Shown here: in pieces, positions 1 to 64,000 of the stretch
Layout of the letters: every line of letters begins with the position of its first letter
Numbering within the stretch: the stretch's first letter is position 1
UHGV virus genome: UHGV-0272730
Source of the DNA: a virus
Direction: 5' to 3' (one strand)
Length of the DNA: 64,000 nt
Translations under genes and position numbers: made by a program
The notes under the pieces: model-generated
Database searches by the model: none
What the model saw: the letters and a program-made list of their open reading frames with translations, nothing else
What the model was told of the DNA's origin: nothing

Positions 1-95
1 GGTCTATTATTCTTATCACGAGCTAGTCTGTGACCAATAACATCCACTAAGGTTCTAACTAGACCTTTTTCAAGTTCTGCTGTTTCTAACTGCAT
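1..95 (-). CDS. hypothetical protein, 3' part outside window (likely head/tail structural)
   Basis: Minus-strand ATG at 95..93 opens a frame (MQLETAELEKGLVRTLVDVIGHRLARDKNNR...) running past position 1; overlaps end of upstream ORF. Confidence 0.3.
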   Translation of the reverse strand, partial: MQLETAELEKGLVRTLVDVIGHRLARDKNNR

Positions 96-471
96 TCAGT
101 TTATCCCTTCTAATAATGATATATTCATAATGGGACGTATGGGCTAATTGCTGTGACCAATCCATAGTCATAAATACTTCATACTCATGACCATCAATCA
201 TAACAATATCAGACTCATTCCACTCTACATCATCTGAAGTTCTAAGTTTATATGTGGTATACAGGATTCTTGTATCGGTAAGCCTAATACCTTCCGGTAA
301 AGCAATCTGTGTACCATTCTTTACAGAACCTTTGATATATGGCTGGATATTACCTTTACAGTTAACCTCTACAACATCTTGTGAAGCTACCCAATCACCA
401 TCATCATTATAATAACCGTCTTCAGAGACTTTACGCTTTACTACAAAGCTGTGTCTGTTTAAGAGCCTCAT
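70..471 (-). CDS. hypothetical structural protein (head completion/connector region)
   Basis: 133 aa ORF co-oriented directly downstream of capsid genes; no motif recognised. Confidence 0.4.
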   Translation of the reverse strand: MRLLNRHSFVVKRKVSEDGYYNDDGDWVASQDVVEVNCKGNIQPYIKGSVKNGTQIALPEGIRLTDTRILYTTYKLRTSDDVEWNESDIVMIDGHEYEVFMTMDWSQQLAHTSHYEYIIIRRDKLNAVRNSRT

Positions 472-950
472 TTTTTAATACCCTTCTTAGTAGAAATTTT
501 ATAAGCAAGGTTATCCCTTAAGTCACCTGTCTCAACAAGAGGTGCATTAAAGCCTTTTTTCTTGACTGTGGAAGGTGCGTTAGGAGGGAGAATAGCAGAA
601 TTACCAAAACCTCTTTTAATTGCCTTTTGAGCATTCTTTGCAAATGCTTCTAAGGTATCTGAAGGGTCTGTGTTGAGACTGCTAAGTTGCTTATATAGAT
701 TCTTCTTAGTCTGCTCTAACAAGGTCTGTCTGTTTAGCATCATAGTGATTTCAAACAACCTACGATATACTTTACCAGAAGCTGAAGGAACCCCAATAAC
801 TTCTTGTAAATACATTAAAGCAGGATAAGAAAAACCAGAGCTATGTTGACCTTGTTCTTGAAAATACCCAACTTGAGCATTAGCCGTTTGCAAGTTCTTC
901 ATAGCCCCGACTAATTTTGCTCTAGCGGGGTGAATAACCCTTTTAACCAT
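468..950 (-). CDS. hypothetical structural protein
   Basis: 160 aa ORF, 4 nt overlap with neighbours (operon-like). Confidence 0.4.
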   Translation of the reverse strand: MVKRVIHPARAKLVGAMKNLQTANAQVGYFQEQGQHSSGFSYPALMYLQEVIGVPSASGKVYRRLFEITMMLNRQTLLEQTKKNLYKQLSSLNTDPSDTLEAFAKNAQKAIKRGFGNSAILPPNAPSTVKKKGFNAPLVETGDLRDNLAYKISTKKGIKK

Positions 951-1399
951 TATTCATCTCGCTCGATAATAAATACGCCATTAACACGGTTGCAGTAATC
1001 TCTGCCTTCGTATCTGGCAGCATCACCATATTCTGTGTATTTCTTGACAGAGCAAGGATTCTGACGACGCATGTCAATATCACACTGATTAATACCACCT
1101 GCATAGGGTAGTCCTGAAACAGAGCTTTTAACAAGGTCGTCATAAACAGCTTTCAGAGACTTGAATCTGGAAGAGTTACGTAAATAGACACCACCAACTT
1201 TCTCATCTCCCATCTTGGCTACTTGAAAGAGTAAATATTTAAGAGCTTTGATGGCTGCTTTCTTTTCATCCTTTCCAGATTCTAGATAGAACCACTCTAG
1301 CACAGACTGCTCAATAAGAATTTCATCATTATTGGTGTCTGTGCAGAGGATTCTTACTCTATCAAGAGGGTTATTGGCTGGGTCGCCTGTATAACACAT
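950..1399 (-). CDS. hypothetical structural protein
   Basis: 149 aa ORF between capsid gene and downstream structural ORFs. Confidence 0.4.
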   Translation of the reverse strand: MCYTGDPANNPLDRVRILCTDTNNDEILIEQSVLEWFYLESGKDEKKAAIKALKYLLFQVAKMGDEKVGGVYLRNSSRFKSLKAVYDDLVKSSVSGLPYAGGINQCDIDMRRQNPCSVKKYTEYGDAARYEGRDYCNRVNGVFIIERDE

Positions 1400-1420
1400 T
1401 CATAACCCTCCTTAAGAATA

Positions 1421-2533
1421 TTAGTCTGGTTTAGCGTCAGAACGAACGTCTACCAGCAACTGAGGACGTGTGCAGTATGGCAGCATGTAAGAGTGAGCTT
1501 CAAAGTCAATACCTTCGTCACGGTCTTTTTCGTATTCGAATACGTATAGTTCCTGACCAAGTGTATTCGCATAACCCATCTTAGGACATGGGCCATATGC
1601 CACTTCGAAGATGTTGTTTGCTTCACCCAGCATAGAAACGTTAGGGAAAGCATGTCCTACACCTACAGTTCCATCCTGAGTAACACCATCAATGCTCACC
1701 AGAGTGTGAACCTTACCACGCTTGTCTTTGAACTTACCGTTGTACTGGACAAACTTAACACCACCGTAGTAGAAAGTGTTCATGTGGGCCTGAACGCCGT
1801 CAGTACCACCAGTTCTCAGAGAACCAGTAATCTGCTGCCAAGCCAGTGGAGTCTGCTGTGCAAGATAAGCGTCACGAATCTTAGGATGCTTAACCAGTTT
1901 GCTGAAGAACACACGGTCAACAACTACGTGAATTTCTTCACCGTTGATTACAGTGCCAGTCTTAGCTTCGTCTTCCATGTGCATACGCAGTTCTTCAATA
2001 GAAGCGTCGATGTCAGCATTAGGGTTGTCAAGGTCGAAGTAAACAGTCTTCTTCTCAACGTCGAACTGCTTGTACAGGTCAGCATACAGAGTACCACGAG
2101 CATCAACAACTTTACCCTTCAGAGCTTGCATAAACAAGAACTCACGAGTAATATCGAACTTGGTACGAATCTTCATCAGCTTCTTAGCACGTACTACAGC
2201 TTCAGTAGTCAGTTCGTTTGCAGTGCCTGGCTGACGTACACCCTGAATCTCATCAGGAGTAATGCTTTCAACTTCTTTGAAGTACATCATTGGGAAGCTG
2301 ATTTGACGGACACGCTCAGGTGCGCTAGTCTCTGCTTTACGGCTATCACGGTCTACCGCATCAAGCAAGCTAACATCCCAATCAGTCAAGTCCATAAGGA
2401 AAGTAGTTTGGGTGATTGGTGCTGAACGGAACAGACCTAAGTTGGAAATATACCCATAAGTATTTGGGATAGACTGGACTTCACCAGTCAGGTCAGCAAG
2501 GAAAAATCTGCTTTTTTCAGAATTAGTCAACAT
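1421..2533 (-). CDS. major capsid protein (putative)
   Basis: 370 aa ORF placed after portal, protease-scaffold and decoration-like genes in canonical head-module order; size typical of HK97-fold capsid proteins. Confidence 0.6.
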   Translation of the reverse strand: MLTNSEKSRFFLADLTGEVQSIPNTYGYISNLGLFRSAPITQTTFLMDLTDWDVSLLDAVDRDSRKAETSAPERVRQISFPMMYFKEVESITPDEIQGVRQPGTANELTTEAVVRAKKLMKIRTKFDITREFLFMQALKGKVVDARGTLYADLYKQFDVEKKTVYFDLDNPNADIDASIEELRMHMEDEAKTGTVINGEEIHVVVDRVFFSKLVKHPKIRDAYLAQQTPLAWQQITGSLRTGGTDGVQAHMNTFYYGGVKFVQYNGKFKDKRGKVHTLVSIDGVTQDGTVGVGHAFPNVSMLGEANNIFEVAYGPCPKMGYANTLGQELYVFEYEKDRDEGIDFEAHSYMLPYCTRPQLLVDVRSDAKPD

Positions 2534-2566
2534 TGTAAAATTCTCCAGAATGTCTTATTATTGTTA

Positions 2567-2944
2567 TTACAGGCCAGTTGGTACGAAATCAATACCTTTA
2601 GCAGCCAGAGCTTTCTTGACGTTCTCAGCATTAACACCAGACTCAAGAGTAAGCATGTCTTTCAGTTCTGCGTCGCGGTAAATACCAACGACTTTCAACT
2701 GACCGTGGTAAGACAGTTGCAGGTCTGCATAAAAGTTAACGATACATACAGAATCAGCCTGAGCTTCTTCCCCTGCTGCAACTTTAGTACCATCTGCTTT
2801 CAGGACTTCACCTACACGGTATTCTGTTGAAGCAACTGGAGTGTACTCTTTGCGAGAGTGACCTGTTGGGGTAACCTGTTCCCAAAGAATGATATCATTC
2901 AGAGGTTCTCTTTTACCTAAGTGAGTAAAACCTTCATATGCCAT
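2567..2944 (-). CDS. head decoration-like protein (putative)
   Basis: 125 aa ORF between protease-scaffold and capsid genes, the usual decoration-protein position; beta-rich composition. Confidence 0.4.
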   Translation of the reverse strand: MAYEGFTHLGKREPLNDIILWEQVTPTGHSRKEYTPVASTEYRVGEVLKADGTKVAAGEEAQADSVCIVNFYADLQLSYHGQLKVVGIYRDAELKDMLTLESGVNAENVKKALAAKGIDFVPTGL

Positions 2945-2955
2945 TATTGTGTTCC

Positions 2956-4302
2956 TTATTTGATAAGAGATTTTAGAGCATTCTGGAGAGCCAGTTTGCG
3001 TTGTTCAGCGGTGTCTTCGGAAGCATTCTTAGCTGGTTCTTTTTCTTCTTCAACCAAATCAGCTTCGCCGTCATTACCCATTTCTTCCATAGCATTAGAA
3101 TGTTCAAGAACAGCACCAGCAGTTTCTTTCAGCTTGGTAATTTCTGATTCTTTTTCTTCCATTGCAGAAGCATGGGACGCGATAGTTTCATTAAGTTTCT
3201 GGTTAGCACCTTCCATAGCATTCATAAACAGAACGCTCAGAGGGTTATCAAGACCAGCACCTAAAATAGTCGTTGCAGCTTCTTTTGCATCAAACCCAAA
3301 AGCTTCAGCAGAAGCAGAAATCTTATTAGCCAAATCTGACAAAGCAGCTTCCTGTTCTTTAGCTTTCATTTGAGCAACCTGAAGACGCAAAGCTTCTAGT
3401 TCTTGCTTTTCTTGTTCAGTCATTTCTTCACCTGAATTGTTAACGTTTAAACTTACAGGAGCCTCTTCAGAACCTTGTAAGTAATTTAAGAAATCATCTT
3501 GAGACATGATTGAGTTAATTAAACCAAGTTCAAGAGCTTCCTGAGCAGAATAAACATTCGCCTCAGTATTCTTTACAGCTTCTTCAGAGAGATTACGAGA
3601 TTCAGCTACAAAACCTGTAAAGGTTGCGTAGGTATCATTAATTCTCTTTTGAAGTCTTTCTTTGCTTTCTTCTGAAAGTGCTTGGAATGGTGAACCCATA
3701 CCTTTAAACTCACCAGCTTTGATGACGTTAATTGTTACGCCATTCTTTTCAAATGCCTTAGTTAATTCCTGATGAACCATAATTACACCAATAGAACCAA
3801 CATCTGCATCTGGTGATGCAATAATTTCTTCAGCAGAAGATGCAAGAGCGTATGCAGCGGAACAAGCGAACTCATCTACATAAGCAATAATTTTCTTTTG
3901 GCCTCTTGAAGCCATAATGTGACGTGCTAATTCAAAGCAACCTGAAGCTTCACCACCACCAGAATCAATATGCAGAACGATAGTCTTAATTGACTCATCT
4001 GCTAAAGCTTCGTCAAAGCCTCTACGCAAACCTTCATAAGAGCTTAATCCACCTGTACACATTGCATCAATGAATGTCATACGATGGGTTAAACCACCCA
4101 TAATAGGGATAATAGCAATGTCATCTTTTACTTTTAAAAGACTTCTTGCTTCACCTTTGGGTTTATCAAAGTTTACTGCTGCTTGGACATCACCCAGCAA
4201 TCTGTTATTCACGTAAGTTGCTGCTGAGTGAGCTAATGATTCAGTGGCTAGTAAAGGTTGGTTGAATAATCTATCAGCAAGTCTGAAGATATTCGAACTC
4301 AT
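2956..4302 (-). CDS. prohead protease, S49/ClpP-like, with C-terminal scaffold-like coiled-coil domain
   Basis: 448 aa; N-terminal half resembles SppA/S49 peptidases (IPIMGGL..., IVLHIDSGGGEASG..., FACSAAYALAS); C-terminal half E/K/A-rich coiled coil. Confidence 0.7.
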   Translation of the reverse strand: MSSNIFRLADRLFNQPLLATESLAHSAATYVNNRLLGDVQAAVNFDKPKGEARSLLKVKDDIAIIPIMGGLTHRMTFIDAMCTGGLSSYEGLRRGFDEALADESIKTIVLHIDSGGGEASGCFELARHIMASRGQKKIIAYVDEFACSAAYALASSAEEIIASPDADVGSIGVIMVHQELTKAFEKNGVTINVIKAGEFKGMGSPFQALSEESKERLQKRINDTYATFTGFVAESRNLSEEAVKNTEANVYSAQEALELGLINSIMSQDDFLNYLQGSEEAPVSLNVNNSGEEMTEQEKQELEALRLQVAQMKAKEQEAALSDLANKISASAEAFGFDAKEAATTILGAGLDNPLSVLFMNAMEGANQKLNETIASHASAMEEKESEITKLKETAGAVLEHSNAMEEMGNDGEADLVEEEKEPAKNASEDTAEQRKLALQNALKSLIK

Positions 4303-4313
4303 TTTTACTCACC

Positions 4314-4646
4314 CTATTTGTTTAAATCTACAGAGACTGAAGAGATAACATAGATACCTTCTTCAGCAAAGAATTGAGGTTTGCTAAGAGCACCAGTTGC
4401 CACGCATTTATCGTTAGCATCCCACAAGCTATAGTGTGAGACCGTTGCAGAAGCTGGAACAGTAATGTTAACTGTGTCTTCTGAGGCAATTAAGCCATTA
4501 TCCGGTTCAGAAAAATAAATAGCCACTGGCTGAGTAACCTTATTTGCTGTAGGGTCTGCCGTTGGGTCTACATTGTGTAAAATAATAGTCGTTGGGGTTA
4601 GCGTGGCGAGGATTTTATTCTTACCATCAATAGTTAATGTTCCCAT
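4314..4646 (-). CDS. hypothetical head-module protein
   Basis: 110 aa ORF, start abuts upstream stop. Confidence 0.4.
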   Translation of the reverse strand: MGTLTIDGKNKILATLTPTTIILHNVDPTADPTANKVTQPVAIYFSEPDNGLIASEDTVNITVPASATVSHYSLWDANDKCVATGALSKPQFFAEEGIYVISSVSVDLNK

Positions 4647-5146
4647 TAATTAAACCTTACTTTTTGTTTAAGGACTGTTGAATGGTTACCAGATTCATCT
4701 ACCACATTTACAATCATATCATATACTTTACCTTTGACAAGTACTTTGTAATCATTTTGTGAAAAAATGTATTCAAGTCTGTCTGTTTCTTTATTAACTG
4801 CCATTGGAGATTGAAATGCAGTGTCGAGGGTAATGAAAGCGGCTTCAATGCTATTAACATTGATACGTTTATTCTCGCAGTTATATAACTTTACACCCAA
4901 AAGGCATGAACTGTCAAATGGAATTTTAACAATTTCACTACAATTTCCTAAAATAAACGGTTTTCCACTCATTGGAGCATCAAGTAACCTGCAAATAGTG
5001 AAAACGTCAGAGGCTCCACCATCACTTACATAACCTGAAAGGCTGACCCTTGAGCCAGCCTCTACAGATAATTTGTCAGTGATGATAAGAACACCTCTAT
5101 ACGAATGCACTCGTGTAGCATTTGAAATAGAGATAACTTCAGCCAT
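4646..5146 (-). CDS. hypothetical head-module protein
   Basis: 166 aa ORF between portal and protease genes. Confidence 0.4.
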   Translation of the reverse strand: MAEVISISNATRVHSYRGVLIITDKLSVEAGSRVSLSGYVSDGGASDVFTICRLLDAPMSGKPFILGNCSEIVKIPFDSSCLLGVKLYNCENKRINVNSIEAAFITLDTAFQSPMAVNKETDRLEYIFSQNDYKVLVKGKVYDMIVNVVDESGNHSTVLKQKVRFN

Positions 5147-6621
5147 TATTTATTTGCCTTATTTGCTGTGCTTGGGTCTTTCGCTGAAGGTGTCTTTGCA
5201 GTGCCTTCCCCAGCGGTCTTATAACCATCTCCTGAACGGCTTTGGCTATTTGGAGAAAGCTTTTCAGATACTGGCTGAGACTCATCAGCAGGAGGAAGAC
5301 CAATATGCTCTCTAAGCTTGTTAGATAGCTCTTTGTCAACTTCCAAAGCACCTACTGCAACAGTCTTCTGGATATAAGAACCAATTGCTTCAAGGTCTGG
5401 AGTTTCGATATCATCATATGTGATTTGTACATGTTCTTCATCATCCCACATATTAAGAGCATAAGTCTGTGCAACTAAATCACGGTTAATTACGTTCTTA
5501 ATTTGCTTCAGCAGAATATCTACTGACATTGCTAGTAAGCTTGTCTTAGAATCTGCAAGAGAGAATGAACCATATTTTGACTGACCCATAGCAAGAACAT
5601 CTGACATAAATGCCATCATAATCTGCTTGGAATATCTGTCAATAATAGAACCTGTATCGTATGCTTTAGCACCCTGTCTAGAAACTAATGAGAACTCGAA
5701 AATATCCTCTTTAGTATCTGGGTCGATATATCTAGGCCAGATTAAACCTGCTCTATCGTTAGCAATCATATCGTTAACAACAGTTTTGCAGTATTGTACG
5801 AAAGCTTTCTTTTCAGGTTCTGCATTTTCATCCAGATAATCTGGTGGTAAACCAATTTTTGGCATACCTACCAAGTCTCTTGAAACACCAACAGCTTCGT
5901 ACTCTTCAATCTGAACTTTATACTTCCACGGTACATAGGCATTGAGTAATGGTGAACGACCTTCTGGGTTTCCATATTCATCATCATACTTAAACAGCAT
6001 GAATTTAGCTCGTGGAAGTTTTCTTGTTAATGGTCTCTCTCCAAGATTAATTGCTCCAGCAATATGTGAAACATTTCTCAGATTCTGTCTGACACCAGTA
6101 ACTTTTCTAAAGTCTTCGTCAAAATACCACTTATCAAGTGTTGATTGGTTTCTGATTGGTAATTTAGCCCATCCAATTAGACCATCATCAAATTTTGACT
6201 GGTACTTTCCTTTTTTACCCTGTCGCTTCTTATAAACTTTCTCGTTAACACAGAACCCATAAGTGCAGAATGACATTACAGAATTAATAAAATCTGCCCA
6301 ATCATGCTCCATGTCATCCATTAAAGAATTAAAGAAGTCTGCTCTTTCAAGCATTTTAGGGTCTTGCTCTTTTCCCTTTGGAGGTACGAATCTCCAGTTG
6401 ACTTTTCTGACAAACATCTTAATAATATTTACAGATGCTGCTACAGCAGGGTCACGCATCATTAATTGGAAAGTTTTAATACTTTCAGGGAACCTTAGTG
6501 CCTGACGAGGTTCTTCATAGATTCTTCCATTCTTAACCTTCAGACCCAAAGAACCTACTTCACCCATTCTAAATGGTGGTAAGCTTTCTTGTGTTTCTGT
6601 AATTTCTGCCATTCTTCTCAC
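5146..6621 (-). CDS. portal protein
   Basis: 491 aa ORF immediately downstream of large terminase; size and position typical of portal proteins. Confidence 0.7.
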   Translation of the reverse strand: MRRMAEITETQESLPPFRMGEVGSLGLKVKNGRIYEEPRQALRFPESIKTFQLMMRDPAVAASVNIIKMFVRKVNWRFVPPKGKEQDPKMLERADFFNSLMDDMEHDWADFINSVMSFCTYGFCVNEKVYKKRQGKKGKYQSKFDDGLIGWAKLPIRNQSTLDKWYFDEDFRKVTGVRQNLRNVSHIAGAINLGERPLTRKLPRAKFMLFKYDDEYGNPEGRSPLLNAYVPWKYKVQIEEYEAVGVSRDLVGMPKIGLPPDYLDENAEPEKKAFVQYCKTVVNDMIANDRAGLIWPRYIDPDTKEDIFEFSLVSRQGAKAYDTGSIIDRYSKQIMMAFMSDVLAMGQSKYGSFSLADSKTSLLAMSVDILLKQIKNVINRDLVAQTYALNMWDDEEHVQITYDDIETPDLEAIGSYIQKTVAVGALEVDKELSNKLREHIGLPPADESQPVSEKLSPNSQSRSGDGYKTAGEGTAKTPSAKDPSTANKANK

Positions 6622-6628
6622 CTAGCTA

Positions 6629-8245
6629 TCAACGTCTAAGCCCCTCATATGGGTTTCCTCTCACTAAGTCTGTGTGAGCACCCATTGATGGCGGCTTGAA
6701 TAATTTAACTTCGTTAAGACTGTTGAAAGCATCACTGGTAGCATCCACTTGGTCATCTTTAGTTTTACCATCACCACAAAAGCCTTCAAGCTCTTGGAAG
6801 TAAGCTTCATTCCAACTACCTCTCAAGACTTTTACAAGTCCAGCTTCAGAAGCAGCAGAAAACCCCGCAAATCGGGTAACTTTATCTTTATTTGTTGGTT
6901 TAGCTCTTGCACGATAGCCTTTCTCGGCAAGTTTCCTGATGAGGGATGTCGCGTAGGATTTACCAGCAGCGCCTGGGTCTTGAGGGATAAAAATACCAGT
7001 TCGCTTACCGTCACTTTCAGCAGTCAAATTAATTTGTGTTTCGACTCCAGAGGGTCTATCTCTAAATCTTACTACATCAATGATATAATAGCAACCGTCT
7101 TTTTTAGATTTACCCATCTTAACACCTGCTGTCCAGTCTGGATTAGGGTTAATCTCAGATGGTAAAGTTGCTGCTAAGTCCCATGCTCTAACATCGAATA
7201 CATCTTCTGGGAGTGAATCAACAATCTCACACCATTGTCTTTGCCAATAGTTTGAACCTTCTGCACGAGCCTTCCAGTTACCGAAACGAAGTCTTGCAAC
7301 GTTTACAGGGGTGTTGTTTTCCAACTTACCACGGTACTTAGGCTCTAAGAAGTCAAGGATTGGGTTATCATCAATCGTACCAGAGATAAAGGTGTATGTT
7401 TGAGGAATCTCAAGAGGAAACATTTCAAGAATCTTGTCTCTCTCCCAATCAGAAACCATAACACCATCATTCATTACATACCAACGAATACGACCACACT
7501 TTTCAGGGTCTGGGTAACCTTCTTCATCTAAGAAGGGTTCTACCCAATCATAAATAAAGTGGTCTCTATCTGGGTTCATAGAAATCTTCATGTATGAGTC
7601 ACTTTCAGCACCAGAACGTAGACGAGTCTGTAGGTATGAAATCTGTGAAGCAGAGAAGTGTGTACCTTCGTCAAAGTAGATAGCTGAGTATTCAATACCC
7701 TGATGACCTTCAGCGTGCTTTTCAAGTTCTAGGTAGGTAAACTTGATAGTTGCCCCAGAAGGGAATGTGATAGTCATCTTCTGCTCATGAGGAACCCCAC
7801 CAAACTTACCAAATAGTTTCTTTGCAGCAGGCCATAAACCACCTTGTAACTGTGTTGTATTTTGACGGAAATATACAGCATTATAGTTAGGGTCTTCAAT
7901 AAACCTTAAAGAGTCCATTAATAATGCAGCAGTTTTACCAGCACCAGCAGCACCACCATAGAGAACCAAGTCAGCATTAGTATTTAAAAAGACCTCTTGA
8001 GAACCCGGCTGAGGGGCTACATAGTTCTTATCAGTCATCAATTTGAAGATAAGTCTAACTTGGTCTGGTGTGTATCTTAATAAAGTCAGAATTTGAGTTG
8101 GAAGGAATTTAGAGGGGTCTTTACCGTATGATTTGATAATTTCTTTTACTTCATCAGAAAGCCCCAACTCTCCAGCTAGGACTTTCCTAACATCTTCCAC
8201 TCGCTTCTGCTTAATAGCATTTAAGTCCATTAAGCACCTCCGCAA
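6629..8245 (-). CDS. terL: terminase large subunit
   Basis: 538 aa; N-terminal ATPase with Walker A-like VLYGGAAGAGKT and C-terminal nuclease-like half; directly precedes portal. Confidence 0.8.
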   Translation of the reverse strand: MRRCLMDLNAIKQKRVEDVRKVLAGELGLSDEVKEIIKSYGKDPSKFLPTQILTLLRYTPDQVRLIFKLMTDKNYVAPQPGSQEVFLNTNADLVLYGGAAGAGKTAALLMDSLRFIEDPNYNAVYFRQNTTQLQGGLWPAAKKLFGKFGGVPHEQKMTITFPSGATIKFTYLELEKHAEGHQGIEYSAIYFDEGTHFSASQISYLQTRLRSGAESDSYMKISMNPDRDHFIYDWVEPFLDEEGYPDPEKCGRIRWYVMNDGVMVSDWERDKILEMFPLEIPQTYTFISGTIDDNPILDFLEPKYRGKLENNTPVNVARLRFGNWKARAEGSNYWQRQWCEIVDSLPEDVFDVRAWDLAATLPSEINPNPDWTAGVKMGKSKKDGCYYIIDVVRFRDRPSGVETQINLTAESDGKRTGIFIPQDPGAAGKSYATSLIRKLAEKGYRARAKPTNKDKVTRFAGFSAASEAGLVKVLRGSWNEAYFQELEGFCGDGKTKDDQVDATSDAFNSLNEVKLFKPPSMGAHTDLVRGNPYEGLRR

Positions 8246-8251
8246 ATAGAA

Positions 8252-8452
8252 TTATTCAGAGTCTGTAGCAGTCTCTTCTTTCTTAACTTCGAACTTTGCA
8301 TCAACAGCATCAAGAAGTGCATCCATAGATGCTTCTTTAATATCAATACCTGTTGCTACAGATAGTCTGTCTGCAATTGCCATGATAGTATTCTGCATAA
8401 ACTCTAACTTCTTGTTAGCTTCATAAAGTTCTTTATAAACGTTCTCGCTCAT
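8252..8452 (-). CDS. hypothetical small protein upstream of terminase
   Basis: 66 aa ORF ending 7 nt before terL start; too small to assign as small terminase. Confidence 0.35.
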   Translation of the reverse strand: MSENVYKELYEANKKLEFMQNTIMAIADRLSVATGIDIKEASMDALLDAVDAKFEVKKEETATDSE

Positions 8453-8674
8453 TATGTTTTCTCCAAATAATTAATATTGTTTCCCCTTAAAAAAGACGGC
8501 ACAGAGACCGTCAAGGAGAAACCACAATGTACGTCAGAGACATACTGTATAAGCCTTCTTATAAAGTATAACTCTGTAAAAAAGCCCTGTCTAAAAATAC
8601 TCTTCGGTAGCGAAAGGAAGAATACTTATAGCAGGGCATTATTATTATTTTAATTGAGAGAGAGTAAAATAACT

Positions 8675-8750
8675 TGGAGAATCCGAAGGGACTCGAACCC
8701 TTATAAACCTGTTTTGCAGACAGGCACATAGCCATTTCTGTCACGGATTC
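8675..8750 (-). tRNA. tRNA-Cys (anticodon GCA)
   Basis: Cloverleaf parsed on reverse complement: acceptor GAATCCG/CGGATTC, anticodon arm CCTGT-CTGCAAA-ACAGG, T arm AAGGG-TTCGAGT-CCCTT, CCA encoded. Confidence 0.75.
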
Positions 8751-8754
8751 AAAT

Positions 8755-8847
8755 TGGAGGAAGATACCAGACTTGAACTGGTACACCGATTTCTCAGCTA
8801 CTGGCAGTTTAGCAAACTGCTCCCTTACCTTTTAGGGTTAATCTTCC
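8755..8847 (-). tRNA. tRNA-Ser (anticodon GCT), class II with long variable arm
   Basis: Acceptor GGAAGAT/ATCTTCC, anticodon arm GCAGT-TTGCTAA-ACTGC, about 21 nt variable arm, T arm ACCAG-TTCAAGT-CTGGT. Confidence 0.65.
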
Positions 8848-8848
8848 A

Positions 8849-9646
8849 TTATTTCTGTAATGCGTTCTTCATTTCTGGTGTTGCAATAGTGTCAATCACA
8901 CCAGTTTTACAAGCATCATCAAACCAGTCTGGTAAGATACCTGCTAAGAACCCATTGATATTCGTTTTAAGGTACTCTGCAATAAGAGCAGCTTCTTCTT
9001 CAATCATCTGCACAACTTCATCTGCATAAGCTGTAATTTTTGAAATACCTTCATTAATCTTACTAACAGCTTGCTCAGCTAAATCAGAAATAGTATCAAG
9101 ACCTTTGTCAATAGCATCTTGTAAGTCACTTAACACACCATTAACACTATCTAGTGCACTGTTAATCGTATCAATAGCTTTTTGACCATACTCTGTAGCA
9201 ACACCCATAATACCACTAAATGGTGTACAGCCAACTTGTTCACCTACTGCACCCATAACATTAGAGTAACCTTTTGCTACCTGCATACGTGATGAAAACT
9301 CATCAATGGACTTTTGACCATAGTCTGTTAAGGTCTTAGTAGTCGCTGTAGTGCTTGTAAGGCTTGTTGTAAAGCTGTTTAGAAGGACTGTTGTAAGTCC
9401 AGCAGCAACAAGTTTCTCCTTCATTGTAGGGTCTGTTACAGAGCTAATAGAACTTACAAGTGATGTAGAGGCAGCTACGGTTCCACCGAGAACTGCTGCA
9501 CCAGTAATAAGGGGATTGGAAAACCCTCTACCGGTTTTTAAGAGATTAAAAATCTCCTTACCTTGTTCTGTCATCTCTTTCATTAAGCACCTTTGAAATT
9601 GGTAGTCCAGTGGGATTTGAACCCTCTTCTCATGTTTTTCAGACAC
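8849..9646 (-). CDS. hypothetical protein embedded in tRNA array
   Basis: 265 aa ORF exactly filling the gap between two tRNAs; Ser/Thr/Ala-rich N-terminus and helical C-terminus. Confidence 0.45.
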   Translation of the reverse strand: MSEKHEKRVQIPLDYQFQRCLMKEMTEQGKEIFNLLKTGRGFSNPLITGAAVLGGTVAASTSLVSSISSVTDPTMKEKLVAAGLTTVLLNSFTTSLTSTTATTKTLTDYGQKSIDEFSSRMQVAKGYSNVMGAVGEQVGCTPFSGIMGVATEYGQKAIDTINSALDSVNGVLSDLQDAIDKGLDTISDLAEQAVSKINEGISKITAYADEVVQMIEEEAALIAEYLKTNINGFLAGILPDWFDDACKTGVIDTIATPEMKNALQK

Positions 9647-9676
9647 GCGCTTTAACCATATAAGCTACTTGGACTA
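9600..9676 (-). tRNA. tRNA-Phe (anticodon GAA), tentative
   Basis: Acceptor TAGTCCA/TGGACTA, anticodon arm CGTGT-CTGAAAA-ACATG, T loop TTCAAAT. Confidence 0.6.
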
Positions 9677-9681
9677 TAAAT

Positions 9682-9757
9682 TGGGGTGACCTACGGGATT
9701 TGAACCCGTATAGACCATGTTCACAGCATGGGTCATTACCATTTATGATAAGGCCAC
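9682..9757 (-). tRNA. tRNA-His (anticodon GTG)
   Basis: Anticodon arm CCATG-CTGTGAA-CATGG, T arm ACGGG-TTCAAAT-CCCGT, CCA encoded. Confidence 0.65.
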
Positions 9758-9788
9758 ATTTAAGGACTCTCGTAAGAATCCTTAGAAG

Positions 9789-9864
9789 TGGCAGCGGCAT
9801 AAGGATTTGAACCTTAATAGGACAGCTTCAGAGACTGTTGCATTGCCAGTTATGCTATACCGCT
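9789..9864 (-). tRNA. tRNA with anticodon CTG (Gln-type), tentative
   Basis: Acceptor AGCGGTA/TGCCGCT, anticodon arm ACAGT-CTCTGAA-GCTGT, T arm TAAGG-TTCAAAT-CCTTA, CCA encoded. Confidence 0.55.
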
Positions 9865-9869
9865 AAATT

Positions 9870-9948
9870 TGGTACTCCATATCGGATTCGAACCGATACA
9901 TAACACAGATTTTAAGTCTGGCCTCTCTGCCAATTGGAGTAATGGAGC
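9870..9948 (-). tRNA. tRNA with anticodon loop CTTAAAA (anticodon TAA, Leu-type) but short variable arm
   Basis: Acceptor GCTCCAT/ATGGAGT, T arm ATCGG-TTCGAAT-CCGAT; 79 nt, unusual for tRNA-Leu. Confidence 0.5.
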
Positions 9949-9950
9949 AT

Positions 9951-10026
9951 TGGCGGGGGATGTTGGAATTGAACCAACTTCTTCGATTTCAAAGACCGAG
10001 GTTTTAACCTTGTAAACTAATCCCCT
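9951..10026 (-). tRNA. tRNA-Gln (anticodon TTG), tentative
   Basis: Anticodon arm TCGGT-CTTTGAA-ATCGA, T arm GTTGG-TTCAATT-CCAAC, CCA encoded. Confidence 0.55.
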
Positions 10027-10034
10027 TTAAATCT

Positions 10035-10592
10035 TTACTTTCTCAGTGGATGAATAAAGAATGCCAACATAACTCTTTCCCTTGAGAATGCTCTTTCTTC
10101 TGGGACAACACTTTTTAGTTTCCATCCAATATAAATTCTCCAGTAAAACTGTTTACCAAAGACTTTAATTGATGGGATAAAGGCGAATAATCCCCAAGCA
10201 TTACTGTTCCACATTAGGAGGTAACCAGTCTGATTATCTTCAGGGTCAGAACTTACGTTGATATTACCTTTCCACTTAGTAACATCTTTTACATCTCTTC
10301 CTAATACATGGTAAGAGAAGTTATAAGCTTTGTTTCTCCAGAGCCATCCGACTCTTTGCATGTAGACGCCTAGTTTACCAATCCATCTAATATTAGCCCA
10401 TCTTTTAACGTGACCTTCATCACCATCAATTGGGTTGTCATATGTCTCCATCCATCTGAACCCGAAAGGTAAGTGTCCTTTCTTCTCACTGTAGAATGGA
10501 ACTACAAAAGGTGCTAAGATAACTGCTAAGATTGCTGCAAATGGCTCTAACAAAGCTAAGAAAATCCATGAAGCATACTTTAAGTATCTCAT
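10035..10592 (-). CDS. hypothetical membrane protein inside tRNA array
   Basis: 185 aa ORF with strongly hydrophobic N-terminus (WIFLALLEPFAAILAVILAPFVVPF) and W/R-rich remainder. Confidence 0.4.
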   Translation of the reverse strand: MRYLKYASWIFLALLEPFAAILAVILAPFVVPFYSEKKGHLPFGFRWMETYDNPIDGDEGHVKRWANIRWIGKLGVYMQRVGWLWRNKAYNFSYHVLGRDVKDVTKWKGNINVSSDPEDNQTGYLLMWNSNAWGLFAFIPSIKVFGKQFYWRIYIGWKLKSVVPEERAFSRERVMLAFFIHPLRK

Positions 10593-10831
10593 TGTCTAAT
10601 CCTCGTAAGGAGGTAAATGTTATTATTCGTTTCTAAACCTTCTGGTAAAACTGTCTCAAAAATAACACTCTTCAGATGTCTACCACCAAAACAATCACGT
10701 ATAAATCTTTCTACTCTAGCGGGGTCACATAAGTATCCCACTTTTAAGAAAATGTGGTGTTCAACACCAATGACCCTGACAAACTCAATACTCTCACAGT
10801 TTTCATGTTCAACTACTGTTAATGTTTGCAT
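10589..10831 (-). CDS. hypothetical protein
   Basis: 80 aa ORF overlapping downstream gene start by 4 nt. Confidence 0.35.
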   Translation of the reverse strand: MQTLTVVEHENCESIEFVRVIGVEHHIFLKVGYLCDPARVERFIRDCFGGRHLKSVIFETVLPEGLETNNNIYLLTRIRQ

Positions 10832-10848
10832 AGTATCACCTTTTTATC

Positions 10849-10924
10849 TGGCGCAGGATAAGGGATTCGAACCCCTATTAACAGCTTCGTAGACTGTTGC
10901 TCTTTCCATTTGAACTAATCCTGC
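10849..10924 (-). tRNA. tRNA-Arg (anticodon ACG)
   Basis: Acceptor GCAGGAT/ATCCTGC, D arm GTTC/GAGC, anticodon arm ACAGT-CTACGAA-GCTGT, T arm AGGGG-TTCGAAT-CCCTT, CCA encoded. Confidence 0.65.
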
Positions 10925-10929
10925 AAAAT

Positions 10930-11007
10930 TGGTGTTCCAAGACGGATTCGAACCGTCACTAATACAAGGTTTGAGCTTGCATCCTCTGCCAATTGGGATA
11001 CTGGAAC
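10930..11007 (-). tRNA. tRNA with anticodon loop CTCAAAC (anticodon CAA, Leu-type) but short variable arm
   Basis: Acceptor GTTCCAG/TTGGAAC, T arm GACGG-TTCGAAT-CCGTC; 78 nt. Confidence 0.5.
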
Positions 11008-11011
11008 ATGA

Positions 11012-11083
11012 TACTCACTAAAGGACTTGAACCTTTTTCTTCATCTTGTAAGGGTGATGTTTTACCATATAAACTAAGCGAGT
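11012..11083 (-). tRNA. tRNA-Val (anticodon TAC), tentative; CCA not encoded
   Basis: Acceptor pairs 7/7 with one G-U, anticodon arm TCACC-CTTACAA-GATGA, T arm AAAGG-TTCAAGT-CCTTT. Confidence 0.55.
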
Positions 11084-11179
11084 ATGAAAGAGGTCTGGAG
11101 TTGTGCCGCTAACTCAACTCCGTGGAATTTGTTACGGTCTTCAGTTGACTCAAAGCGGTCTTTCACTTGACCTCTGAAT

Positions 11180-11257
11180 TGGTGCTCCCACAAGGACTCG
11201 AACCCGCATCTCCATCCTTACAAGGGATGTGTAATAGCCAATTATACGAAAGCAGCA
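11180..11257 (-). tRNA. tRNA-like element with perfect Thr-type anticodon arm (TGT) but degenerate T and acceptor stems
   Basis: Anticodon arm CATCC-CTTGTAA-GGATG perfect; T stem GCGGG/CCTTG pairs poorly; 5' acceptor strand not complementary; abuts HNH gene stop at 11258. Confidence 0.3.
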
Positions 11258-11671
11258 TTAAACTTTTATGATACCAGCATGTACTTTTCTGTGACAGTTA
11301 GCGCACAAGACAATGCACTTTCTGATTTCATCTTTTAATCTTTTTGTGGAGTATGAATAAAGTGATGCAGGATTCAAATCTTTCTGGGAAGGGTCTGTAT
11401 GGTGTAAATCCAATGCAACTGGTTCTTTCTCACCACATATATGACATTTGCATAAAGCTTTGTACCTTCTAGCTAGAGTCTTGTTATACTCTCTCTTGAA
11501 GTTACGAGTGCTTTTAATAGCCTCTTTCCTTTTATCATTTGCTTGATAACTCTTTGCATCACGAAGTCTTGCACAGTCTTTGCATTGACTTTGAAGACCA
11601 TCTTTCTTGTTCTTATTCTTATGGAATAAGCTTTCATCTTTTGGTATTCTGCAAGTACTGCATATTTTCAT
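11258..11671 (-). CDS. HNH homing endonuclease
   Basis: 137 aa with Cys clusters and HNH core CHICGE...LDLHH...CANCH. Confidence 0.75.
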   Translation of the reverse strand: MKICSTCRIPKDESLFHKNKNKKDGLQSQCKDCARLRDAKSYQANDKRKEAIKSTRNFKREYNKTLARRYKALCKCHICGEKEPVALDLHHTDPSQKDLNPASLYSYSTKRLKDEIRKCIVLCANCHRKVHAGIIKV

Positions 11672-11685
11672 ATCACACCTTAATT

Positions 11686-11760
11686 TGGAGCATCCAGAGG
11701 GAATCGAACCCTCAACCTCAGTTTGGAAGACTGTAATTTTCCCGTTTAAACTATGGATGC
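11686..11760 (-). tRNA. tRNA-Gly (anticodon TCC)
   Basis: Acceptor TGGATGC/GCATCCA perfect, anticodon loop CTTCCAA, T arm GAGGG-TTCGATT-CCCTC, CCA encoded. Confidence 0.65.
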
Positions 11761-11766
11761 ACTAAT

Positions 11767-11842
11767 TGGTGGAGAAGCAGGGAATTGAACCCTGTACTTA
11801 AGTTTGCAAAACTTATGTTTTAACCATGTAAACTACATCCCC
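11767..11842 (-). tRNA. tRNA-Ala (anticodon TGC)
   Basis: Anticodon arm TAAGT-TTTGCAA-ACTTA perfect; G3-U70 wobble in acceptor stem (Ala identity element); T arm CAGGG-TTCAATT-CCCTG. Confidence 0.65.
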
Positions 11843-11848
11843 AATGTC

Positions 11849-11924
11849 TGGTACAGGTGGAGGGAATTGAACCCATCGTCTTACTGATTAAGAGTCAGCC
11901 GCATAACCATTTTGCTACACCTGC
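11849..11924 (-). tRNA. tRNA-Lys (anticodon CTT), tentative
   Basis: Anticodon arm GCTGA-CTCTTAA-TCAGT; close paralogue of tRNA at 13264-13339. Confidence 0.55.
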
Positions 11925-11931
11925 ATTAATT

Positions 11932-12009
11932 TGGTAGGAGACAAGGGATTCGAACCCTCAAACATCTCGTTCTAAGCGAGATAGGTTTACCAATTACCGT
12001 CAATCTCCC
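11932..12009 (-). tRNA. tRNA with anticodon loop CTTAGAA (anticodon TAG, Leu-type) but short variable arm
   Basis: Anticodon stem TCTCG/CGAGA perfect, T arm GAGGG-TTCGAAT-CCCTT; 78 nt. Confidence 0.5.
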
Positions 12010-12264
12010 ATTAAATCTTTTTAGAGAACTTCTAAGAACCTAAGCAACAAGGCTCCACAACAAGCTGTAATAACCTTAGAAGCCCTCTAAAAAGACCTAA
12101 ATAGGTCTTTGCATAGTCTTGTTTAATCCGGTGACTAGAACCTTTGGAGAGCTTGATATTATCTCTTCTCCGTGACACCTACTAGGTGCTTTGACAGTGT
12201 ACGACAATACACGAGGGATAAACCGACAATGCGAACAAGCATGGACGGAGTAAATCTTATTAGG
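12010..12264 (-). ncRNA. structured non-coding spacer in tRNA array (candidate stable RNA)
   Basis: 255 nt without convincing ORF; about 19 bp imperfect inverted repeat (12017-12036 vs 12074-12093) plus small hairpin AGACCTAAATAGGTCT. Confidence 0.3.
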
Positions 12265-12354
12265 CGGTAAGTAAAGGAGTCGAACCCTCACCGTATCTCT
12301 ACAGTGGCAACTGTTTTCAAGACAGTTTGGCTACCATTAGCCGCTACCTACCCC
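12265..12354 (-). tRNA. tRNA-Ser (anticodon TGA), class II
   Basis: Acceptor GGTAGGT/ACTTACC, anticodon arm ACTGT-CTTGAAA-ACAGT perfect, long variable arm, T loop TTCGACT. Confidence 0.6.
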
Positions 12355-12365
12355 TAATAAGACTT

Positions 12366-12448
12366 TGGCATGGGACGGAGGAGTTGAACCCCTTTGAAAC
12401 GGTTTTGGAGGCCGTTGCTCATGCCTTAGAGTCTTAACATCGTCCCAT
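12366..12448 (-). tRNA. tRNA-Trp (anticodon CCA), tentative, with enlarged D region
   Basis: Acceptor ATGGGAC/GTCCCAT perfect, anticodon arm ACGGC-CTCCAAA-ACCGT; 83 nt. Confidence 0.5.
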
Positions 12449-12460
12449 ATTATAATTCGA

Positions 12461-12489
12461 AGCTTACCCTGTTATCTCAACACTGTCAA
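12461..12489 (-). promoter_or_regulatory. candidate sigma70-like promoter upstream of tRNA at 12366-12448
   Basis: Minus strand TTGACA (12484-12489), 17 bp spacer, TAAGCT (12461-12466). Confidence 0.3.
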
Positions 12490-12590
12490 GCTTCTTCTCA
12501 GATTATTTACATGTTCTGGAAAACATGAGATACAGACCACCTCCTTACACGGAGACCCGATAAGGTCGTCTAAGCAATCTGCTAACTATT

Positions 12591-12667
12591 TGGTACACCC
12601 TACAGGATTCGAACCTGTAACTAACGATTTAGAAGACCGTTGCTCTATCCAATTGAACTAAGGGTGC
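12591..12667 (-). tRNA. tRNA-Arg (anticodon TCT)
   Basis: Acceptor GCACCCT/AGGGTGT, D arm GTTC/GAGC, anticodon arm ACGGT-CTTCTAA-ATCGT, T arm ACAGG-TTCGAAT-CCTGT, CCA encoded. Confidence 0.65.
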
Positions 12668-12987
12668 ATTAACATTTTAAAGGGTACTTATTGCATTTAA
12701 GCCAAGCCCCATAAGGGATACCCTTTAGAATGTTGCCCACCTTATTAATCATACCGTGGGCGAGTACGCCAAATTCTTTGATGAGGGATTGGAAGACCTC
12801 ACTGGTGTTTAGCCTATCAAGCTACTGCCAGAAAAACATTGTCGTTTGCATTTATTTTAAATTTTCAAAATAGACGCTACGCAACGAAAACTATTCAGAA
12901 TATGTACAACAAATTTCCCCACATTGTGTTACGTCTAACGCTCATGTATTGGTGTTTGAATTATACATATTATGAAGTGTTTTAGTT

Positions 12988-13016
12988 ACTATAAAGTAGT
13001 CACATCTCAATGTCAA
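12988..13016 (-). promoter_or_regulatory. candidate sigma70-like promoter within 360 nt tRNA spacer
   Basis: Minus strand TTGACA (13011-13016), 17 bp spacer, TATAGT (12988-12993). Confidence 0.4.
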
Positions 13017-13031
13017 CAACTTTATTGAAAT

Positions 13032-13107
13032 TGGTGCTGGTAGGTGGAATCGAACCACCGATGTTCCCTTATCAGGGGAGTGTTATAACCTTCTTAACTA
13101 TACCAGC
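13032..13107 (-). tRNA. tRNA-Ile (anticodon GAT)
   Basis: Acceptor GCTGGTA/TACCAGC, D arm GTTA/TAAC, anticodon loop CTGATAA, T arm GGTGG-TTCGATT-CCACC, CCA encoded. Confidence 0.65.
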
Positions 13108-13108
13108 T

Positions 13109-13185
13109 TGGAGGTTCAGATGGGAATCGAACCCACATTCATAGGGCTTATGAAACCCCTGCATTACCTTATCTGCGACTGAACC
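13109..13185 (-). tRNA. tRNA with anticodon CAT (Met, fMet or Ile2)
   Basis: Acceptor GGTTCAG/CTGAACC, anticodon arm GGGGT-TTCATAA-GCCCT, T loop TTCGATT, CCA encoded. Confidence 0.55.
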
Positions 13186-13263
13186 AGAATAAGTACCCTA
13201 GTTAGAGAAACTGTTGAGTGGGTGTTTCCAGCCGCGCAGGTGTTTCTCAGTTAAGGGTGAATT

Positions 13264-13339
13264 TGGTAGAAGTGGAGGGATTCGAACCCATCGCCTGTCA
13301 GATTAAAAGTCTGCCGCATCACCATTCTGCTACACTTCC
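13264..13339 (-). tRNA. tRNA-Lys (anticodon TTT)
   Basis: Acceptor GGAAGTG/CACTTCT, anticodon loop CTTTTAA, T loop TTCGAAT, CCA encoded. Confidence 0.6.
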
Positions 13340-13539
13340 ATTAAATTATCTTTGTAGATAAGCTACCCAGACTTGCTTAAGGTCTGTAGCGATGTGCCTT
13401 TTTGGGTTTAAATCTAGAATTTACCCTTTCACCCTTTGTGGTCGCATACTCACAGGTAAGCTTAATAACTTATCTACAAAGATAATTACCAGACCGTTGT
13501 TTATCATCTTAAGTGCTACCATTACACCAACTCGACATC

Positions 13540-13566
13540 TGCCGAGTGAAGGAATCGAACCTTCGC
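13540..13566 (-). other. tRNA-like 3' fragment (T arm plus acceptor strand only)
   Basis: GAAGG-TTCGATT-CCTTC T arm followed by ACTCGGC on the minus strand, but no complementary 5' acceptor strand or anticodon arm within about 100 nt. Confidence 0.3.
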
Positions 13567-13795
13567 CTTTTCTTTACCGAGAAATAGATTGTTTAAGTTT
13601 TGCTGTAAACGGTCTTCTGTAAATTTGTTGAGCCAGACCAAGTTTTAAATTTTTCAAAATTAAATTGGCTTGAAATTTTCATACGTTCTTGCTGTATTTG
13701 GTCTTCTGCTCCTTTAAAGGATACTCGTAAGAACCCTTTAAGGGAGGGGCTAAAATAGCCCTCTCAAACATCATTTTGAAATACTTATTATAATT

Positions 13796-13873
13796 TGGCG
13801 GTTACGAAGGGATTTGAACCCTCATCATCTCCCGTGACAGGGGAGTATTTTAACCAGATTAAACTACATAACC
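13796..13873 (-). tRNA. tRNA-Asp (anticodon GTC)
   Basis: Anticodon arm CTCCC-CTGTCAC-GGGAG perfect, T arm GAGGG-TTCAAAT-CCCTT, CCA encoded. Confidence 0.65.
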
Positions 13874-13879
13874 TTTATT

Positions 13880-13967
13880 TGGTGTGCCGTGTAGGAGTCG
13901 AACCTACCGAGTCTCAATGACAAGGGATTTACAGTCCCCACCGCTACCATCTACGGGATAACGACAC
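13880..13967 (-). tRNA. tRNA-Tyr (anticodon GTA), class II
   Basis: Acceptor GTGTCGT/ACGGCAC (one G-U), 3 bp D stem CCG/CGG, anticodon arm GGGGA-CTGTAAA-TCCCT, about 15 nt variable arm, T arm GTAGG-TTCGACT-CCTAC. Confidence 0.6.
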
Positions 13968-13976
13968 ATTTAAATT

Positions 13977-14053
13977 TGGCGGTTAGTCAGGGATTCGAAC
14001 CCTGTGCCATTCGCTTAACAGGCGACCGCACATACCTTATGTGCTTCCTAACC
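13977..14053 (-). tRNA. tRNA-Asn (anticodon GTT)
   Basis: D arm GCAC/GTGC, anticodon loop CTGTTAA, T arm CAGGG-TTCGAAT-CCCTG, CCA encoded. Confidence 0.6.
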
Positions 14054-14130
14054 TTAATACATTGCCAGACCGTGTTTTTTCTTTTATCCGCAAAAAGTAT
14101 TTTGTTGCTGAATACGGTCTTCTGCAAAAT

Positions 14131-14207
14131 TGGAGGCGGGTGCAGGAGTCGAACCTGCCGATACCATGCTAATGAGACATGTGAGACGCCCTTTCTCTAT
14201 ACCCGCA
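14131..14207 (-). tRNA. tRNA with anticodon CAT (Met-type; 1-72 mismatch hints at initiator)
   Basis: Anticodon arm CATGT-CTCATTA-GCATG, T arm GCAGG-TTCGACT-CCTGC, CCA encoded; first acceptor pair appears unpaired. Confidence 0.5.
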
Positions 14208-14298
14208 ATTCTTAATGACCAGACCAAATCTCTTCTTTGTCCGATTTACCTTCAGATGAATAAGATTAAGTTTGCTGTAATTGGTCTTCTGTCAAAAC

Positions 14299-14376
14299 TG
14301 GCGTTCCAGAAGGGATTTGAACCCTCAGATATCCACTTTGAAAGAGTGGTGACTTTACCATTTTGTCTACTGGAAC
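14299..14376 (-). tRNA. tRNA-Glu (anticodon TTC)
   Basis: Acceptor GTTCCAG/CTGGAAC perfect, anticodon arm CCACT-CTTTCAA-AGTGG perfect, CCA encoded. Confidence 0.65.
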
Positions 14377-14383
14377 ATTAATT

Positions 14384-14460
14384 TGGTCTCTGTTGGAGGA
14401 CTTGAACCTCCGGCCTTACCGCCCCAAACGGAACGCTCTACCAAGCTGAGCTAAACAGAG
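14384..14460 (-). tRNA. tRNA-Pro (anticodon TGG)
   Basis: Acceptor CTCTGTT/AACAGAG perfect, D arm GCTC/GAGC, anticodon loop TTTGGGG, T arm GGAGG-TTCAAGT-CCTCC, CCA encoded. Confidence 0.65.
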
Positions 14461-14486
14461 ATAAACTTTTCAAACTCTATGTAACC

Positions 14487-14516
14487 ACTTTAACATTATT
14501 TTTTAGTGGTTGTCAA
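14487..14516 (-). promoter_or_regulatory. candidate promoter at head of tRNA array
   Basis: Minus strand TTGACA (14511-14516), 18 bp spacer, TGTTAAAGT extended -10-like (14487-14495), about 25 nt upstream of first tRNA 5' end. Confidence 0.35.
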
Positions 14517-14582
14517 GAACTTTTTTAAAATATTTTTCAGTATCTTAGAAAAGCTCTCATTTCGTTTCTATGTAGAACATAT

Positions 14583-14622
14583 TAAAGGGTATTAAACACA
14601 TTGTCAATACCCTTTTTAAAAC
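14583..14622. terminator. hairpin with flanking T/A tracts (possible bidirectional terminator)
   Basis: GGGTATTAAACACATTGTCAATACCC followed by TTTTTTAAAA on plus; lies just downstream of minus gene ending at 14626. Confidence 0.4.
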
Positions 14623-14625
14623 TTT

Positions 14626-16041
14626 TTACCAGATGTAACGGTCAATCATTACTGCTTTGAGCATTACGCTGGTTGGGTCAAACTTCTCACCACCAAGCAG
14701 AGCTTTTAAAGTGGCTGGAGAGAACCCTGATACCATTGCTACACCGTTATCCTTAACAGATACTTCGCAAGTACCACTACGGTTTGCTAAGTACCAGAAT
14801 ACCAGTTGTGGCATTTCGTATCCAGCTTTTTTGTACTTACTACGAATTGCTTCAAAGTTTGTACGACCATTTGCACCGTCAACCTGATTGAACTCCATAT
14901 CAGAGAAGATGATAAGCTTACTTGGCATATCTTTCTGAGTCAAGTTGTTTCTCTTACCTGTCTCAAGAATGCGGTCAAAAGCTGCTTGTAAGTTAGTTGA
15001 ACCGTATTCAACATGACGCATTACCTGACGATGACGGTTTCGTAAATCACCACTCAGTTCAATGAAGTGAGGGTTTGTTGAATAAACCATCAACTCATTC
15101 TTAAAGCAACCTGTATTACGTTCTGCTACATACAATGCAAGTGAAACACCAATATCAAGAGCAGTAATTGAACCAAAATTCACCCAAGACATTGAACTTG
15201 AAACATCAGACATACATAGAATGTTTTCACCCTCTGCCATCCAGTTTGGTAGTGCTTTCCACTGCTCATTAGCAACATCTGCATTACCATACTTAACAGA
15301 TTTAATCACATCGTATGGGTAAACAGCACCAGCATTAATCTTAGTCTTACCCTTTGATAAGGACTCGATGTAAGCTTTGTAGCGCTCTCCATCTTTACGG
15401 TTAAACAGTTTTTGGTAACGTGCAGCAGCAAGTGAAGGAATCTTGCTGTAATCAATCTTACCAAACTCATTAGCAGAGATTTTTTGCTCAACTGTATCAG
15501 ATAGTGCAGACAACAGTGTGCGGTACTCTTTCTCACTCAAGTTGGCAAACTTGCAGAAACGTTTTACAAACTGTTTGTGGCGTGGTTTTACTCGTGGCAA
15601 CCACTTAGCTGCTAAACCTGCTGTTGCAGGGTCTAGTAATGCTGCTTCTAAATGTTTGAAGGCATCTGTCTCGAAACGAGTACCTACGAAGATTTTGAAG
15701 TCATCAAAACGACCAAGTTCTGCAATCTTATCCATAATGCGAAGAACCTGTGTAGGTTCTAAAACTTTATCTTCAATCGCTTGAAGCAAAACAGTTCTGA
15801 AGGCTTTACGCTCACCCATACCTTCTCGTACATCTCGCATATGCAGTAAAATACGAACTGCAACATCAACATCCTCACGCAAAGCTTTGTAGAACAAGTC
15901 TGGTAAGATTTCTACATTGCTACGGCTTGAACCAGCAGCTTTGTAAAAATCTACAAGAGCAGACATTGATGAAGTATGGTTTACAGCACCATTTTCAGTT
16001 CGACCTGCATGAAGGTGCGCATGTTTAAATAACTCGCTCAT
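14626..16041 (-). CDS. vWA-domain protein (MIDAS motif), possibly Ro60/TROVE-like architecture
   Basis: 471 aa; DVSSSMS matches the D-x-S-x-S MIDAS motif of vWA domains; helical N-terminal 250 aa; sits immediately upstream of the tRNA array. Confidence 0.5.
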   Translation of the reverse strand: MSELFKHAHLHAGRTENGAVNHTSSMSALVDFYKAAGSSRSNVEILPDLFYKALREDVDVAVRILLHMRDVREGMGERKAFRTVLLQAIEDKVLEPTQVLRIMDKIAELGRFDDFKIFVGTRFETDAFKHLEAALLDPATAGLAAKWLPRVKPRHKQFVKRFCKFANLSEKEYRTLLSALSDTVEQKISANEFGKIDYSKIPSLAAARYQKLFNRKDGERYKAYIESLSKGKTKINAGAVYPYDVIKSVKYGNADVANEQWKALPNWMAEGENILCMSDVSSSMSWVNFGSITALDIGVSLALYVAERNTGCFKNELMVYSTNPHFIELSGDLRNRHRQVMRHVEYGSTNLQAAFDRILETGKRNNLTQKDMPSKLIIFSDMEFNQVDGANGRTNFEAIRSKYKKAGYEMPQLVFWYLANRSGTCEVSVKDNGVAMVSGFSPATLKALLGGEKFDPTSVMLKAVMIDRYIW

Positions 16042-16122
16042 ATTTTACTCTCTTCTCTCATTTGTTGTTTGATGTGACAGACTTTAGAGCAACTTTGTAG
16101 AGTCTGTCAACACCTTTTAAAA

Positions 16123-16494
16123 TTATTTTTTGAGAGTCGCTACAGCAGAGAACGTTGGTTTGTTATCTGTCTGTGGCTGACCACCATTATCAGGGGTCTT
16201 CTTAGTGTCTGCTGCAATTGCTTTCATCTCACCTGCTGAGTGAGTCATGATAGTTTTACCGACCTCAATCATACTCTTGATGGTTACGTCATCTGTGTTT
16301 AACCCGAACTCTGCAAGCTTAGCAGCATCCCTTGTAACAATCGCCTCAAACAGCTTTGCAGCAAACTCAGCAGAATTATCAATGGTCAGTTGAGCTTTTA
16401 CGAGTGAGCTTTTGTTACGAGAGCCTTTTGGTCTTCCAGATGGGTTTCCAGACTGGCCTTTTTTAAACTGGCCTTTGTTTGTTCTGTTTTTCAT
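16123..16494 (-). CDS. hypothetical protein with basic GNPSGRPKG N-terminus
   Basis: 123 aa ORF; KKGQSGNPSGRPKG motif then helical domain. Confidence 0.45.
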   Translation of the reverse strand: MKNRTNKGQFKKGQSGNPSGRPKGSRNKSSLVKAQLTIDNSAEFAAKLFEAIVTRDAAKLAEFGLNTDDVTIKSMIEVGKTIMTHSAGEMKAIAADTKKTPDNGGQPQTDNKPTFSAVATLKK

Positions 16495-16722
16495 TGGTAT
16501 GCCTCTTATAAGACCTCTTAAAAGGCTTTTAAGATAAAAGATAGATATCCAGAAAGATATCTGTTTAAATAGCCTTTTTAGAGGAACCTTTTAAGTTATC
16601 TTCTAAGTATTTATAAGCCTACACCTTGTCAAGTACTTTGTCAACAACTTTTTTAACTTGCAATAGTTCTTGACTTGTTGTATGGATTACTGTACCATCT
16701 TAGTTAAAGCTGTAGGTCTGCC

Positions 16723-16905
16723 TTGTTCTACAAAGGAGACTTAATGAGAAAATCAAATAAACCGAAGAAAGGTAAGAATACCAATCACTGTAAGGAATCA
16801 AAAAGGGTAGAGTTAATCTACTATTCATCCTCTGAAATTGGTCTGTACCTGTTCTTTCAAAATTACAGAAGACAAGAGGATTATCTATGTGTAGTTCCCA
16901 ATTAG
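16723..16905 (+). CDS. hypothetical small basic protein
   Basis: 60 aa ORF, first on plus strand after divergent intergenic region; AGGAG-like SD upstream. Confidence 0.3.
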   Translation: MFYKGDLMRKSNKPKKGKNTNHCKESKRVELIYYSSSEIGLYLFFQNYRRQEDYLCVVPN

Positions 16906-17120
16906 AAATCGCAGATATTATAGATTTATATCAAACTGCAAAGAGTCATGGCTATATAACCTCAATTGGAAAGAATAGTCACTATGATGCTTTGACTGGA
17001 ATGTATTTCAGGGCAATGGCTCAATCTAGTGAACAACACTTAATGGTTTCTTCCAGTGAGTTTACTTCGTTTCTCTATTGCAGCAAAATTATAAATCGCA
17101 GGAGAACTGAAAAATGTTAA
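16887..17120 (+). CDS. hypothetical protein
   Basis: 77 aa ORF, operon-like overlap with neighbours. Confidence 0.35.
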   Translation: MCSSQLEIADIIDLYQTAKSHGYITSIGKNSHYDALTGMYFRAMAQSSEQHLMVSSSEFTSFLYCSKIINRRRTEKC

Positions 17121-17704
17121 CAGTAAGTTTTAATTACAATAGTGATGGCTCTGTATCAATTAATTCACCATATGCAAATGACCTTCTTAAAGAGCTAGTC
17201 AATCAGTGTGATAGAGGTCTTCACTATGTTCAAAATTCTTTTAAACAGAAGACTATTGCTAATAACTTGATGCGTGTAACAGTGACGGCATCTAATCCAA
17301 ATTATGACTTTGATAGTGAAAGTCCGTATTCATTAGTTGCGCTTGGAGAGAGCAGCCAATTCAAACTTGTTTGCCACGACTCAGAAACATTCCTTAAGGT
17401 ATTTTCCAACCTTATCCATAATAATAAGTACAGCTACGTTGATGGTAGTGTAAATTTCTATCCAGCAAACTATACATGTTTGTTGGTTGATAATATGAGA
17501 AAAAGTAAGCAAGAGCCTACGGAAATTTCATTTGATGTGAACTCTAGTCCAGATGCAGAAACAAGTAAGAACTTTGATATGAGTTACGCATTGTCACTCA
17601 GTAAGAAATCCGAGTTCATTGATTATGTCAATGGATTTGGTTTTAAGTTTGATGAGAGTATGAATCTTAAAAAACTTAAGAACCTACTTAAGACCAAAGC
17701 TTAA
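17114..17704 (+). CDS. hypothetical protein
   Basis: 196 aa ORF. Confidence 0.45.
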   Translation: MLTVSFNYNSDGSVSINSPYANDLLKELVNQCDRGLHYVQNSFKQKTIANNLMRVTVTASNPNYDFDSESPYSLVALGESSQFKLVCHDSETFLKVFSNLIHNNKYSYVDGSVNFYPANYTCLLVDNMRKSKQEPTEISFDVNSSPDAETSKNFDMSYALSLSKKSEFIDYVNGFGFKFDESMNLKKLKNLLKTKA

Positions 17705-17751
17705 GTGTGAATAGGGGCTTATGCCCCTTTAACTATTTATAAGGATATTTA

Positions 17752-18123
17752 ATGAAAGCTAAGAGTGCAAAAGACTTTTATTGCTTCCTACAATCCTATA
17801 TCAATTCCGTGCAAAATGGTGAAAGGTACAACCTTAATGATGTTATCCCAACACCTTTGACATGGAGACTCAGTAAATGGCCTGAAGAAGATATTACACC
17901 AACAATCGAACAGCGTACCTACAAACCTGAAATCAATATTCCAGACTCTGATAATCTATTATACCCAATGTTCCATATTGTTGGTCTTGGAAGATTCCTT
18001 ATGGATATCCAGTATGTAATTGGTAAAGGTTATAAGGTTAAAGGTATTGTCGTTGGTGATGTATCTCCGAATCACAAAGGTTATTTTAGACTAAACGCAC
18101 ATTTAGAGGCTGAAAAGAAATGA
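17752..18123 (+). CDS. hypothetical protein, paralogue of N-terminus of next gene
   Basis: 123 aa; shares RY-(N/D)...W-PE-DI...YKP...LLY...FMD-QY-I motifs with 18120..19004 product. Confidence 0.45.
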   Translation: MKAKSAKDFYCFLQSYINSVQNGERYNLNDVIPTPLTWRLSKWPEEDITPTIEQRTYKPEINIPDSDNLLYPMFHIVGLGRFLMDIQYVIGKGYKVKGIVVGDVSPNHKGYFRLNAHLEAEKK

Positions 18124-19004
18124 TTAAAGCAAAGACTTACCCAGACTTCAAAGAGTTTGTGAAGGGCTTCATTGCAAACGTAAAGGCTGGTAAGAGATAT
18201 GATTTTAGAACATATCAAGAGGCTATTTTACCACTTACCTATAGTTCATATTGGCCTGAAGCTGATATTGCAGAAGTTGAGAAGTTTGACTACAAACCAG
18301 ACTACAAAGTCCCATTTAGTGATGAGTTGCTTTACAGCGTTGGTGCTCAAATGAGAACTTCTGACTTCTTCATGGACTTACAATATGCAATTATCAATGG
18401 TAAAGATGTTGATACAGTTTATTGTGAATGGCTGGCAAGGGTTAAACCATTCTCAATGTTGAATGCTAAGTTGAAGGATGCTATCAAGCCACCAGCAATT
18501 ACTCAGCAGCCAACAGGTCAAACAGTTAATGAGGGTGGCACACTTACTCTAACCATTCTAGCAACTAACGCCACTGGATATCAGTGGAAAAAGGATGGTG
18601 AGGACATCCCTAGTGCCAATTCTGCAACTTACACAAAACAGTCAGTAGCACCTTCTGACGCTGGTTCATACACTTGTGTTGTATCTGGAGAAGGTGGAAC
18701 AAGTGTTACCTCAGATGCAGCAACAGTGACTGTGAACGCACTACCTGTGATTACCAAGCAACCTTCTAACCAGACTATTAATGAAGGTGGAAACATCAAC
18801 TTAGCAGTTACTGCAACAGGTGCAACAGGTTACCAGTGGAAGAAAGGTGAGGAAGATATCCTTGATGCAACCGCTGCAACTTACACTAAAGAAGGTGCAA
18901 CCGCTGCTGATTCAGGAAGCTACACCTGTGTAGTTACTGGTGCAGGTGGCTCTGTAACATCTAATGCAGCAACAGTTACAGTTAACCCAGCAGGGGAGGC
19001 ATAA
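18120..19004 (+). CDS. protein with two tandem Ig-like repeats
   Basis: 294 aa; C-terminal half has two roughly 90 aa repeats (...TGYQWKK(D/G)(G/E)EDI...ATYTK...GSYTCVV(S/T)G...ATVTVN). Confidence 0.5.
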   Translation: MIKAKTYPDFKEFVKGFIANVKAGKRYDFRTYQEAILPLTYSSYWPEADIAEVEKFDYKPDYKVPFSDELLYSVGAQMRTSDFFMDLQYAIINGKDVDTVYCEWLARVKPFSMLNAKLKDAIKPPAITQQPTGQTVNEGGTLTLTILATNATGYQWKKDGEDIPSANSATYTKQSVAPSDAGSYTCVVSGEGGTSVTSDAATVTVNALPVITKQPSNQTINEGGNINLAVTATGATGYQWKKGEEDILDATAATYTKEGATAADSGSYTCVVTGAGGSVTSNAATVTVNPAGEA

Positions 19005-19468
19005 TGCAACTCTCAAGAAAAGGTTTAGAGGCTATTAAGTTCTTTGAAGGTCTGAAGTTAGAGGCTTACGAAGACTCTGCCGGAATCCCAACAATCGGGT
19101 ATGGGACAATCCGTATTGACGGAAAACCTGTTAAGATGGGTATGAAAATTACTGCTGAACAAGCTGAACAGTATCTTCTTGCAGATGTTGAGAAGTTCGT
19201 TGCAGCAGTGAATAAAGCTATCAAGGTTCCAACTTCTCAGAACGAGTTCGATGCACTTGTAAGTGAAACATACAACATCGGTATCACAGCTATGCAGGAT
19301 TCTACATTTATCAAGCGCCACAATGCTGGTAATAAGGTCGGTTGTGCAGAAGCTATGCAGTGGTGGAACAAGGTTACAGTCAAAGGTAAGAAGGTCACTT
19401 CAAACGGCCTGAAAAACAGACGTAGAATGGAAGCTGACATTTATCTTGACAGTGTATATCCAAAGTAA
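19004..19468 (+). CDS. lysozyme (GH24-like endolysin)
   Basis: 154 aa; N-terminal GLEAIKFFEGLKLEAYEDSAGIPTIGYGT matches the catalytic EG...Y.D..G..TIGYG region of phage lysozymes. Confidence 0.8.
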   Translation: MQLSRKGLEAIKFFEGLKLEAYEDSAGIPTIGYGTIRIDGKPVKMGMKITAEQAEQYLLADVEKFVAAVNKAIKVPTSQNEFDALVSETYNIGITAMQDSTFIKRHNAGNKVGCAEAMQWWNKVTVKGKKVTSNGLKNRRRMEADIYLDSVYPK

Positions 19469-19478
19469 TATCTTCATA

Positions 19479-19504
19479 GGCTCCTTCGGGAGCCTTTTTT
19501 ATTT
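19479..19504 (+). terminator. rho-independent terminator after lysozyme
   Basis: GGCTCCTTCGGGAGCC hairpin followed by TTTTTTATTTT. Confidence 0.6.
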
Positions 19505-19519
19505 TCTAAGGAGAAAATT

Positions 19520-19918
19520 ATGAAACTTTGGGCTAGTGACTTTGGAACTTTTAAGTACACTCGTAATGGCTCGCTTGTACGCATTGTCGGGAACAATGTG
19601 GTTTCAAGAGGTGACAAAGTATATACACGGTTTACTGTAGAGCTTGTTGAACTGTCACCTATTGAGTCTGTGAACAATGGCCTGTTCAAGTTTGAGACTT
19701 ACAATGTCAACGAACATGGACAATTCAACCCTCTTGGCGAAAGTGGACTTGATATTATTTCAGAGCACCCATTGACAAAAGAGCAACTCGCAAGTTATTA
19801 TAAAACTGTTCTGGAAAGGCAGTTAGCAACACATGAACAAGAAGCTAACTATCATTTACAACATTGCGAAGCTTTAAGAGCAAAAATAGAACAAGCAGAG
19901 AGAGGTTTTTATGAATAA
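19520..19918 (+). CDS. hypothetical protein
   Basis: 132 aa ORF with GGAG SD upstream. Confidence 0.45.
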   Translation: MKLWASDFGTFKYTRNGSLVRIVGNNVVSRGDKVYTRFTVELVELSPIESVNNGLFKFETYNVNEHGQFNPLGESGLDIISEHPLTKEQLASYYKTVLERQLATHEQEANYHLQHCEALRAKIEQAERGFYE

Positions 19919-20300
19919 AGAGATTCAAGTAAAAGTTGACACCTTTGGCCATGATGGTCGAGAAGATGCTGGACTTGCTGAAGCAGTGATTTTTGAGTGT
20001 AATGGGAATATTAGTCTTCGCTTTACAGGCTCAGGTAGCACCCTTCGCAGAATGCGAGATGATGCAGATGGTTGCCCTGTATTTGGCTGGTATGACATGG
20101 AGTTTCCTCTTTACGCCATCCATTATCCAGATGGTGGAGAAGACTGGACAACTCAATCAATCCGCGATGAGCTTAATGGCATTCCAGTTGAGCAAGAAGA
20201 GCAAGAGCCTGTTGAACTCACCTTCACTTTTATCAAAGAAGAGAAAGTTGGTGATTTGTCTGTAACTGAAGCAATTCAAGTCTCACAGGTTGTTCGTTAA
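19911..20300 (+). CDS. hypothetical protein
   Basis: 129 aa ORF, overlaps neighbour (operon). Confidence 0.45.
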   Translation: MNKEIQVKVDTFGHDGREDAGLAEAVIFECNGNISLRFTGSGSTLRRMRDDADGCPVFGWYDMEFPLYAIHYPDGGEDWTTQSIRDELNGIPVEQEEQEPVELTFTFIKEEKVGDLSVTEAIQVSQVVR

Positions 20301-20593
20301 TGAGTAAAGTACAGGTTGTTTTCCCTATTTGTGACTTCTCACTAGAGCGTGAACTTGACCTGTACGAAGAAATTACTGACGAAATTATCTGGTCTGTTGT
20401 AGAAGAGGCTATCAAGAAGCTGTATGGTGGCCTCTTAAATCCATCAAGTAAGAAGTTAAGCACTAAGCAAGTAGCTGACCCATATGTTTCATACGATGCC
20501 TGCAACAAGCCTTTTGAAAATACCTGCTTTGACCTTATGGTAGGTAATAACAAAGTCAACTATTTCTTCGTCAGAGAGTTTAACGATGAGTAA
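20300..20593 (+). CDS. hypothetical protein
   Basis: 97 aa ORF. Confidence 0.4.
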   Translation: MSKVQVVFPICDFSLERELDLYEEITDEIIWSVVEEAIKKLYGGLLNPSSKKLSTKQVADPYVSYDACNKPFENTCFDLMVGNNKVNYFFVREFNDE

Positions 20594-20930
20594 GCTCCAT
20601 GTCACAGTTTACAAAAACTTCTCAGATATCAAAGAGTCTTTAACAAACAAGCTTGATATGCAACGGAAAAGACTCTTTTTAATGTATGACATAGACAACT
20701 ACAACCATCCTAAAGAGTTTAACTACAAAGATGGTACAAAGGTTGTTGAGTTTGAAGATTCTGTGACGGTGTATGTAAAATATGACTTACCAGCAAAGTA
20801 TATAGGGATGTTAGAGTACTACATATTCAAACATACTGGTATGCGTGGTGAGTCTGTCAAGATATCTTCTATAGAAGTTTTTGAGAAACCTAACACACAA
20901 CTTAAAAAGTATTTAATGAGGAAACTGTAA
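20586..20930 (+). CDS. hypothetical protein
   Basis: 114 aa ORF. Confidence 0.4.
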   Translation: MSKLHVTVYKNFSDIKESLTNKLDMQRKRLFLMYDIDNYNHPKEFNYKDGTKVVEFEDSVTVYVKYDLPAKYIGMLEYYIFKHTGMRGESVKISSIEVFEKPNTQLKKYLMRKL

Positions 20931-21511
20931 TGTCCGAAGAGCAACAGAATATCACGCCACAAGTAACACTGGTACAGCATTTTGGAAATATTGAAGGGTG
21001 TATTGCACTTTTTCAACCAAATATCAACTCTCCTGTAAAAGTTTGTAAGTTGACTATGAATGTTAACAACATCAGTGTTTGCCTTGTTGAAGAAGTTCAA
21101 TATTTCAAGTTCAATGACAGAGAGGTTGATGCCGCACTATTGAAGTATCGAGCAAACCTCGAAAAAGACATTGACCACAAAGAGCTTGTAACACTGTTTG
21201 GTGACCTTCACAAGCTTCTTGAAAAGGTTATGAAGCGCACATACTACATGAACAACGGTTCAATCATCACCACTTTGATTTCACCATGTATTTCAGAGCC
21301 AATTTTAACTGATGACGGTGGATACTACGTGGTAGCATCAGCAGATTCTGATTGGTGGATGAAAAATACAGCACTGAAAACGGTGATTGAAGCCATTCGT
21401 GAGCATATCCCTTCATTCAGCCCGTGGAAAGGTAAAAGTGATGATTTCATTGCACTATTGAGTGAAGAGAGTAACAAGCGCAGTGCATTGCTGCCTAAAA
21501 AATACTCTTGA
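20930..21511 (+). CDS. hypothetical protein
   Basis: 193 aa ORF. Confidence 0.45.
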   Translation: MSEEQQNITPQVTLVQHFGNIEGCIALFQPNINSPVKVCKLTMNVNNISVCLVEEVQYFKFNDREVDAALLKYRANLEKDIDHKELVTLFGDLHKLLEKVMKRTYYMNNGSIITTLISPCISEPILTDDGGYYVVASADSDWWMKNTALKTVIEAIREHIPSFSPWKGKSDDFIALLSEESNKRSALLPKKYS

Positions 21512-21583
21512 CCGAGTATACAATATTGACTATGATGGGAGCTATCGAGAGGTAGTTCCCTTTTTAGTTTCTGGAGAATAGTT

Positions 21584-22129
21584 ATGGCTAAAGTGAAAGA
21601 GCACGATAAAATTATTTTGTATGTTAAACAGAATCCTTCAAAGAGTGTTGAGGCTGTTGTAACACACATCTCACACAATGGTACAGTTTATTTCCGACCA
21701 CTGAAGAACTTAGACTTTGACACAACACCAAACCACACATTCAGTACTTCTGCAAGACTGTGTGCAGGTACTGTATACTCAACTGCTGAGATTGATTCCT
21801 TATCTTTCACAGGTGCTTACAAAAACTTTATAGGGATTGCCCTAAAGGACTCTGAAGAATCTTTTAAATTTTTCATGGAGACTAATAAAGGTTGCTACGC
21901 ACATGTTATGCCAGTCTATAAGAAAGTTGACACAGAGCTTACCAGTAAGTGCGAAGAGATTAGTAGTGACCTGAAGGAGCGCAAAACAGCTATTCAGAAT
22001 GCCATTTACATCATTGAGAGGAACCATTTAGAAGTTCTTTTCAGAGATATGCTAAAAGCAGGGTTTACCCCAAACGAAATTACAAGAGAAACACAACGCC
22101 AGTTCAGAAACGCTATGGTGAAAGAATGA
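21584..22129 (+). CDS. hypothetical protein
   Basis: 181 aa ORF. Confidence 0.45.
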   Translation: MAKVKEHDKIILYVKQNPSKSVEAVVTHISHNGTVYFRPLKNLDFDTTPNHTFSTSARLCAGTVYSTAEIDSLSFTGAYKNFIGIALKDSEESFKFFMETNKGCYAHVMPVYKKVDTELTSKCEEISSDLKERKTAIQNAIYIIERNHLEVLFRDMLKAGFTPNEITRETQRQFRNAMVKE

Positions 22130-22344
22130 AAAAACTAACTACAGTTGAAGACTACTACAAACTGTCCCTGTTAGAGCAGTATCGTAGGAGCCAGAATATC
22201 AGAAAATGCTACGGTAAACACGCTGAAGGTGACTTTTACCGTTGCTACGATGCAGATTTAAAAGGTGTAACACCTAGAGGGAAAGTCCTGCAAAGACTTG
22301 TTGACCTTGAGTGGAACAAACGATTGAGAGGGGTTGGGAAATGA
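22126..22344 (+). CDS. hypothetical protein
   Basis: 72 aa ORF. Confidence 0.35.
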   Translation: MKKLTTVEDYYKLSLLEQYRRSQNIRKCYGKHAEGDFYRCYDADLKGVTPRGKVLQRLVDLEWNKRLRGVGK

Positions 22345-22844
22345 TTTACGAAGAAAGATACAAGATAGATTATCAGAAGACTGGTCATCATACTTCACTA
22401 AGAGTAACCAAACCAAATGGGGATACTGGTATCATAGCACATTTTGGTGGTGATTATTGGTACGGTACAGGTTGCTTTGAAGGCTACACTCAAGAATACT
22501 TAAAAGCTTTCTACAGAGACTTTACAAATGACTACAACAGGGTTGTTGAAGAGAAGAATAAGTGCATTAAGCATGAATACCATGCTAGAGGTTGTCTGAA
22601 TATTGTTATGATACTGGTTTTCTTCTTAGCAACATTACTAGCTGTATCAGCAATCAGCTACATAGCTCAAGACTTGACCATTACACAGATTACTGCAAAG
22701 TTGCATGATGTCTGGTACTTGTATGTTGTTCCTTTAGCTGGTATCATCATCTCACTAATGAGGTTCAGAGTTCATAAGAAACGACTTAAGGATTCTGAGG
22801 TTAAACTTGAAGAGGTAAGTAAAGAATGCAACCTACAATTATAG
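22311..22844 (+). CDS. hypothetical membrane protein (two C-terminal TM helices)
   Basis: 177 aa; IVMILVFFLATLLAVSAISYIA and WYLYVVPLAGIIISLM hydrophobic segments. Confidence 0.45.
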   Translation: MEQTIERGWEMIYEERYKIDYQKTGHHTSLRVTKPNGDTGIIAHFGGDYWYGTGCFEGYTQEYLKAFYRDFTNDYNRVVEEKNKCIKHEYHARGCLNIVMILVFFLATLLAVSAISYIAQDLTITQITAKLHDVWYLYVVPLAGIIISLMRFRVHKKRLKDSEVKLEEVSKECNLQL

Positions 22845-22920
22845 CTGTATGTATTCGTTTTGCAATCGCTGAAATGATTAACAAGGCAATCTTAAAAGAT
22901 GCCTATGGAGAGACTAAGTA

Positions 22921-23145
22921 ATGATTAAGACACCTGTACCAATTTTTGGATTTCCTTCTATAGAAGAGTTCAAAGTTTATCTTGACAAAAACTTCTACAA
23001 CGAGCAGCCTGTTACTTTGCTGAAGAGTGACTTATCAGAGCTTCTTGATATGGTTATCAAGGCAACTTCTGAGAAGGAGCCTGAACAGAAAGCTGAGAAG
23101 AAGACTAGTAAGAAATCCGATAAGAAGACTGAAAAGTCTGAGTAA
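22921..23145 (+). CDS. hypothetical protein with lysine-rich tail
   Basis: 74 aa ORF. Confidence 0.35.
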   Translation: MIKTPVPIFGFPSIEEFKVYLDKNFYNEQPVTLLKSDLSELLDMVIKATSEKEPEQKAEKKTSKKSDKKTEKSE

Positions 23146-23198
23146 TAGCTTGAGGGGTTACTTGATAGCCCCTTTGTAGGAACTTAGAAGGTAGCGAA

Positions 23199-23621
23199 AT
23201 GAAAGAGCTTATTGGTAAAAGATTGACAGTTTACTGCTCTAAAACAAAGAAACCACTTACTTCTGTGAAGGTCTTTGATGTTGACACCACTGGTGTAGAG
23301 TACCCAATCCAATGCACAATAATTACTCCATTCCATGCAGATGATATGGATTTTAAAGAGTGTGAAGTGATATCTTTTAATGCTGATGGGTATTGGAGAG
23401 GTAAGTTAAACAAGCAATCAGAAGATTTTGATATGCAAATCCTTATCAATGAAGGCTATATCGGTGTAAAAGATATCCTCGTAGAAGCCTATGAAGAAGG
23501 TATAATTGATATTGTGCATGATGTTGAAAAAGCTTTAAAGCTTGTTATGCCGCATTTAGAATCTGGAAAGCTGACTTTAGAGATGCTTAATAGGGTTATT
23601 CGGAGAGCTTATGAAAATTAA
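23199..23621 (+). CDS. hypothetical protein
   Basis: 140 aa ORF with GGTAGCGAA SD region. Confidence 0.45.
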   Translation: MKELIGKRLTVYCSKTKKPLTSVKVFDVDTTGVEYPIQCTIITPFHADDMDFKECEVISFNADGYWRGKLNKQSEDFDMQILINEGYIGVKDILVEAYEEGIIDIVHDVEKALKLVMPHLESGKLTLEMLNRVIRRAYEN

Positions 23622-24075
23622 AGAAGTAGTTCAAAGAGCAATGCTTGACAATTCTACTAAAGATGAGATGTACACAGAAATTTGTGATAAGTTGAACTGC
23701 TCAAGACATGCTGCTAAGGTTCTTGTACACTGTTTTATCTGGGAATGCTCAGAAGCTTATATGAAACACGTAGCTTTTGAGAGTTCTCATTTACTCGGTG
23801 ATGCAAAAATAGGTGTAGCACTAAAAGAGCCTGAGATGAAAACAGTACCTAAAGTTGGTAATGTGTATAAACTAAAAAATTTTATTACAGGCGAGATTGT
23901 TGCAGAAGGTGAAGTGCAACAGGTTTATCATGATGGTAAATATCTGTTTAAGATATTCGAGTATGATAGTCGTTACAGACACTTATGTGGTATTACATTT
24001 TTAGTTTCAGAGGATGACCTCATCAAGAACAATAGTAATAAATTCGCAGTACCAGAATATCAAGTTTTACGATAA
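23611..24075 (+). CDS. hypothetical protein
   Basis: 154 aa ORF. Confidence 0.45.
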   Translation: MKIKEVVQRAMLDNSTKDEMYTEICDKLNCSRHAAKVLVHCFIWECSEAYMKHVAFESSHLLGDAKIGVALKEPEMKTVPKVGNVYKLKNFITGEIVAEGEVQQVYHDGKYLFKIFEYDSRYRHLCGITFLVSEDDLIKNNSNKFAVPEYQVLR

Positions 24076-24088
24076 TGGTGTGATAGAT

Positions 24089-24637
24089 ATGGAAAAAGAT
24101 AACTTAAAAGAAGTTGAAGGTAACTACTTAGTACTTGACTGGAAGGATGTTCGGGAAGCACTCTCCGAAGAAAATCTTGACTGGTTCGAACAAATTATCT
24201 TTGCAGTACGGCATAACCGAGAAGTTGAAAATGGTAAAGAGCCACTTGAAGGAATCTTTGTAGAAAGGTCTTATCCGTTCTATGAAGACACTTTGCAGAA
24301 AGTTAAGATGTACTTTAAACAGAAGAACCGTAAAGTGGTCACTATGGTATCTCTTGGTGGACAGAGTATGTCTGTGATGGAAGATATCAACCCTAAGAGA
24401 CCGAGTAAAGGTGTTTGTATAAAAATCACAGGACATGAAGAGTATATCTCAGTGGCTGACTTTAGTGCATTCTGTAGTGGTTCTTGTGTCTTTAATGGTT
24501 TTCACTATGATATCCGAGTGTACCCAATCAAGGGAGATGCTGTTATGATGCAGATATTCGATAACAATAATGGATTTACTCATTTTTATCAGACAACCAA
24601 GTCATCCCTAAAAACAGTTCTGGAAACACTGATTTAA
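24089..24637 (+). CDS. hypothetical protein (start moved to internal ATG)
   Basis: Track ORF 24014..24637 overlaps upstream gene; ATG at 24089 lies 14 nt after upstream stop. Confidence 0.4.
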   Translation: MEKDNLKEVEGNYLVLDWKDVREALSEENLDWFEQIIFAVRHNREVENGKEPLEGIFVERSYPFYEDTLQKVKMYFKQKNRKVVTMVSLGGQSMSVMEDINPKRPSKGVCIKITGHEEYISVADFSAFCSGSCVFNGFHYDIRVYPIKGDAVMMQIFDNNNGFTHFYQTTKSSLKTVLETLI

Positions 24638-24647
24638 AATATCTTAA

Positions 24648-24673
24648 GAGCCTCCTTAATCGGGGGCTTTTTA
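24648..24673 (+). terminator. rho-independent terminator ending plus-strand block
   Basis: GAGCCTCCTTAATCGGGGGCT hairpin followed by TTTTT. Confidence 0.55.
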
Positions 24674-26262
24674 TTGAGTAAAATTTACGAAATTTATATT
24701 TTTTATAAAATTTTATCGGTTGTCCCAACCTCTGGGTCACCATCATATGTGAATAAAATATCTACCCTTCTTAACAACCTTCTTAATCTTACTCTCTATA
24801 TAGTTATATAGTACTATATAGTATCTTAGTAACTATCTAGTGGTCTTAATAGCCCTCTGTATAGCCCTTCTAAATAGCCCTCTAAACACTCTTCTAACAA
24901 GCCTTCTTAACAACCTATACAATCACCTTAACCATCTCTCTACACTCTCTTAGAAGCTCCTATACACCTCTTAATCTCTATGTCAGCTATGATACTCTCT
25001 ATAGGTGTTCACTAGGTGCTACTAAGCCTCTATATAGACTGTTTTAACAAACTTAACAGGAATATCTTTACAGACCTTATCTCACAAGGTCTAACACGGT
25101 ACTAACAAGGTATCTTATAAGCCTGTTATTACCTGTATTTTAGAAAGACTGTATAGGTAATTATTCAGATTTTTAAAATTTTTATAAAATAGGACTATCA
25201 AGTCATTTTTTAGGGTCTTTGAAGGAACTGAAAAATATCTGTAGAAGATGTATATCTGCTTGGTAGCCCTTAACAGCTCCCTTACAAGTACTTTGCAAAA
25301 TTTTAAAATATCCTTAACAATCTCTTAACAGCTCTAACACCTTCTTAACAACTCTTCAAAGGTCTTAACAGATTCTTAACAGAACTAACAAGAGCGTAAC
25401 AGTTTCTTAACAGTTGATACATAGGCTTTACAGAATCTTAACAGATGACTAACAAGAGCTAACAAGTTAATTTTTAAGAGTTATTTTGTTAAGATAATTA
25501 ACAAGTCTCTAACAAGTGTTTAATCTTTTTAACAAGCTATTAACATGGTCACTACTCTTTCTTATCGTTCCCTTTCCCTTCTTAGTGATTCTTTAAACAT
25601 ACCTCTTAAAAGCTCTCTATAGCTCTTTATAGCCTCTTTTAAGCCTCTTCCTAGTAGTTACACCCCAACTGTACAGATACCTCTTTATAGAGCTTTACAG
25701 GAGCTTTTAAGGCTATGTCAAAGACTCTTACAAGGCTTTTACGTGGCCTTAACAGAGATTTAACAAGGGGCTAACAAGTCTCTAACAAGTGCCTTAAAAG
25801 CATAACTATGTAGGGATTGTTAAGAAATTGTTAAGAGAATGTTAAGGGGGCTAGCATTTACGTAACTTTATAGCCCCTTTTACGTAACTTTTAAGCTACT
25901 TCAAAGTAACTTTATAGCCCCTATAACATACTTTTAAGACACTAACAAGCCCTTTTTAGATATTCACAAGAATACTAATGAGATGATAAAGCTTACACCC
26001 TTATAAGATTCTTTTAAGTCTCTGGGAAGCTTTATAAAGGGCTTTTAAGGGTGAGGTAATGCAATCCCTTAAGTTAGGTTGATAAGGCTGTTATAGAGCT
26101 TTATAGAGCGTTTAAATGGGCCATCCCCTTTCTGGGGTTATTGGCTTTTATTTAAGTTGATTTGATAAGAGGTTATAGAGTAGACTATAGAGTTATTGCT
26201 TTTAAGGTCTGATAAGATTCTGGAAAGGTGAGGGAAAGGGATTGTATAAGGATTCGATAGAC
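24674..26262. repeat. ORF-free repeat-rich region with iterated TTAACA(A/G) motifs
   Basis: No ORF of 60 aa or more on either strand; more than 20 copies of CTTAACAG/CTAACAAG, densest 25260-25800 at roughly 10-11 bp spacing; CTATATAG-type palindromes at 24800-25030. Confidence 0.6.
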
Positions 26263-26288
26263 GTAAAAAAGCCCCTTTAAATAGGGGC
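26263..26288 (-). terminator. rho-independent terminator ending minus-strand early block
   Basis: Minus strand hairpin GCCCCTATTTAAAGGGGC followed by TTTTTT. Confidence 0.55.
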
Positions 26289-26327
26289 TGTTCAGGTATC
26301 TGGGGCTATTTAGCCCCGCTGCGTCGA

Positions 26328-26576
26328 TTAGTTATAATCTTGCTTGTTGTAGTACAGGGAGACAATTTTTTCTCCCCAGTAGTGGTAGTGATATTCCTCG
26401 TTTATGGCTTCTTTTACAGCGTCCTTCCAAAAGTCATCGGTAGGGTTATAATCTGGTAGCACCTGCTGAATCAGCATTTTGATAAGGTCAAAGGTGTTAT
26501 TTGTTCCACCGATATCGAATTTTGCATCAAGTTCGTGGCAGCCATAAGCATTAACAGTTACGCGGATAGTTGACAT
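26328..26576 (-). CDS. hypothetical early protein
   Basis: 82 aa ORF preceded by conserved intergenic cassette with GGAG SD. Confidence 0.45.
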   Translation of the reverse strand: MSTIRVTVNAYGCHELDAKFDIGGTNNTFDLIKMLIQQVLPDYNPTDDFWKDAVKEAINEEYHYHYWGEKIVSLYYNKQDYN

Positions 26577-26640
26577 AATTTAGATTCTCCAGTTTAGGAC
26601 TTTACTTAGTGGGGGAGGTCATCCCCCGTTAATTAGTAAT

Positions 26641-26904
26641 TTACTGCATATTGGCGTATGTTGCAAGCCTTTTTTCGTTGTATTTTGTAAGAATCTCACA
26701 AGATACAACATCATACTTTGTGACAGCGTTGCCTTTATCGAGGTCAAAAAAGCCAAACGCTTTACCATCTTTGAATCCGACAACTTCGTAAGATTCTTTG
26801 ATGATTTCACCATTGAACAAATCACTTTCGATACGGTGAAATAATGCTACATCTTCTTTGTCGGTTGCAATTTGTAAAAGTGTGGTTAATTCTACGTTTT
26901 CCAT
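26641..26904 (-). CDS. hypothetical early protein
   Basis: 87 aa ORF preceded by cassette. Confidence 0.45.
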   Translation of the reverse strand: MENVELTTLLQIATDKEDVALFHRIESDLFNGEIIKESYEVVGFKDGKAFGFFDLDKGNAVTKYDVVSCEILTKYNEKRLATYANMQ

Positions 26905-26970
26905 CTTGATAACTCCAGTTTAGGATTTTATTTAGTGGGGAAGGCCATTCCCTCCCCGTTGATTGACAAT

Positions 26971-27501
26971 TTACAGACTTTTAATTGTCTCGTCAATATC
27001 TTTTTCAATGTCTTTTAAAGTTTTTTCTAAGTTCTTGATATTAAAGGATAAACCTTCACCAAGAGTCTTAGAGTAACCACTAGGACGTAAATTATACAGT
27101 TTAATTTCTTCCACTTTAAAGAGACTAACTAACTCACCGTTTACATCATAAGCCATTGAAACAGTATTTGCAGGTGCATTGTAAAACTTGTTTAAGGACT
27201 TGATAGAACGTTCATAAGCCATTTTATAACCATTTAAAAGGTTTTTAACGTGATTGTGAACGTTTTTACACTCATCTAAGTAAAGACCTAAAAACATCGG
27301 GAGAAGTTCCGCGACAGCTTGCATAAAGTGAGAAACTACAACAGTAGAAACATTACGACGATGGACGTAATAAGCTCCGTTTTCTGATTTAGTGATGGTT
27401 GCAAAGTGTACACCATTGCAACGAAATTCATAGGTATCTTTAACAGGCTTTGACATTACAGCATTTGAACGAATGAAGTTGATAGCTTGAAATTTGTTCA
27501 T
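26971..27501 (-). CDS. hypothetical early protein
   Basis: 176 aa ORF preceded by cassette. Confidence 0.45.
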   Translation of the reverse strand: MNKFQAINFIRSNAVMSKPVKDTYEFRCNGVHFATITKSENGAYYVHRRNVSTVVVSHFMQAVAELLPMFLGLYLDECKNVHNHVKNLLNGYKMAYERSIKSLNKFYNAPANTVSMAYDVNGELVSLFKVEEIKLYNLRPSGYSKTLGEGLSFNIKNLEKTLKDIEKDIDETIKSL

Positions 27502-27727
27502 TTTAGAATCTCCAGTTTAGGATTTTATTTAGTGGGGAAGGCCATTCCCTCCCGTTGATTAGTAATTTACTTGTTTTGATTTCTGATTGCAAGTAATTTT
27601 TTTTTTTTAAGTTTATCTATAAAGAATCTTTTAAGTTAATCCCTTTAAGATAAACCCCCTCGAACAAAGTTACCAATGTCAATGGGTATTGTCAACACTT
27701 TTTTGAAAGTTTTTTGTAAGTTATTGA

Positions 27728-28069
27728 TTAACTGATGAATATTTTTTCAGGTTTTACATAGCTGATACGCTGACTTTTTAGCAGGTCATCCCAGATTAAC
27801 GCGGCGATATGGGCATAACCGGATTCACGTAAAAGTTTCATTGTTTTACTTCTCGTTTCAAAACGGCTTGCATAGTACTCACTATTCAGCGTCGTTTTAT
27901 TCCCTTCGTTGTCTACATGGATAATCTGCATCACTTGAAAGGGGCTTGTGTCCTCGCCTTTATTCCACTGTTCAAAGTATTTTAGGCACTGCATAGGTGA
28001 CATCTTATCACTGACCTGAGTTGACCATGATGCGCCAGCTTTATCGGTAATTACGGTTACATAAGCCAT
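27728..28069 (-). CDS. hypothetical early protein
   Basis: 113 aa ORF preceded by cassette. Confidence 0.45.
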   Translation of the reverse strand: MAYVTVITDKAGASWSTQVSDKMSPMQCLKYFEQWNKGEDTSPFQVMQIIHVDNEGNKTTLNSEYYASRFETRSKTMKLLRESGYAHIAALIWDDLLKSQRISYVKPEKIFIS

Positions 28070-28159
28070 TTTTAGATTCTCCAGTTTAGGATTTTATTTA
28101 GTGGGGAAGGTCATTCCCTCCCCGTTGATTGACAATTTACAGATTTTTATCAGGCTTGT

Positions 28160-28393
28160 CTAGTCTTTTTCAATGATAATTTCATACTGGCCATCTACGC
28201 TGTCAAAATAGACACCGTCTTCATCTTCTGTCTTAAAGTAGCATTGAATATCATCACTGGCGGGATAGTCTTGCCTTGCTATCTGGCAAACTTGAATAGC
28301 ATTTTCTTTACTTCCTGTAAACTCTTCAAGCCCTTTAAAGTCACATGAATGGCCATTACAGATGGAAAGGATGAGGTAAATGGTTGTAAGCAT
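28160..28393 (-). CDS. hypothetical small secreted or lipoprotein-like protein
   Basis: 77 aa; hydrophobic N-terminus MLTTIYLILSICNG with Cys near predicted cleavage site. Confidence 0.4.
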   Translation of the reverse strand: MLTTIYLILSICNGHSCDFKGLEEFTGSKENAIQVCQIARQDYPASDDIQCYFKTEDEDGVYFDSVDGQYEIIIEKD

Positions 28394-28459
28394 GATTTAA
28401 GCCCTCTAAAAGCCCCTACAAGGGGCTGATTAGTGTTTATAAGGTGATTGCATAGGTTT

Positions 28460-29002
28460 TTAGAAAAAGCTCTTTAAATCCTCTTCTGCAATGTTTCCTG
28501 TCAGTGTATCCATGATGTCACAAAAAACCTGAATACTGTCCGACTGTTGAACACTTTTAGCAAGAAGCTCCAGAGACTCATCAAGATAGTTTAAATTTGG
28601 GTTATCCAATGAAGGAAGACAAAAAGGTGAATACATAGCGTTAAACTCTGTTGTATAGACCTTTTTAATCCAATTTACATCAAAGTACTCTGTAAAACTT
28701 GCTACACTCGACATATTATCACAAGAATAATCATCGTTTAGCTCATCCTCTGGAATATCGAGTTCTAAGATAACAATATTTTGAGTCTTCATCTGAAAAG
28801 CTGCGGTGATAGTGGCATTGCCTAGAGCTTGCTGAATACCTTCCGATGTTATCTCTTCATCATCGTCGCCATAGATTTTATTTTCTGGATACACGTAAAA
28901 ATTGCCGTCCATATCCGAACAATTCCATGCGCCTGATGGTTTATCACCGTTATTAATCAGGTTGAGGAAATTTTCTTGAGTAGTTCCGTGATAGCATTTC
29001 AT
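28460..29002 (-). CDS. hypothetical early protein (acidic)
   Basis: 180 aa ORF preceded by cassette. Confidence 0.45.
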   Translation of the reverse strand: MKCYHGTTQENFLNLINNGDKPSGAWNCSDMDGNFYVYPENKIYGDDDEEITSEGIQQALGNATITAAFQMKTQNIVILELDIPEDELNDDYSCDNMSSVASFTEYFDVNWIKKVYTTEFNAMYSPFCLPSLDNPNLNYLDESLELLAKSVQQSDSIQVFCDIMDTLTGNIAEEDLKSFF

Positions 29003-29089
29003 TTTTGAATCTCCTAGTTTAAGGATTGAGTGGTAAAGCTCTTTATCTGGGGCTTACTTTATCGAACTATAAGCCCCTTGTAAAGTGCT

Positions 29090-29338
29090 TTATTTAACTT
29101 TCTTTGAGAAAACTAGTTTGACTGCAACTGTAGGAATCTCGCCAGCAGTTGTAACCAGCATTACTTTTTGAGTAACCAACCTATAGCCGTTCTTTGCAGC
29201 GTATGCGGTGAAACGGTTAACATTGTAACTATAAGTTTTTGCCGTGTTATCTGGCATGTGGTAAATGAAAGGTTTACCCAAATTTTCTTCTTGTGTCAAT
29301 AATCTACAGGTATCGGGAATGTTAAAGTAGTTCATCAT
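29090..29338 (-). CDS. hypothetical early protein
   Basis: 82 aa ORF preceded by cassette. Confidence 0.45.
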   Translation of the reverse strand: MMNYFNIPDTCRLLTQEENLGKPFIYHMPDNTAKTYSYNVNRFTAYAAKNGYRLVTQKVMLVTTAGEIPTVAVKLVFSKKVK

Positions 29339-29424
29339 TTTTAGAATCTCCAGTTTAGGATTTAGTGGTAAAGCTCTTTATCTGGGGCTTAAGTTATCAA
29401 CTTTTAAGCCCCTTGTAAAGTACT

Positions 29425-29628
29425 TTATTTGTTATTTTTGACAACTTTTAAAACTGCAAGATAGCCTAAGCAATAAGAATCACCGAAGAGAGTCCTACCC
29501 ATGAAAGAATCCTCTTTGATATCCTTTGCAGTGACAGTTTTTTCTACGCCGTGGGAAAGGACTATATCGCCAACTTTGATATCTTTGATGTGTGTAGTTT
29601 CAATGGTTAAATCATTAATAATAGCCAT
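29425..29628 (-). CDS. hypothetical early protein
   Basis: 67 aa ORF preceded by cassette. Confidence 0.4.
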   Translation of the reverse strand: MAIINDLTIETTHIKDIKVGDIVLSHGVEKTVTAKDIKEDSFMGRTLFGDSYCLGYLAVLKVVKNNK

Positions 29629-29732
29629 TTTTTGAATCTCCTAGTTTAAGGACTTTACTTAGTGGGGAAGGTCATTCCCTCCCCGTTGATGTGTAATTTA
29701 ATCTATCTAAAAACCAGTGTCAACAAAATTTT

Positions 29733-30137
29733 TTAGAGTTCTGCATAAATTGCATCACAGATATCGCGGAAGTCATGATTAGTCAAATTACGCTGCAACC
29801 AAGTGGCGAAAAAGTCAGCGATTGCAAAGTTAGCATCATACTCGACAGATAGCCACACTTTAACAGCAAATCGGAACATTTTCAAATCTAACTCTTTATT
29901 CATTACCTTAGATTTGCCTAACATGTCGGACATTTCATATTGCGCACCGTCTAGTGTGATACCTGCTGCAACGTCAGCCAATGAATTTTTTACGCTTTCA
30001 ACGTCTAAGATAACACTTTGAATCTTCCCAATAATGTTTTGCAGTGTTTCATCTGGTGCTGATGACGTGATAACATTAATCCGGTTAACGGTCAAACGTG
30101 CTTTTAAAATTGATAATTCACGGTTATTAATAGCCAT
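29733..30137 (-). CDS. hypothetical early protein (start set to ATG; track used upstream TTG)
   Basis: Cassette GGAG sits 9 nt upstream of ATG at 30137..30135. Confidence 0.45.
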   Translation of the reverse strand: MAINNRELSILKARLTVNRINVITSSAPDETLQNIIGKIQSVILDVESVKNSLADVAAGITLDGAQYEMSDMLGKSKVMNKELDLKMFRFAVKVWLSVEYDANFAIADFFATWLQRNLTNHDFRDICDAIYAEL

Positions 30138-30223
30138 TTTTAAGTTCTCCAATTTAGGATTTAGTGGTAAAGCTCTTTATCTGGGGCTTACTTTATCGAA
30201 CTATAAGCCCCTTGTAAAGTACT

Positions 30224-30496
30224 TTACATTAAATGCAGTTTTTTGCCTTTTACTATAATGTAACTCGATGTGCTATTGCTTTGCACATCTTGATAAATTC
30301 TGCGCAAACGGCCTTCATAGTGTACTTTCCAGCTAGTTGGAATCTTTTTCCCGTATCCGGTAGCAGTTTTTTGGAGTCCTGCTACTTGCCAATCTAAGAT
30401 GTGTTGCTCAGCTTGTAAATCATCAAAGCACATTACACCATCAACATAGTGACGTAGAGTGACATTTAAAGTACGACCGTTGTTAGTAGTATACAT
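30224..30496 (-). CDS. hypothetical early protein
   Basis: 90 aa ORF preceded by cassette. Confidence 0.45.
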   Translation of the reverse strand: MYTTNNGRTLNVTLRHYVDGVMCFDDLQAEQHILDWQVAGLQKTATGYGKKIPTSWKVHYEGRLRRIYQDVQSNSTSSYIIVKGKKLHLM

Positions 30497-30585
30497 TTTT
30501 GAATCTCCTAGTTTAAGGACTTTATTTAGTAGGGAGGTTATTGCCTCCCCGTTGATGTGTAATTTAATCTATCTAAAAATCAGTG

Positions 30586-30918
30586 TCAACAGTTTTGTTT
30601 TCGTTTGCTCAATTCTTGAACAATTACAGCGTGATAATCTTTTAAGTCACTAATATTTAAAGCATTTATCAGAGAATTATAATCATCGACTAATTGAAAA
30701 TTATCTTTGAAAATGTCACTGATTTGATAAGTTCTCGCCCTGAATCTAAAGCTCATTTCTAGCCGTTTTAATTGTTCATCACTTAAACGCTCTAGAAAGC
30801 TCATTACAAGGTTATTATTAACCTGCTGTGTGATTGCCTTATTTGCTAGATTATAGGCTTTATATGCCTTATATAGCGCGAAAATGGCAATGATTGCAGT
30901 GATACCAGTCATTAACAT
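30586..30918 (-). CDS. hypothetical membrane-anchored early protein
   Basis: 110 aa; N-terminal TM helix GITAIIAIFALYKAY. Confidence 0.4.
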   Translation of the reverse strand: MLMTGITAIIAIFALYKAYKAYNLANKAITQQVNNNLVMSFLERLSDEQLKRLEMSFRFRARTYQISDIFKDNFQLVDDYNSLINALNISDLKDYHAVIVQELSKRKQNC

Positions 30919-31208
30919 GGTGTTTCCTCTTTACGTGATACTTTGCCATTTACAGTTATCTCATAGGATTCTAATAAATCGCTTTTAGACTTTACAGGAC
31001 TTTTAAAAGTATCATCATAAATATTGACTTGCAATACAGGTTTTTTATACTCCCTGTAACTGTTCCATAAGCAAATCACTACACGACGGCCTTTGATTTT
31101 TCCGTGTAACCATTCCATAACATCATGACTATTCCTTGATGTTTCAATGAAATCAATTTTATTAAGTAACTTGCTTAAATTTTCACGGACTTTATTTGAT
31201 AATTTCAT
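30912..31208 (-). CDS. hypothetical early protein
   Basis: 98 aa ORF preceded by cassette. Confidence 0.45.
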   Translation of the reverse strand: MKLSNKVRENLSKLLNKIDFIETSRNSHDVMEWLHGKIKGRRVVICLWNSYREYKKPVLQVNIYDDTFKSPVKSKSDLLESYEITVNGKVSRKEETPC

Positions 31209-31300
31209 TTTAGAATCTCCTAGTTTAAGGGTTGATTTGAATAAAGCTCTTTATCTGGGGCTATCTTATCAGTCTGATAACCCCGTGTAAAGAAATCTAT

Positions 31301-31813
31301 TTAGTTCTTAAAGATATTCATCACTGAGTCTTTCAACGATTCCAAACGTTCTAATACTTCAGATTCTGCGTCTGCGTTGTTCACCTCTTCTTTTAGTCTA
31401 TCCTCTAAATCATCGCCGTCACGATAGCACCAATCGAAAGCATAACCAAGATAAAAACTTTCTAAAACCGTGCTACCGTTTGCATCCACAACTTTCGCGG
31501 CAAGGTTATACTCTGAAGCCTCTAAATCTCTTTCTAGTTCTTTCTGTAAGCTCGTGTAAGCCTCTTTCGATGGATTCTCACGGCCTTGTTTTGCATAGTC
31601 ACTTGAAAGCTGTTTAAGGCTGTAATGTAAAGGGATTGCATATTTAAATTCATTACGCTGACAGTTAGGATTTTTAATCGTCACACCGCCTCGATGGTCA
31701 TCTGTAAACTTCCAATTATCAAGATTATGGCTTGCTTCAAAGCAATTTACCGCTTCGTAGATAATAGTGAATTTTTCTTTTACAACTTCAAAGGTAGCGT
31801 CTACAGTTTTCAT
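31301..31813 (-). CDS. hypothetical early protein
   Basis: 170 aa ORF preceded by cassette. Confidence 0.45.
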   Translation of the reverse strand: MKTVDATFEVVKEKFTIIYEAVNCFEASHNLDNWKFTDDHRGGVTIKNPNCQRNEFKYAIPLHYSLKQLSSDYAKQGRENPSKEAYTSLQKELERDLEASEYNLAAKVVDANGSTVLESFYLGYAFDWCYRDGDDLEDRLKEEVNNADAESEVLERLESLKDSVMNIFKN

Positions 31814-31898
31814 TTTTGAATCTCCAGTTTAGGATTGAGTGGTAAAGCTCTTTATCTGGGGCTTAAGATATCAACTTTTAAGCCCCCTGTAAAGTACT

Positions 31899-32192
31899 TT
31901 ATTTGTTAATTTTCAGCTTTGCATAACTTCTCATTGTACGAATGGGGGATGTTAATGCTACGCGTCTAATATATGCCTTTTTCGTGTATACACTTGTCTT
32001 CCCGATAGTGTTTACACATGTAAAAAGGTTTATCGGTGAATTTTTTAACTTCAACTGCTTATCAACCTTCACGCCCCACCTTACAGCAGATTGTTTTCCG
32101 TTGTCAACCACTTTCCCGCATAACTTTTTAGCCATGATACGAGCGTCATCACGAGTCTTTGCGGTAATTACAACGTTTTTGATAATAGCCAT
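31899..32192 (-). CDS. hypothetical early protein (start set to ATG)
   Basis: Same cassette/start arrangement as 29733..30137. Confidence 0.45.
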   Translation of the reverse strand: MAIIKNVVITAKTRDDARIMAKKLCGKVVDNGKQSAVRWGVKVDKQLKLKNSPINLFTCVNTIGKTSVYTKKAYIRRVALTSPIRTMRSYAKLKINK

Positions 32193-32278
32193 TTTTAAGT
32201 TCTCCAATTTAGGATTTAGTGGTAAAGCTCTTTATCTGGGGCTTACTTTATCGAACTATAAGCCCCTTGTAAAGTACT

Positions 32279-32662
32279 TTATTTGTTAATTTTGAAGATA
32301 GTTACATAACCATCACTACCGATTATTTGAGACACTCCAGCTTTTTCTACTTTATAGCCCATATTTTCAAGATGATAAACAGCATCATCATAACCATATG
32401 CGCCACCCTGATAACGTCTCTTATCACATTTTATCAGGTTTTTACCACGTCCAGCAAGTGCATGTAAAATGGCTTTTTCACTTGAAAGAGTACCATCTAA
32501 CATGGTTGCCGTGTAATGGTTGATTCTATTCCCGTTTACATCATACTTAAAATTGAATGCGTGAACAATGATAATGTTACCTTTAAAATTTTCATCAAGT
32601 GACTTCTCCAGTGCGTTGCGAAAGTTGTCCTTGTTGATGAATTTAGGTGCACGATAAGCCAT
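32279..32662 (-). CDS. hypothetical early protein (first gene of early block)
   Basis: 127 aa ORF; preceded by cassette and candidate promoter. Confidence 0.45.
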   Translation of the reverse strand: MAYRAPKFINKDNFRNALEKSLDENFKGNIIIVHAFNFKYDVNGNRINHYTATMLDGTLSSEKAILHALAGRGKNLIKCDKRRYQGGAYGYDDAVYHLENMGYKVEKAGVSQIIGSDGYVTIFKINK

Positions 32663-32725
32663 TTTTGAATCTCCAGTTTAGGACTTTATTTAGTGGGGAA
32701 GGTCATTCCCTCCCCGTTGATGCAA

Positions 32726-32754
32726 ATATTAGATAACCACACTCAAAGAGTCAA
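32726..32754 (-). promoter_or_regulatory. candidate strong sigma70-type promoter for early gene block
   Basis: Minus strand TTGACT (32749-32754), 17 bp spacer, TAATAT (32726-32731). Confidence 0.45.
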
Positions 32755-32920
32755 GAAAAATTTTAAAAATATTTTTGGCAAAACTGTAATGAAACGGGCG
32801 CACACGACTACCACAAAACAGAACACAAATCAAGAATTATTTTTCAATCCGCTACAAATTTTTCTCTTGACTTTTAGGGAGAGGGGGAGAGGGGTTGGTC
32901 TGGCTCTCTATAAAAACCTA

Positions 32921-33065
32921 CCTGCACAATTCTAAAATGATTTTTCTTGCCCGACCTGAGCGGGGTCTGCACGTTTTGAAAATGATTTTTCTATCCGGCT
33001 ATGAGATTTTTTGGGATATCTGTACAGACCCCTACAGATACCTGCACAAATTGAAAATGAAAAAG
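32921..33065. repeat. three direct repeats of a roughly 27 bp element
   Basis: CCTGCACAATTCTAAAATGATTTTTCT (32921-32947), TCTGCACGTTTTGAAAATGATTTTTCT (32967-32993), CCTGCACAAATTGAAAATGAAAAAG (33041-33065). Confidence 0.55.
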
Positions 33066-33138
33066 GCCGCCTTACCTTAAATTTTTCAATGGGTTAGGCA
33101 GCCTTCTTAGATGATTTGTAGATACTATGAAGTGCTAA

Positions 33139-33918
33139 TCAGCTTATGAATTTGAACTTTTTAGAATACAGCAAGTAGTGAACTTCATCCTGATTTGTTG
33201 TGTAGATGTATGCTGCTGGGTAGTTATCAAAGAACACCCCTTCATATCTTCCAAACGGGTCAACTGGGAACATTTCACTGTTACACATACCCATCTCACT
33301 AACCAGAGGGTAACTAACCTCAACCTTGCCATCAACAAGCTGATAGAGGGTAACTTGATTAGTCTTCCCGTCACTTAGCACGACACCATCATAGAATTGT
33401 GGTGCTGAGGTAGCATACTTAGGGGTAACTACACTTGCCATTGCTTCATCATAGACGTAGAGGTACACATCAACGTTATACATAACACTATTAATGAGGC
33501 TTTTCACAGCTTGTGCATCTAAACCGCCTATACCTGCCCCAATCATGGGTAAACCAATCTTACGAATGTTGTGCAGCCAGCAAAATTTACGGAGTTTTTC
33601 TAGTGACTCCACTAAGTATCGGTATGATGCACACTTCCCAACATCCAACTGTGTATATAGGTTAAAAATGTAACCATACTCCGTTCGAGCATGTGACACC
33701 TCACCAACCATCTGGTATCCGATATCATGAGCACTGTAGCCAAACTTTTTATGGAATTTCCGGTCAGCTTCTTCAGCTTTTGGGAAAATCTTAGCAATTT
33801 TTTGAGCGATTCCAGCACCCATGAGGTTACGACAGTTGCAACCATGAGCAATTAACTCAATATCTGTGTTTTTGAAGGCAGCCAGTAAGTTACCTTTTAC
33901 AACTTTTACAATACCCAT
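33139..33918 (-). CDS. macrodomain protein (TARG1/DarG-like ADP-ribosyl hydrolase fold) with C-terminal domain of unknown function
   Basis: 259 aa; N-terminal 150 aa carries IAHGCNCRNLMGAGIAQKIAKIFP and GLPMIGAGIGGLD, matching TARG1/OARD1-type macrodomain signatures as I recall them; C-terminal 110 aa unassigned. Confidence 0.55.
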   Translation of the reverse strand: MGIVKVVKGNLLAAFKNTDIELIAHGCNCRNLMGAGIAQKIAKIFPKAEEADRKFHKKFGYSAHDIGYQMVGEVSHARTEYGYIFNLYTQLDVGKCASYRYLVESLEKLRKFCWLHNIRKIGLPMIGAGIGGLDAQAVKSLINSVMYNVDVYLYVYDEAMASVVTPKYATSAPQFYDGVVLSDGKTNQVTLYQLVDGKVEVSYPLVSEMGMCNSEMFPVDPFGRYEGVFFDNYPAAYIYTTNQDEVHYLLYSKKFKFIS

Positions 33919-34119
33919 TTAACATCTCTCCCAAGATTCTTTATCTTCTGAAGGTTTTACACGTTGTCCTTCGTGGTCTACCCAGATACACCCGCAACCT
34001 TCACAGATTACTGGCATTGCATAGCCAGCTTTAAAGTCATCTTCAGTGATAAGACCTTTTAAGTCACCTGTATCACGTCCGAACATTTCGATAGAACAGT
34101 CTTTGCAGAAGTCAGCCAT
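33919..34119 (-). CDS. small Cys-rich (zinc-ribbon-like) protein
   Basis: 66 aa with CKDC...CEGCGC; start abuts macrodomain gene. Confidence 0.4.
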   Translation of the reverse strand: MADFCKDCSIEMFGRDTGDLKGLITEDDFKAGYAMPVICEGCGCIWVDHEGQRVKPSEDKESWERC

Positions 34120-34131
34120 ATAATATACACC

Positions 34132-34359
34132 TTATAGTTCAGTTTCTCGTAATTCTTTGCCTTCATCATAGAAGCATTTATAAAATGTATCTATAGAAAT
34201 TCTGGCAAAGGTGAGGTCTTCAAAGTATTCTTCTGGAGTTATCCCTGTGAAACTAAAGTTATCGAGATTGTAAAACGGTATCACTGTGTCGTCACTAACG
34301 AAAACACATGCTGATGTAACTTCTCCAGTGTCTTTATCAATTACCTCTAGAGCTTTCAT
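34132..34359 (-). CDS. hypothetical protein
   Basis: 75 aa ORF. Confidence 0.35.
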   Translation of the reverse strand: MKALEVIDKDTGEVTSACVFVSDDTVIPFYNLDNFSFTGITPEEYFEDLTFARISIDTFYKCFYDEGKELRETEL

Positions 34360-34666
34360 AGTTTACCTTCTCAGTTAGCTCATATAAATCAACATGCTCA
34401 ATACTGTCAATGTTGATATCAATCTTTTTGAAACGTTCTATCACTTCGTTGTCAGTCATCCATATCAGACACCAATGATTCTGGATGGATTCTTCAAGAA
34501 GGTCAACACAATCTTTAAAAGTTTTTGTATCACTTCTTGTTCCAACTACTGCGATTGTCCCATACAACCACTTACCATTGCCATAAGATACTTGTGCTAC
34601 GCCAACTTCTTTATCTTTCTCGTAGTAAACGGCTACAAAGTCTCTTCCATTAATCTGCATAGTCAC
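34337..34666 (-). CDS. hypothetical protein
   Basis: 109 aa ORF. Confidence 0.4.
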   Translation of the reverse strand: MTMQINGRDFVAVYYEKDKEVGVAQVSYGNGKWLYGTIAVVGTRSDTKTFKDCVDLLEESIQNHWCLIWMTDNEVIERFKKIDINIDSIEHVDLYELTEKVNYESSRGN

Positions 34667-34935
34667 TTCCTCGTTTTAAGAACTGCTAAGATTTCTTTAG
34701 AGTCTGGTAAGAACCATGTGTAGTGATTCTCTTTGATTTCTGGATGAGTGTCAACCTTTATTTTGCACTCTTTACCAACATGCTTAAGCTGTGCTGTGAT
34801 ACCTTGCATAAAGATGTGACACATTACATTATCCATAATCGTAGGTAAGAAATCAATCCTCATGTAAGTATCTTTCGGTCTCGGTAGAAGTAAGTAACCT
34901 TCTGTGTAGAAAGTTTCATCATTACTTTGTGTCAT
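34663..34935 (-). CDS. hypothetical protein
   Basis: 90 aa ORF. Confidence 0.4.
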   Translation of the reverse strand: MTQSNDETFYTEGYLLLPRPKDTYMRIDFLPTIMDNVMCHIFMQGITAQLKHVGKECKIKVDTHPEIKENHYTWFLPDSKEILAVLKTRK

Positions 34936-35201
34936 TACTGCTTATTCCCTAATAAAATCATATCAATAAGGTTATTAGCTTTGATTGTGCACTGGTAAAA
35001 TCCATCACGATAGAACTCAAGGGCTGCTGCCACATCACTACCAGTATTACCTTTGATAGTAAATCTTGAATCTTCTTGAGTGTACTTATCACCCTCACTT
35101 ACTTGGGAGTTTTTGAATGTACTGTTCACTTTGTTCGTTGAACACCCTGACATAATTATCAGTAACACAAACATTATAAAACTCTGGCTTAGTTTTTTCA
35201 T
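34935..35201 (-). CDS. outer-membrane spanin (o-spanin, Rz1-like lipoprotein), putative
   Basis: 88 aa; signal peptide with lipobox-like IIMSGC; gene starts inside the upstream i-spanin-like gene in another frame. Confidence 0.5.
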   Translation of the reverse strand: MKKLSQSFIMFVLLIIMSGCSTNKVNSTFKNSQVSEGDKYTQEDSRFTIKGNTGSDVAAALEFYRDGFYQCTIKANNLIDMILLGNKQ

Positions 35202-35442
35202 ACGTTAGTACCTCTTTTGTGTGCTTATTCTTAGCAAGCACATCTTTCAAATCATTTTTGTAATTAGTGCTCAGTGTAGCTAATCCTTCCTGATAAGCAT
35301 CTTTAGCAACACTTATCAGCTTCTCATTATTTAGCTCAGTTTCAGCAACTTGGTAGTCTCTGTAAGAGTATCCTCCCCAGACACCTGCCCCAACTAAGAA
35401 AACAATTATGAAAGTAGCTTGACAGAACTCTTTAAATGTCAT
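35095..35442 (-). CDS. inner-membrane spanin (i-spanin, Rz-like), putative
   Basis: 115 aa; N-terminal TM helix FIIVFLVGAGVWGGY then helical periplasmic domain; overlaps o-spanin gene. Confidence 0.5.
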   Translation of the reverse strand: MTFKEFCQATFIIVFLVGAGVWGGYSYRDYQVAETELNNEKLISVAKDAYQEGLATLSTNYKNDLKDVLAKNKHTKEVLTYEKTKPEFYNVCVTDNYVRVFNEQSEQYIQKLPSK

Positions 35443-35460
35443 TTAACAATCTCCTAAAAT

Positions 35461-35482
35461 GAAAAAGGCTCCCGAAGGAGCC
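35461..35482 (-). terminator. rho-independent terminator
   Basis: Minus strand hairpin GGCTCCTTCGGGAGCC followed by TTTTT. Confidence 0.55.
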
Positions 35483-35494
35483 TGTATCTTAACC

Positions 35495-35959
35495 TTAACC
35501 GAGGACTTTAGCAAGGATATTCGCAGCCATCGAAGAAGCTTTTGCAGCAGCAACTACGCCAGCTTTGACAGTGCTATCCTTAATAGCAGATACCGTTGCA
35601 GCATCAGTAAAGAGATAAGTGATTGTTTTGGAACCACTTGTAAAGGAAAGCATAAGGGTAGTTTCCAGATTGAAAGAGCGATACGGAGCACCTTCTTTAA
35701 CGATACCTTCAGCACCTAACTCTGAAGCCTTACCCATATCATAGATAGTCATCAGGTTTTCTTTGTGTGCAGTCGTTGAACCAACACCTTTTACGTGCTT
35801 CTTAACGTTCAACAATGCACGATATTCACGAATGCTGCCATCAGCTTTTACATTAACAGCACGGAAAATTTTACCTTCAAAGTTACCTTGAATCATTTTA
35901 CGAACTACTTCAGATTTGTTTGCCGTATCGTCCAGTGCTACCGTAATGATATTGTTCAT
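35495..35959 (-). CDS. hypothetical protein
   Basis: 154 aa ORF. Confidence 0.45.
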   Translation of the reverse strand: MNNIITVALDDTANKSEVVRKMIQGNFEGKIFRAVNVKADGSIREYRALLNVKKHVKGVGSTTAHKENLMTIYDMGKASELGAEGIVKEGAPYRSFNLETTLMLSFTSGSKTITYLFTDAATVSAIKDSTVKAGVVAAAKASSMAANILAKVLG

Positions 35960-35969
35960 AAGTTTTCTC

Positions 35970-36665
35970 TCAATGTTTAACTAACATGGTTTTAATGTGT
36001 GGAAGGATTCTGTTCACCTTCTGCACATTCTTCTCTGTATCTTCTATAAAACATACTATATTAAAGTAAGGAAGAATGCAAGACTGAATCATCCTCACTT
36101 TCAAACTTTCTGCATTTATAGAGTTAGTTCCAAAACCACGCATAAAAAGCATGTAATCATGCTCTATGTAATGCCTTAAAAACATCTCAGTAGGGATTCT
36201 CTGAGATTCACCTCTAGCTGTCAAGAGTCCAATGGCAGCATGATTAGCAATTGCATCAATGATATTGAAAACATACGTCGGCTTTGCACTTACAGAGTCA
36301 AGCAAATTAGTGTACTGTGAAAATGACCCATCAATCAATTCCGTTGAGTAATCTTCGTGATTAAAATTTGTAAGAACACCATCAATGTCTGCTAAGATAA
36401 GGTTACCTTTTTCTACAAGGTCTTTATTGACTATGACTAAGCTGTCACGCCTTACACCTACAGTTTGTCCAGTCTCTTTGTCCACAACGCTCACAATTGG
36501 TTCTGATGTGTGGAACTCTTCAAGTGAACATACAACTTCTCTTGCAGTATCTTCAAAATCCCTGCACTGTTCTGGAGTCCATACACAGGAATCAAGACCT
36601 AACTCATGAGGGTGCAAGTTGTAAGCATGGCACAGTACTTCATCAGACTTTCTTAATTTTTTCAT
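35970..36665 (-). CDS. HAD-superfamily phosphatase (possibly nucleotidase)
   Basis: 231 aa; LILADIDGVLTNF matches HAD motif I (DxDG[TV]). Confidence 0.5.
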   Translation of the reverse strand: MKKLRKSDEVLCHAYNLHPHELGLDSCVWTPEQCRDFEDTAREVVCSLEEFHTSEPIVSVVDKETGQTVGVRRDSLVIVNKDLVEKGNLILADIDGVLTNFNHEDYSTELIDGSFSQYTNLLDSVSAKPTYVFNIIDAIANHAAIGLLTARGESQRIPTEMFLRHYIEHDYMLFMRGFGTNSINAESLKVRMIQSCILPYFNIVCFIEDTEKNVQKVNRILPHIKTMLVKH

Positions 36666-37191
36666 GGTTTACCTTAGAAATGTTTGTTGCAAATTCACAT
36701 TGAGCGATAACTTTCATATTGTTATAGACATCTTGAGAGTATTTCTTAGCTTTAGGGATTCTATACGAATACCCAGCATTATATGATGCTAAAACTTTTT
36801 GTAAAGTCTTCTTTGACTTTGGGTGACCATGTACCTTCGTCCAAAACTCAAGCTCTTTATGTGTTTCTTTTGCGGCATAGTCAAAATCTTTTAAGAGTTT
36901 CTTTTTAGCAACATTAGGACTAATTTTGTTACGCTTTACAACAGTCTTCAAGTGATTCTGGAAGATACCATAGTCATGGGTCTTTTTATTTTCTACCTTC
37001 AGACCTAACTCTGACTCTTGTAAGGCTATAGCTGCTAGAGTGATACCCCAACCTTTACCCATGTTGTTCTCACCATACTGGTAAGCTTTTAACATGTTTA
37101 CTTTTTGGCTAATTGATAGCTCTGGGCAGTCAACTGCATAAGATAATTGTGCTGTAAACATTAAGCACAAACCTAGAATCAATTTCTTCAT
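36643..37191 (-). CDS. secreted lytic transglycosylase (SLT domain), putative
   Basis: 182 aa; signal peptide MKKLILGLCLMFTAQLSYA; SLT-like motifs ALQESELG, YGIFQ, SYNAGYSY. Confidence 0.55.
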   Translation of the reverse strand: MKKLILGLCLMFTAQLSYAVDCPELSISQKVNMLKAYQYGENNMGKGWGITLAAIALQESELGLKVENKKTHDYGIFQNHLKTVVKRNKISPNVAKKKLLKDFDYAAKETHKELEFWTKVHGHPKSKKTLQKVLASYNAGYSYRIPKAKKYSQDVYNNMKVIAQCEFATNISKVNHEKIKKV

Positions 37192-37250
37192 TGGTTCTCC
37201 TGTTTAGTTTATCGTGACAACAATTATACAGCACTCTGCACAAAATACAA

Positions 37251-37276
37251 ATAAAAAAGGCCGCCGGAGCAGCCTT
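37251..37276 (-). terminator. rho-independent terminator (flanking tracts on both strands)
   Basis: GGCCGCCGGAGCAGCC hairpin with AAAAAA before and TTTT after on plus. Confidence 0.5.
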
Positions 37277-37291
37277 TTAAGGAATTACTTA

Positions 37292-38401
37292 TTAGATTTC
37301 ACGTTTACGTTGAGAGATGAGTTCACCAGCAGTGCCAACGATGACATGCAAAGCTTCAGTCTTACCATCCCACGCTTTCAGCACTTTACGCTGATTATCA
37401 ACGATTGCTGCAACTTCATAACGGGATGAACGCATCTTCATATCGTTGTAATCAGTTGGAACAGATACAACATCTCGTGGATGGACACGAACCTTCAGGA
37501 TTGTATCACCTGAGAAGCAACGAACGTAATCCCAAGCACCAACATGAAGACCTTGAGAACAAGTTACGTTGCGGTTGTTATCAACCATCCAACGTGGCAT
37601 TTCTACAATGTTACCCAAATCATTAGGCACTTTGTAGGTGTGGGAGTCAACCAGCTTGCCTTCACGAGTAGAGACTTTCTTCCAACCAATGATGTAGCCT
37701 TCCTCATCAATTTCGACATCAAGGTGAGATACGAAGCCCCAAAGTTGTTCTACAGAGTCTTTAGATGGGTTTTCCATCAGTTTTTCGAAGAACATCACAA
37801 GCCGTTCAAAACCTTTATCACCAGTCTTCATCATGTGAAGAATACGGTCAACCAGAGTAGAACGCATCTCAACAGCACCGTAGAATAGCTTGTCACCTTT
37901 GATTGTGATAGCGCCCTGAGTGAAGTTTTCGATAGACTTACGAATGTTCATCAGTTCAAAGGCTTTCTTAAACTCACCTTTCACAACATGAACTACAATC
38001 TCTTGATAGTTCGGATGAGTAGATTCAACAATTTCAGACTCTGAACCGTAAGTCATAATTACAGAGTCACCAGTAATCATGTACTCAATCTTGTCATCTT
38101 TCTGCATAGCTTCATGCAGTTTATTTACTGGAGCTTTCTGTACAGCCTCTTTAACAACCTTTTCAACTGGTTTGCCAGTTTTCTTTTTAACTGACTTAGC
38201 AACTTGCTTTAGGGTCTTCTTAGCTGGCTTAGAAGTTGCCTTTTTCTTACCTTTTAAGGTTGCTTCATGACGCTCTACAGCACGACCAACTGAACGGGTT
38301 GAAGTATTGAACTTCTGTGCGATAGCTGTTTTAGTCAGCTTACCTTCTTTAACCAGTTTGTAAATTTCTGCGTCAATCTGTGCTTTAGTTTTAGTAGTCA
38401 T
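37292..38401 (-). CDS. rIIB-like protein (putative)
   Basis: 369 aa directly downstream of rIIA-like gene; lysine-rich N-terminus with HTH-like segment. Confidence 0.4.
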   Translation of the reverse strand: MTTKTKAQIDAEIYKLVKEGKLTKTAIAQKFNTSTRSVGRAVERHEATLKGKKKATSKPAKKTLKQVAKSVKKKTGKPVEKVVKEAVQKAPVNKLHEAMQKDDKIEYMITGDSVIMTYGSESEIVESTHPNYQEIVVHVVKGEFKKAFELMNIRKSIENFTQGAITIKGDKLFYGAVEMRSTLVDRILHMMKTGDKGFERLVMFFEKLMENPSKDSVEQLWGFVSHLDVEIDEEGYIIGWKKVSTREGKLVDSHTYKVPNDLGNIVEMPRWMVDNNRNVTCSQGLHVGAWDYVRCFSGDTILKVRVHPRDVVSVPTDYNDMKMRSSRYEVAAIVDNQRKVLKAWDGKTEALHVIVGTAGELISQRKREI

Positions 38402-38480
38402 CTTATTACTCTCTCTTGTTAGTTAATAAATCATTTTGTGATGCTATTTTAAGGGGCTTTGAAGCCCCTTGTCAAACACT

Positions 38481-40847
38481 TTAATCGTAAATTGTAGTCC
38501 CTTCTGGAACACACTTCACATCAAAGCCTAAGAACTTACTCACTTCGATGGGTGACACTTTATTCCAATCTAAATGAGAAAGCAAGAAGTTTTCTTGTTT
38601 TCTTTTTGAAAGGTAGTTTGTCACCTTAATGACCATACGGTCACCAGCTTTCTTAATTTTCTTGTACAGCTTTGTATCATTGTCAAGGCAGTCTTTCAAA
38701 GTTTGCAACCTACTAATAGTGTAAGTATATGCAAACGGTGCAGCAACGTATTGGATTTTACCAAACATTGCCTCTACAGCATCTTCATTGCCTTCTAAGA
38801 AGATAGTTTTGTTTGTATCCCGTGAATAACAATAGCCACGAGAAATCTTCCTGTTATTGAACGTAAAGTTTCTGGCAATAATCCAACTGCTTGTAAGGTC
38901 GAGGACACCATTCATATAGATACGTGTCATATACCTGTTATGATTAATCCAATGAACATCAGTTAAGCTGTCGTTCAAGAGCTTCTCATCTACTTCAATC
39001 CAGTCTTCTGGTATCTTTTTCCAATTTGCTTTTCGGAAAACATAGACTGTCTTTCCAATAACATTAGCAACTGACTTAGCTACATCTTCTGGGGATGAGC
39101 AAAAACATTCACCATCAACTGTGTCACCAATTGCCTTAATGTAAAGCTGAGGTTCTTCAATTGTGTCTAAGTCCTCTGACACCTCTTTGTAGGAGGCTAC
39201 ACCTTCTGCTGGAACAGCTTTCCAGAGTTTTACAACACCTCTTACAGCTTCTTTACGCTGGTAATGGTGTTCCTTATCAGACATTTTCACAATCTTTAAC
39301 AAGCTTTTATCAAGTTTGTGCAGATTGATTAAGTCATCTAACTCTTTTTCAGTCGAGAATACAAAGACAATACCATTGTATCTGTGAAACAGACTTGACT
39401 CACTGGCATAGTCTCGACATGCACCACGCAAGATTTGGTTGCGTCCTACAGTCTTCTCAGTACCATTTTTATTGTGACGGTCATTTATAACAAACAAAAA
39501 CTGTTCAATTTGGCTTTTACGCATTGCGCCAAAGATATTGAACATACTTGCCTCTTGAGTGTAGGAAAGTGCTGTTGCACGAATCTTACTCTCTAAAGAG
39601 TTGAACTTGACATAAGCAACTGGGTCATAAAGATAATCTACTTTAGGGATGTTGTTTCCGTTCCTATCAACCTTAATATTACCTTTACCGTCACGTTCAT
39701 AAATGACTGAGCCGTCTTCTGCGTAGATAATTCCACGACGAATGTTTAGTAATTCTTCTTCCAGAGAATCAAGCTTAACGCCTCCCCACTCTAACTTTGG
39801 ACACACAGCATTAAACATCTCTCGTGAGTTCAAACGTAACTCAGCATAAGCCTGTGCAGCATCCATGAGTGTAGGTTGACTGTTAACTTTCTTGATAACA
39901 TCCTTTGTAATTGCTTCAGTTATCTTTTTAGTAGCCTCAATGATAACATTTTTTGTCGTGTCATTCATCTGCAATGCTTCACGAGAAGCTGCAATAGCGA
40001 CTGAACCAATAGGCATGTAGATGTTTACAAGGTCTACGCTCCTACGGAAAAATTCTGGTAATACTTTGAAGAAATCATCACCAAGTAATGCTTCCATGTT
40101 AACAGGGTAGGCAATGTTACCCATCACCACATTAAACTCTGTCCTGTTATCACTAGAACGCCAGCTGTGCTTATGAATCATGGCATCATAAACACCTTCT
40201 TCACGGGCAATGACGTTCATATCTGCTAATACATCGTCGTACTCAATATTACTTTCTGGTTTTACAGTGAAGTATGAGTACACATTCCCAGCTTCTTCAA
40301 AGAACTTTGAGATACGGTGGTCAGCAACCGCCACACGTACAGCTAAACCATTAGGTTCTTTTGTTGGGTTAGTTGTCAGCTTAGTTACTTGAGGGATACC
40401 ATTCTCAAGATAAACAGAGTACTTATTAACAACACCATCAACATAGCTAGATACTGTGAATGACTGAGCAATTGCAAATGGTGACTTTGAGCCGATACCC
40501 ATTGCACCAATGTAGTCATTAGAGTCATTCTTCGTAGAAGCTCCATAGTTTAGGTACAAACTCATAACTTTATCATGAGTCAATCCAGTTCCAAAATCAC
40601 GAACTTCGAAGTAAGGCTCAAAACGAGTAGGTAAATGCACATGGAATGGGATGTTCTCTTTTCCAGCTTCTTTCTGAGCATCTACTGCGTTACATGACAG
40701 TTCACGAATCACTGCCCTTTCTTTAAAGGTATATACACCAGAACTCAAAAGGCTGAACATCTCAGGTGTCATTGTAATCTGTGCTTGAGACGTCTCTAAA
40801 GAAGTTGAACTCTTAATCACTTCTGCGTGGTCATTTACCATGCGCAT
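38481..40847 (-). CDS. rIIA-like protein with N-terminal GHKL-type ATPase motifs
   Basis: 788 aa; RELSCNAVDAQ (N box), VRDFGTGLTHD (DxGxG), GAMGIGSKS (G2 box); size matches phage rIIA. Confidence 0.55.
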   Translation of the reverse strand: MRMVNDHAEVIKSSTSLETSQAQITMTPEMFSLLSSGVYTFKERAVIRELSCNAVDAQKEAGKENIPFHVHLPTRFEPYFEVRDFGTGLTHDKVMSLYLNYGASTKNDSNDYIGAMGIGSKSPFAIAQSFTVSSYVDGVVNKYSVYLENGIPQVTKLTTNPTKEPNGLAVRVAVADHRISKFFEEAGNVYSYFTVKPESNIEYDDVLADMNVIAREEGVYDAMIHKHSWRSSDNRTEFNVVMGNIAYPVNMEALLGDDFFKVLPEFFRRSVDLVNIYMPIGSVAIAASREALQMNDTTKNVIIEATKKITEAITKDVIKKVNSQPTLMDAAQAYAELRLNSREMFNAVCPKLEWGGVKLDSLEEELLNIRRGIIYAEDGSVIYERDGKGNIKVDRNGNNIPKVDYLYDPVAYVKFNSLESKIRATALSYTQEASMFNIFGAMRKSQIEQFLFVINDRHNKNGTEKTVGRNQILRGACRDYASESSLFHRYNGIVFVFSTEKELDDLINLHKLDKSLLKIVKMSDKEHHYQRKEAVRGVVKLWKAVPAEGVASYKEVSEDLDTIEEPQLYIKAIGDTVDGECFCSSPEDVAKSVANVIGKTVYVFRKANWKKIPEDWIEVDEKLLNDSLTDVHWINHNRYMTRIYMNGVLDLTSSWIIARNFTFNNRKISRGYCYSRDTNKTIFLEGNEDAVEAMFGKIQYVAAPFAYTYTISRLQTLKDCLDNDTKLYKKIKKAGDRMVIKVTNYLSKRKQENFLLSHLDWNKVSPIEVSKFLGFDVKCVPEGTTIYD

Positions 40848-40875
40848 AATACTTTCCTCTTAGTTTACTGTTAAA

Positions 40876-41052
40876 TTACTTATTAAACATTTTACCAGAA
40901 CCACCACAAATAGGGCAACAACCTGCTCTTGTATACCCTTCTCCGTTACAGTAGTCACACTTTTTGTGTTCTGCAAAGTACTTACAAAGAAGGCAAACAA
41001 ATATTGCTACACTACCAAGTGACAGTAAAATTTCTATCCAATATGCTTGCAT
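40876..41052 (-). CDS. small membrane protein with C-terminal zinc ribbon (not in ORF track, under 60 aa)
   Basis: 58 aa frame from ATG at 41052: MQAYWIEILLSLGSVAIFVCLLCKYFAEHKKCDYCNGEGYTRAGCCPICGGSGKMFNK. Confidence 0.3.
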   Translation of the reverse strand: MQAYWIEILLSLGSVAIFVCLLCKYFAEHKKCDYCNGEGYTRAGCCPICGGSGKMFNK

Positions 41053-41369
41053 GACTCACCTCTCATGTTTTTGTAAAGGATAAAGCTTCTGTCATGAACG
41101 ATACTTGTAGATACTGCAAAGTTACTTTCAAGCATCTGTTTGTTTGGATTGTAGAAGCTTTTTTTAAACTCGTCAAGCGCAAACTGGTGATGTTGTGGAA
41201 GACCTTTTACACAAACCTTTATTGTGATTGCTGCTGCAACCTTTCCAGTCAGTTCTTCTTTAGCTGCTACTAAAATTTTGTTGAGGAACTTATGACCATC
41301 TTCAGTCTTCTTGATGTTCTCCCAACGTTCTTCTAAGACAATGTTGATGTTCATTTCTTTGATTTTCAT
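41034..41369 (-). CDS. hypothetical protein
   Basis: 111 aa ORF. Confidence 0.4.
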   Translation of the reverse strand: MKIKEMNINIVLEERWENIKKTEDGHKFLNKILVAAKEELTGKVAAAITIKVCVKGLPQHHQFALDEFKKSFYNPNKQMLESNFAVSTSIVHDRSFILYKNMRGESCKHIG

Positions 41370-41383
41370 AGTCTTCTCCAGAA

Positions 41384-41406
41384 ATTAAAAAGGCTCCCGT
41401 AGGAGC
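41384..41406 (-). terminator. rho-independent terminator downstream of NAMPT-like gene
   Basis: Minus strand hairpin GGCTCCTACGGGAGCC followed by TTTTTAATTT. Confidence 0.55.
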
Positions 41407-41422
41407 CTCTTATCATATACTT

Positions 41423-43204
41423 TTAAAGCTGCTTGTCAATATTATTTCGAATATCACCAAGAGTTGTGTAACCAAACTGCTCAGAGTCACTAAAGACTAA
41501 ACGTAAAGCACAAGCTGGGTGGTCAAGTACATCTGCAAAACTCTGGAATCCATAGCCATCTACAGCTTTCAGCTTATCACCATCCCACATAGGTGCTACA
41601 CCACCAAAGGCAGATTTCTTAACACCACTATCTGTTTTAGGGTCTTTTGCAAGCATAATCTCTTTACCACCAATGCTTGCAAGAGTTGCTTTGACAGCAA
41701 ATGCAAAGGTGTCACGAGTCATGTACTGGTAAGTGTAAGAGCCTACACCAAACACTACGTTAGAGCTTGCAAAACCCATTTCATACAGACGCTTCAGGAT
41801 TTCGTTTGCACGTTCCAGAGTGATAGAGTCACCATAGATAAGGCCGATATGCTCATCCAGTACCTTAAACCCTTTAGAGTTAATAGTTCCACCAAAGATG
41901 TTGTACAGTGTCTTAATAGCTCCATCAATCTCAGCTACAGGACGTGTTACAACGTTTGCAGAACCAACCATATAAGCATTTTTCAACATCACTGTATCAG
42001 CAACTTCAAAGTCTTCTCTGTCAACAACCATTTCGTAGCCTTCTGACAGTAGCCATCCAGCAATACCATAGTTGATGTTCTCAAGCTTCATGTTCAGAAC
42101 AGCATTCAACATTGTGTCACTGGCTTCCAGCTTGCTTAGGTGCTCGTAATAAGCCTTCTTAGCACATTCTAAGTGGATTGCTTTATAACCTGTGACAATA
42201 TGTACAGGGTCTCCAGAGTCAGGGCGAATTACCAGTTTGCCATCACGTTCCATAATTTCTTTACGAAGTGCTGGTAAGATTTCTGACACAGTTCTCCAGA
42301 AGTTATAAGTATCTGAAACAATGCTTGCAATACCTGTTGGGTAAGTTTCTGTTAAGAAACGACGGAAGGTTTGTAACTCACCTTTAAAGCGTCTTTCTTC
42401 TTCAATCAACTCATTACCACCTTCCCAAGCAATGTTTGCACACATTACAGAGTGCTCAGTGGCTGGTACAGAACTACCAATATCAGAGATTGGGTAGGAC
42501 TGTCCATAGATTCGTTTAGCCGTGTATACAGCAGGGAAGCTATCAGTCCCTTTAAAGCTGGTTAAGTGACCTACAGCGTTAAATGCGTCATCAGTAAAGC
42601 CGGACATACCACGCATAGCAAAATCATGGCACTGATAAGGTAAATGTAAGTCATTGTCACAAGTAAGGTCAGCCCACTTCTTACAGATGCGTTTGTAATG
42701 CAATGCAATAGTTGCAATGGTGCAAGCCTTCCAAATTTCAGCAGAGAAAGCATCTTCCAGATAACCTGCTACCCAATGAAAACCTGAAACAGTGTTCTGA
42801 AAGACAATCATCGGGACACGCATTGGAACAACTGTGCCTTCTTCTACAGCGTATACTTCAACTGGTAGATAACCTAAGTCGTGAAGTGCTTCCCAATGCT
42901 CTCGACCGATAGCATCTTTACCCAGAACACCATTCATGACTTCTAAGATTTCATCAATGGCTTCTTTTTTATCACGTTCAAAGAAAGTGGCATTCCAGTG
43001 GTCTATCAAGTAATCTTTAACAAAACGTTGAATACCAAAAGCCACTACACCGTCAATTGCTAAGGGGCTGTTAAACCATTTATCACTGCGTGGTGTCAGG
43101 TTCAACATAAGATATTGCGTAGCATCTGGATACTGATATATATGTGATGCCTTGTAAGCATCTGCATTAAGACCTGCTGTTACTGCGTAAAGTGACTTAC
43201 TCAT
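41423..43204 (-). CDS. nicotinamide phosphoribosyltransferase-like (NAMPT/NadV family) enzyme
   Basis: 593 aa; NAPRTase-family motifs SFKGTDS, VIRPDSGDP, IYGDSIT; longer than typical NAMPT. Confidence 0.65.
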   Translation of the reverse strand: MSKSLYAVTAGLNADAYKASHIYQYPDATQYLMLNLTPRSDKWFNSPLAIDGVVAFGIQRFVKDYLIDHWNATFFERDKKEAIDEILEVMNGVLGKDAIGREHWEALHDLGYLPVEVYAVEEGTVVPMRVPMIVFQNTVSGFHWVAGYLEDAFSAEIWKACTIATIALHYKRICKKWADLTCDNDLHLPYQCHDFAMRGMSGFTDDAFNAVGHLTSFKGTDSFPAVYTAKRIYGQSYPISDIGSSVPATEHSVMCANIAWEGGNELIEEERRFKGELQTFRRFLTETYPTGIASIVSDTYNFWRTVSEILPALRKEIMERDGKLVIRPDSGDPVHIVTGYKAIHLECAKKAYYEHLSKLEASDTMLNAVLNMKLENINYGIAGWLLSEGYEMVVDREDFEVADTVMLKNAYMVGSANVVTRPVAEIDGAIKTLYNIFGGTINSKGFKVLDEHIGLIYGDSITLERANEILKRLYEMGFASSNVVFGVGSYTYQYMTRDTFAFAVKATLASIGGKEIMLAKDPKTDSGVKKSAFGGVAPMWDGDKLKAVDGYGFQSFADVLDHPACALRLVFSDSEQFGYTTLGDIRNNIDKQL

Positions 43205-43220
43205 ATTTTATCTCTCTCTC

Positions 43221-43712
43221 TTAGTTATGTCTTGCAAACTCACCATGAAGTTCTATTCGCTTTTTAATTACAGCTTCTTTTGCTTCTTCTACCGTTTTAA
43301 ATCTTCCACAAAAGTATTCTTTATGGTAAAGCATGACTCTTGCTTTGTAAAGACCTGTTTGTTTACAAAAACTTACACCCTTCACACCAGTTTTATTATT
43401 CTTGTATATACCCCTATTCCTCTGATTTTGTGACTTTGTGCTAAGTCTTAAATTATCCAACTTATTATTAGATTTATCAAGGTCTATGTGGTCTATCTCA
43501 TATCCACTTGGTATCTCACCTCCAGACATAATCCATGCAATATTATGTGCATAGTACCTCTTCTTATTTATCTGGACTTGGATATAACCCTTCTTAGACC
43601 TTGTGCCAGCCACATTACCAGCAATAGCGGTACTGCAAAGGGTTACTCTCCAAATTAATAAACCTGTATCTGGTTCATATATTAGGTATCTTTCAAAATA
43701 ACCCTTATTCAT
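43221..43712 (-). CDS. HNH homing endonuclease with AP2 DNA-binding domain
   Basis: 163 aa; IDHIDLDKSNNKLDNLRLSTKSQNQRN (HNH) and GVKGVSFCKQTGLYKARV (AP2-like). Confidence 0.65.
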   Translation of the reverse strand: MNKGYFERYLIYEPDTGLLIWRVTLCSTAIAGNVAGTRSKKGYIQVQINKKRYYAHNIAWIMSGGEIPSGYEIDHIDLDKSNNKLDNLRLSTKSQNQRNRGIYKNNKTGVKGVSFCKQTGLYKARVMLYHKEYFCGRFKTVEEAKEAVIKKRIELHGEFARHN

Positions 43713-43720
43713 ACTGTTAC

Positions 43721-44623
43721 CTAATCAATGGTTGCTACAGTCACTTGACCGTAATGTGTTAAGCCACGGTCTTTAGCTTCACCTAAAGTGTTTGTAGTGT
43801 AGATATGGTCAATACCATTGTCAAGTAAGCTTTCAACACCTTTAGAGAAAATGCCATGAGTTACATAGAGTTCCACACGTTTTGCACCTGCTTCACGAAG
43901 ATGTTTAGCTGCTTCTATGAAGGTTCGACCGCCATCACAGATATCGTCGAGAATCATAACAGTTTTATCGGTCAAATCAACATCATCAAGGATTCGCATA
44001 CCAGTAATTTCACCAGTCTTAAGGTTACGCATTTTAGACATTGTGATATATGGTTTATCCACCTCTTTAGCAGTCTCTTCAGTCTTCTTAGCTGCACCTG
44101 CATCTGGGGCTACCAAGAAATCAATGCGTGGGTCACTTGCAAAGTGTGCTGCTACATCTTTTTGCTTCATGCCCTGAAAGCACTTAAATAAGTTTTCTGC
44201 AACATTGCTGTGAGGGTCAAGAGCACATACTGCATCAAAGCCCATTGCATTAACGAGGTTGGCAAAAGCTTTCAGTGCTGCTGAATCACCTTTGAACATA
44301 TGTCGGTCATATCGAGCATTCGGTAAGAACCCGAAAACAACGGTTTTCATCGCTGATTTATGTGGAACAAGACTGTCAACGGCATCCTTAGCCAAAGCTA
44401 ATGCAAACAGTGTATCTTTATCATATCCCTGCACAGTAAGTATAACATTGTCAATCTTACCAGCATTACGCTCAGTAAACTTAACAAAATCTTCAGAGAA
44501 GTTTCCACCAATTTCTCCAGATGGGAATTGGATGATATTAAATTTTTCTGTGTGGAAGAATTTCTCTTGTGCGGTGACAACGACTTCAATAACAGTTTTC
44601 ATAGTTTTCTCTCTCTCAATCAA
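43721..44623 (-). CDS. ribose-phosphate pyrophosphokinase-like (PRPP synthetase family) enzyme
   Basis: 300 aa; NARYDR (Prs YARQDR-like) and PRTase motif ILDDICDGGRT. Confidence 0.65.
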   Translation of the reverse strand: MIEREKTMKTVIEVVVTAQEKFFHTEKFNIIQFPSGEIGGNFSEDFVKFTERNAGKIDNVILTVQGYDKDTLFALALAKDAVDSLVPHKSAMKTVVFGFLPNARYDRHMFKGDSAALKAFANLVNAMGFDAVCALDPHSNVAENLFKCFQGMKQKDVAAHFASDPRIDFLVAPDAGAAKKTEETAKEVDKPYITMSKMRNLKTGEITGMRILDDVDLTDKTVMILDDICDGGRTFIEAAKHLREAGAKRVELYVTHGIFSKGVESLLDNGIDHIYTTNTLGEAKDRGLTHYGQVTVATID

Positions 44624-44894
44624 AGGTTATGTTTGTTACTGCCATTGCAGATTTGCATTTTGCAGGGTCTACAACGTGATAAAGTACACTACAGTTACCT
44701 GTGCTGTCTGGTACAGGTTTAACCCATTGTTGCTTGACAGTTGGTTCGCCTAAGTCTTTGTAAGAACCATCTGTAAAGTTGTTTACCATCTCAAGTGCAA
44801 TTGGCTCTGGAACATGACCACGTATCATGTACATTTCACAACCATTACCTCCTTCACTGACTAATGGTAAAATCTCCCACTTTTCTTTAGCCAT
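44616..44894 (-). CDS. hypothetical protein
   Basis: 92 aa ORF overlapping downstream gene start. Confidence 0.4.
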   Translation of the reverse strand: MAKEKWEILPLVSEGGNGCEMYMIRGHVPEPIALEMVNNFTDGSYKDLGEPTVKQQWVKPVPDSTGNCSVLYHVVDPAKCKSAMAVTNITFD

Positions 44895-45402
44895 TATAAG
44901 TTGCCCTATAAACTGTCTCGAACTTCAACAGGAGAGATATTGCCAAATCTGTATAGTTGTTGTCAAGCACATCTGGCATATTATTTTTGATATATTTCTC
45001 TTGCTCTTCATAGGTCATCTTAGGGATACTTAGGAGGCTATCTCCTTGCTTCTGGTTATCAGTTTTAGTTTGGATAAACCAGTTTGCACAGTGATATTCA
45101 CCACCTTTTGTAACAGGTTTGTGATGACCTAATGTAAATGTTTGCTTACCCGTATACCTGCAAAGATTGTTCAGTGTTGCAATGGTGTTCTTCACAACAC
45201 ACCATTCATACAGGTTATCTATTGTGTAGTGTGGGTAATAACGGACAAGTGCTCTTTCACGGAAGTTATCACGATTCCAAAGAACCATGTGATTAGAATT
45301 TGAAGGGTCATATTTGTGGGAGTCTATAAACTCTTGACGCTCATCAAAGCTGAGTCTTAGAACTGACATTGCAACCGAACGTTTCAGGTTTGACAGATAC
45401 AT
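44887..45402 (-). CDS. possible HNH-family endonuclease
   Basis: 171 aa; GHHKPVTKGGEYHCANWF segment. Confidence 0.35.
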   Translation of the reverse strand: MYLSNLKRSVAMSVLRLSFDERQEFIDSHKYDPSNSNHMVLWNRDNFRERALVRYYPHYTIDNLYEWCVVKNTIATLNNLCRYTGKQTFTLGHHKPVTKGGEYHCANWFIQTKTDNQKQGDSLLSIPKMTYEEQEKYIKNNMPDVLDNNYTDLAISLLLKFETVYRATYNG

Positions 45403-45453
45403 TTTACCTCCAAAATAAAAAGGGAACCTTTACAGTCCCCTTATAGTATCTGT

Positions 45454-45774
45454 TTACTGAGCTACTTTCAAGATGCTTGTGAATGAAATATCACTCTCAT
45501 CCATAAACTCTTTTGCTTCTCCAGTAACTTTCACAAAGTTATCTAGGCAGATAATCTTCTTATCTTTCTTGCTGTAGGTTAGCTTAACCTTTTCAATATC
45601 TTTCTTAGAGCTTTTCTCTTCATTAAAGAGTTTTACAGCTTCTTTGAATGGGAGGTATGAGCCATCATCATCGCTAATAAAACCTGTACCACAATAGTAG
45701 AAGTTGTATTCTTTAGCCATAAACTGGCACAGTACGAAAATCTGTAATTTACGAGTGTTATAAACTTTGCTCAT
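45454..45774 (-). CDS. hypothetical protein
   Basis: 106 aa ORF. Confidence 0.4.
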   Translation of the reverse strand: MSKVYNTRKLQIFVLCQFMAKEYNFYYCGTGFISDDDGSYLPFKEAVKLFNEEKSSKKDIEKVKLTYSKKDKKIICLDNFVKVTGEAKEFMDESDISFTSILKVAQ

Positions 45775-45776
45775 GG

Positions 45777-46043
45777 TTATTTAACCTTCTTGTTACGTTT
45801 ACGGTTACGAGCTTTCTTAGCTGCTCGTTTAATAGCTGCTGCACCAGATTGGCGGTGGGCTTGTTTCTTACCACCTTTACCACGTCCTACGTAGATGTAA
45901 GGCTGCTGTTCAATTTGGCTTGCAAGAACCTGTGCAACCGCTGAAGCATCTACACCGACCTGCTTTCCAGTCATAGAAACAATTGCTGCTGCTTTTTCCA
46001 GTGCCTTCAAGAATCCAGCTTTCATATTACCTAAAATTCCCAT
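45777..46043 (-). CDS. hypothetical basic protein
   Basis: 88 aa; Lys/Arg-rich C-terminal tail. Confidence 0.4.
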   Translation of the reverse strand: MGILGNMKAGFLKALEKAAAIVSMTGKQVGVDASAVAQVLASQIEQQPYIYVGRGKGGKKQAHRQSGAAAIKRAAKKARNRKRNKKVK

Positions 46044-46139
46044 TTTTAGTCTCTCTCATTAAAGTTTAATACAGAACTTATGAAGTTCTTCTTCAGTGAT
46101 ACCAATTGGAGTTATACCTTAGTCCATTTGCCAGAATAA

Positions 46140-46625
46140 TCACTCTGCTCTCCACTGACAATCACCTTGCCATCCGTACTCTTTTCTCCAGAGGTTTTGG
46201 TTATCTGAACCACGATACGGTTTAACTGTTGGTTTAGATGAATCATACTTACCATCAATCACCACGTCAACATATTTCATCACATCAAGGTGAATTTTTT
46301 CATGTAACTGAAAACCTGTCCAGAGCCAGATAGATTTTTCTGGGTAAACGGTTTTAATACGTTTGCATATGTTGGTAACCTCTTGAATGTTTCTATCATC
46401 CAGAGGTTCTCCACCAAGTATTGACAGCCCACTGATGGCATTATCATCCATTAACTTAATGATGCCATAAAGGTTTGCATAAGTGAACTCTTTACCAGCA
46501 TTAAACTTCCAAGATTCCTTATTAAAGCAACCTTCACAGTGATGCTTACAACCAGCTACGAATAGGCTTACACGAACCCCTTCACCATTAGCTGTGTCAA
46601 ATGGTCGAATCTCCATGTAATTCAT
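46140..46625 (-). CDS. nrdG: anaerobic ribonucleotide reductase activating protein
   Basis: 161 aa; radical-SAM CxxxCxxC (CKHHCEGC) near N-terminus; adjacent to nrdD. Confidence 0.75.
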   Translation of the reverse strand: MNYMEIRPFDTANGEGVRVSLFVAGCKHHCEGCFNKESWKFNAGKEFTYANLYGIIKLMDDNAISGLSILGGEPLDDRNIQEVTNICKRIKTVYPEKSIWLWTGFQLHEKIHLDVMKYVDVVIDGKYDSSKPTVKPYRGSDNQNLWRKEYGWQGDCQWRAE

Positions 46626-46634
46626 CTAGTTACC

Positions 46635-46934
46635 TCACCAATACATATAAGTGTTCTTAGCGGCTTTCTTTGGAGACTTGCTATCAATATCAAAATCTTC
46701 ATCTAAGAAGGATGTCTTAGAAAGCTGCCTTATTTGTGTTCTTGTAAGACGTTTAGTGGCCTTCTTAATCTCTCTACAAGGCTGGCTTGTGAAGTCGTAA
46801 GAGCCACCTTTTCTGGACATCATATCAGAATGGAAGTAGACATCTGAAGCATTTTCTCTGTTACGTACCTCATTTCTCCACTCATAGAGTCCATGAACGT
46901 TCTTTAAACCTTTTCTTCGAATTGTTTTACTCAT
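46635..46934 (-). CDS. hypothetical protein
   Basis: 99 aa ORF. Confidence 0.4.
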   Translation of the reverse strand: MSKTIRRKGLKNVHGLYEWRNEVRNRENASDVYFHSDMMSRKGGSYDFTSQPCREIKKATKRLTRTQIRQLSKTSFLDEDFDIDSKSPKKAAKNTYMYW

Positions 46935-47326
46935 TCAAACACCACCTGACAAGGAACCTGTTTAGTAATAAATTCTTCGCAGTGTTCTTTAATGAAGTTT
47001 TGTAATGGCACACAATCTTGTGCACAAGTCATTAGTATAATGTACTCTGGATTCATAATGTTTTCAAGAGTGTAGAAGACAACATCGTTAGATAATTCAT
47101 GACCGTCTTCTTCAGACCAAGTTCCAGAGACTACAGCTAATTTGTCAAGCAATTCATTAGGTAACGCTACACCATCTTCTACGGAATCACTTAGAACGTT
47201 GTCGCTGAGGTACAATGTGAAGGTCGTATGGAATGTTGAATATCTTACGTGATTCTTTTCGCAAGAGCCACACTCTGAGGCATAATCTTTAATCCACTCT
47301 AACTGTTTTTTGTTCAACTTAATCAT
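46931..47326 (-). CDS. hypothetical Cys-containing protein
   Basis: 131 aa ORF. Confidence 0.4.
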   Translation of the reverse strand: MIKLNKKQLEWIKDYASECGSCEKNHVRYSTFHTTFTLYLSDNVLSDSVEDGVALPNELLDKLAVVSGTWSEEDGHELSNDVVFYTLENIMNPEYIILMTCAQDCVPLQNFIKEHCEEFITKQVPCQVVFE

Positions 47327-47523
47327 AATTTCACCTTAGTTGGCAATGCACTGAATGCTATAGCTAACCCTAAAAATGGTTTGAAGCATGACCATAAATC
47401 CATCTGACCATGATATGAGAAACTCCATTGTGGGTCTGAAAAACCCCATACCATAACACTAACCCCAAAGAAGAAGACTAGAATATGGAGTATGTATATC
47501 AACGCTTTTGATATCTTAAACAT
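47323..47523 (-). CDS. hypothetical small membrane protein
   Basis: 66 aa with two hydrophobic segments. Confidence 0.35.
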   Translation of the reverse strand: MFKISKALIYILHILVFFFGVSVMVWGFSDPQWSFSYHGQMDLWSCFKPFLGLAIAFSALPTKVKL

Positions 47524-47677
47524 TTTAACTTACCTTTCAATTCACAATAAGAGAGCCCTAAAAAGAACCCTAGTAAGACAGAACCTATGAACAACCCAAT
47601 AATACTCTCTGCCATATCTAACATCCAATAAAAAAGGTGATGTAAGCCTATCAAGACTCACACCACCTTGTCAAGTT

Positions 47678-49822
47678 TTACATAGAAACTCTGTCACGAA
47701 TCTCAGCAATTTTTGCATCGTTCATTCGGGATTCACCTTTAATCTTAGTCCATCCAAGATACCCGCACACCCTGTTAATCACAGAGATATCGTGTGAATG
47801 GCAAACCTCACATTCTTCAACATCAGCCTTTGGTCTGTTACCACAATGTTCACAGATTGCTAAGTCAAAGTTAAGTCCCTGATAGAAACCTTTCAACATC
47901 CCTCTGGTAATACAACTTTTAAGTGCTGATAAGTTTTCTGGGTTAGCTACTCTTACATACTGGATTCTACCGCCTCTACAGATATGGAAGAATGGTTCTT
48001 CTAAGTCCTGCTTCTCAAATGGTGAGATGTCTGCTGCAACATTCATATGGAAACTGTTTGTAAAGTATTCCTTGTCAGAAACGCCTTTGATAACGCCAAA
48101 CATATCTCTGAACTGTTTCAACTGAGTTCCACAAAGTGATTCCGCTGGAGTGCCATATACCGCATACAGGAAGCCATCTTCATTCTTAAACTCTTCAGTT
48201 TTCATGTTAATGTATGCCAGAACATCGTATGCAAAACTAGAACTTCCAACTTCATGAAGTCGTTTACCTTCAGCAAGAACAGATAGTTCATCAAGCGCAG
48301 TAACACCAAAAGAAGCTGTGAAGGACTTCACAATATCCCAACCAACCTTGTCAGTAGGTTTCTTAGTTCCTTTGTACAGACCACCTTGTGTGAACGCAAG
48401 AGGGTTAGAACTTGCTGGCATATTAGCAATCATTTCGTAGCGTTTCTTGTGGAAGTTGCGAATCATCTCTAGGTACTTATCAAGCTCTTTCCAGAAATCT
48501 AAACCATTCTCTTTAGAGTACTGGTAAATCATTGGCAAGTTCAAAGATACAGCACCAATGTTAGCACGACCAACGTAAAACTCTTCCCCATACTCGTTAA
48601 AATATGGAGATAAGAAGGCTCTGCAACCCATCGGTGAAATTACCTTGCCAGAACGCTCAAAAGCCTCTGCTACAGCACCATGACCAGATACGCTTAAGAA
48701 ATCTGGATACATTGCTTTAGAGCAACACTCAATAGCTTTACTGTACAGGTGACCTTGACAGATATTCTCATCATGTCTCTTCTGGTCATAAATATAAACC
48801 AGTTTAGGGAATACAACAGGTTTTTTGCTCTTGCCTTGTCCATTCATACGAACATCTAGGAGAGTACTTGCAATCATGTATTGTAGTCGATTATCCTCAT
48901 TAGACATATCTGAGTCAAGTAAACCAAATGTTAAAGTTGTGAATGCAAAATCACCACGGCTACAAGGTACGGTATTTAGTTTCATCTCAAGTGACTGAAA
49001 ACCTTGAGTCAGTTCAATTTGTAACTGCTCCATTACATAATTGTGGTAATGCTCTTTAGGAATACCATAAGATGATGCTTTCTCAGCATGATAGCGTAGA
49101 GACTTCTTAGCATACGGTACAAGTACCTTATCAATCTCTGCTAAAGTAAAACCACCAAATTGCTGTGCAGTTGCTGAAAGTACTACGTCACCAATAACCT
49201 GCAACGCTGACAGTACAGATTTAGGTTCACAGTACTCAATGCCGGACATTTCAAAGCCACCTTTCAGGACTTTACCAATGTCAAACAGGCAACAGTTAAT
49301 ACCACCAAAAATCAGGTCTCTTAAATCATGGATATAGATAAAGCCTTTCTCAATGGCTTCAAGTTCCTCTGGTGTTAGATGGTATTGTTTAAAGATTTCT
49401 TTAGTCAGATAGCCACGAATAATTGAACCTTTTGTAGAAATTAAACTGCTGTCAAAGTTAGCATTTTCACGGTCACCTAAGAAGAGTGTATCTTTAGTCT
49501 TCTGGTAGAGTTCATCCCAATTTTGAGCAACCTCTTTACGGTAATTTCTATATGTTGAGTAAGACTCATAAATCTCGTGATTGACTTCTGCCAAAGCACC
49601 CTCAACAATACTGTGAATATCATTTACCGAAATTAGCAAATTATTCTGCTTAGTGGACTTTACCAGAATCCTCATAAATGCTGACTCAAGAGCTTGAGTA
49701 ACATCTGGTGGAAGCTCTTTATAACCAACTCTGTTAGCTGACTTTGTGACTGCTGCTAAAACTTTTTTGATATCAGGTTCTTCAAGTGAGCCATTCTTTT
49801 TAATAATCTGTACTTTGTTCAT
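47678..49822 (-). CDS. nrdD: anaerobic ribonucleoside-triphosphate reductase
   Basis: 714 aa; C-terminal Cys cluster and glycyl-radical motif RVCGYLG. Confidence 0.8.
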   Translation of the reverse strand: MNKVQIIKKNGSLEEPDIKKVLAAVTKSANRVGYKELPPDVTQALESAFMRILVKSTKQNNLLISVNDIHSIVEGALAEVNHEIYESYSTYRNYRKEVAQNWDELYQKTKDTLFLGDRENANFDSSLISTKGSIIRGYLTKEIFKQYHLTPEELEAIEKGFIYIHDLRDLIFGGINCCLFDIGKVLKGGFEMSGIEYCEPKSVLSALQVIGDVVLSATAQQFGGFTLAEIDKVLVPYAKKSLRYHAEKASSYGIPKEHYHNYVMEQLQIELTQGFQSLEMKLNTVPCSRGDFAFTTLTFGLLDSDMSNEDNRLQYMIASTLLDVRMNGQGKSKKPVVFPKLVYIYDQKRHDENICQGHLYSKAIECCSKAMYPDFLSVSGHGAVAEAFERSGKVISPMGCRAFLSPYFNEYGEEFYVGRANIGAVSLNLPMIYQYSKENGLDFWKELDKYLEMIRNFHKKRYEMIANMPASSNPLAFTQGGLYKGTKKPTDKVGWDIVKSFTASFGVTALDELSVLAEGKRLHEVGSSSFAYDVLAYINMKTEEFKNEDGFLYAVYGTPAESLCGTQLKQFRDMFGVIKGVSDKEYFTNSFHMNVAADISPFEKQDLEEPFFHICRGGRIQYVRVANPENLSALKSCITRGMLKGFYQGLNFDLAICEHCGNRPKADVEECEVCHSHDISVINRVCGYLGWTKIKGESRMNDAKIAEIRDRVSM

Positions 49823-49840
49823 TATTGCCCCTTTACATGC

Positions 49841-49862
49841 TAAAAAGGTCTCCGAGGAGACC
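49841..49862 (-). terminator. rho-independent terminator just upstream of nrdD
   Basis: Minus strand hairpin GGTCTCCTCGGAGACC followed by TTTTT. Confidence 0.5.
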
Positions 49863-49870
49863 CTTTCATT

Positions 49871-50077
49871 TTAAATCTTTTTAGAAAACTTAGAAACGAG
49901 TTTTCTCAGTTTTTCAGTGATGCCTAGCTGTATCTCTAATATTTCAAAGATAACCCATAGTAACATGGCCCCAAACAATGAACCTTGTTCAAAATCAGTA
50001 AATAGGTTAACAATCAGCATACCAATCACAATAGCTGGTGCATCGACAACCAAACCTTCCCAAATGCGTTTAAGCAT
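49871..50077 (-). CDS. hypothetical small membrane protein
   Basis: 68 aa, hydrophobic. Confidence 0.35.
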   Translation of the reverse strand: MLKRIWEGLVVDAPAIVIGMLIVNLFTDFEQGSLFGAMLLWVIFEILEIQLGITEKLRKLVSKFSKKI

Positions 50078-50312
50078 TATTCACCTCTGCCATAAAATTC
50101 TGTAGCGTCCCAACAGGTTTTAGGTTTTGTCCATCAGTTTTCATGATGAATGGCATCTGACGAACTGGCATCTGTGCAATATCCATCAGGTCTGACAGTT
50201 CATAGTCCTGCCCTAACATTCTCACAACATGGTCAATACCACGAGCTTTTGCAAAATTCTTTGCAGTCTCACACTGAGGGCATCCAGTTTTGGAGTAAAT
50301 CACATAAGTCAT
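50070..50312 (-). CDS. glutaredoxin/NrdH-like redoxin
   Basis: 80 aa; CPQC active site at residues 11-14. Confidence 0.7.
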   Translation of the reverse strand: MTYVIYSKTGCPQCETAKNFAKARGIDHVVRMLGQDYELSDLMDIAQMPVRQMPFIMKTDGQNLKPVGTLQNFMAEVNNA

Positions 50313-51385
50313 TAAGGAACCTCTAAAAATCCACTATTCAAATCATCTACAACAGTATTCAACAGGTACGCACCGTTCTGTTGCTCCTGATTAGCATTCT
50401 GCTCTTTATCAATTTCCATCTTCTTAATCATATACTTCAAAGGTGGTTCTTTAGGAGCTACAAAATCTCTGGGAATGCCAAACATATCATACAGTGGGGC
50501 AGCATTATAGTAAACCCACTCATGAAGAAGTTTTGTATTTAAGCCAACTACAGCACGTCCTTCGGAGAAGATATAATACGACCATTTCTCTTCACTTTCA
50601 ACTACTTCATCTAAGATTACTTTAATCTCTGGAAGAATTTGTTGAAAAGCTTTCTGCCACTCATCATCTCTTAAAGTTTCTTTTAAAACTTCAATATCAA
50701 TCTTGGTGTGAAGGATTTCATCAAGCATAATTTTCTGGACAGCTTGAGCAATACCCTGAAATTTATCCTGAGCATCAAGTGCAAAGGTACATGCAAAGGA
50801 TGCCATGAAGGAAATACCTTCAAGTGCAGTCACTGCAAACAGCCCTTTCAGAATCACTTTATGGAAGTGCAAAGGGTCTTTATCCAGAAGTGAGTCACGG
50901 ACATAACTCAGTCGATAGTTTATACCTTCATCCAGTAATTCTTCAAGAACACGATTCACAGTTTTTAATCGGTCTTGTACAGCAATGTTCTGGTTAATCT
51001 CATCTAAGATTGTTTCAGGATTTTTAATACACTGTCTTACAATCTCCGAGTAAGTAAGAGCATGTAGGTTTTCAATCTCAGACTGCTTCATAATTGCAGT
51101 TGCATAAATGTCATCAGAGATGAATGGTGCAAAAGCAAACGCTAAACTCTTAGCAACTTGGGTATCTGCTTCCCACTGCCACTTAAGAATCTCAAGCATT
51201 ACACCTGACATTGATGCTGGTACACTCTCAAAATCAAGACGTGATTGTTCAAAAGGGAACTCATCTTCTGACCAGTCTTGTGCTTTTTGTTGTTTATAGA
51301 GTTCAAAGATTTTTGGGTAGTGCTTGTTAAGTGAGTCAAATGTCTTTCTCTCACCACCTAAAAAGATTGGGTGTTGGTTAATCAT
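50312..51385 (-). CDS. nrdB: ribonucleotide reductase small (beta) subunit
   Basis: Ferritin-like diiron protein; start set to ATG at 51385 (MINQHPIF...) preceded by AGGAGA SD; track start 51445 overlaps upstream ORF. Confidence 0.8.
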   Translation of the reverse strand: MINQHPIFLGGERKTFDSLNKHYPKIFELYKQQKAQDWSEDEFPFEQSRLDFESVPASMSGVMLEILKWQWEADTQVAKSLAFAFAPFISDDIYATAIMKQSEIENLHALTYSEIVRQCIKNPETILDEINQNIAVQDRLKTVNRVLEELLDEGINYRLSYVRDSLLDKDPLHFHKVILKGLFAVTALEGISFMASFACTFALDAQDKFQGIAQAVQKIMLDEILHTKIDIEVLKETLRDDEWQKAFQQILPEIKVILDEVVESEEKWSYYIFSEGRAVVGLNTKLLHEWVYYNAAPLYDMFGIPRDFVAPKEPPLKYMIKKMEIDKEQNANQEQQNGAYLLNTVVDDLNSGFLEVP

Positions 51386-51723
51386 AGCGTGATTTCTCCT
51401 TTCTTTATCATCTCTAAGGCTTGTTTTCTGTCTAAAACTTCCCAATTTTCTTTGTTAAACATGTCATAAGGTCTTGCATAGATTTTACCATCTGCTGTAG
51501 AGATGTAAGAGACACCATCGACCCATGAGTCATCATTTTGTTTTATCATCATGTCTGTGCTACTCACATAGTACATCGTTTTCCGAGGTTTGTGGAACAA
51601 GTATATGGGCCATTCGTGATTTGCTATTAAGTCTTTCATAGTCTCTCCAAAGTTAATTTTAGAGGGTCTTTTACGACCCTCATAGTTATTAAAACTAAAC
51701 ACCACAACCCTCGCAATAAGCAT
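51382..51723 (-). CDS. hypothetical protein between nrdA and nrdB
   Basis: 113 aa ORF; ATGA stop-start overlap with nrdB. Confidence 0.4.
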   Translation of the reverse strand: MLIARVVVFSFNNYEGRKRPSKINFGETMKDLIANHEWPIYLFHKPRKTMYYVSSTDMMIKQNDDSWVDGVSYISTADGKIYARPYDMFNKENWEVLDRKQALEMIKKGEITL

Positions 51724-53929
51724 CTTGCAGTGCAGATTTACCTACACCAATGCGACTGTTAAGGTAGTACATAGTTTTCATACCTACTGAGTTAGCATAA
51801 ATCATGTACTTCAAAGCTTGAGCCAATGATACCTTCTTAGCTTTTGCGTAGTCAACATAGAAATCTGAAGAGATAGCTTGACCAGTGAACTTTTGAACAA
51901 TTGCATAACAATCAATCAGGTCAAAGGTGTCAATATCCCAAGCAATTTCATAGACATACTTCAACTCTTCGTAATCTGGAACAATAAACAGTACGTTACC
52001 AGTTGCAGACTTTTTAGTTAAAATAAAGTCACGAATTGGGTACAAGCCGTTTGTCGTATTAGTTGCCAGTGAAGAACTCTCATTAGGCATGTAAGCCTCT
52101 AATACAGAGTTACGGATTCCACCATTTTCTTTAATACGTTGTGCTAAGTCATCCCAATCATAACGAAGTTTTGCATCATGCTTCTCATCAATCTTCTTGT
52201 TAGCTGTCTTTGGAGGAACCCAGCCTTCAGGATACTTAGTGAACTGCATATACTCAGGTACACCACGTTCTTTAGCAAGTCTTAAAGAAGCTTCGTGTAA
52301 GTAGTAAGAGTGCATTTCAGCAAGCTCATGAAGCTTCGTCTTACCTGCTCTTGAAGAGTAGTTCACGTAGTTTTTTGCAAGGTAATGAGCCACATTTGTA
52401 AGGCCAATACCAACAGAACGACGCTTCTGAACATGGTTACGCATCGACGGATACGGATAATCCATAAGGTCAATAACGGAGTCAACCATTGCAAGAGCAT
52501 AATAAGCAACGTCAGCGTATTCATCTTCTGAAATTCTCCCTGCAACCAAACTAGCTAGGAAGCAAAGAGCTACCTCACCATCCTCTTTCACAGCATCATC
52601 TCTGTAAAGGTCTGTCTCTTTCTCAAAGCCGTACACTGGCAACACAATTTCCATACAAAGATTTGACATCTTCAAAGGTTCTTTAAATGGCGTATGTGTG
52701 TTTGCATTATTCGTGAAGAATGGGTACACACGGCCTGTTGCATAACGCTGCTGGATAAACAGTTTAGCAATTTCACGAGCCTTTACTCGTCTGTGCTTAA
52801 CACCTGAATGGACTGCGTGACCAACTGCCATAGCAAACTCATCAGCAGATGCTGTGTAGAACATGTCATAGAGTTTTGGTGCATCCTTGTAAGAGAATAG
52901 CAACCAGTCTGTATCATATTGAACACACTGCCAGAAATAATCATTTGTACCAAATGAGTAGTCCATCTCGTTAATACGTTTCGAAGGAACCGTTGTAGGG
53001 TGCTTCAAACGCAGTAAATCTTCAATCTGCGGGTCTAGAGCAGTATAGAAGTTGTTAGCTGAACCACCACGACTCTTCTGTTTGTTTGCCTCTACAGATG
53101 AACGTACAAGCTTGTAATAAGGTAGCTTACCCATGTGTTCAATAGTATTTTGACGGATACCATCACCAATAGTGCGAGTCTCCATCAGCATCCCGATACC
53201 AGCTTGCTTTGTAGTCATATCATAAGCAACCTTTGCAGCAATACCGAGAGATTCAGCGGTATCATTCGCCTTAATCAAACAGCATGACGCATAACCTGAT
53301 TTAGTGGCTCTTAAACCATTCAGGTAAGGAGTAGGAGCGTTAATCTTCAGGTCAGATAGGTAAGTGTACAGCTTGATAACATCTTGCAGTCTACGGTGCT
53401 TTGGTTGCTTCTCAAAGGCTTTCATAGCCATACCCATAAACATAAATTGTGGTGACTCAAAAAGTCTTCCCGTTTTAATATCACGGATACCATACTTGTC
53501 TCTGAACTGTTTCAGGACTGCATAACCATAAGAGATATCTTTTGAGTGCACAATGTACCCTTGCAGGTATTCAAGCTCTTCCTGAGAATAGTCCATCTTC
53601 TCCCAAAGTCCTGCTCTCTCCATATTTTTAACGAAGGTAACCAGCGTAGGAACCTTAGTAAAACCTCCAAAGGCTTCTTTGTAGATAATTCCCAGAAGTA
53701 GCCGTCCAGCCATATCTGAGTACTCTTGAGTTTGTTTATCAACACAAACATCAATCATGGCTTGGTGCATCTCTTTTGTAGTGCAACCTTCATAGACACG
53801 TTTCATGGCTTCCATAGTGACTTCTGACCAGATGATTCCGCGCTTATCTGCCCATGATGCCCACTTATTCAGTCTTTCTGGGTCAAAGCTTACTACTGTA
53901 CCGTTTGATTTTTTAATTGTCTTAATCAT
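51695..53929 (-). CDS. nrdA: ribonucleotide reductase large (alpha) subunit
   Basis: 744 aa; N-terminal ATP-cone-like region, active-site NLCMEI, C-terminal Cys pair CEGCG. Confidence 0.8.
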   Translation of the reverse strand: MIKTIKKSNGTVVSFDPERLNKWASWADKRGIIWSEVTMEAMKRVYEGCTTKEMHQAMIDVCVDKQTQEYSDMAGRLLLGIIYKEAFGGFTKVPTLVTFVKNMERAGLWEKMDYSQEELEYLQGYIVHSKDISYGYAVLKQFRDKYGIRDIKTGRLFESPQFMFMGMAMKAFEKQPKHRRLQDVIKLYTYLSDLKINAPTPYLNGLRATKSGYASCCLIKANDTAESLGIAAKVAYDMTTKQAGIGMLMETRTIGDGIRQNTIEHMGKLPYYKLVRSSVEANKQKSRGGSANNFYTALDPQIEDLLRLKHPTTVPSKRINEMDYSFGTNDYFWQCVQYDTDWLLFSYKDAPKLYDMFYTASADEFAMAVGHAVHSGVKHRRVKAREIAKLFIQQRYATGRVYPFFTNNANTHTPFKEPLKMSNLCMEIVLPVYGFEKETDLYRDDAVKEDGEVALCFLASLVAGRISEDEYADVAYYALAMVDSVIDLMDYPYPSMRNHVQKRRSVGIGLTNVAHYLAKNYVNYSSRAGKTKLHELAEMHSYYLHEASLRLAKERGVPEYMQFTKYPEGWVPPKTANKKIDEKHDAKLRYDWDDLAQRIKENGGIRNSVLEAYMPNESSSLATNTTNGLYPIRDFILTKKSATGNVLFIVPDYEELKYVYEIAWDIDTFDLIDCYAIVQKFTGQAISSDFYVDYAKAKKVSLAQALKYMIYANSVGMKTMYYLNSRIGVGKSALQDAYCEGCGV

Positions 53930-53946
53930 TTTTGAATCCTACAGAT

Positions 53947-53969
53947 GAAAAGAGCCTCCGAAGAGGCTC
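53947..53969 (-). terminator. rho-independent terminator just upstream of nrdA
   Basis: Minus strand hairpin GAGCCTCTTCGGAGGCTC followed by TTTTC. Confidence 0.5.
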
Positions 53970-53975
53970 CCTAGT

Positions 53976-54311
53976 TTAAATCTTGAAAATTTGCTCATTC
54001 TGCCACATATCGTAAAACTTATCACTTACTTTTGTGACTGAAGAGGCGTGCATACAATTTAGGAACCATGACGGTGTACTAGCATCCATAATTGTTTCAA
54101 GTTTTTGTGTGACATTCACATCCATGTCTGCAACAACGTAATTGCCTCGCATCTTGCAAACAATTCTTCCAAACAAGATTGCACTTCTGCCTCTTCTGTC
54201 GTCACAGTACATAACTGTGTCTCCGTGCTTAACATCTTGTCCGATACTATCAACACCTAATTTAGCACCTGAGATAATGTCATCATAAGATAGCTTTTTT
54301 GCTTTAGACAC
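53976..54311 (-). CDS. hypothetical protein
   Basis: 111 aa ORF. Confidence 0.4.
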   Translation of the reverse strand: MSKAKKLSYDDIISGAKLGVDSIGQDVKHGDTVMYCDDRRGRSAILFGRIVCKMRGNYVVADMDVNVTQKLETIMDASTPSWFLNCMHASSVTKVSDKFYDMWQNEQIFKI

Positions 54312-54636
54312 GGTATTTCTCCAAGTTTCTTTTTAGATATAACCAACCATAGTCAGTTCTTTCTACACCCATGAAGAGTGGAGCCATTACAACTTTACCA
54401 AAAGTATTCCTGTGTTGACAGATTTCAAAAGAATACTCTTTCTCAATATCAATCCCGTATTTGTACAGGACTGCTTTTAAAACTTGTTCATTATCCAGAA
54501 GTGTATCTGGAGTCTCACCATACTTCTCAAGTAACGGGTCATTCATAAACACCGTCATAGAGATATTGTAGTTTGAGAAGTGGCTCTTCTGAGCCACACC
54601 TTCTTTATTAATGTTCTGTGAATCCATTATAACCAA
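54304..54636 (-). CDS. hypothetical protein
   Basis: 110 aa ORF. Confidence 0.4.
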   Translation of the reverse strand: MVIMDSQNINKEGVAQKSHFSNYNISMTVFMNDPLLEKYGETPDTLLDNEQVLKAVLYKYGIDIEKEYSFEICQHRNTFGKVVMAPLFMGVERTDYGWLYLKRNLEKYRV

Positions 54637-55363
54637 CCCCTTTTAACCAGCACTTCAGGTTATTAGCATCATAATTCAGTTTCGGGTATGAGGTTACATG
54701 GAACTGCTCACCATCATAGTAGACAATATCTGCAATCCATAGTCCATTCTCTTTACAGAAGTCTTTATCTGCTTTAGAGGTAATTGGATTAACTTCTACA
54801 AAACCATCTACACCCAAATCCTTTAAGCTACATACAATACCTTTGCAGATAACGCATGTGTCAGATACTACCACAAAAAGTTCTTGGCTTTCAAGTTCTA
54901 CAATGTATTCACCAAGCTGAACTTTAGGGAGATTAGATTGCTTCATAACCTTCCCATCGGCTGCGCGAACAATTGCATACCACTCTTTACCATCAACTAC
55001 TGACATTCTGATGATACACTCTTGACCAGTACGCTTCTCAATATCTGCAAGACGTTTTAAAGCTTCTTCATAGTCGTCTGTGTACTTCAGGTCATTATTA
55101 TGGCAAACAGCTTTCATAGCACCGTTATGGTCATGTTGTGACAGGTAAATCAAACCGTCAAGAACATATTGCAAATCTGCCTGAGCATCCAGTGTTTCAA
55201 TGGGGTCTTTCTCTTCAATTGCTTTTACAAGCTCTTTTGCTTCTTCAAGCATACACAGAGATTGAGATTTCAAAGATTCCCAATACTCATTACTGTAAGG
55301 TTGTTTTTGAGTGTTTCCACAACGAAGATTCCAGTTTTTTACTGATTCTCTTGAGTTAAACAT
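54608..55363 (-). CDS. hypothetical protein, possible MazG-like NTP pyrophosphohydrolase N-terminal domain
   Basis: 251 aa; LEEAKELVKAIEEKDPIETLDAQADLQYVLDGL resembles MazG-type helical motifs (weak). Confidence 0.35.
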   Translation of the reverse strand: MFNSRESVKNWNLRCGNTQKQPYSNEYWESLKSQSLCMLEEAKELVKAIEEKDPIETLDAQADLQYVLDGLIYLSQHDHNGAMKAVCHNNDLKYTDDYEEALKRLADIEKRTGQECIIRMSVVDGKEWYAIVRAADGKVMKQSNLPKVQLGEYIVELESQELFVVVSDTCVICKGIVCSLKDLGVDGFVEVNPITSKADKDFCKENGLWIADIVYYDGEQFHVTSYPKLNYDANNLKCWLKGVGYNGFTEH

Positions 55364-55602
55364 TTTGGCTCCTTAAAATATCTGTTAACCTTTAGCTCTC
55401 GTGTTTCGATATATTCTAGATGCTCACGTAGCTCTTGACGTTTAAGCATTAGGTGTTGCATTTGAGATTCAACAGCTTCAACTTCTTTAATTATTGACTC
55501 TCTAGCATTTGCAAGAATGCGCTCAAGTTCTTCAATCTTGCTGTCAACTTTTGCTACATGACTCACAGCTTTGCTTTTGTTAAACATTTTATTCTCTCTC
55601 AA
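55339..55602 (-). CDS. hypothetical coiled-coil protein
   Basis: 87 aa ORF. Confidence 0.4.
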   Translation of the reverse strand: MRENKMFNKSKAVSHVAKVDSKIEELERILANARESIIKEVEAVESQMQHLMLKRQELREHLEYIETRELKVNRYFKEPKCLTQENQ

Positions 55603-55608
55603 TAGTTA

Positions 55609-56106
55609 TCAAGCATAATTTGCTTTCATTACCTTATGGATTCTTTTTTCAGCATCTTCATAAGTTTCTTTAGTAATAAACTTAATTGCTGCAATATTGG
55701 CATTGTAGAAGAGCCTGAGCTTCGAGTCAATCCTTTTTGTCATTACATCGAATTTATGTTGAAGGTTTGCTTCACCATAGACTAGACCACCTTTTGTGTA
55801 GTAGGTTTGAATAATGTAAAAATCAAAAGATTCTTTTCCAAAGCTTTCAATATCTTTTTTAATATACTCAGAAGAGGTTTCGTAAGTCACCCAATCACTC
55901 TCCTTAGTGACTACCTTCTTCCGAGTCTTCCCAGCAACTTTTCTTTTTGTCACACTGTTAAGCTGTTTCTTTCCGATATAATATTGTCCAGTCTTCTTAC
56001 AGTGCACTAAATAGACAAAGCCAAAATGTTTAGTGGGGTCAACTTCCCCACATAAAGATACCCAATGACCGTAGGTAGGGCAATTGCCAAATCCTTTAAT
56101 CTTCAT
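55609..56106 (-). CDS. GIY-YIG-type homing endonuclease (putative)
   Basis: 165 aa; FVYLVHCKKTGQYYIGKK resembles the GIY-(10)-YIG motif. Confidence 0.45.
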   Translation of the reverse strand: MKIKGFGNCPTYGHWVSLCGEVDPTKHFGFVYLVHCKKTGQYYIGKKQLNSVTKRKVAGKTRKKVVTKESDWVTYETSSEYIKKDIESFGKESFDFYIIQTYYTKGGLVYGEANLQHKFDVMTKRIDSKLRLFYNANIAAIKFITKETYEDAEKRIHKVMKANYA

Positions 56107-56627
56107 TCATAAGCTTCTCCGTGATTTGAAAACTCTTTATGTAGTTCTTCTCTTTTCTTTTTGACAACTGATTCAGCCTCAGTGATAGAGTCAAATAAAC
56201 CTAGATGGTAGCATACTTTATTATGCTTGACTTGTGCAGCCCATCTACCTCTTTGCTTGTGGTAATATACACCCTTCACACCAGACTTATTATCTTTTCT
56301 TTTGACTGCATTGCAGTTGTTGTCTGACCTGCTACACTCTCTCAAATTGTCGAACCAGTTGTCGTGCCTGATACCATTCTTGTGGTCAACAAATTTTGGG
56401 AGGTAGCCTTTCATATACAAGAATGCCAGTCTGTGTGCTGCATATCTTTTTCCGAAGAGTTTTATATAGATATAACCACTATGGTGTTTAAGACCTGCTA
56501 CTGAGCCAGCTTTGGCCTTACCTCTTCTACCAACTAACCAAGTAAAGACCCCTGTTTCGGGGTCATAGTGCAGGTATTCTTTAAGAGTTTGTTGAGTTAA
56601 CATTTGGTGTCCACCCATACTTATCAA
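56103..56627 (-). CDS. HNH homing endonuclease with AP2 domain
   Basis: 174 aa; VDHKNGIRHDNWFDNLRECSRSDNNCN and GVKGVYYHKQRGRWAAQV; paralogue of 43221..43712. Confidence 0.6.
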   Translation of the reverse strand: MISMGGHQMLTQQTLKEYLHYDPETGVFTWLVGRRGKAKAGSVAGLKHHSGYIYIKLFGKRYAAHRLAFLYMKGYLPKFVDHKNGIRHDNWFDNLRECSRSDNNCNAVKRKDNKSGVKGVYYHKQRGRWAAQVKHNKVCYHLGLFDSITEAESVVKKKREELHKEFSNHGEAYE

Positions 56628-57627
56628 AAGTGAAATCGTCTTTCTTGTTTCTTTCCTGATAAGCTAAGAAAAAGTGTTGCTGCATTAACTCTAAAGGTGT
56701 TCTGGTAATTGTTTGACCATCCCATGATACATAAGTGTATGACTCTTTCTTAGCATAAAGTTCATAGATAGCATCAAGACACTCTTTATAAGTATTTTTA
56801 CCTTCAAGGGCTTTCATTACAGTAGCCTTACCAACACCCTTTAAACCAAAATAATTATCAGCATTGTCACCAGCCACAGCTTGATAACAAAGGAATTTAA
56901 AACCTACACCAACTGTCTTCTTAGCTTTTGGTGTTGATTTTATTGGGCAATCCCAAATTTCACCTACGTTGTTGTCAGCAATGAAAATCAAAGGCGACTT
57001 TTCATAGGTCATATCAATGCAGTAAGTCCCTTCAGCTTGGCGAAGGTCTTTATCAATACTCATCAAGGCAGCCTTTTTACCCATCTTTTCAGCTTTAGCA
57101 ATAACGATAGAATCGGCTTCAAATCCATCAAGAATTAGTTTGAACTCTGGTCTTGACAGAAGATACTCACGACAAGCAACTAAGTGTGTTGGTGTGACAG
57201 CATCTTTACGGTTACCTTGATATTGGTGCTCAAGACCTTTAATGTCTTTATGTTTATGTACACCTTTCTCTGTTAAATAGCCTACCCAAGTTCTCTCTTT
57301 CCCAACAACCTTAAGCCATTCCTGAAGCACCTGTTGAGTAGCCATGATAGCTTCTTTTTCACTCTTAGCTTCTTTCCAAGTCTGTCTTTCCCATTCATCT
57401 TCATCAAATGTCAGGCCAAGCTCTTCCACAAGGATTCTCTGGTCTGCTAACCATCTTGCAGCATCTTTCGCATTATCAAATGGTTCAGATTCTTCTGCTG
57501 TGAGTTTATTAACGTATTTATATTTTGCTTTCTCAACTACACAAGCACCTTTATAGGCAATGCTGTCAGAGTCAATAAAGACATGTGTAACTGAATCGGG
57601 AAGCTTTGTTAATGTGTACTTCTCCAT
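56581..57627 (-). CDS. 5'-3' exonuclease / RNase H (FEN-like)
   Basis: 348 aa; N-terminal VFIDSDSIAYKGA and central ALMSIDKDLRQA resemble FEN/T4 RNase H motifs. Confidence 0.55.
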   Translation of the reverse strand: MEKYTLTKLPDSVTHVFIDSDSIAYKGACVVEKAKYKYVNKLTAEESEPFDNAKDAARWLADQRILVEELGLTFDEDEWERQTWKEAKSEKEAIMATQQVLQEWLKVVGKERTWVGYLTEKGVHKHKDIKGLEHQYQGNRKDAVTPTHLVACREYLLSRPEFKLILDGFEADSIVIAKAEKMGKKAALMSIDKDLRQAEGTYCIDMTYEKSPLIFIADNNVGEIWDCPIKSTPKAKKTVGVGFKFLCYQAVAGDNADNYFGLKGVGKATVMKALEGKNTYKECLDAIYELYAKKESYTYVSWDGQTITRTPLELMQQHFFLAYQERNKKDDFTFDKYGWTPNVNSTNS

Positions 57628-57689
57628 TATGGCTCTCCATATGAAAAAGCCCCATACTAAGTACAGGGCTTTAAAGTAACTTTTAGAGA

Positions 57690-58547
57690 TTAATCTTCTG
57701 TATCGAAGTCTTCATCTTCTTCGTCATCTGGGTCTGGCAAGTCTTCATCATCACCATCATCAGAATCATTCGAAGGTTTATGGTCTGTTGCGTCTTCTTC
57801 AGTGATTTCACCGTTATCTTCAACACCATCAAGACCAAGCATAGCCAGTTCATCTTCATCCAGTTCAGGTTCACCATTAGCACCGTTACCACCAGTGTAA
57901 GGTACAAGAGTATCAATGATAAACTGTTCCTGAATAGGTTTTGTCAGAACATTGTTCTCAAAAGTGTAGAAGTGAGTAGAAAGAATCACACTACCAAAAG
58001 AGCCGTTACCAACTGCAATATCTGGATGAATTACATCATAGTTCTTATCATCTTCATGTTTGTCAGATGCTTGAGCTTTGATTTTCTTCATCGGCTGCTT
58101 AACAGCTACACGCTTACCATTTACTTCTTCAATCAGCATCACAGGGAATGACTGTTTAGCTGTCCATACAGCACCGTCTTTATAAGCTGCTGCACGACTT
58201 ACTTTCAAGATGTAGTAAGTGTCTGCTTCAAAAGGTGGTTTACAACCAAACTTCTCTTCGAAGTCGTCTGCATCAACTGCTTCAGTAGTAACTTTATCCC
58301 ATCCTTCTGGATTTTTCTTAGACTTAGTAAACTCTTTAAACAGTTTGTTACCGTCTTCTGCCAGAATTGATACGCTGTAGTTACAATCTTTTCCTGGGAA
58401 TTTCTTATCAATAGACTTACCTTTTCCCGGACGTGGTGAAGTATTCAGGTAATAAAACCAGACATCTTTCAGCAGGTAACGCAGAGTTTGACGTTCAGTA
58501 CCGTTGTACTTCTCTACCGGAGCTTTCATTTTAACAACTTTAGACAT
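57690..58547 (-). CDS. acidic-tailed protein, possible ssDNA-binding protein
   Basis: 285 aa; extreme acidic C-terminus (DDGDDEDLPDPDDEEDEDFDTED); lies in replication block. Confidence 0.3.
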   Translation of the reverse strand: MSKVVKMKAPVEKYNGTERQTLRYLLKDVWFYYLNTSPRPGKGKSIDKKFPGKDCNYSVSILAEDGNKLFKEFTKSKKNPEGWDKVTTEAVDADDFEEKFGCKPPFEADTYYILKVSRAAAYKDGAVWTAKQSFPVMLIEEVNGKRVAVKQPMKKIKAQASDKHEDDKNYDVIHPDIAVGNGSFGSVILSTHFYTFENNVLTKPIQEQFIIDTLVPYTGGNGANGEPELDEDELAMLGLDGVEDNGEITEEDATDHKPSNDSDDGDDEDLPDPDDEEDEDFDTED

Positions 58548-58765
58548 TATTTAAACCTCTATCTCAATTTATGAAGAGTACCAATTCTAATTTGTTGATA
58601 CTCTATTGTCAAACATTAATTACTGGAAGTTGTGCTTATCTTTAGAAGCTGCTTTACGTGCAGTTTTTCCAGTTCTTACACGTTTTTCTTCATAGTATTT
58701 TGCTGGTTTTCCAGCAGTGGCTTTTAAAGAGTCCCCAAAAACTTTTTCAAATGCTTTAGAGTGTT

Positions 58766-59059
58766 TCATGATATTCTCCGATATACTTGATATTCAAACA
58801 CATTTTCTTTCATTATAAACAGCCAACCAATATTATGCTGAGGCAGTGTAATGATGACTGTAATCATACTTTGATGGAACTGTTGTTCTATTTCAACTTC
58901 TCCATCGCATTTCATGTGGAGCATTCTATAGAACCTATCAATCTTTGTCAAACACTCTTCATGAAATTTATTTAAACTTTTTTCTTCAAAGAAGGGTGTG
59001 AACCCCTCTCTTTTATAGCTATCACTCAGTTTCGAACGGGCAGTCATCTGCATCCTCAC
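58766..59059 (-). CDS. hypothetical protein
   Basis: 97 aa ORF overlapping primase-helicase 3' end. Confidence 0.35.
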   Translation of the reverse strand: MRMQMTARSKLSDSYKREGFTPFFEEKSLNKFHEECLTKIDRFYRMLHMKCDGEVEIEQQFHQSMITVIITLPQHNIGWLFIMKENVFEYQVYRRIS

Positions 59060-61013
59060 TTAATACAGGTGGAATCGTTGAGCTTTGACGCTGCTCTTCA
59101 GTATAGACTTCACCAGTCTCACGGTCAAACACTTCATCCTCATAATGTGGCAAAGAGTCATCGTAATGGTCTTCAGCTTCACCAATACCAAACTGCTGGC
59201 GAATGTTTTCTGCTGCACCATCAATGTCAACTCCACAACCAGAGGCTTTAATGAGACGTCCTGTATCTGGATTGTACCAAGTATGACCAGCAATACCTGT
59301 CGACTTACCGTGACGACGGCATTTAGTTAACTTGATTTTTGTCAAGTTTTTCTTAACAGGGTCTGGGTCAACCTTGTTACGCATTAACAGAATGTTATTC
59401 ATAGAAATCTGAAAATACGCACCAGAACCTTTGATATCCTCTTCAGAGATATCTCCACCTTCAGAGTTAGCTTTCTGACCACCTGCACTCTTACGAACAT
59501 GACATACGTTTACCTGCGCATACTGGTAGCGTTTGCAACGACGCAATAGCTCAGACAAAACTTCCTCTTCATCCGTATCTGAACGTGACAGAGCCAACGT
59601 AATAGGGTCAAGAATAATAATCTTACAGTCTAAGCTGTTAACAAGATAGTCAACAAACTCCAGCAAGTTATCTTGGTCAATTGCCCCTTGATGGTCAACG
59701 ATGTGGATACGACGACCTTTAGACAGTTCTGCGTGTGCCTTCTTCAATTCATCCCAATCACGTTCGTCATAAGGAATCTCAGAAATCTGCTTGCTCAGGT
59801 GGATTGCACAGAGCATCTCCATCAACTCTTCATAGGTATCTTCTACAGGAATTACACCAATATTGTAATCGGTATCTTTCCAAGCAGTATAAATCATTTC
59901 ACGAGTGTATGCAGATTTACCCACTGAAGATGGTGCTGCCAGAGTTGTAATCTCACCTAAACCGTAACCACCATAAGTCAGTCTGTTCAAATCTCCGAAA
60001 GATTCTGGGAAAGGAATCAATGGAATCTGACCACGATTCTTCATTGCCTCAAAACCATCTGCGAAGTTCTTGATACCAGCAGGGCAGTAACGAGGTGCGT
60101 TGTAGATACGCTGCTTAAATCCTTCCAGAACTGTGTCTTTCTCTTTATAGAACTTTGTCCACCATTCGTTAAGGTCTTTTACACCCTCTGGATACTGGAA
60201 TAAACGAACCTTCTCAATAGGTAAGATACCAGCAGCCTCTTTGGTAGCTTTAGCACCTGCTTCATCGTTATCAAAGCACAAGTAAATTTCATCAAATGAT
60301 GTGATGTACTGATAGTTATCTTTGATAGACTTGATGTTTGCACCTGACGGAACAGATACATGACAGTAATTCTTACGACGAGATTTGTCCTTAATCGCAA
60401 GAGAAGTCATATAGATTGCTGTCGCACATTCCATCTCACCTTCCCAGATGAATAGACGGTTACCACCTTCTGGAGCAATCCATGAACCGAACATTGCCAG
60501 TTCACCTTTAATGTCTCCAACACCACCAGAAAAGTCTTTTAACTTACCTCGTAGGTGCTCTTTTGGATGGTCTTCTGGGTAACGGTGACGAACACGGTAG
60601 CCAACATGCTCTAGCTTGCCATCTTCATTGCGTTTGTAAGTTGGGTAGAAATGCGCGTCAATTTCACCATCACTGTCAATGTCAACCTTGATACCCAAAC
60701 GCTCAAGAACTTTTGCAGGAATCTTCCTGTCCTTTAAGTCCATTGCTTCAAGGTTTTCTTTCACATCGTCTAAATCCATTCCACGGAAAGTACGGTTTTT
60801 ATTGTCTGAACCAGTAGAATAAGTGCTCACGATTTGTCCTTTATCAAAATCCCACTCTGGGAAACCTTTGTTACAACTAAAGCAAGTCATTGAATAAGAA
60901 CCATCGTCATGATGATAGATTGAACCAGCATCTGATGAACCACAACGTGGACATGCGCAATGACCAACAAACTGACCAGCCTCTTTCAATTTACGACCCT
61001 TAGACATTAGCAC
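59022..61013 (-). CDS. DNA primase-helicase (T7 gp4-like bifunctional)
   Basis: 663 aa; N-terminal zinc finger CACPRCGS...CFSCNKG; C-terminal helicase Walker A AAPSSVGKS. Confidence 0.7.
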   Translation of the reverse strand: MLMSKGRKLKEAGQFVGHCACPRCGSSDAGSIYHHDDGSYSMTCFSCNKGFPEWDFDKGQIVSTYSTGSDNKNRTFRGMDLDDVKENLEAMDLKDRKIPAKVLERLGIKVDIDSDGEIDAHFYPTYKRNEDGKLEHVGYRVRHRYPEDHPKEHLRGKLKDFSGGVGDIKGELAMFGSWIAPEGGNRLFIWEGEMECATAIYMTSLAIKDKSRRKNYCHVSVPSGANIKSIKDNYQYITSFDEIYLCFDNDEAGAKATKEAAGILPIEKVRLFQYPEGVKDLNEWWTKFYKEKDTVLEGFKQRIYNAPRYCPAGIKNFADGFEAMKNRGQIPLIPFPESFGDLNRLTYGGYGLGEITTLAAPSSVGKSAYTREMIYTAWKDTDYNIGVIPVEDTYEELMEMLCAIHLSKQISEIPYDERDWDELKKAHAELSKGRRIHIVDHQGAIDQDNLLEFVDYLVNSLDCKIIILDPITLALSRSDTDEEEVLSELLRRCKRYQYAQVNVCHVRKSAGGQKANSEGGDISEEDIKGSGAYFQISMNNILLMRNKVDPDPVKKNLTKIKLTKCRRHGKSTGIAGHTWYNPDTGRLIKASGCGVDIDGAAENIRQQFGIGEAEDHYDDSLPHYEDEVFDRETGEVYTEEQRQSSTIPPVLSEDADDCPFETE

Positions 61014-61200
61014 CTCTTCGTTGTAGTTCTGCCTTCAATCCATTTTCAATCTTGTCCAGTTCATGAATTTCATCTGCAATCTCTTTCCTTCTTGATTCAA
61101 CTCTCTTAAGACGTTCAATCATTACCTCATTGGAAAGAGATGAGAGTTCCACTAAACGGTGGTCAATAACTTTAAAATTGTCTTTTACTCTCATCTTCAT
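61000..61200 (-). CDS. hypothetical coiled-coil protein
   Basis: 66 aa ORF. Confidence 0.35.
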   Translation of the reverse strand: MKMRVKDNFKVIDHRLVELSSLSNEVMIERLKRVESRRKEIADEIHELDKIENGLKAELQRRGANV

Positions 61201-61208
61201 TCTCTCTT

Positions 61209-61952
61209 TTAAACTTTAATGATGGCTCTTAGCTTGTTCTCAAGGTCTGCAAGAGTACCATTATTATGAATAATGTCACGCTCATATTTTGTAGAAATCC
61301 CATTTTCTGAAACATGTGATGAAACTTTGTCCACATTGTCTCTTTTTACTTCAATAGTTTGGTGTGCAAATCTACTCAGCCATTCAGCTTCAGAGTCAAA
61401 TCTTAAATCACTGATTAAGACAAAACCATATTGATTTCTAAGTGAGCACATTTCATGGAATCTAACCATTCTTTTTTCAAGGTCTTTAGACCAGAACTTG
61501 TCGCCCATTACTTTACGGACAACTTCAGTACCCCAAATCTGTTGAATTTGTCTTGATGAGAATTTATACTTTTTACTAAATCCCAGACGTGTTAATAGGG
61601 TAGGTTTAGCAACCTTCTTAAGCTCCATGATTAATCGTCCGGTTAACTCTGACATAAGCTTGAAGTCCATATGGTAACGTTCATCTCTGAAGGTGAACTC
61701 CATAGCTTCCGTAACTTTAAACATCAGTTCAGGATATGATAAGTCAAATACCTGTGGAGTCTCTTTAGTTTCACCACACAGGTCATTCCAAGTCAGGTCA
61801 AATATCTTTGATGCAGACAGTTTAAGGTTGTCTGCAAAGGCCATTACAGCAACATTGTAGCCGTACTCATCCTCTAAGATGTTCTTCACAATAGAACATG
61901 AGGTGTCTTTTCCAGAGCGTGCCTTTCCAGTAAATGCGATAATATTACTCAT
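61209..61952 (-). CDS. deoxynucleoside monophosphate kinase (putative)
   Basis: 247 aa; N-terminal P-loop FTGKARSGKDT. Confidence 0.5.
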   Translation of the reverse strand: MSNIIAFTGKARSGKDTSCSIVKNILEDEYGYNVAVMAFADNLKLSASKIFDLTWNDLCGETKETPQVFDLSYPELMFKVTEAMEFTFRDERYHMDFKLMSELTGRLIMELKKVAKPTLLTRLGFSKKYKFSSRQIQQIWGTEVVRKVMGDKFWSKDLEKRMVRFHEMCSLRNQYGFVLISDLRFDSEAEWLSRFAHQTIEVKRDNVDKVSSHVSENGISTKYERDIIHNNGTLADLENKLRAIIKV

Positions 61953-62013
61953 TTTATCTCCCTTAATTACTAAAAAGCCCCCAACTAAGGAGGCTTGTAA
62001 GATTTATAAAGAC

Positions 62014-62814
62014 TTAGTGCAGTTGCTCAGCAGACTCTTTTTCAGCCATAGCTGAGATTTGCTTCACAAAATCATCACCAAAGTTAATGCGAAGCTTCTC
62101 TTCAATGATTGAAGCACCAATGCTCACCAGAACATCATTGATTGCTTGCATACTAACACCACCAGTCATACTCTCAATGAACTCAATGCTTGTGCCCATC
62201 ATCTGTGAAAGCTGGATTAGTGCAACGATATTCATCATCGTAGAGATGGCTGGAATCATCAATGCAACTTTCACCTGAAGTGGTTCTATGTCAGCTACAG
62301 AATCATTTTTTACAGCTTCTTCCAAAGAATCTTTGGTTTGCTGGATAATCTCTTTGATTCGTGGGTTTAATTCCTCTACACCCCAATCAAGCTTTTCATA
62401 TCGTGACAGCTTCTCTTCCATTCGCTTCTCAAGAGCAGCCATAACAGCACTCGTTGATGAGATAAGCGTATCAATAATGAAATCTGTGTCCTTAGTCAGC
62501 AACAGTTCCTTATCTTCGTCTGACATCCTGATATAGTCATTCTTTTGCATTTCATAAAAAATGAACTCAGCAAGTGCATCAACACCAACCGCAATAGATG
62601 CCAGAGCAAGTGTAGTGTCTGTCAACATCATATTAACCTGTTCTGCAAAAGCACCGTTATCAGACTTGTATTCAGGCAAGTTATAGCTTGCAGGCATAAA
62701 CTGTTCTGTGTAGTTATTACCACGAAGAATCATAGCCATGCTTTCTACGGCATTGATTAAGAATGCTTCATCAACACCTTTCTCTTCAAGCATCTTTTCT
62801 ACATCGATATTCAT
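62014..62814 (-). CDS. hypothetical protein
   Basis: 266 aa ORF. Confidence 0.45.
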   Translation of the reverse strand: MNIDVEKMLEEKGVDEAFLINAVESMAMILRGNNYTEQFMPASYNLPEYKSDNGAFAEQVNMMLTDTTLALASIAVGVDALAEFIFYEMQKNDYIRMSDEDKELLLTKDTDFIIDTLISSTSAVMAALEKRMEEKLSRYEKLDWGVEELNPRIKEIIQQTKDSLEEAVKNDSVADIEPLQVKVALMIPAISTMMNIVALIQLSQMMGTSIEFIESMTGGVSMQAINDVLVSIGASIIEEKLRINFGDDFVKQISAMAEKESAEQLH

Positions 62815-62815
62815 A

Positions 62816-63238
62816 TTATTTCTCTCTCAGTTGGTTAAGTTTCTTTCTAGAACATTTTAAGTTTTCAGATGAAGAAAAGTCAAGTGTCTTTTCAGAACGT
62901 GGATAATAGTGCCTATCCCAAGAAGTTTCAACATCGTTAATCAGTGATGCTAGATTACACAGGTCTGTACCACTTTGCAACCTCTTTTTAAGAGAATCTA
63001 GTAAAGCAACTGTGTCTTTAGCTTTACGTCTCGCTGTAGCAACATCTTTCATATGCTCAAATACAGAGCATTTTAAGTCATCTTCATAGTCTTCAGACAA
63101 CTCTATTTCATGTTGTATATCAACCATTCTCCTGTGATGGTGAGCATATTCCCGTTGAGCAGCAATGTCAAGTTCTTCCAACTTCTGCAAAGCTCTAACA
63201 AAGTCAGCTATGTCTGGGTGAACAAACATTTTCTGCAT
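62816..63238 (-). CDS. hypothetical protein
   Basis: 140 aa ORF. Confidence 0.45.
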   Translation of the reverse strand: MQKMFVHPDIADFVRALQKLEELDIAAQREYAHHHRRMVDIQHEIELSEDYEDDLKCSVFEHMKDVATARRKAKDTVALLDSLKKRLQSGTDLCNLASLINDVETSWDRHYYPRSEKTLDFSSSENLKCSRKKLNQLREK

Positions 63239-63495
63239 GTAAGCCTCTTTTAAGTAGCTATTAAGTTTTAATCTTTTATCTTAACGTATTCTATACGTTA
63301 TACTTTAAAGCTTTTTAAAAGCTATTAAATAATCTTTTAAGAGTTTTAAAGTATCTGTATAGTTAAACTGTTAAGTAACCTTTTAAGTAAAAACCCACTT
63401 CGCAAAGATTAACACCTTGTCAAGTGCATTGTCAACTTGCTTTTTATAATTTTTTGCAGTAATGTATGAGGTTAATGATTTTAGAGGGAGTAAAA

Positions 63496-64000
63496 ATGGA
63501 AAACGTAGATTTTAAAAACTTACATTTAGTTGGTGATACAGAAACTGATGGTTTACTCCTTGAGTTCACTAAAGTGCACGTAATGGCTTTCGCAGACTAT
63601 AAATCTGACGATGAAGAGCCACCTGTATGGGTCTTTACAGATGAGCCTATCCTCGGTCACAAGTACACTAAGTACATCAAGGGTGGTTTACGTGAAGGTG
63701 TTGAGTTTGCGTTAAAGGCAAAACGACTTTGCATCCATAACGGCCTCGGTTATGACTGGTGGGTTTTCAATCACATTGCACCTGATTTATGGAACTTTGA
63801 TAATCCAAAGTGTAAACCGTGGAGTAATTTCTTTCAGGATTCTCTTATCCAGTCTCGTGTTCAGTGGATGGATAGACCAACTCCAAAGGGTTATAAAGGT
63901 GCTCATGGTTTGGCTGCATGGGGTGCTCGTGTTGGTGTTCGTAAACCAGAGATTGAACATTGGGGTGTGTGGAATGCAGAAATCTTCACTCGTGTTGTAG
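63496..64000 (+). CDS. DNA polymerase, N-terminal 3'-5' exonuclease domain (runs past window end)
   Basis: ATG at 63496 with GAGGGAG SD; open to window end; Exo I-like DTETDG and Exo II-like HNGLGYDWWVF (DnaQ-like); not in ORF track because no stop in window. Confidence 0.55.
   Translation, partial: MENVDFKNLHLVGDTETDGLLLEFTKVHVMAFADYKSDDEEPPVWVFTDEPILGHKYTKYIKGGLREGVEFALKAKRLCIHNGLGYDWWVFNHIAPDLWNFDNPKCKPWSNFFQDSLIQSRVQWMDRPTPKGYKGAHGLAAWGARVGVRKPEIEHWGVWNAEIFTRVV

What the first reader, a model, noticed from the sequence alone, without database searches (positions are those of the whole stretch)
41423..44623. NAMPT-like and PRPP-synthetase-like genes paired and split by a homing endonuclease: candidate NAD+ reconstitution module
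A 593 aa NAMPT/NadV-family enzyme (41423-43204) and a 300 aa Prs-family enzyme (43721-44623) are co-oriented and separated only by an HNH-AP2 endonuclease gene. Phage NAD+ salvage and reconstitution pathways have been described as countering NAD+-depleting defences (Thoeris, SIR2-type, DSR). A Prs-like plus NAMPT-like pair matches the described two-enzyme pathway in which the Prs-like protein is an ADP-ribose pyrophosphokinase and the NAMPT-like protein transfers nicotinamide onto ADPR-PP. Sequence alone cannot distinguish this from ordinary PRPP synthetase plus NAMPT. The extra length of the NAMPT-like protein is unexplained. A dedicated terminator follows the pair.
Basis: partly seen in the sequence, partly recalled or inferred. 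Interest (0 to 1): 0.7.

Follow-up and report, generated by a model that had tools for sequence, protein, structure and literature searches.

The report
Known phage NAD+ rebuilding operon (NARP1)
This is the already-described two-enzyme phage pathway (Adps + Namat, "NARP1") that rebuilds NAD+ from ADP-ribose and nicotinamide to defeat NAD+-depleting bacterial immunity, here in a Felix O1-like phage almost identical to the phage in which it was discovered, with a selfish homing-endonuclease gene wedged between the two genes.

Summary
A strong hairpin terminator follows (41388-41411).

The window is a Felixounavirus. NARP1 was discovered in the Felixounavirus Bas63, genes 79-80. The window proteins are 96% (Adps) and 98% (Namat) identical to those genes.

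The NAMPT-like protein carries the published Namat signature, GSYTYQYMTRD. Every published ligand-contact residue of the SPbetaL1 Namat crystal structure is conserved or conservatively replaced. The Prs-like protein keeps the catalytic Lys and fails every NCBIfam model curated for a specific Prs.

Its caveat that sequence cannot distinguish the two readings is wrong.

The extra length comes from two lineage-specific insertions shared with Bas63. One is an ~88-aa, confidently folded alpha/beta subdomain with no detectable fold relative.

The HNH gene is a free-standing homing endonuclease. It is present in 62 of 213 related genomes and replaces a conserved spacer hairpin.

Novelty: already known. 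Interest: low.

The parts
43721..44602 (-). adps: ADP-ribose pyrophosphokinase (Prs-family), 293 aa from ATG 44602. The maximal ORF from TTG 44623 gives 300 aa.
   Evidence: 96% identical (281/293) to Bas63 gp79. 100% identical to a 293-aa protein of phage bumzen. Pfam Pribosyltran + Pribosyl_synth. Passes only the broad TIGR01251 subfamily model and fails all specific Prs models, e.g. 97 bits against a cutoff of 297. 34% identical to SPbetaL1 Adps, with catalytic K162 aligned to K190.
43221..43712 (-). Free-standing HNH-AP2 homing endonuclease gene inserted in the adps-namat spacer.
   Evidence: HNH_3 E 2e-19 over the full profile; AP2 E 5e-4, below cutoff. phrog_99 E 5e-68. PADLOC 'HEase'. 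Present at this site in 62 of 213 related records; absent in Bas63. Replaces a conserved hairpin.
41423..43204 (-). namat: nicotinamide ADP-ribose transferase (NAMPT-like), 593 aa.
   Evidence: 98% identical (581/593) to Bas63 gp80. Best PDB sequence match is SPbetaL1 Namat 9w5w/9w5x at E 4e-128, against about 1e-41 for human Nampt. Best fold match is 9w5x, TM 0.95 normalised to the target. All 21 contact residues conserved or conservatively replaced.
41711..41743 (-). Namat selectivity-clamp helix (SCH) signature GSYTYQYMTRD (aa 488-498).
   Evidence: Matches the published motif GS-X-Phi-X-Phi-X-Phi-TRD with aromatics at positions 3 and 7 (PMC12774641). True Nampts have GAQTYQRNTRD (H. ducreyi NadV) or GGALLQKVDRD (Xcc) at this position.
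43073..43087 (-). Namat selectivity-clamp loop (SCL) segment SDKWF (aa 40-44), of the K42-W43 type.
   Evidence: Identical to Bas63. The paper states that when Lys occupies the third position the next residue stacks on adenine, as in Bas63.
41924..42187 (-). Lineage-specific inserted alpha/beta subdomain of Namat (aa 340-427), function unknown.
41388..41411 (-). Intrinsic-terminator-like hairpin plus U-run downstream of namat.
   Evidence: dG -16.6 kcal/mol, z -4.05.
44887..45402 (-). Conserved upstream neighbour (171 aa, Bas63 gp77 homolog) with an HNH-like motif. Probably in the same transcription unit; role unknown.
   Evidence: phrog_3500 E 2e-91 and a weak match to HNH phrog_2214 at E 4e-6. 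40-42% identical homologs lie just upstream of adps in distant relatives.
44616..44894 (-). Small conserved ORF (92 aa, Bas63 gp78 homolog) between the 171-aa gene and adps.
   Evidence: phrog_4726 E 6e-60. Overlaps the upstream gene by 8 nt and ends 13 nt before the adps ATG.
45420..45442 (-). Upstream terminator-like hairpin that would bound the transcription unit on its 5' side.
   Evidence: dG -14.1 kcal/mol, z -2.5.

Best explanation
The locus is the NARP1 anti-defence operon of a Felix O1-like phage. When a host NADase (SIR2-, TIR- or SEFIR-type) cleaves NAD+ into ADP-ribose and nicotinamide, Adps uses ATP to pyrophosphorylate ADP-ribose to ADPR-PP. Namat then joins ADPR-PP to nicotinamide and regenerates NAD+ directly, without NMN and without host salvage enzymes. 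Namat uses a Nampt-type catalytic core plus an adenine-stacking clamp (K42/W43 and Y490/Y494) that selects ADPR-PP over PRPP. The 163-aa gene between them is a selfish, free-standing HNH-AP2 homing endonuclease gene. It inserted into the 45-bp spacer and replaced a conserved hairpin, while leaving both enzyme genes and the namat ribosome-binding site intact. Shown here: orthology, motifs, gene order, and the presence/absence polymorphism of the endonuclease gene. Shown elsewhere for the near-identical Bas63 genes: the in vivo phenotype and ADPR-PP production. Shown elsewhere for the SPbetaL1 homologs only: in vitro chemistry and structure. Inferred: that this phage's proteins do the same, and that the endonuclease is active.
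For: The window is a Felixounavirus. Bas63 (a Felixounavirus) genes 79-80 define NARP1. Their deletion sensitises the phage to SIR2-HerA, the effect persists in a pncC nadR double-deletion host, and ADPR-PP appears only with the genes present. Identity is 98% for Namat and 96% for Adps. The SCH signature and SCL are present and identical to Bas63. All 21 SPbetaL1 ligand-contact residues, the catalytic His, and Adps K162 are conserved or conservatively replaced. PDB sequence and fold searches rank Namat structures above Nampt. The motif separates Namat from true Nampts. The Adps-like protein fails every specific Prs model. HNH domain and polymorphism.
Against: No enzyme from this phage, or from Bas63, has been assayed in vitro; Bas63 Adps did not purify. 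The window's Namat and Adps are only 43-48% and 34% identical to the biochemically characterised SPbetaL1 enzymes. Namat retains residual PRPP-dependent NMN synthesis in vitro, so some canonical Nampt activity is not excluded. The effect of the HNH insertion, and of losing the spacer hairpin, on expression is untested.
Confidence: 0.93

Rival explanations
1. The pair is an ordinary PRPP synthetase plus Nampt (NadV) that makes NMN for host-dependent NAD+ salvage, as nearly all GenBank records annotate it.
For: Pfam, PHROG and NCBIfam names and the public annotations say Prs and NAMPT. Namat can make NMN from PRPP in vitro at about half the human Nampt activity.
Against: Bas63 counter-defence is independent of host PncC and NadR. 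An Adps homolog gave no measurable product when tested for Prs activity. Namat makes only NAD+ when both donors are offered. The SCH aromatic signature is absent from true Nampts. The Adps-like protein scores far below every specific Prs cutoff.
Confidence: 0.04
2. The HNH insertion has uncoupled or impaired the operon, so in this phage NARP1 is weakened or non-functional.
For: The insertion removes a spacer hairpin conserved in all 7 HNH-less genomes examined, and it changes the spacing between the Shine-Dalgarno run and the namat start codon.
Against: Both enzyme ORFs are full length and 96-98% identical to functional orthologs. The GAGAGAGAG run before the namat ATG is kept. The same arrangement persists in 62 sequenced phages across two genera, including Felix O1 itself.
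Confidence: 0.05
3. The middle gene is a functional NARP1 accessory, like the Macro-domain phosphatase Adpp or the RyR-domain glycosidase RyDEP that other phages insert between adps and namat.
For: Accessory enzymes are known to sit between adps and namat in other phages.
Against: The protein is a full-length HNH_3 plus AP2-like protein with no Macro or RyR match. A 40%-identical paralog sits at an unrelated site in the same genome. Presence/absence at an otherwise identical site is the pattern expected of a homing endonuclease gene.
Confidence: 0.02

Closest known systems
NARP1 of Escherichia phage JohannRWettstein (Bas63), genes bas63_0079 and bas63_0080 (MZ501086.1)
   Same: Same genus and same genomic position (between the nrdG-side small genes and rIIA). 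Adps is 96% and Namat 98% identical. The SCL, the SCH and both Namat insertions are identical.
   Different: Bas63 has a 45-bp spacer with a GC hairpin and no HNH gene. Bas63 carries an extra gene (0081) after namat that this window lacks.
SPbetaL1 Adps and Namat (OQ921341.1; PDB 9w5w, 9w5x), the biochemically and structurally characterised NARP1
   Same: Same two-gene order, catalytic residues and adenine clamp. The fold matches at TM 0.95 normalised to the target.
   Different: Only 34% (Adps) and 43-48% (Namat) identity. SPbetaL1 Namat is 491 aa and lacks the 11-aa and ~88-aa insertions. Its SCL uses Arg40 directly, where this protein has Lys42-Trp43. The genes overlap with no spacer gene.
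Canonical Nampt/NadV (human NAMPT, Xanthomonas Nampt 7yqo, H. ducreyi NadV 9ke8; NARP2 Nampt of phage KVP40)
   Same: Type II phosphoribosyltransferase fold, catalytic His, and nicotinamide and ribose-phosphate contacts.
   Different: These lack aromatic residues at SCH positions 3 and 7. They use PRPP and make NMN, and they pair with Nmnat rather than Adps.
Free-standing intergenic homing endonuclease genes of phages (T4 mobE/seg type; SPbeta YosQ-like HNH)
   Same: A small HNH gene lies between two conserved genes, is co-oriented with them, and is sporadically present among close relatives. Diagnostic substitutions sit immediately beside the insertion.
   Different: Cleavage activity and the target site have not been determined for this enzyme.
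Extended NARP1 operons (NARP1-AP with Macro-domain Adpp; DyoEdafos NARP1 with RyDEP)
   Same: A third gene is inserted between adps and namat.
   Different: In those operons the third gene is an ADPR-handling enzyme that feeds the pathway. Here it is a mobile endonuclease with no predicted metabolic role.

Membership tests
Namat (NARP1 nicotinamide ADP-ribose transferase) | Nampt-like catalytic core: nicotinamide and ribose-phosphate contacts and the catalytic His (SPbetaL1 D13, Y15, F189, R192, D215, A242, H245, R306, D308, G360, D361) | tested here: met
   All map to identical residues: D15, Y17, F195, R198, D221, A248, H251, R327, D329, G458, D459. Residue list from PMC12774641.
Namat (NARP1 nicotinamide ADP-ribose transferase) | [quoted passage not shown] | tested here: met
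   GSYTYQYMTRD at aa 488-498. True Nampts show Q/R or A/K at these positions. Phi3 is Met rather than the commoner Asn or Val, as in Bas63.
Namat (NARP1 nicotinamide ADP-ribose transferase) | SCL contributes an adenine-stacking residue (Arg at position 3, or Lys/Tyr followed by the stacking residue) | tested here: met
   K42-W43, identical to Bas63, which the paper cites as the Lys-type example.
Namat (NARP1 nicotinamide ADP-ribose transferase) | Encoded next to an Adps-clade gene (within 10 genes) | tested here: met
   adps lies one gene upstream on the same strand. Criterion.
Namat (NARP1 nicotinamide ADP-ribose transferase) | Makes NAD+ from ADPR-PP + nicotinamide and prefers ADPR-PP over PRPP | not testable with these tools
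   Shown in vitro only for SPbetaL1, P. foliorum and DyoEdafos enzymes. Inferred here from 98% identity to Bas63 gp80.
Adps (NARP1 ADP-ribose pyrophosphokinase) | Prs-family fold with the catalytic Lys (SPbetaL1 K162 = B. subtilis Prs K197) | tested here: met
   Pribosyltran + Pribosyl_synth domains. K162 aligns to K190.
Adps (NARP1 ADP-ribose pyrophosphokinase) | Belongs to the phage Adps clade, separate from cellular Prs | tested here: met
   96% identical to Bas63 gp79, one of the Adps query sequences used to build the published Prs/Adps tree. Closer to SPbetaL1 Adps (95 bits) than to any solved Prs (at most 69 bits). Below the cutoff of every specific Prs NCBIfam model. No tree was built here.
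Adps (NARP1 ADP-ribose pyrophosphokinase) | Pyrophosphorylates ADPR to ADPR-PP and has no Prs activity | not testable with these tools
   Shown in vitro for SPbetaL1 Adps. For Bas63 the evidence is in vivo only: ADPR-PP detected by MS depends on genes 79-80.
Free-standing HNH homing endonuclease | HNH nuclease domain plus a DNA-binding module | tested here: met
   HNH_3 matched over 1-46 of 46 profile positions, E 2e-19. The AP2 match is below the Pfam cutoff (20.9 bits against 33.3). phrog_99 E 5e-68.
Free-standing HNH homing endonuclease | Sporadic presence at one precise site among otherwise collinear relatives | tested here: met
   62 of 213 records carry it. Junctions are identical in 6 HNH+ genomes and the empty site is conserved in 7 HNH- genomes. 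It is also present in a Suspvirus at 89% nt identity, where Namat is only ~76% aa identical.
Free-standing HNH homing endonuclease | Cleaves the endonuclease-less allele and is copied into it | not testable with these tools
   Only indirect evidence: substitutions in the Shine-Dalgarno spacer and namat codons 2-3 co-segregate perfectly with the gene.
NARP2 (Nampt + Nmnat) | Nampt-clade enzyme without the aromatic SCH, paired with an Nmnat gene and lacking Adps | tested here: not met
   The aromatic SCH is present and Adps is adjacent. No Nmnat is annotated in the part of the collinear Bas63 genome examined, record positions 38000-87100. The window itself was not exhaustively scanned for Nmnat.

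The most novel reading that the evidence does not exclude
The ~88-aa alpha/beta subdomain inserted in the Felix O1-type Namat (aa 340-427) is confidently folded and conserved across Ounavirinae-like phages. It has no detectable sequence or fold relative, and it is not discussed in the two NARP1 papers I searched for it. It could be a functional add-on rather than a neutral decoration, for example a regulatory or partner-docking module that tunes NARP1. Other Namat lineages carry unrelated inserts at the same site, which marks it as an insertion hot spot.
Probability: 0.2. Interest if true: 0.4.

Novelty: already known. Interest (0 to 1): 0.15.

Why it matters
It matters mainly as a correct annotation. 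Hundreds of Felix O1-like phage records, including therapeutic candidates, still label these genes 'ribose-phosphate pyrophosphokinase' and 'nicotinamide phosphoribosyltransferase'. They are in fact the Adps/Namat counter-defence pathway against SIR2, TIR, SEFIR and DSR-type NAD+ depletion. Knowing a phage carries NARP1 helps predict its host range on strains with such defences. The endonuclease polymorphism and the uncharacterised Namat subdomain are small additions. They could be used to ask whether homing helps spread anti-defence alleles, and whether the subdomain modulates activity.

Tried and rejected
1. I hypothesised that the cluster of Namat differences from Bas63 in residues 1-34 is a co-conversion or target-immunity tract linked to the HNH gene. 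Comparing 6 HNH+ and 7 HNH- genomes rejected this for nt 34-100: HNH-less phages BPS17L1, REP8 and EC6 share the window haplotype there. Only the Shine-Dalgarno spacer and namat codons 2-3 co-segregate with HNH.

3. I looked for Macro (Adpp) or RyR (RyDEP) accessory domains in the middle gene and in four flanking genes. None was found.

4. I looked for a published structural definition of Adps versus Prs. None is in the library, so Adps membership rests on orthology, the catalytic Lys and failure of the specific Prs models.

5. PADLOC gave only trivial PRTase-domain matches for Adps.

6. Two accession guesses (MZ501111, MZ501085) were wrong before Bas63 was found at MZ501086.
Full report
**Observation.**
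The region holds three tightly packed, co-oriented minus-strand ORFs:
- a Prs-like ORF at 43721-44623 (300 aa from a TTG);
- a 163-aa ORF at 43221-43712;
- a 593-aa ORF at 41423-43204.

Profile searches leave no doubt about the families.
- The 593-aa protein matches phrog_448 'nicotinamide phosphoribosyl transferase' at E 1e-201 and NCBIfam NF006629 at 471 bits. It also matches Pfam NAPRTase and NAMPT_N.
- The 163-aa protein has a full-length HNH_3 match (E 2e-19) and a sub-threshold AP2 match.
- The Prs-like protein has Pribosyltran and Pribosyl_synth domains and matches phrog_619 at E 2e-97.

The Prs-like gene most likely starts at ATG 44602, giving 293 aa. That ATG follows a GAGAGAGAG run. 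The TTG overlaps the stop codon of the upstream gene. The 293-aa product is 100% identical to a protein of phage bumzen and matches the Bas63 annotation.

A 10-bp GC-rich hairpin with a U-run lies 12 nt after the stop of the 593-aa gene, at 41411-41388. Its dG is -16.6 kcal/mol with z = -4.05. A second terminator-like hairpin at 45442-45420 lies upstream of two further small genes. The transcription unit is therefore probably five genes, not a dedicated pair.

**What phage this is.**
The 4.5-kb region is 92-97% identical to more than 200 Felix O1-like phages of Escherichia, Salmonella, Shigella and Citrobacter, including Felix O1 itself. rIIA lies immediately downstream. The window is collinear with Escherichia phage JohannRWettstein (Bas63, MZ501086.1) over about 50 kb.

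**What the pair is.**
NARP1 was discovered in Bas63 genes 79-80 (bioRxiv 10.1101/2024.02.11.579819).
- Deleting the two genes made Bas63 about 20-fold more sensitive to SIR2-HerA and deepened NAD+ depletion.
- The protection persisted in a pncC nadR double-deletion host.
- ADPR-PP was detected only when both the genes and the defence system were present.
- The chemistry was shown in vitro with homologs from SPbetaL1: ADPR + ATP gives ADPR-PP (Adps), and ADPR-PP + nicotinamide gives NAD+ (Namat).

The window proteins are 281/293 (96%) identical to gp79 and 581/593 (98%) identical to gp80, without gaps. This is orthology within one genus.

**Independent tests of Namat membership.**
The structural paper on SPbetaL1 Namat (PMC12774641) defines a Nampt-like catalytic core plus a 'selectivity clamp'. 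The clamp consists of a selectivity-clamp loop (SCL) and a selectivity-clamp helix (SCH). [quoted passage not shown]
- The window protein reads GSYTYQYMTRD at aa 488-498 and SDKWF in the SCL. Both are identical to Bas63.
- At the same position, bona fide Nampts read GAQTYQRNTRD (H. ducreyi NadV, 9ke8) and GGALLQKVDRD (Xanthomonas Nampt, 7yqo). The motif therefore discriminates.
- All 21 published ligand-contact residues and the catalytic His map to identical or conservative residues. The only changes are R40 to K42, S190 to A196, A362 to S460 and F392 to Y490, and all four are shared with Bas63.
- PDB sequence search ranks 9w5w/9w5x first at E 4e-128, against 1e-41 to 7e-52 for the human/rodent and Xanthomonas Nampts (H. 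ducreyi NadV scores 3e-105). A 100% tblastn match confirmed these entries as SPbetaL1 Namat.
- An AlphaFold2 model (pLDDT 92.9) matches the Namat crystal structures best, with TM 0.95 normalised to the target.

**Adps membership.**
No structural definition of Adps versus Prs is available in the library. Membership therefore rests on four points:
- 96% identity to Bas63 gp79;
- conservation of the catalytic Lys, SPbetaL1 K162 aligned to K190;
- adjacency to Namat, which is true of 97% of the published Adps clade;
- the NCBIfam result, in which the protein passes only the broad TIGR01251 subfamily model and falls far below every specific Prs model.

It is closer to SPbetaL1 Adps (95 bits, 34% identity) than to any solved Prs (at most 69 bits).

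**The extra length.**
Relative to SPbetaL1 Namat (491 aa) and to ~495-aa homologs, the window protein has an 11-14-aa insertion around aa 259-278. It also has an insertion of about 88 aa at aa 340-427. Both are identical in Bas63, so they are compatible with NARP1 function in vivo.

**The middle gene.**
Bas63 has only a 45-bp spacer between genes 79 and 80. Among 213 related records, 62 carry the HNH gene at this site and the rest do not.

All seven HNH-less genomes examined share a spacer with a GC hairpin (GGGGC-loop-GCCCC, dG about -11.5 kcal/mol). The hairpin is followed by AUUUUGAGAGAGA and the namat ATG. In all six HNH-bearing genomes the hairpin is replaced by 'GTAACAGT + 492-nt ORF', and the purine-rich ribosome-binding run is kept.

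The only substitutions that co-segregate perfectly with the gene are in the Shine-Dalgarno-to-ATG spacer and namat codons 2-3 (Thr2 to Ser). A larger cluster of differences from Bas63 at nt 34-100 is an independent mosaic haplotype.

The same HNH gene, at 89% nt identity, sits at the same site in phiSUSP1. That phage belongs to a different genus, and its Namat is only ~76% identical. A 40%-identical paralog lies elsewhere in this window (56103-56627) at a site that is empty in Bas63.

Two distant relatives with Adps about 45% identical have adps and namat directly adjacent. All of this fits a free-standing homing endonuclease gene. It does not fit an accessory enzyme such as the Macro-domain Adpp or the RyR-domain RyDEP that other phages place between adps and namat.

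**Mechanism, and what is inferred.**
Shown here: orthology, motifs, gene order, terminators, and the endonuclease presence/absence polymorphism.

Shown elsewhere: the in vivo phenotype and metabolite for the 96-98% identical Bas63 genes, and the chemistry and structure for the 34-48% identical SPbetaL1 enzymes.

Inferred: this phage's Adps and Namat rebuild NAD+ from ADPR and nicotinamide during infection of hosts with NAD+-depleting defences; the HNH insertion does not impair this; and the endonuclease is active in homing.

**Verdict.**
This is the type lineage of a pathway described in 2024, so the finding is already known and of low interest. The small residual points are the uncharacterised Namat subdomain and the endonuclease polymorphism in an anti-defence operon.

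Noticed in passing
window 56103-56627 (-): A second HNH-AP2 homing-endonuclease paralog (174 aa, 40% identical to the one at 43221-43712). It occupies a ~500-bp insertion that Bas63 lacks at the corresponding site.
   Followed up: partly
window ~48625 (corresponds to Bas63 L004:9828-10570): Bas63 nrdD is annotated as a two-piece CDS interrupted by an element that carries a homing endonuclease gene (bas63_0068). The window lacks this ~740-bp element, so its nrdD appears uninterrupted.
   Followed up: partly
window 41369-41423 (corresponds to Bas63 L004:17511-17857): Bas63 has an extra 114-aa gene (bas63_0081) between namat and the next gene. In the window that space holds only the terminator hairpin.
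   Followed up: no
window 44887-45402 (-): A 171-aa protein just upstream of adps carries an HNH-like motif (GHHKP..GG..H..NW....DN) and gives a weak HNH PHROG match. Homologs at 40-42% identity hold the same position in distant relatives L017 and L018. Whether it is linked to NARP1 or merely syntenic is unknown.
   Followed up: partly
Empty-site spacer in HNH-less relatives (Bas63 L004:15629-15673; L011-L016): A GC hairpin followed by AUUUU is conserved between adps and namat, with an invariant stem and a variable loop. It may be an attenuator or RNA-stability element, and it is lost in every HNH-bearing genome.
   Followed up: partly
window 43105-43171 (namat nt 34-100): A dense cluster of substitutions (8 amino-acid changes within residues 1-34) separates two namat 5' haplotypes among Felixounaviruses, independently of HNH presence. 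This suggests recombinational mosaicism.
   Followed up: yes
Proteins P0067, P0070, P0086, P0102 and others: Enterobacteriaceae genomes (Klebsiella, Cronobacter, Kosakonia, Phytobacter), on contigs up to 6.3 Mb, encode 496-aa homologs at 46-48% identity. These carry the Namat-type aromatic SCH signature (GSFTYQYNTRD), which suggests bacterial or prophage NARP1 copies. Their neighbourhoods were not examined.
   Followed up: no
Proteins P0098, P0108, P0091: Other Namat lineages carry unrelated inserts of 45-92 aa at exactly the same position as the Felix O1-type subdomain. The site is therefore an insertion hot spot in Namat.
   Followed up: no
L010 (phiSUSP1, KT454805.2): The HNH gene is better conserved across genera (89% nt identity over the 751-bp junction query (HNH gene plus ~120-130 bp of each flanking gene)) than the flanking namat (~76% aa). 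This is consistent with horizontal spread of the endonuclease gene.
   Followed up: partly
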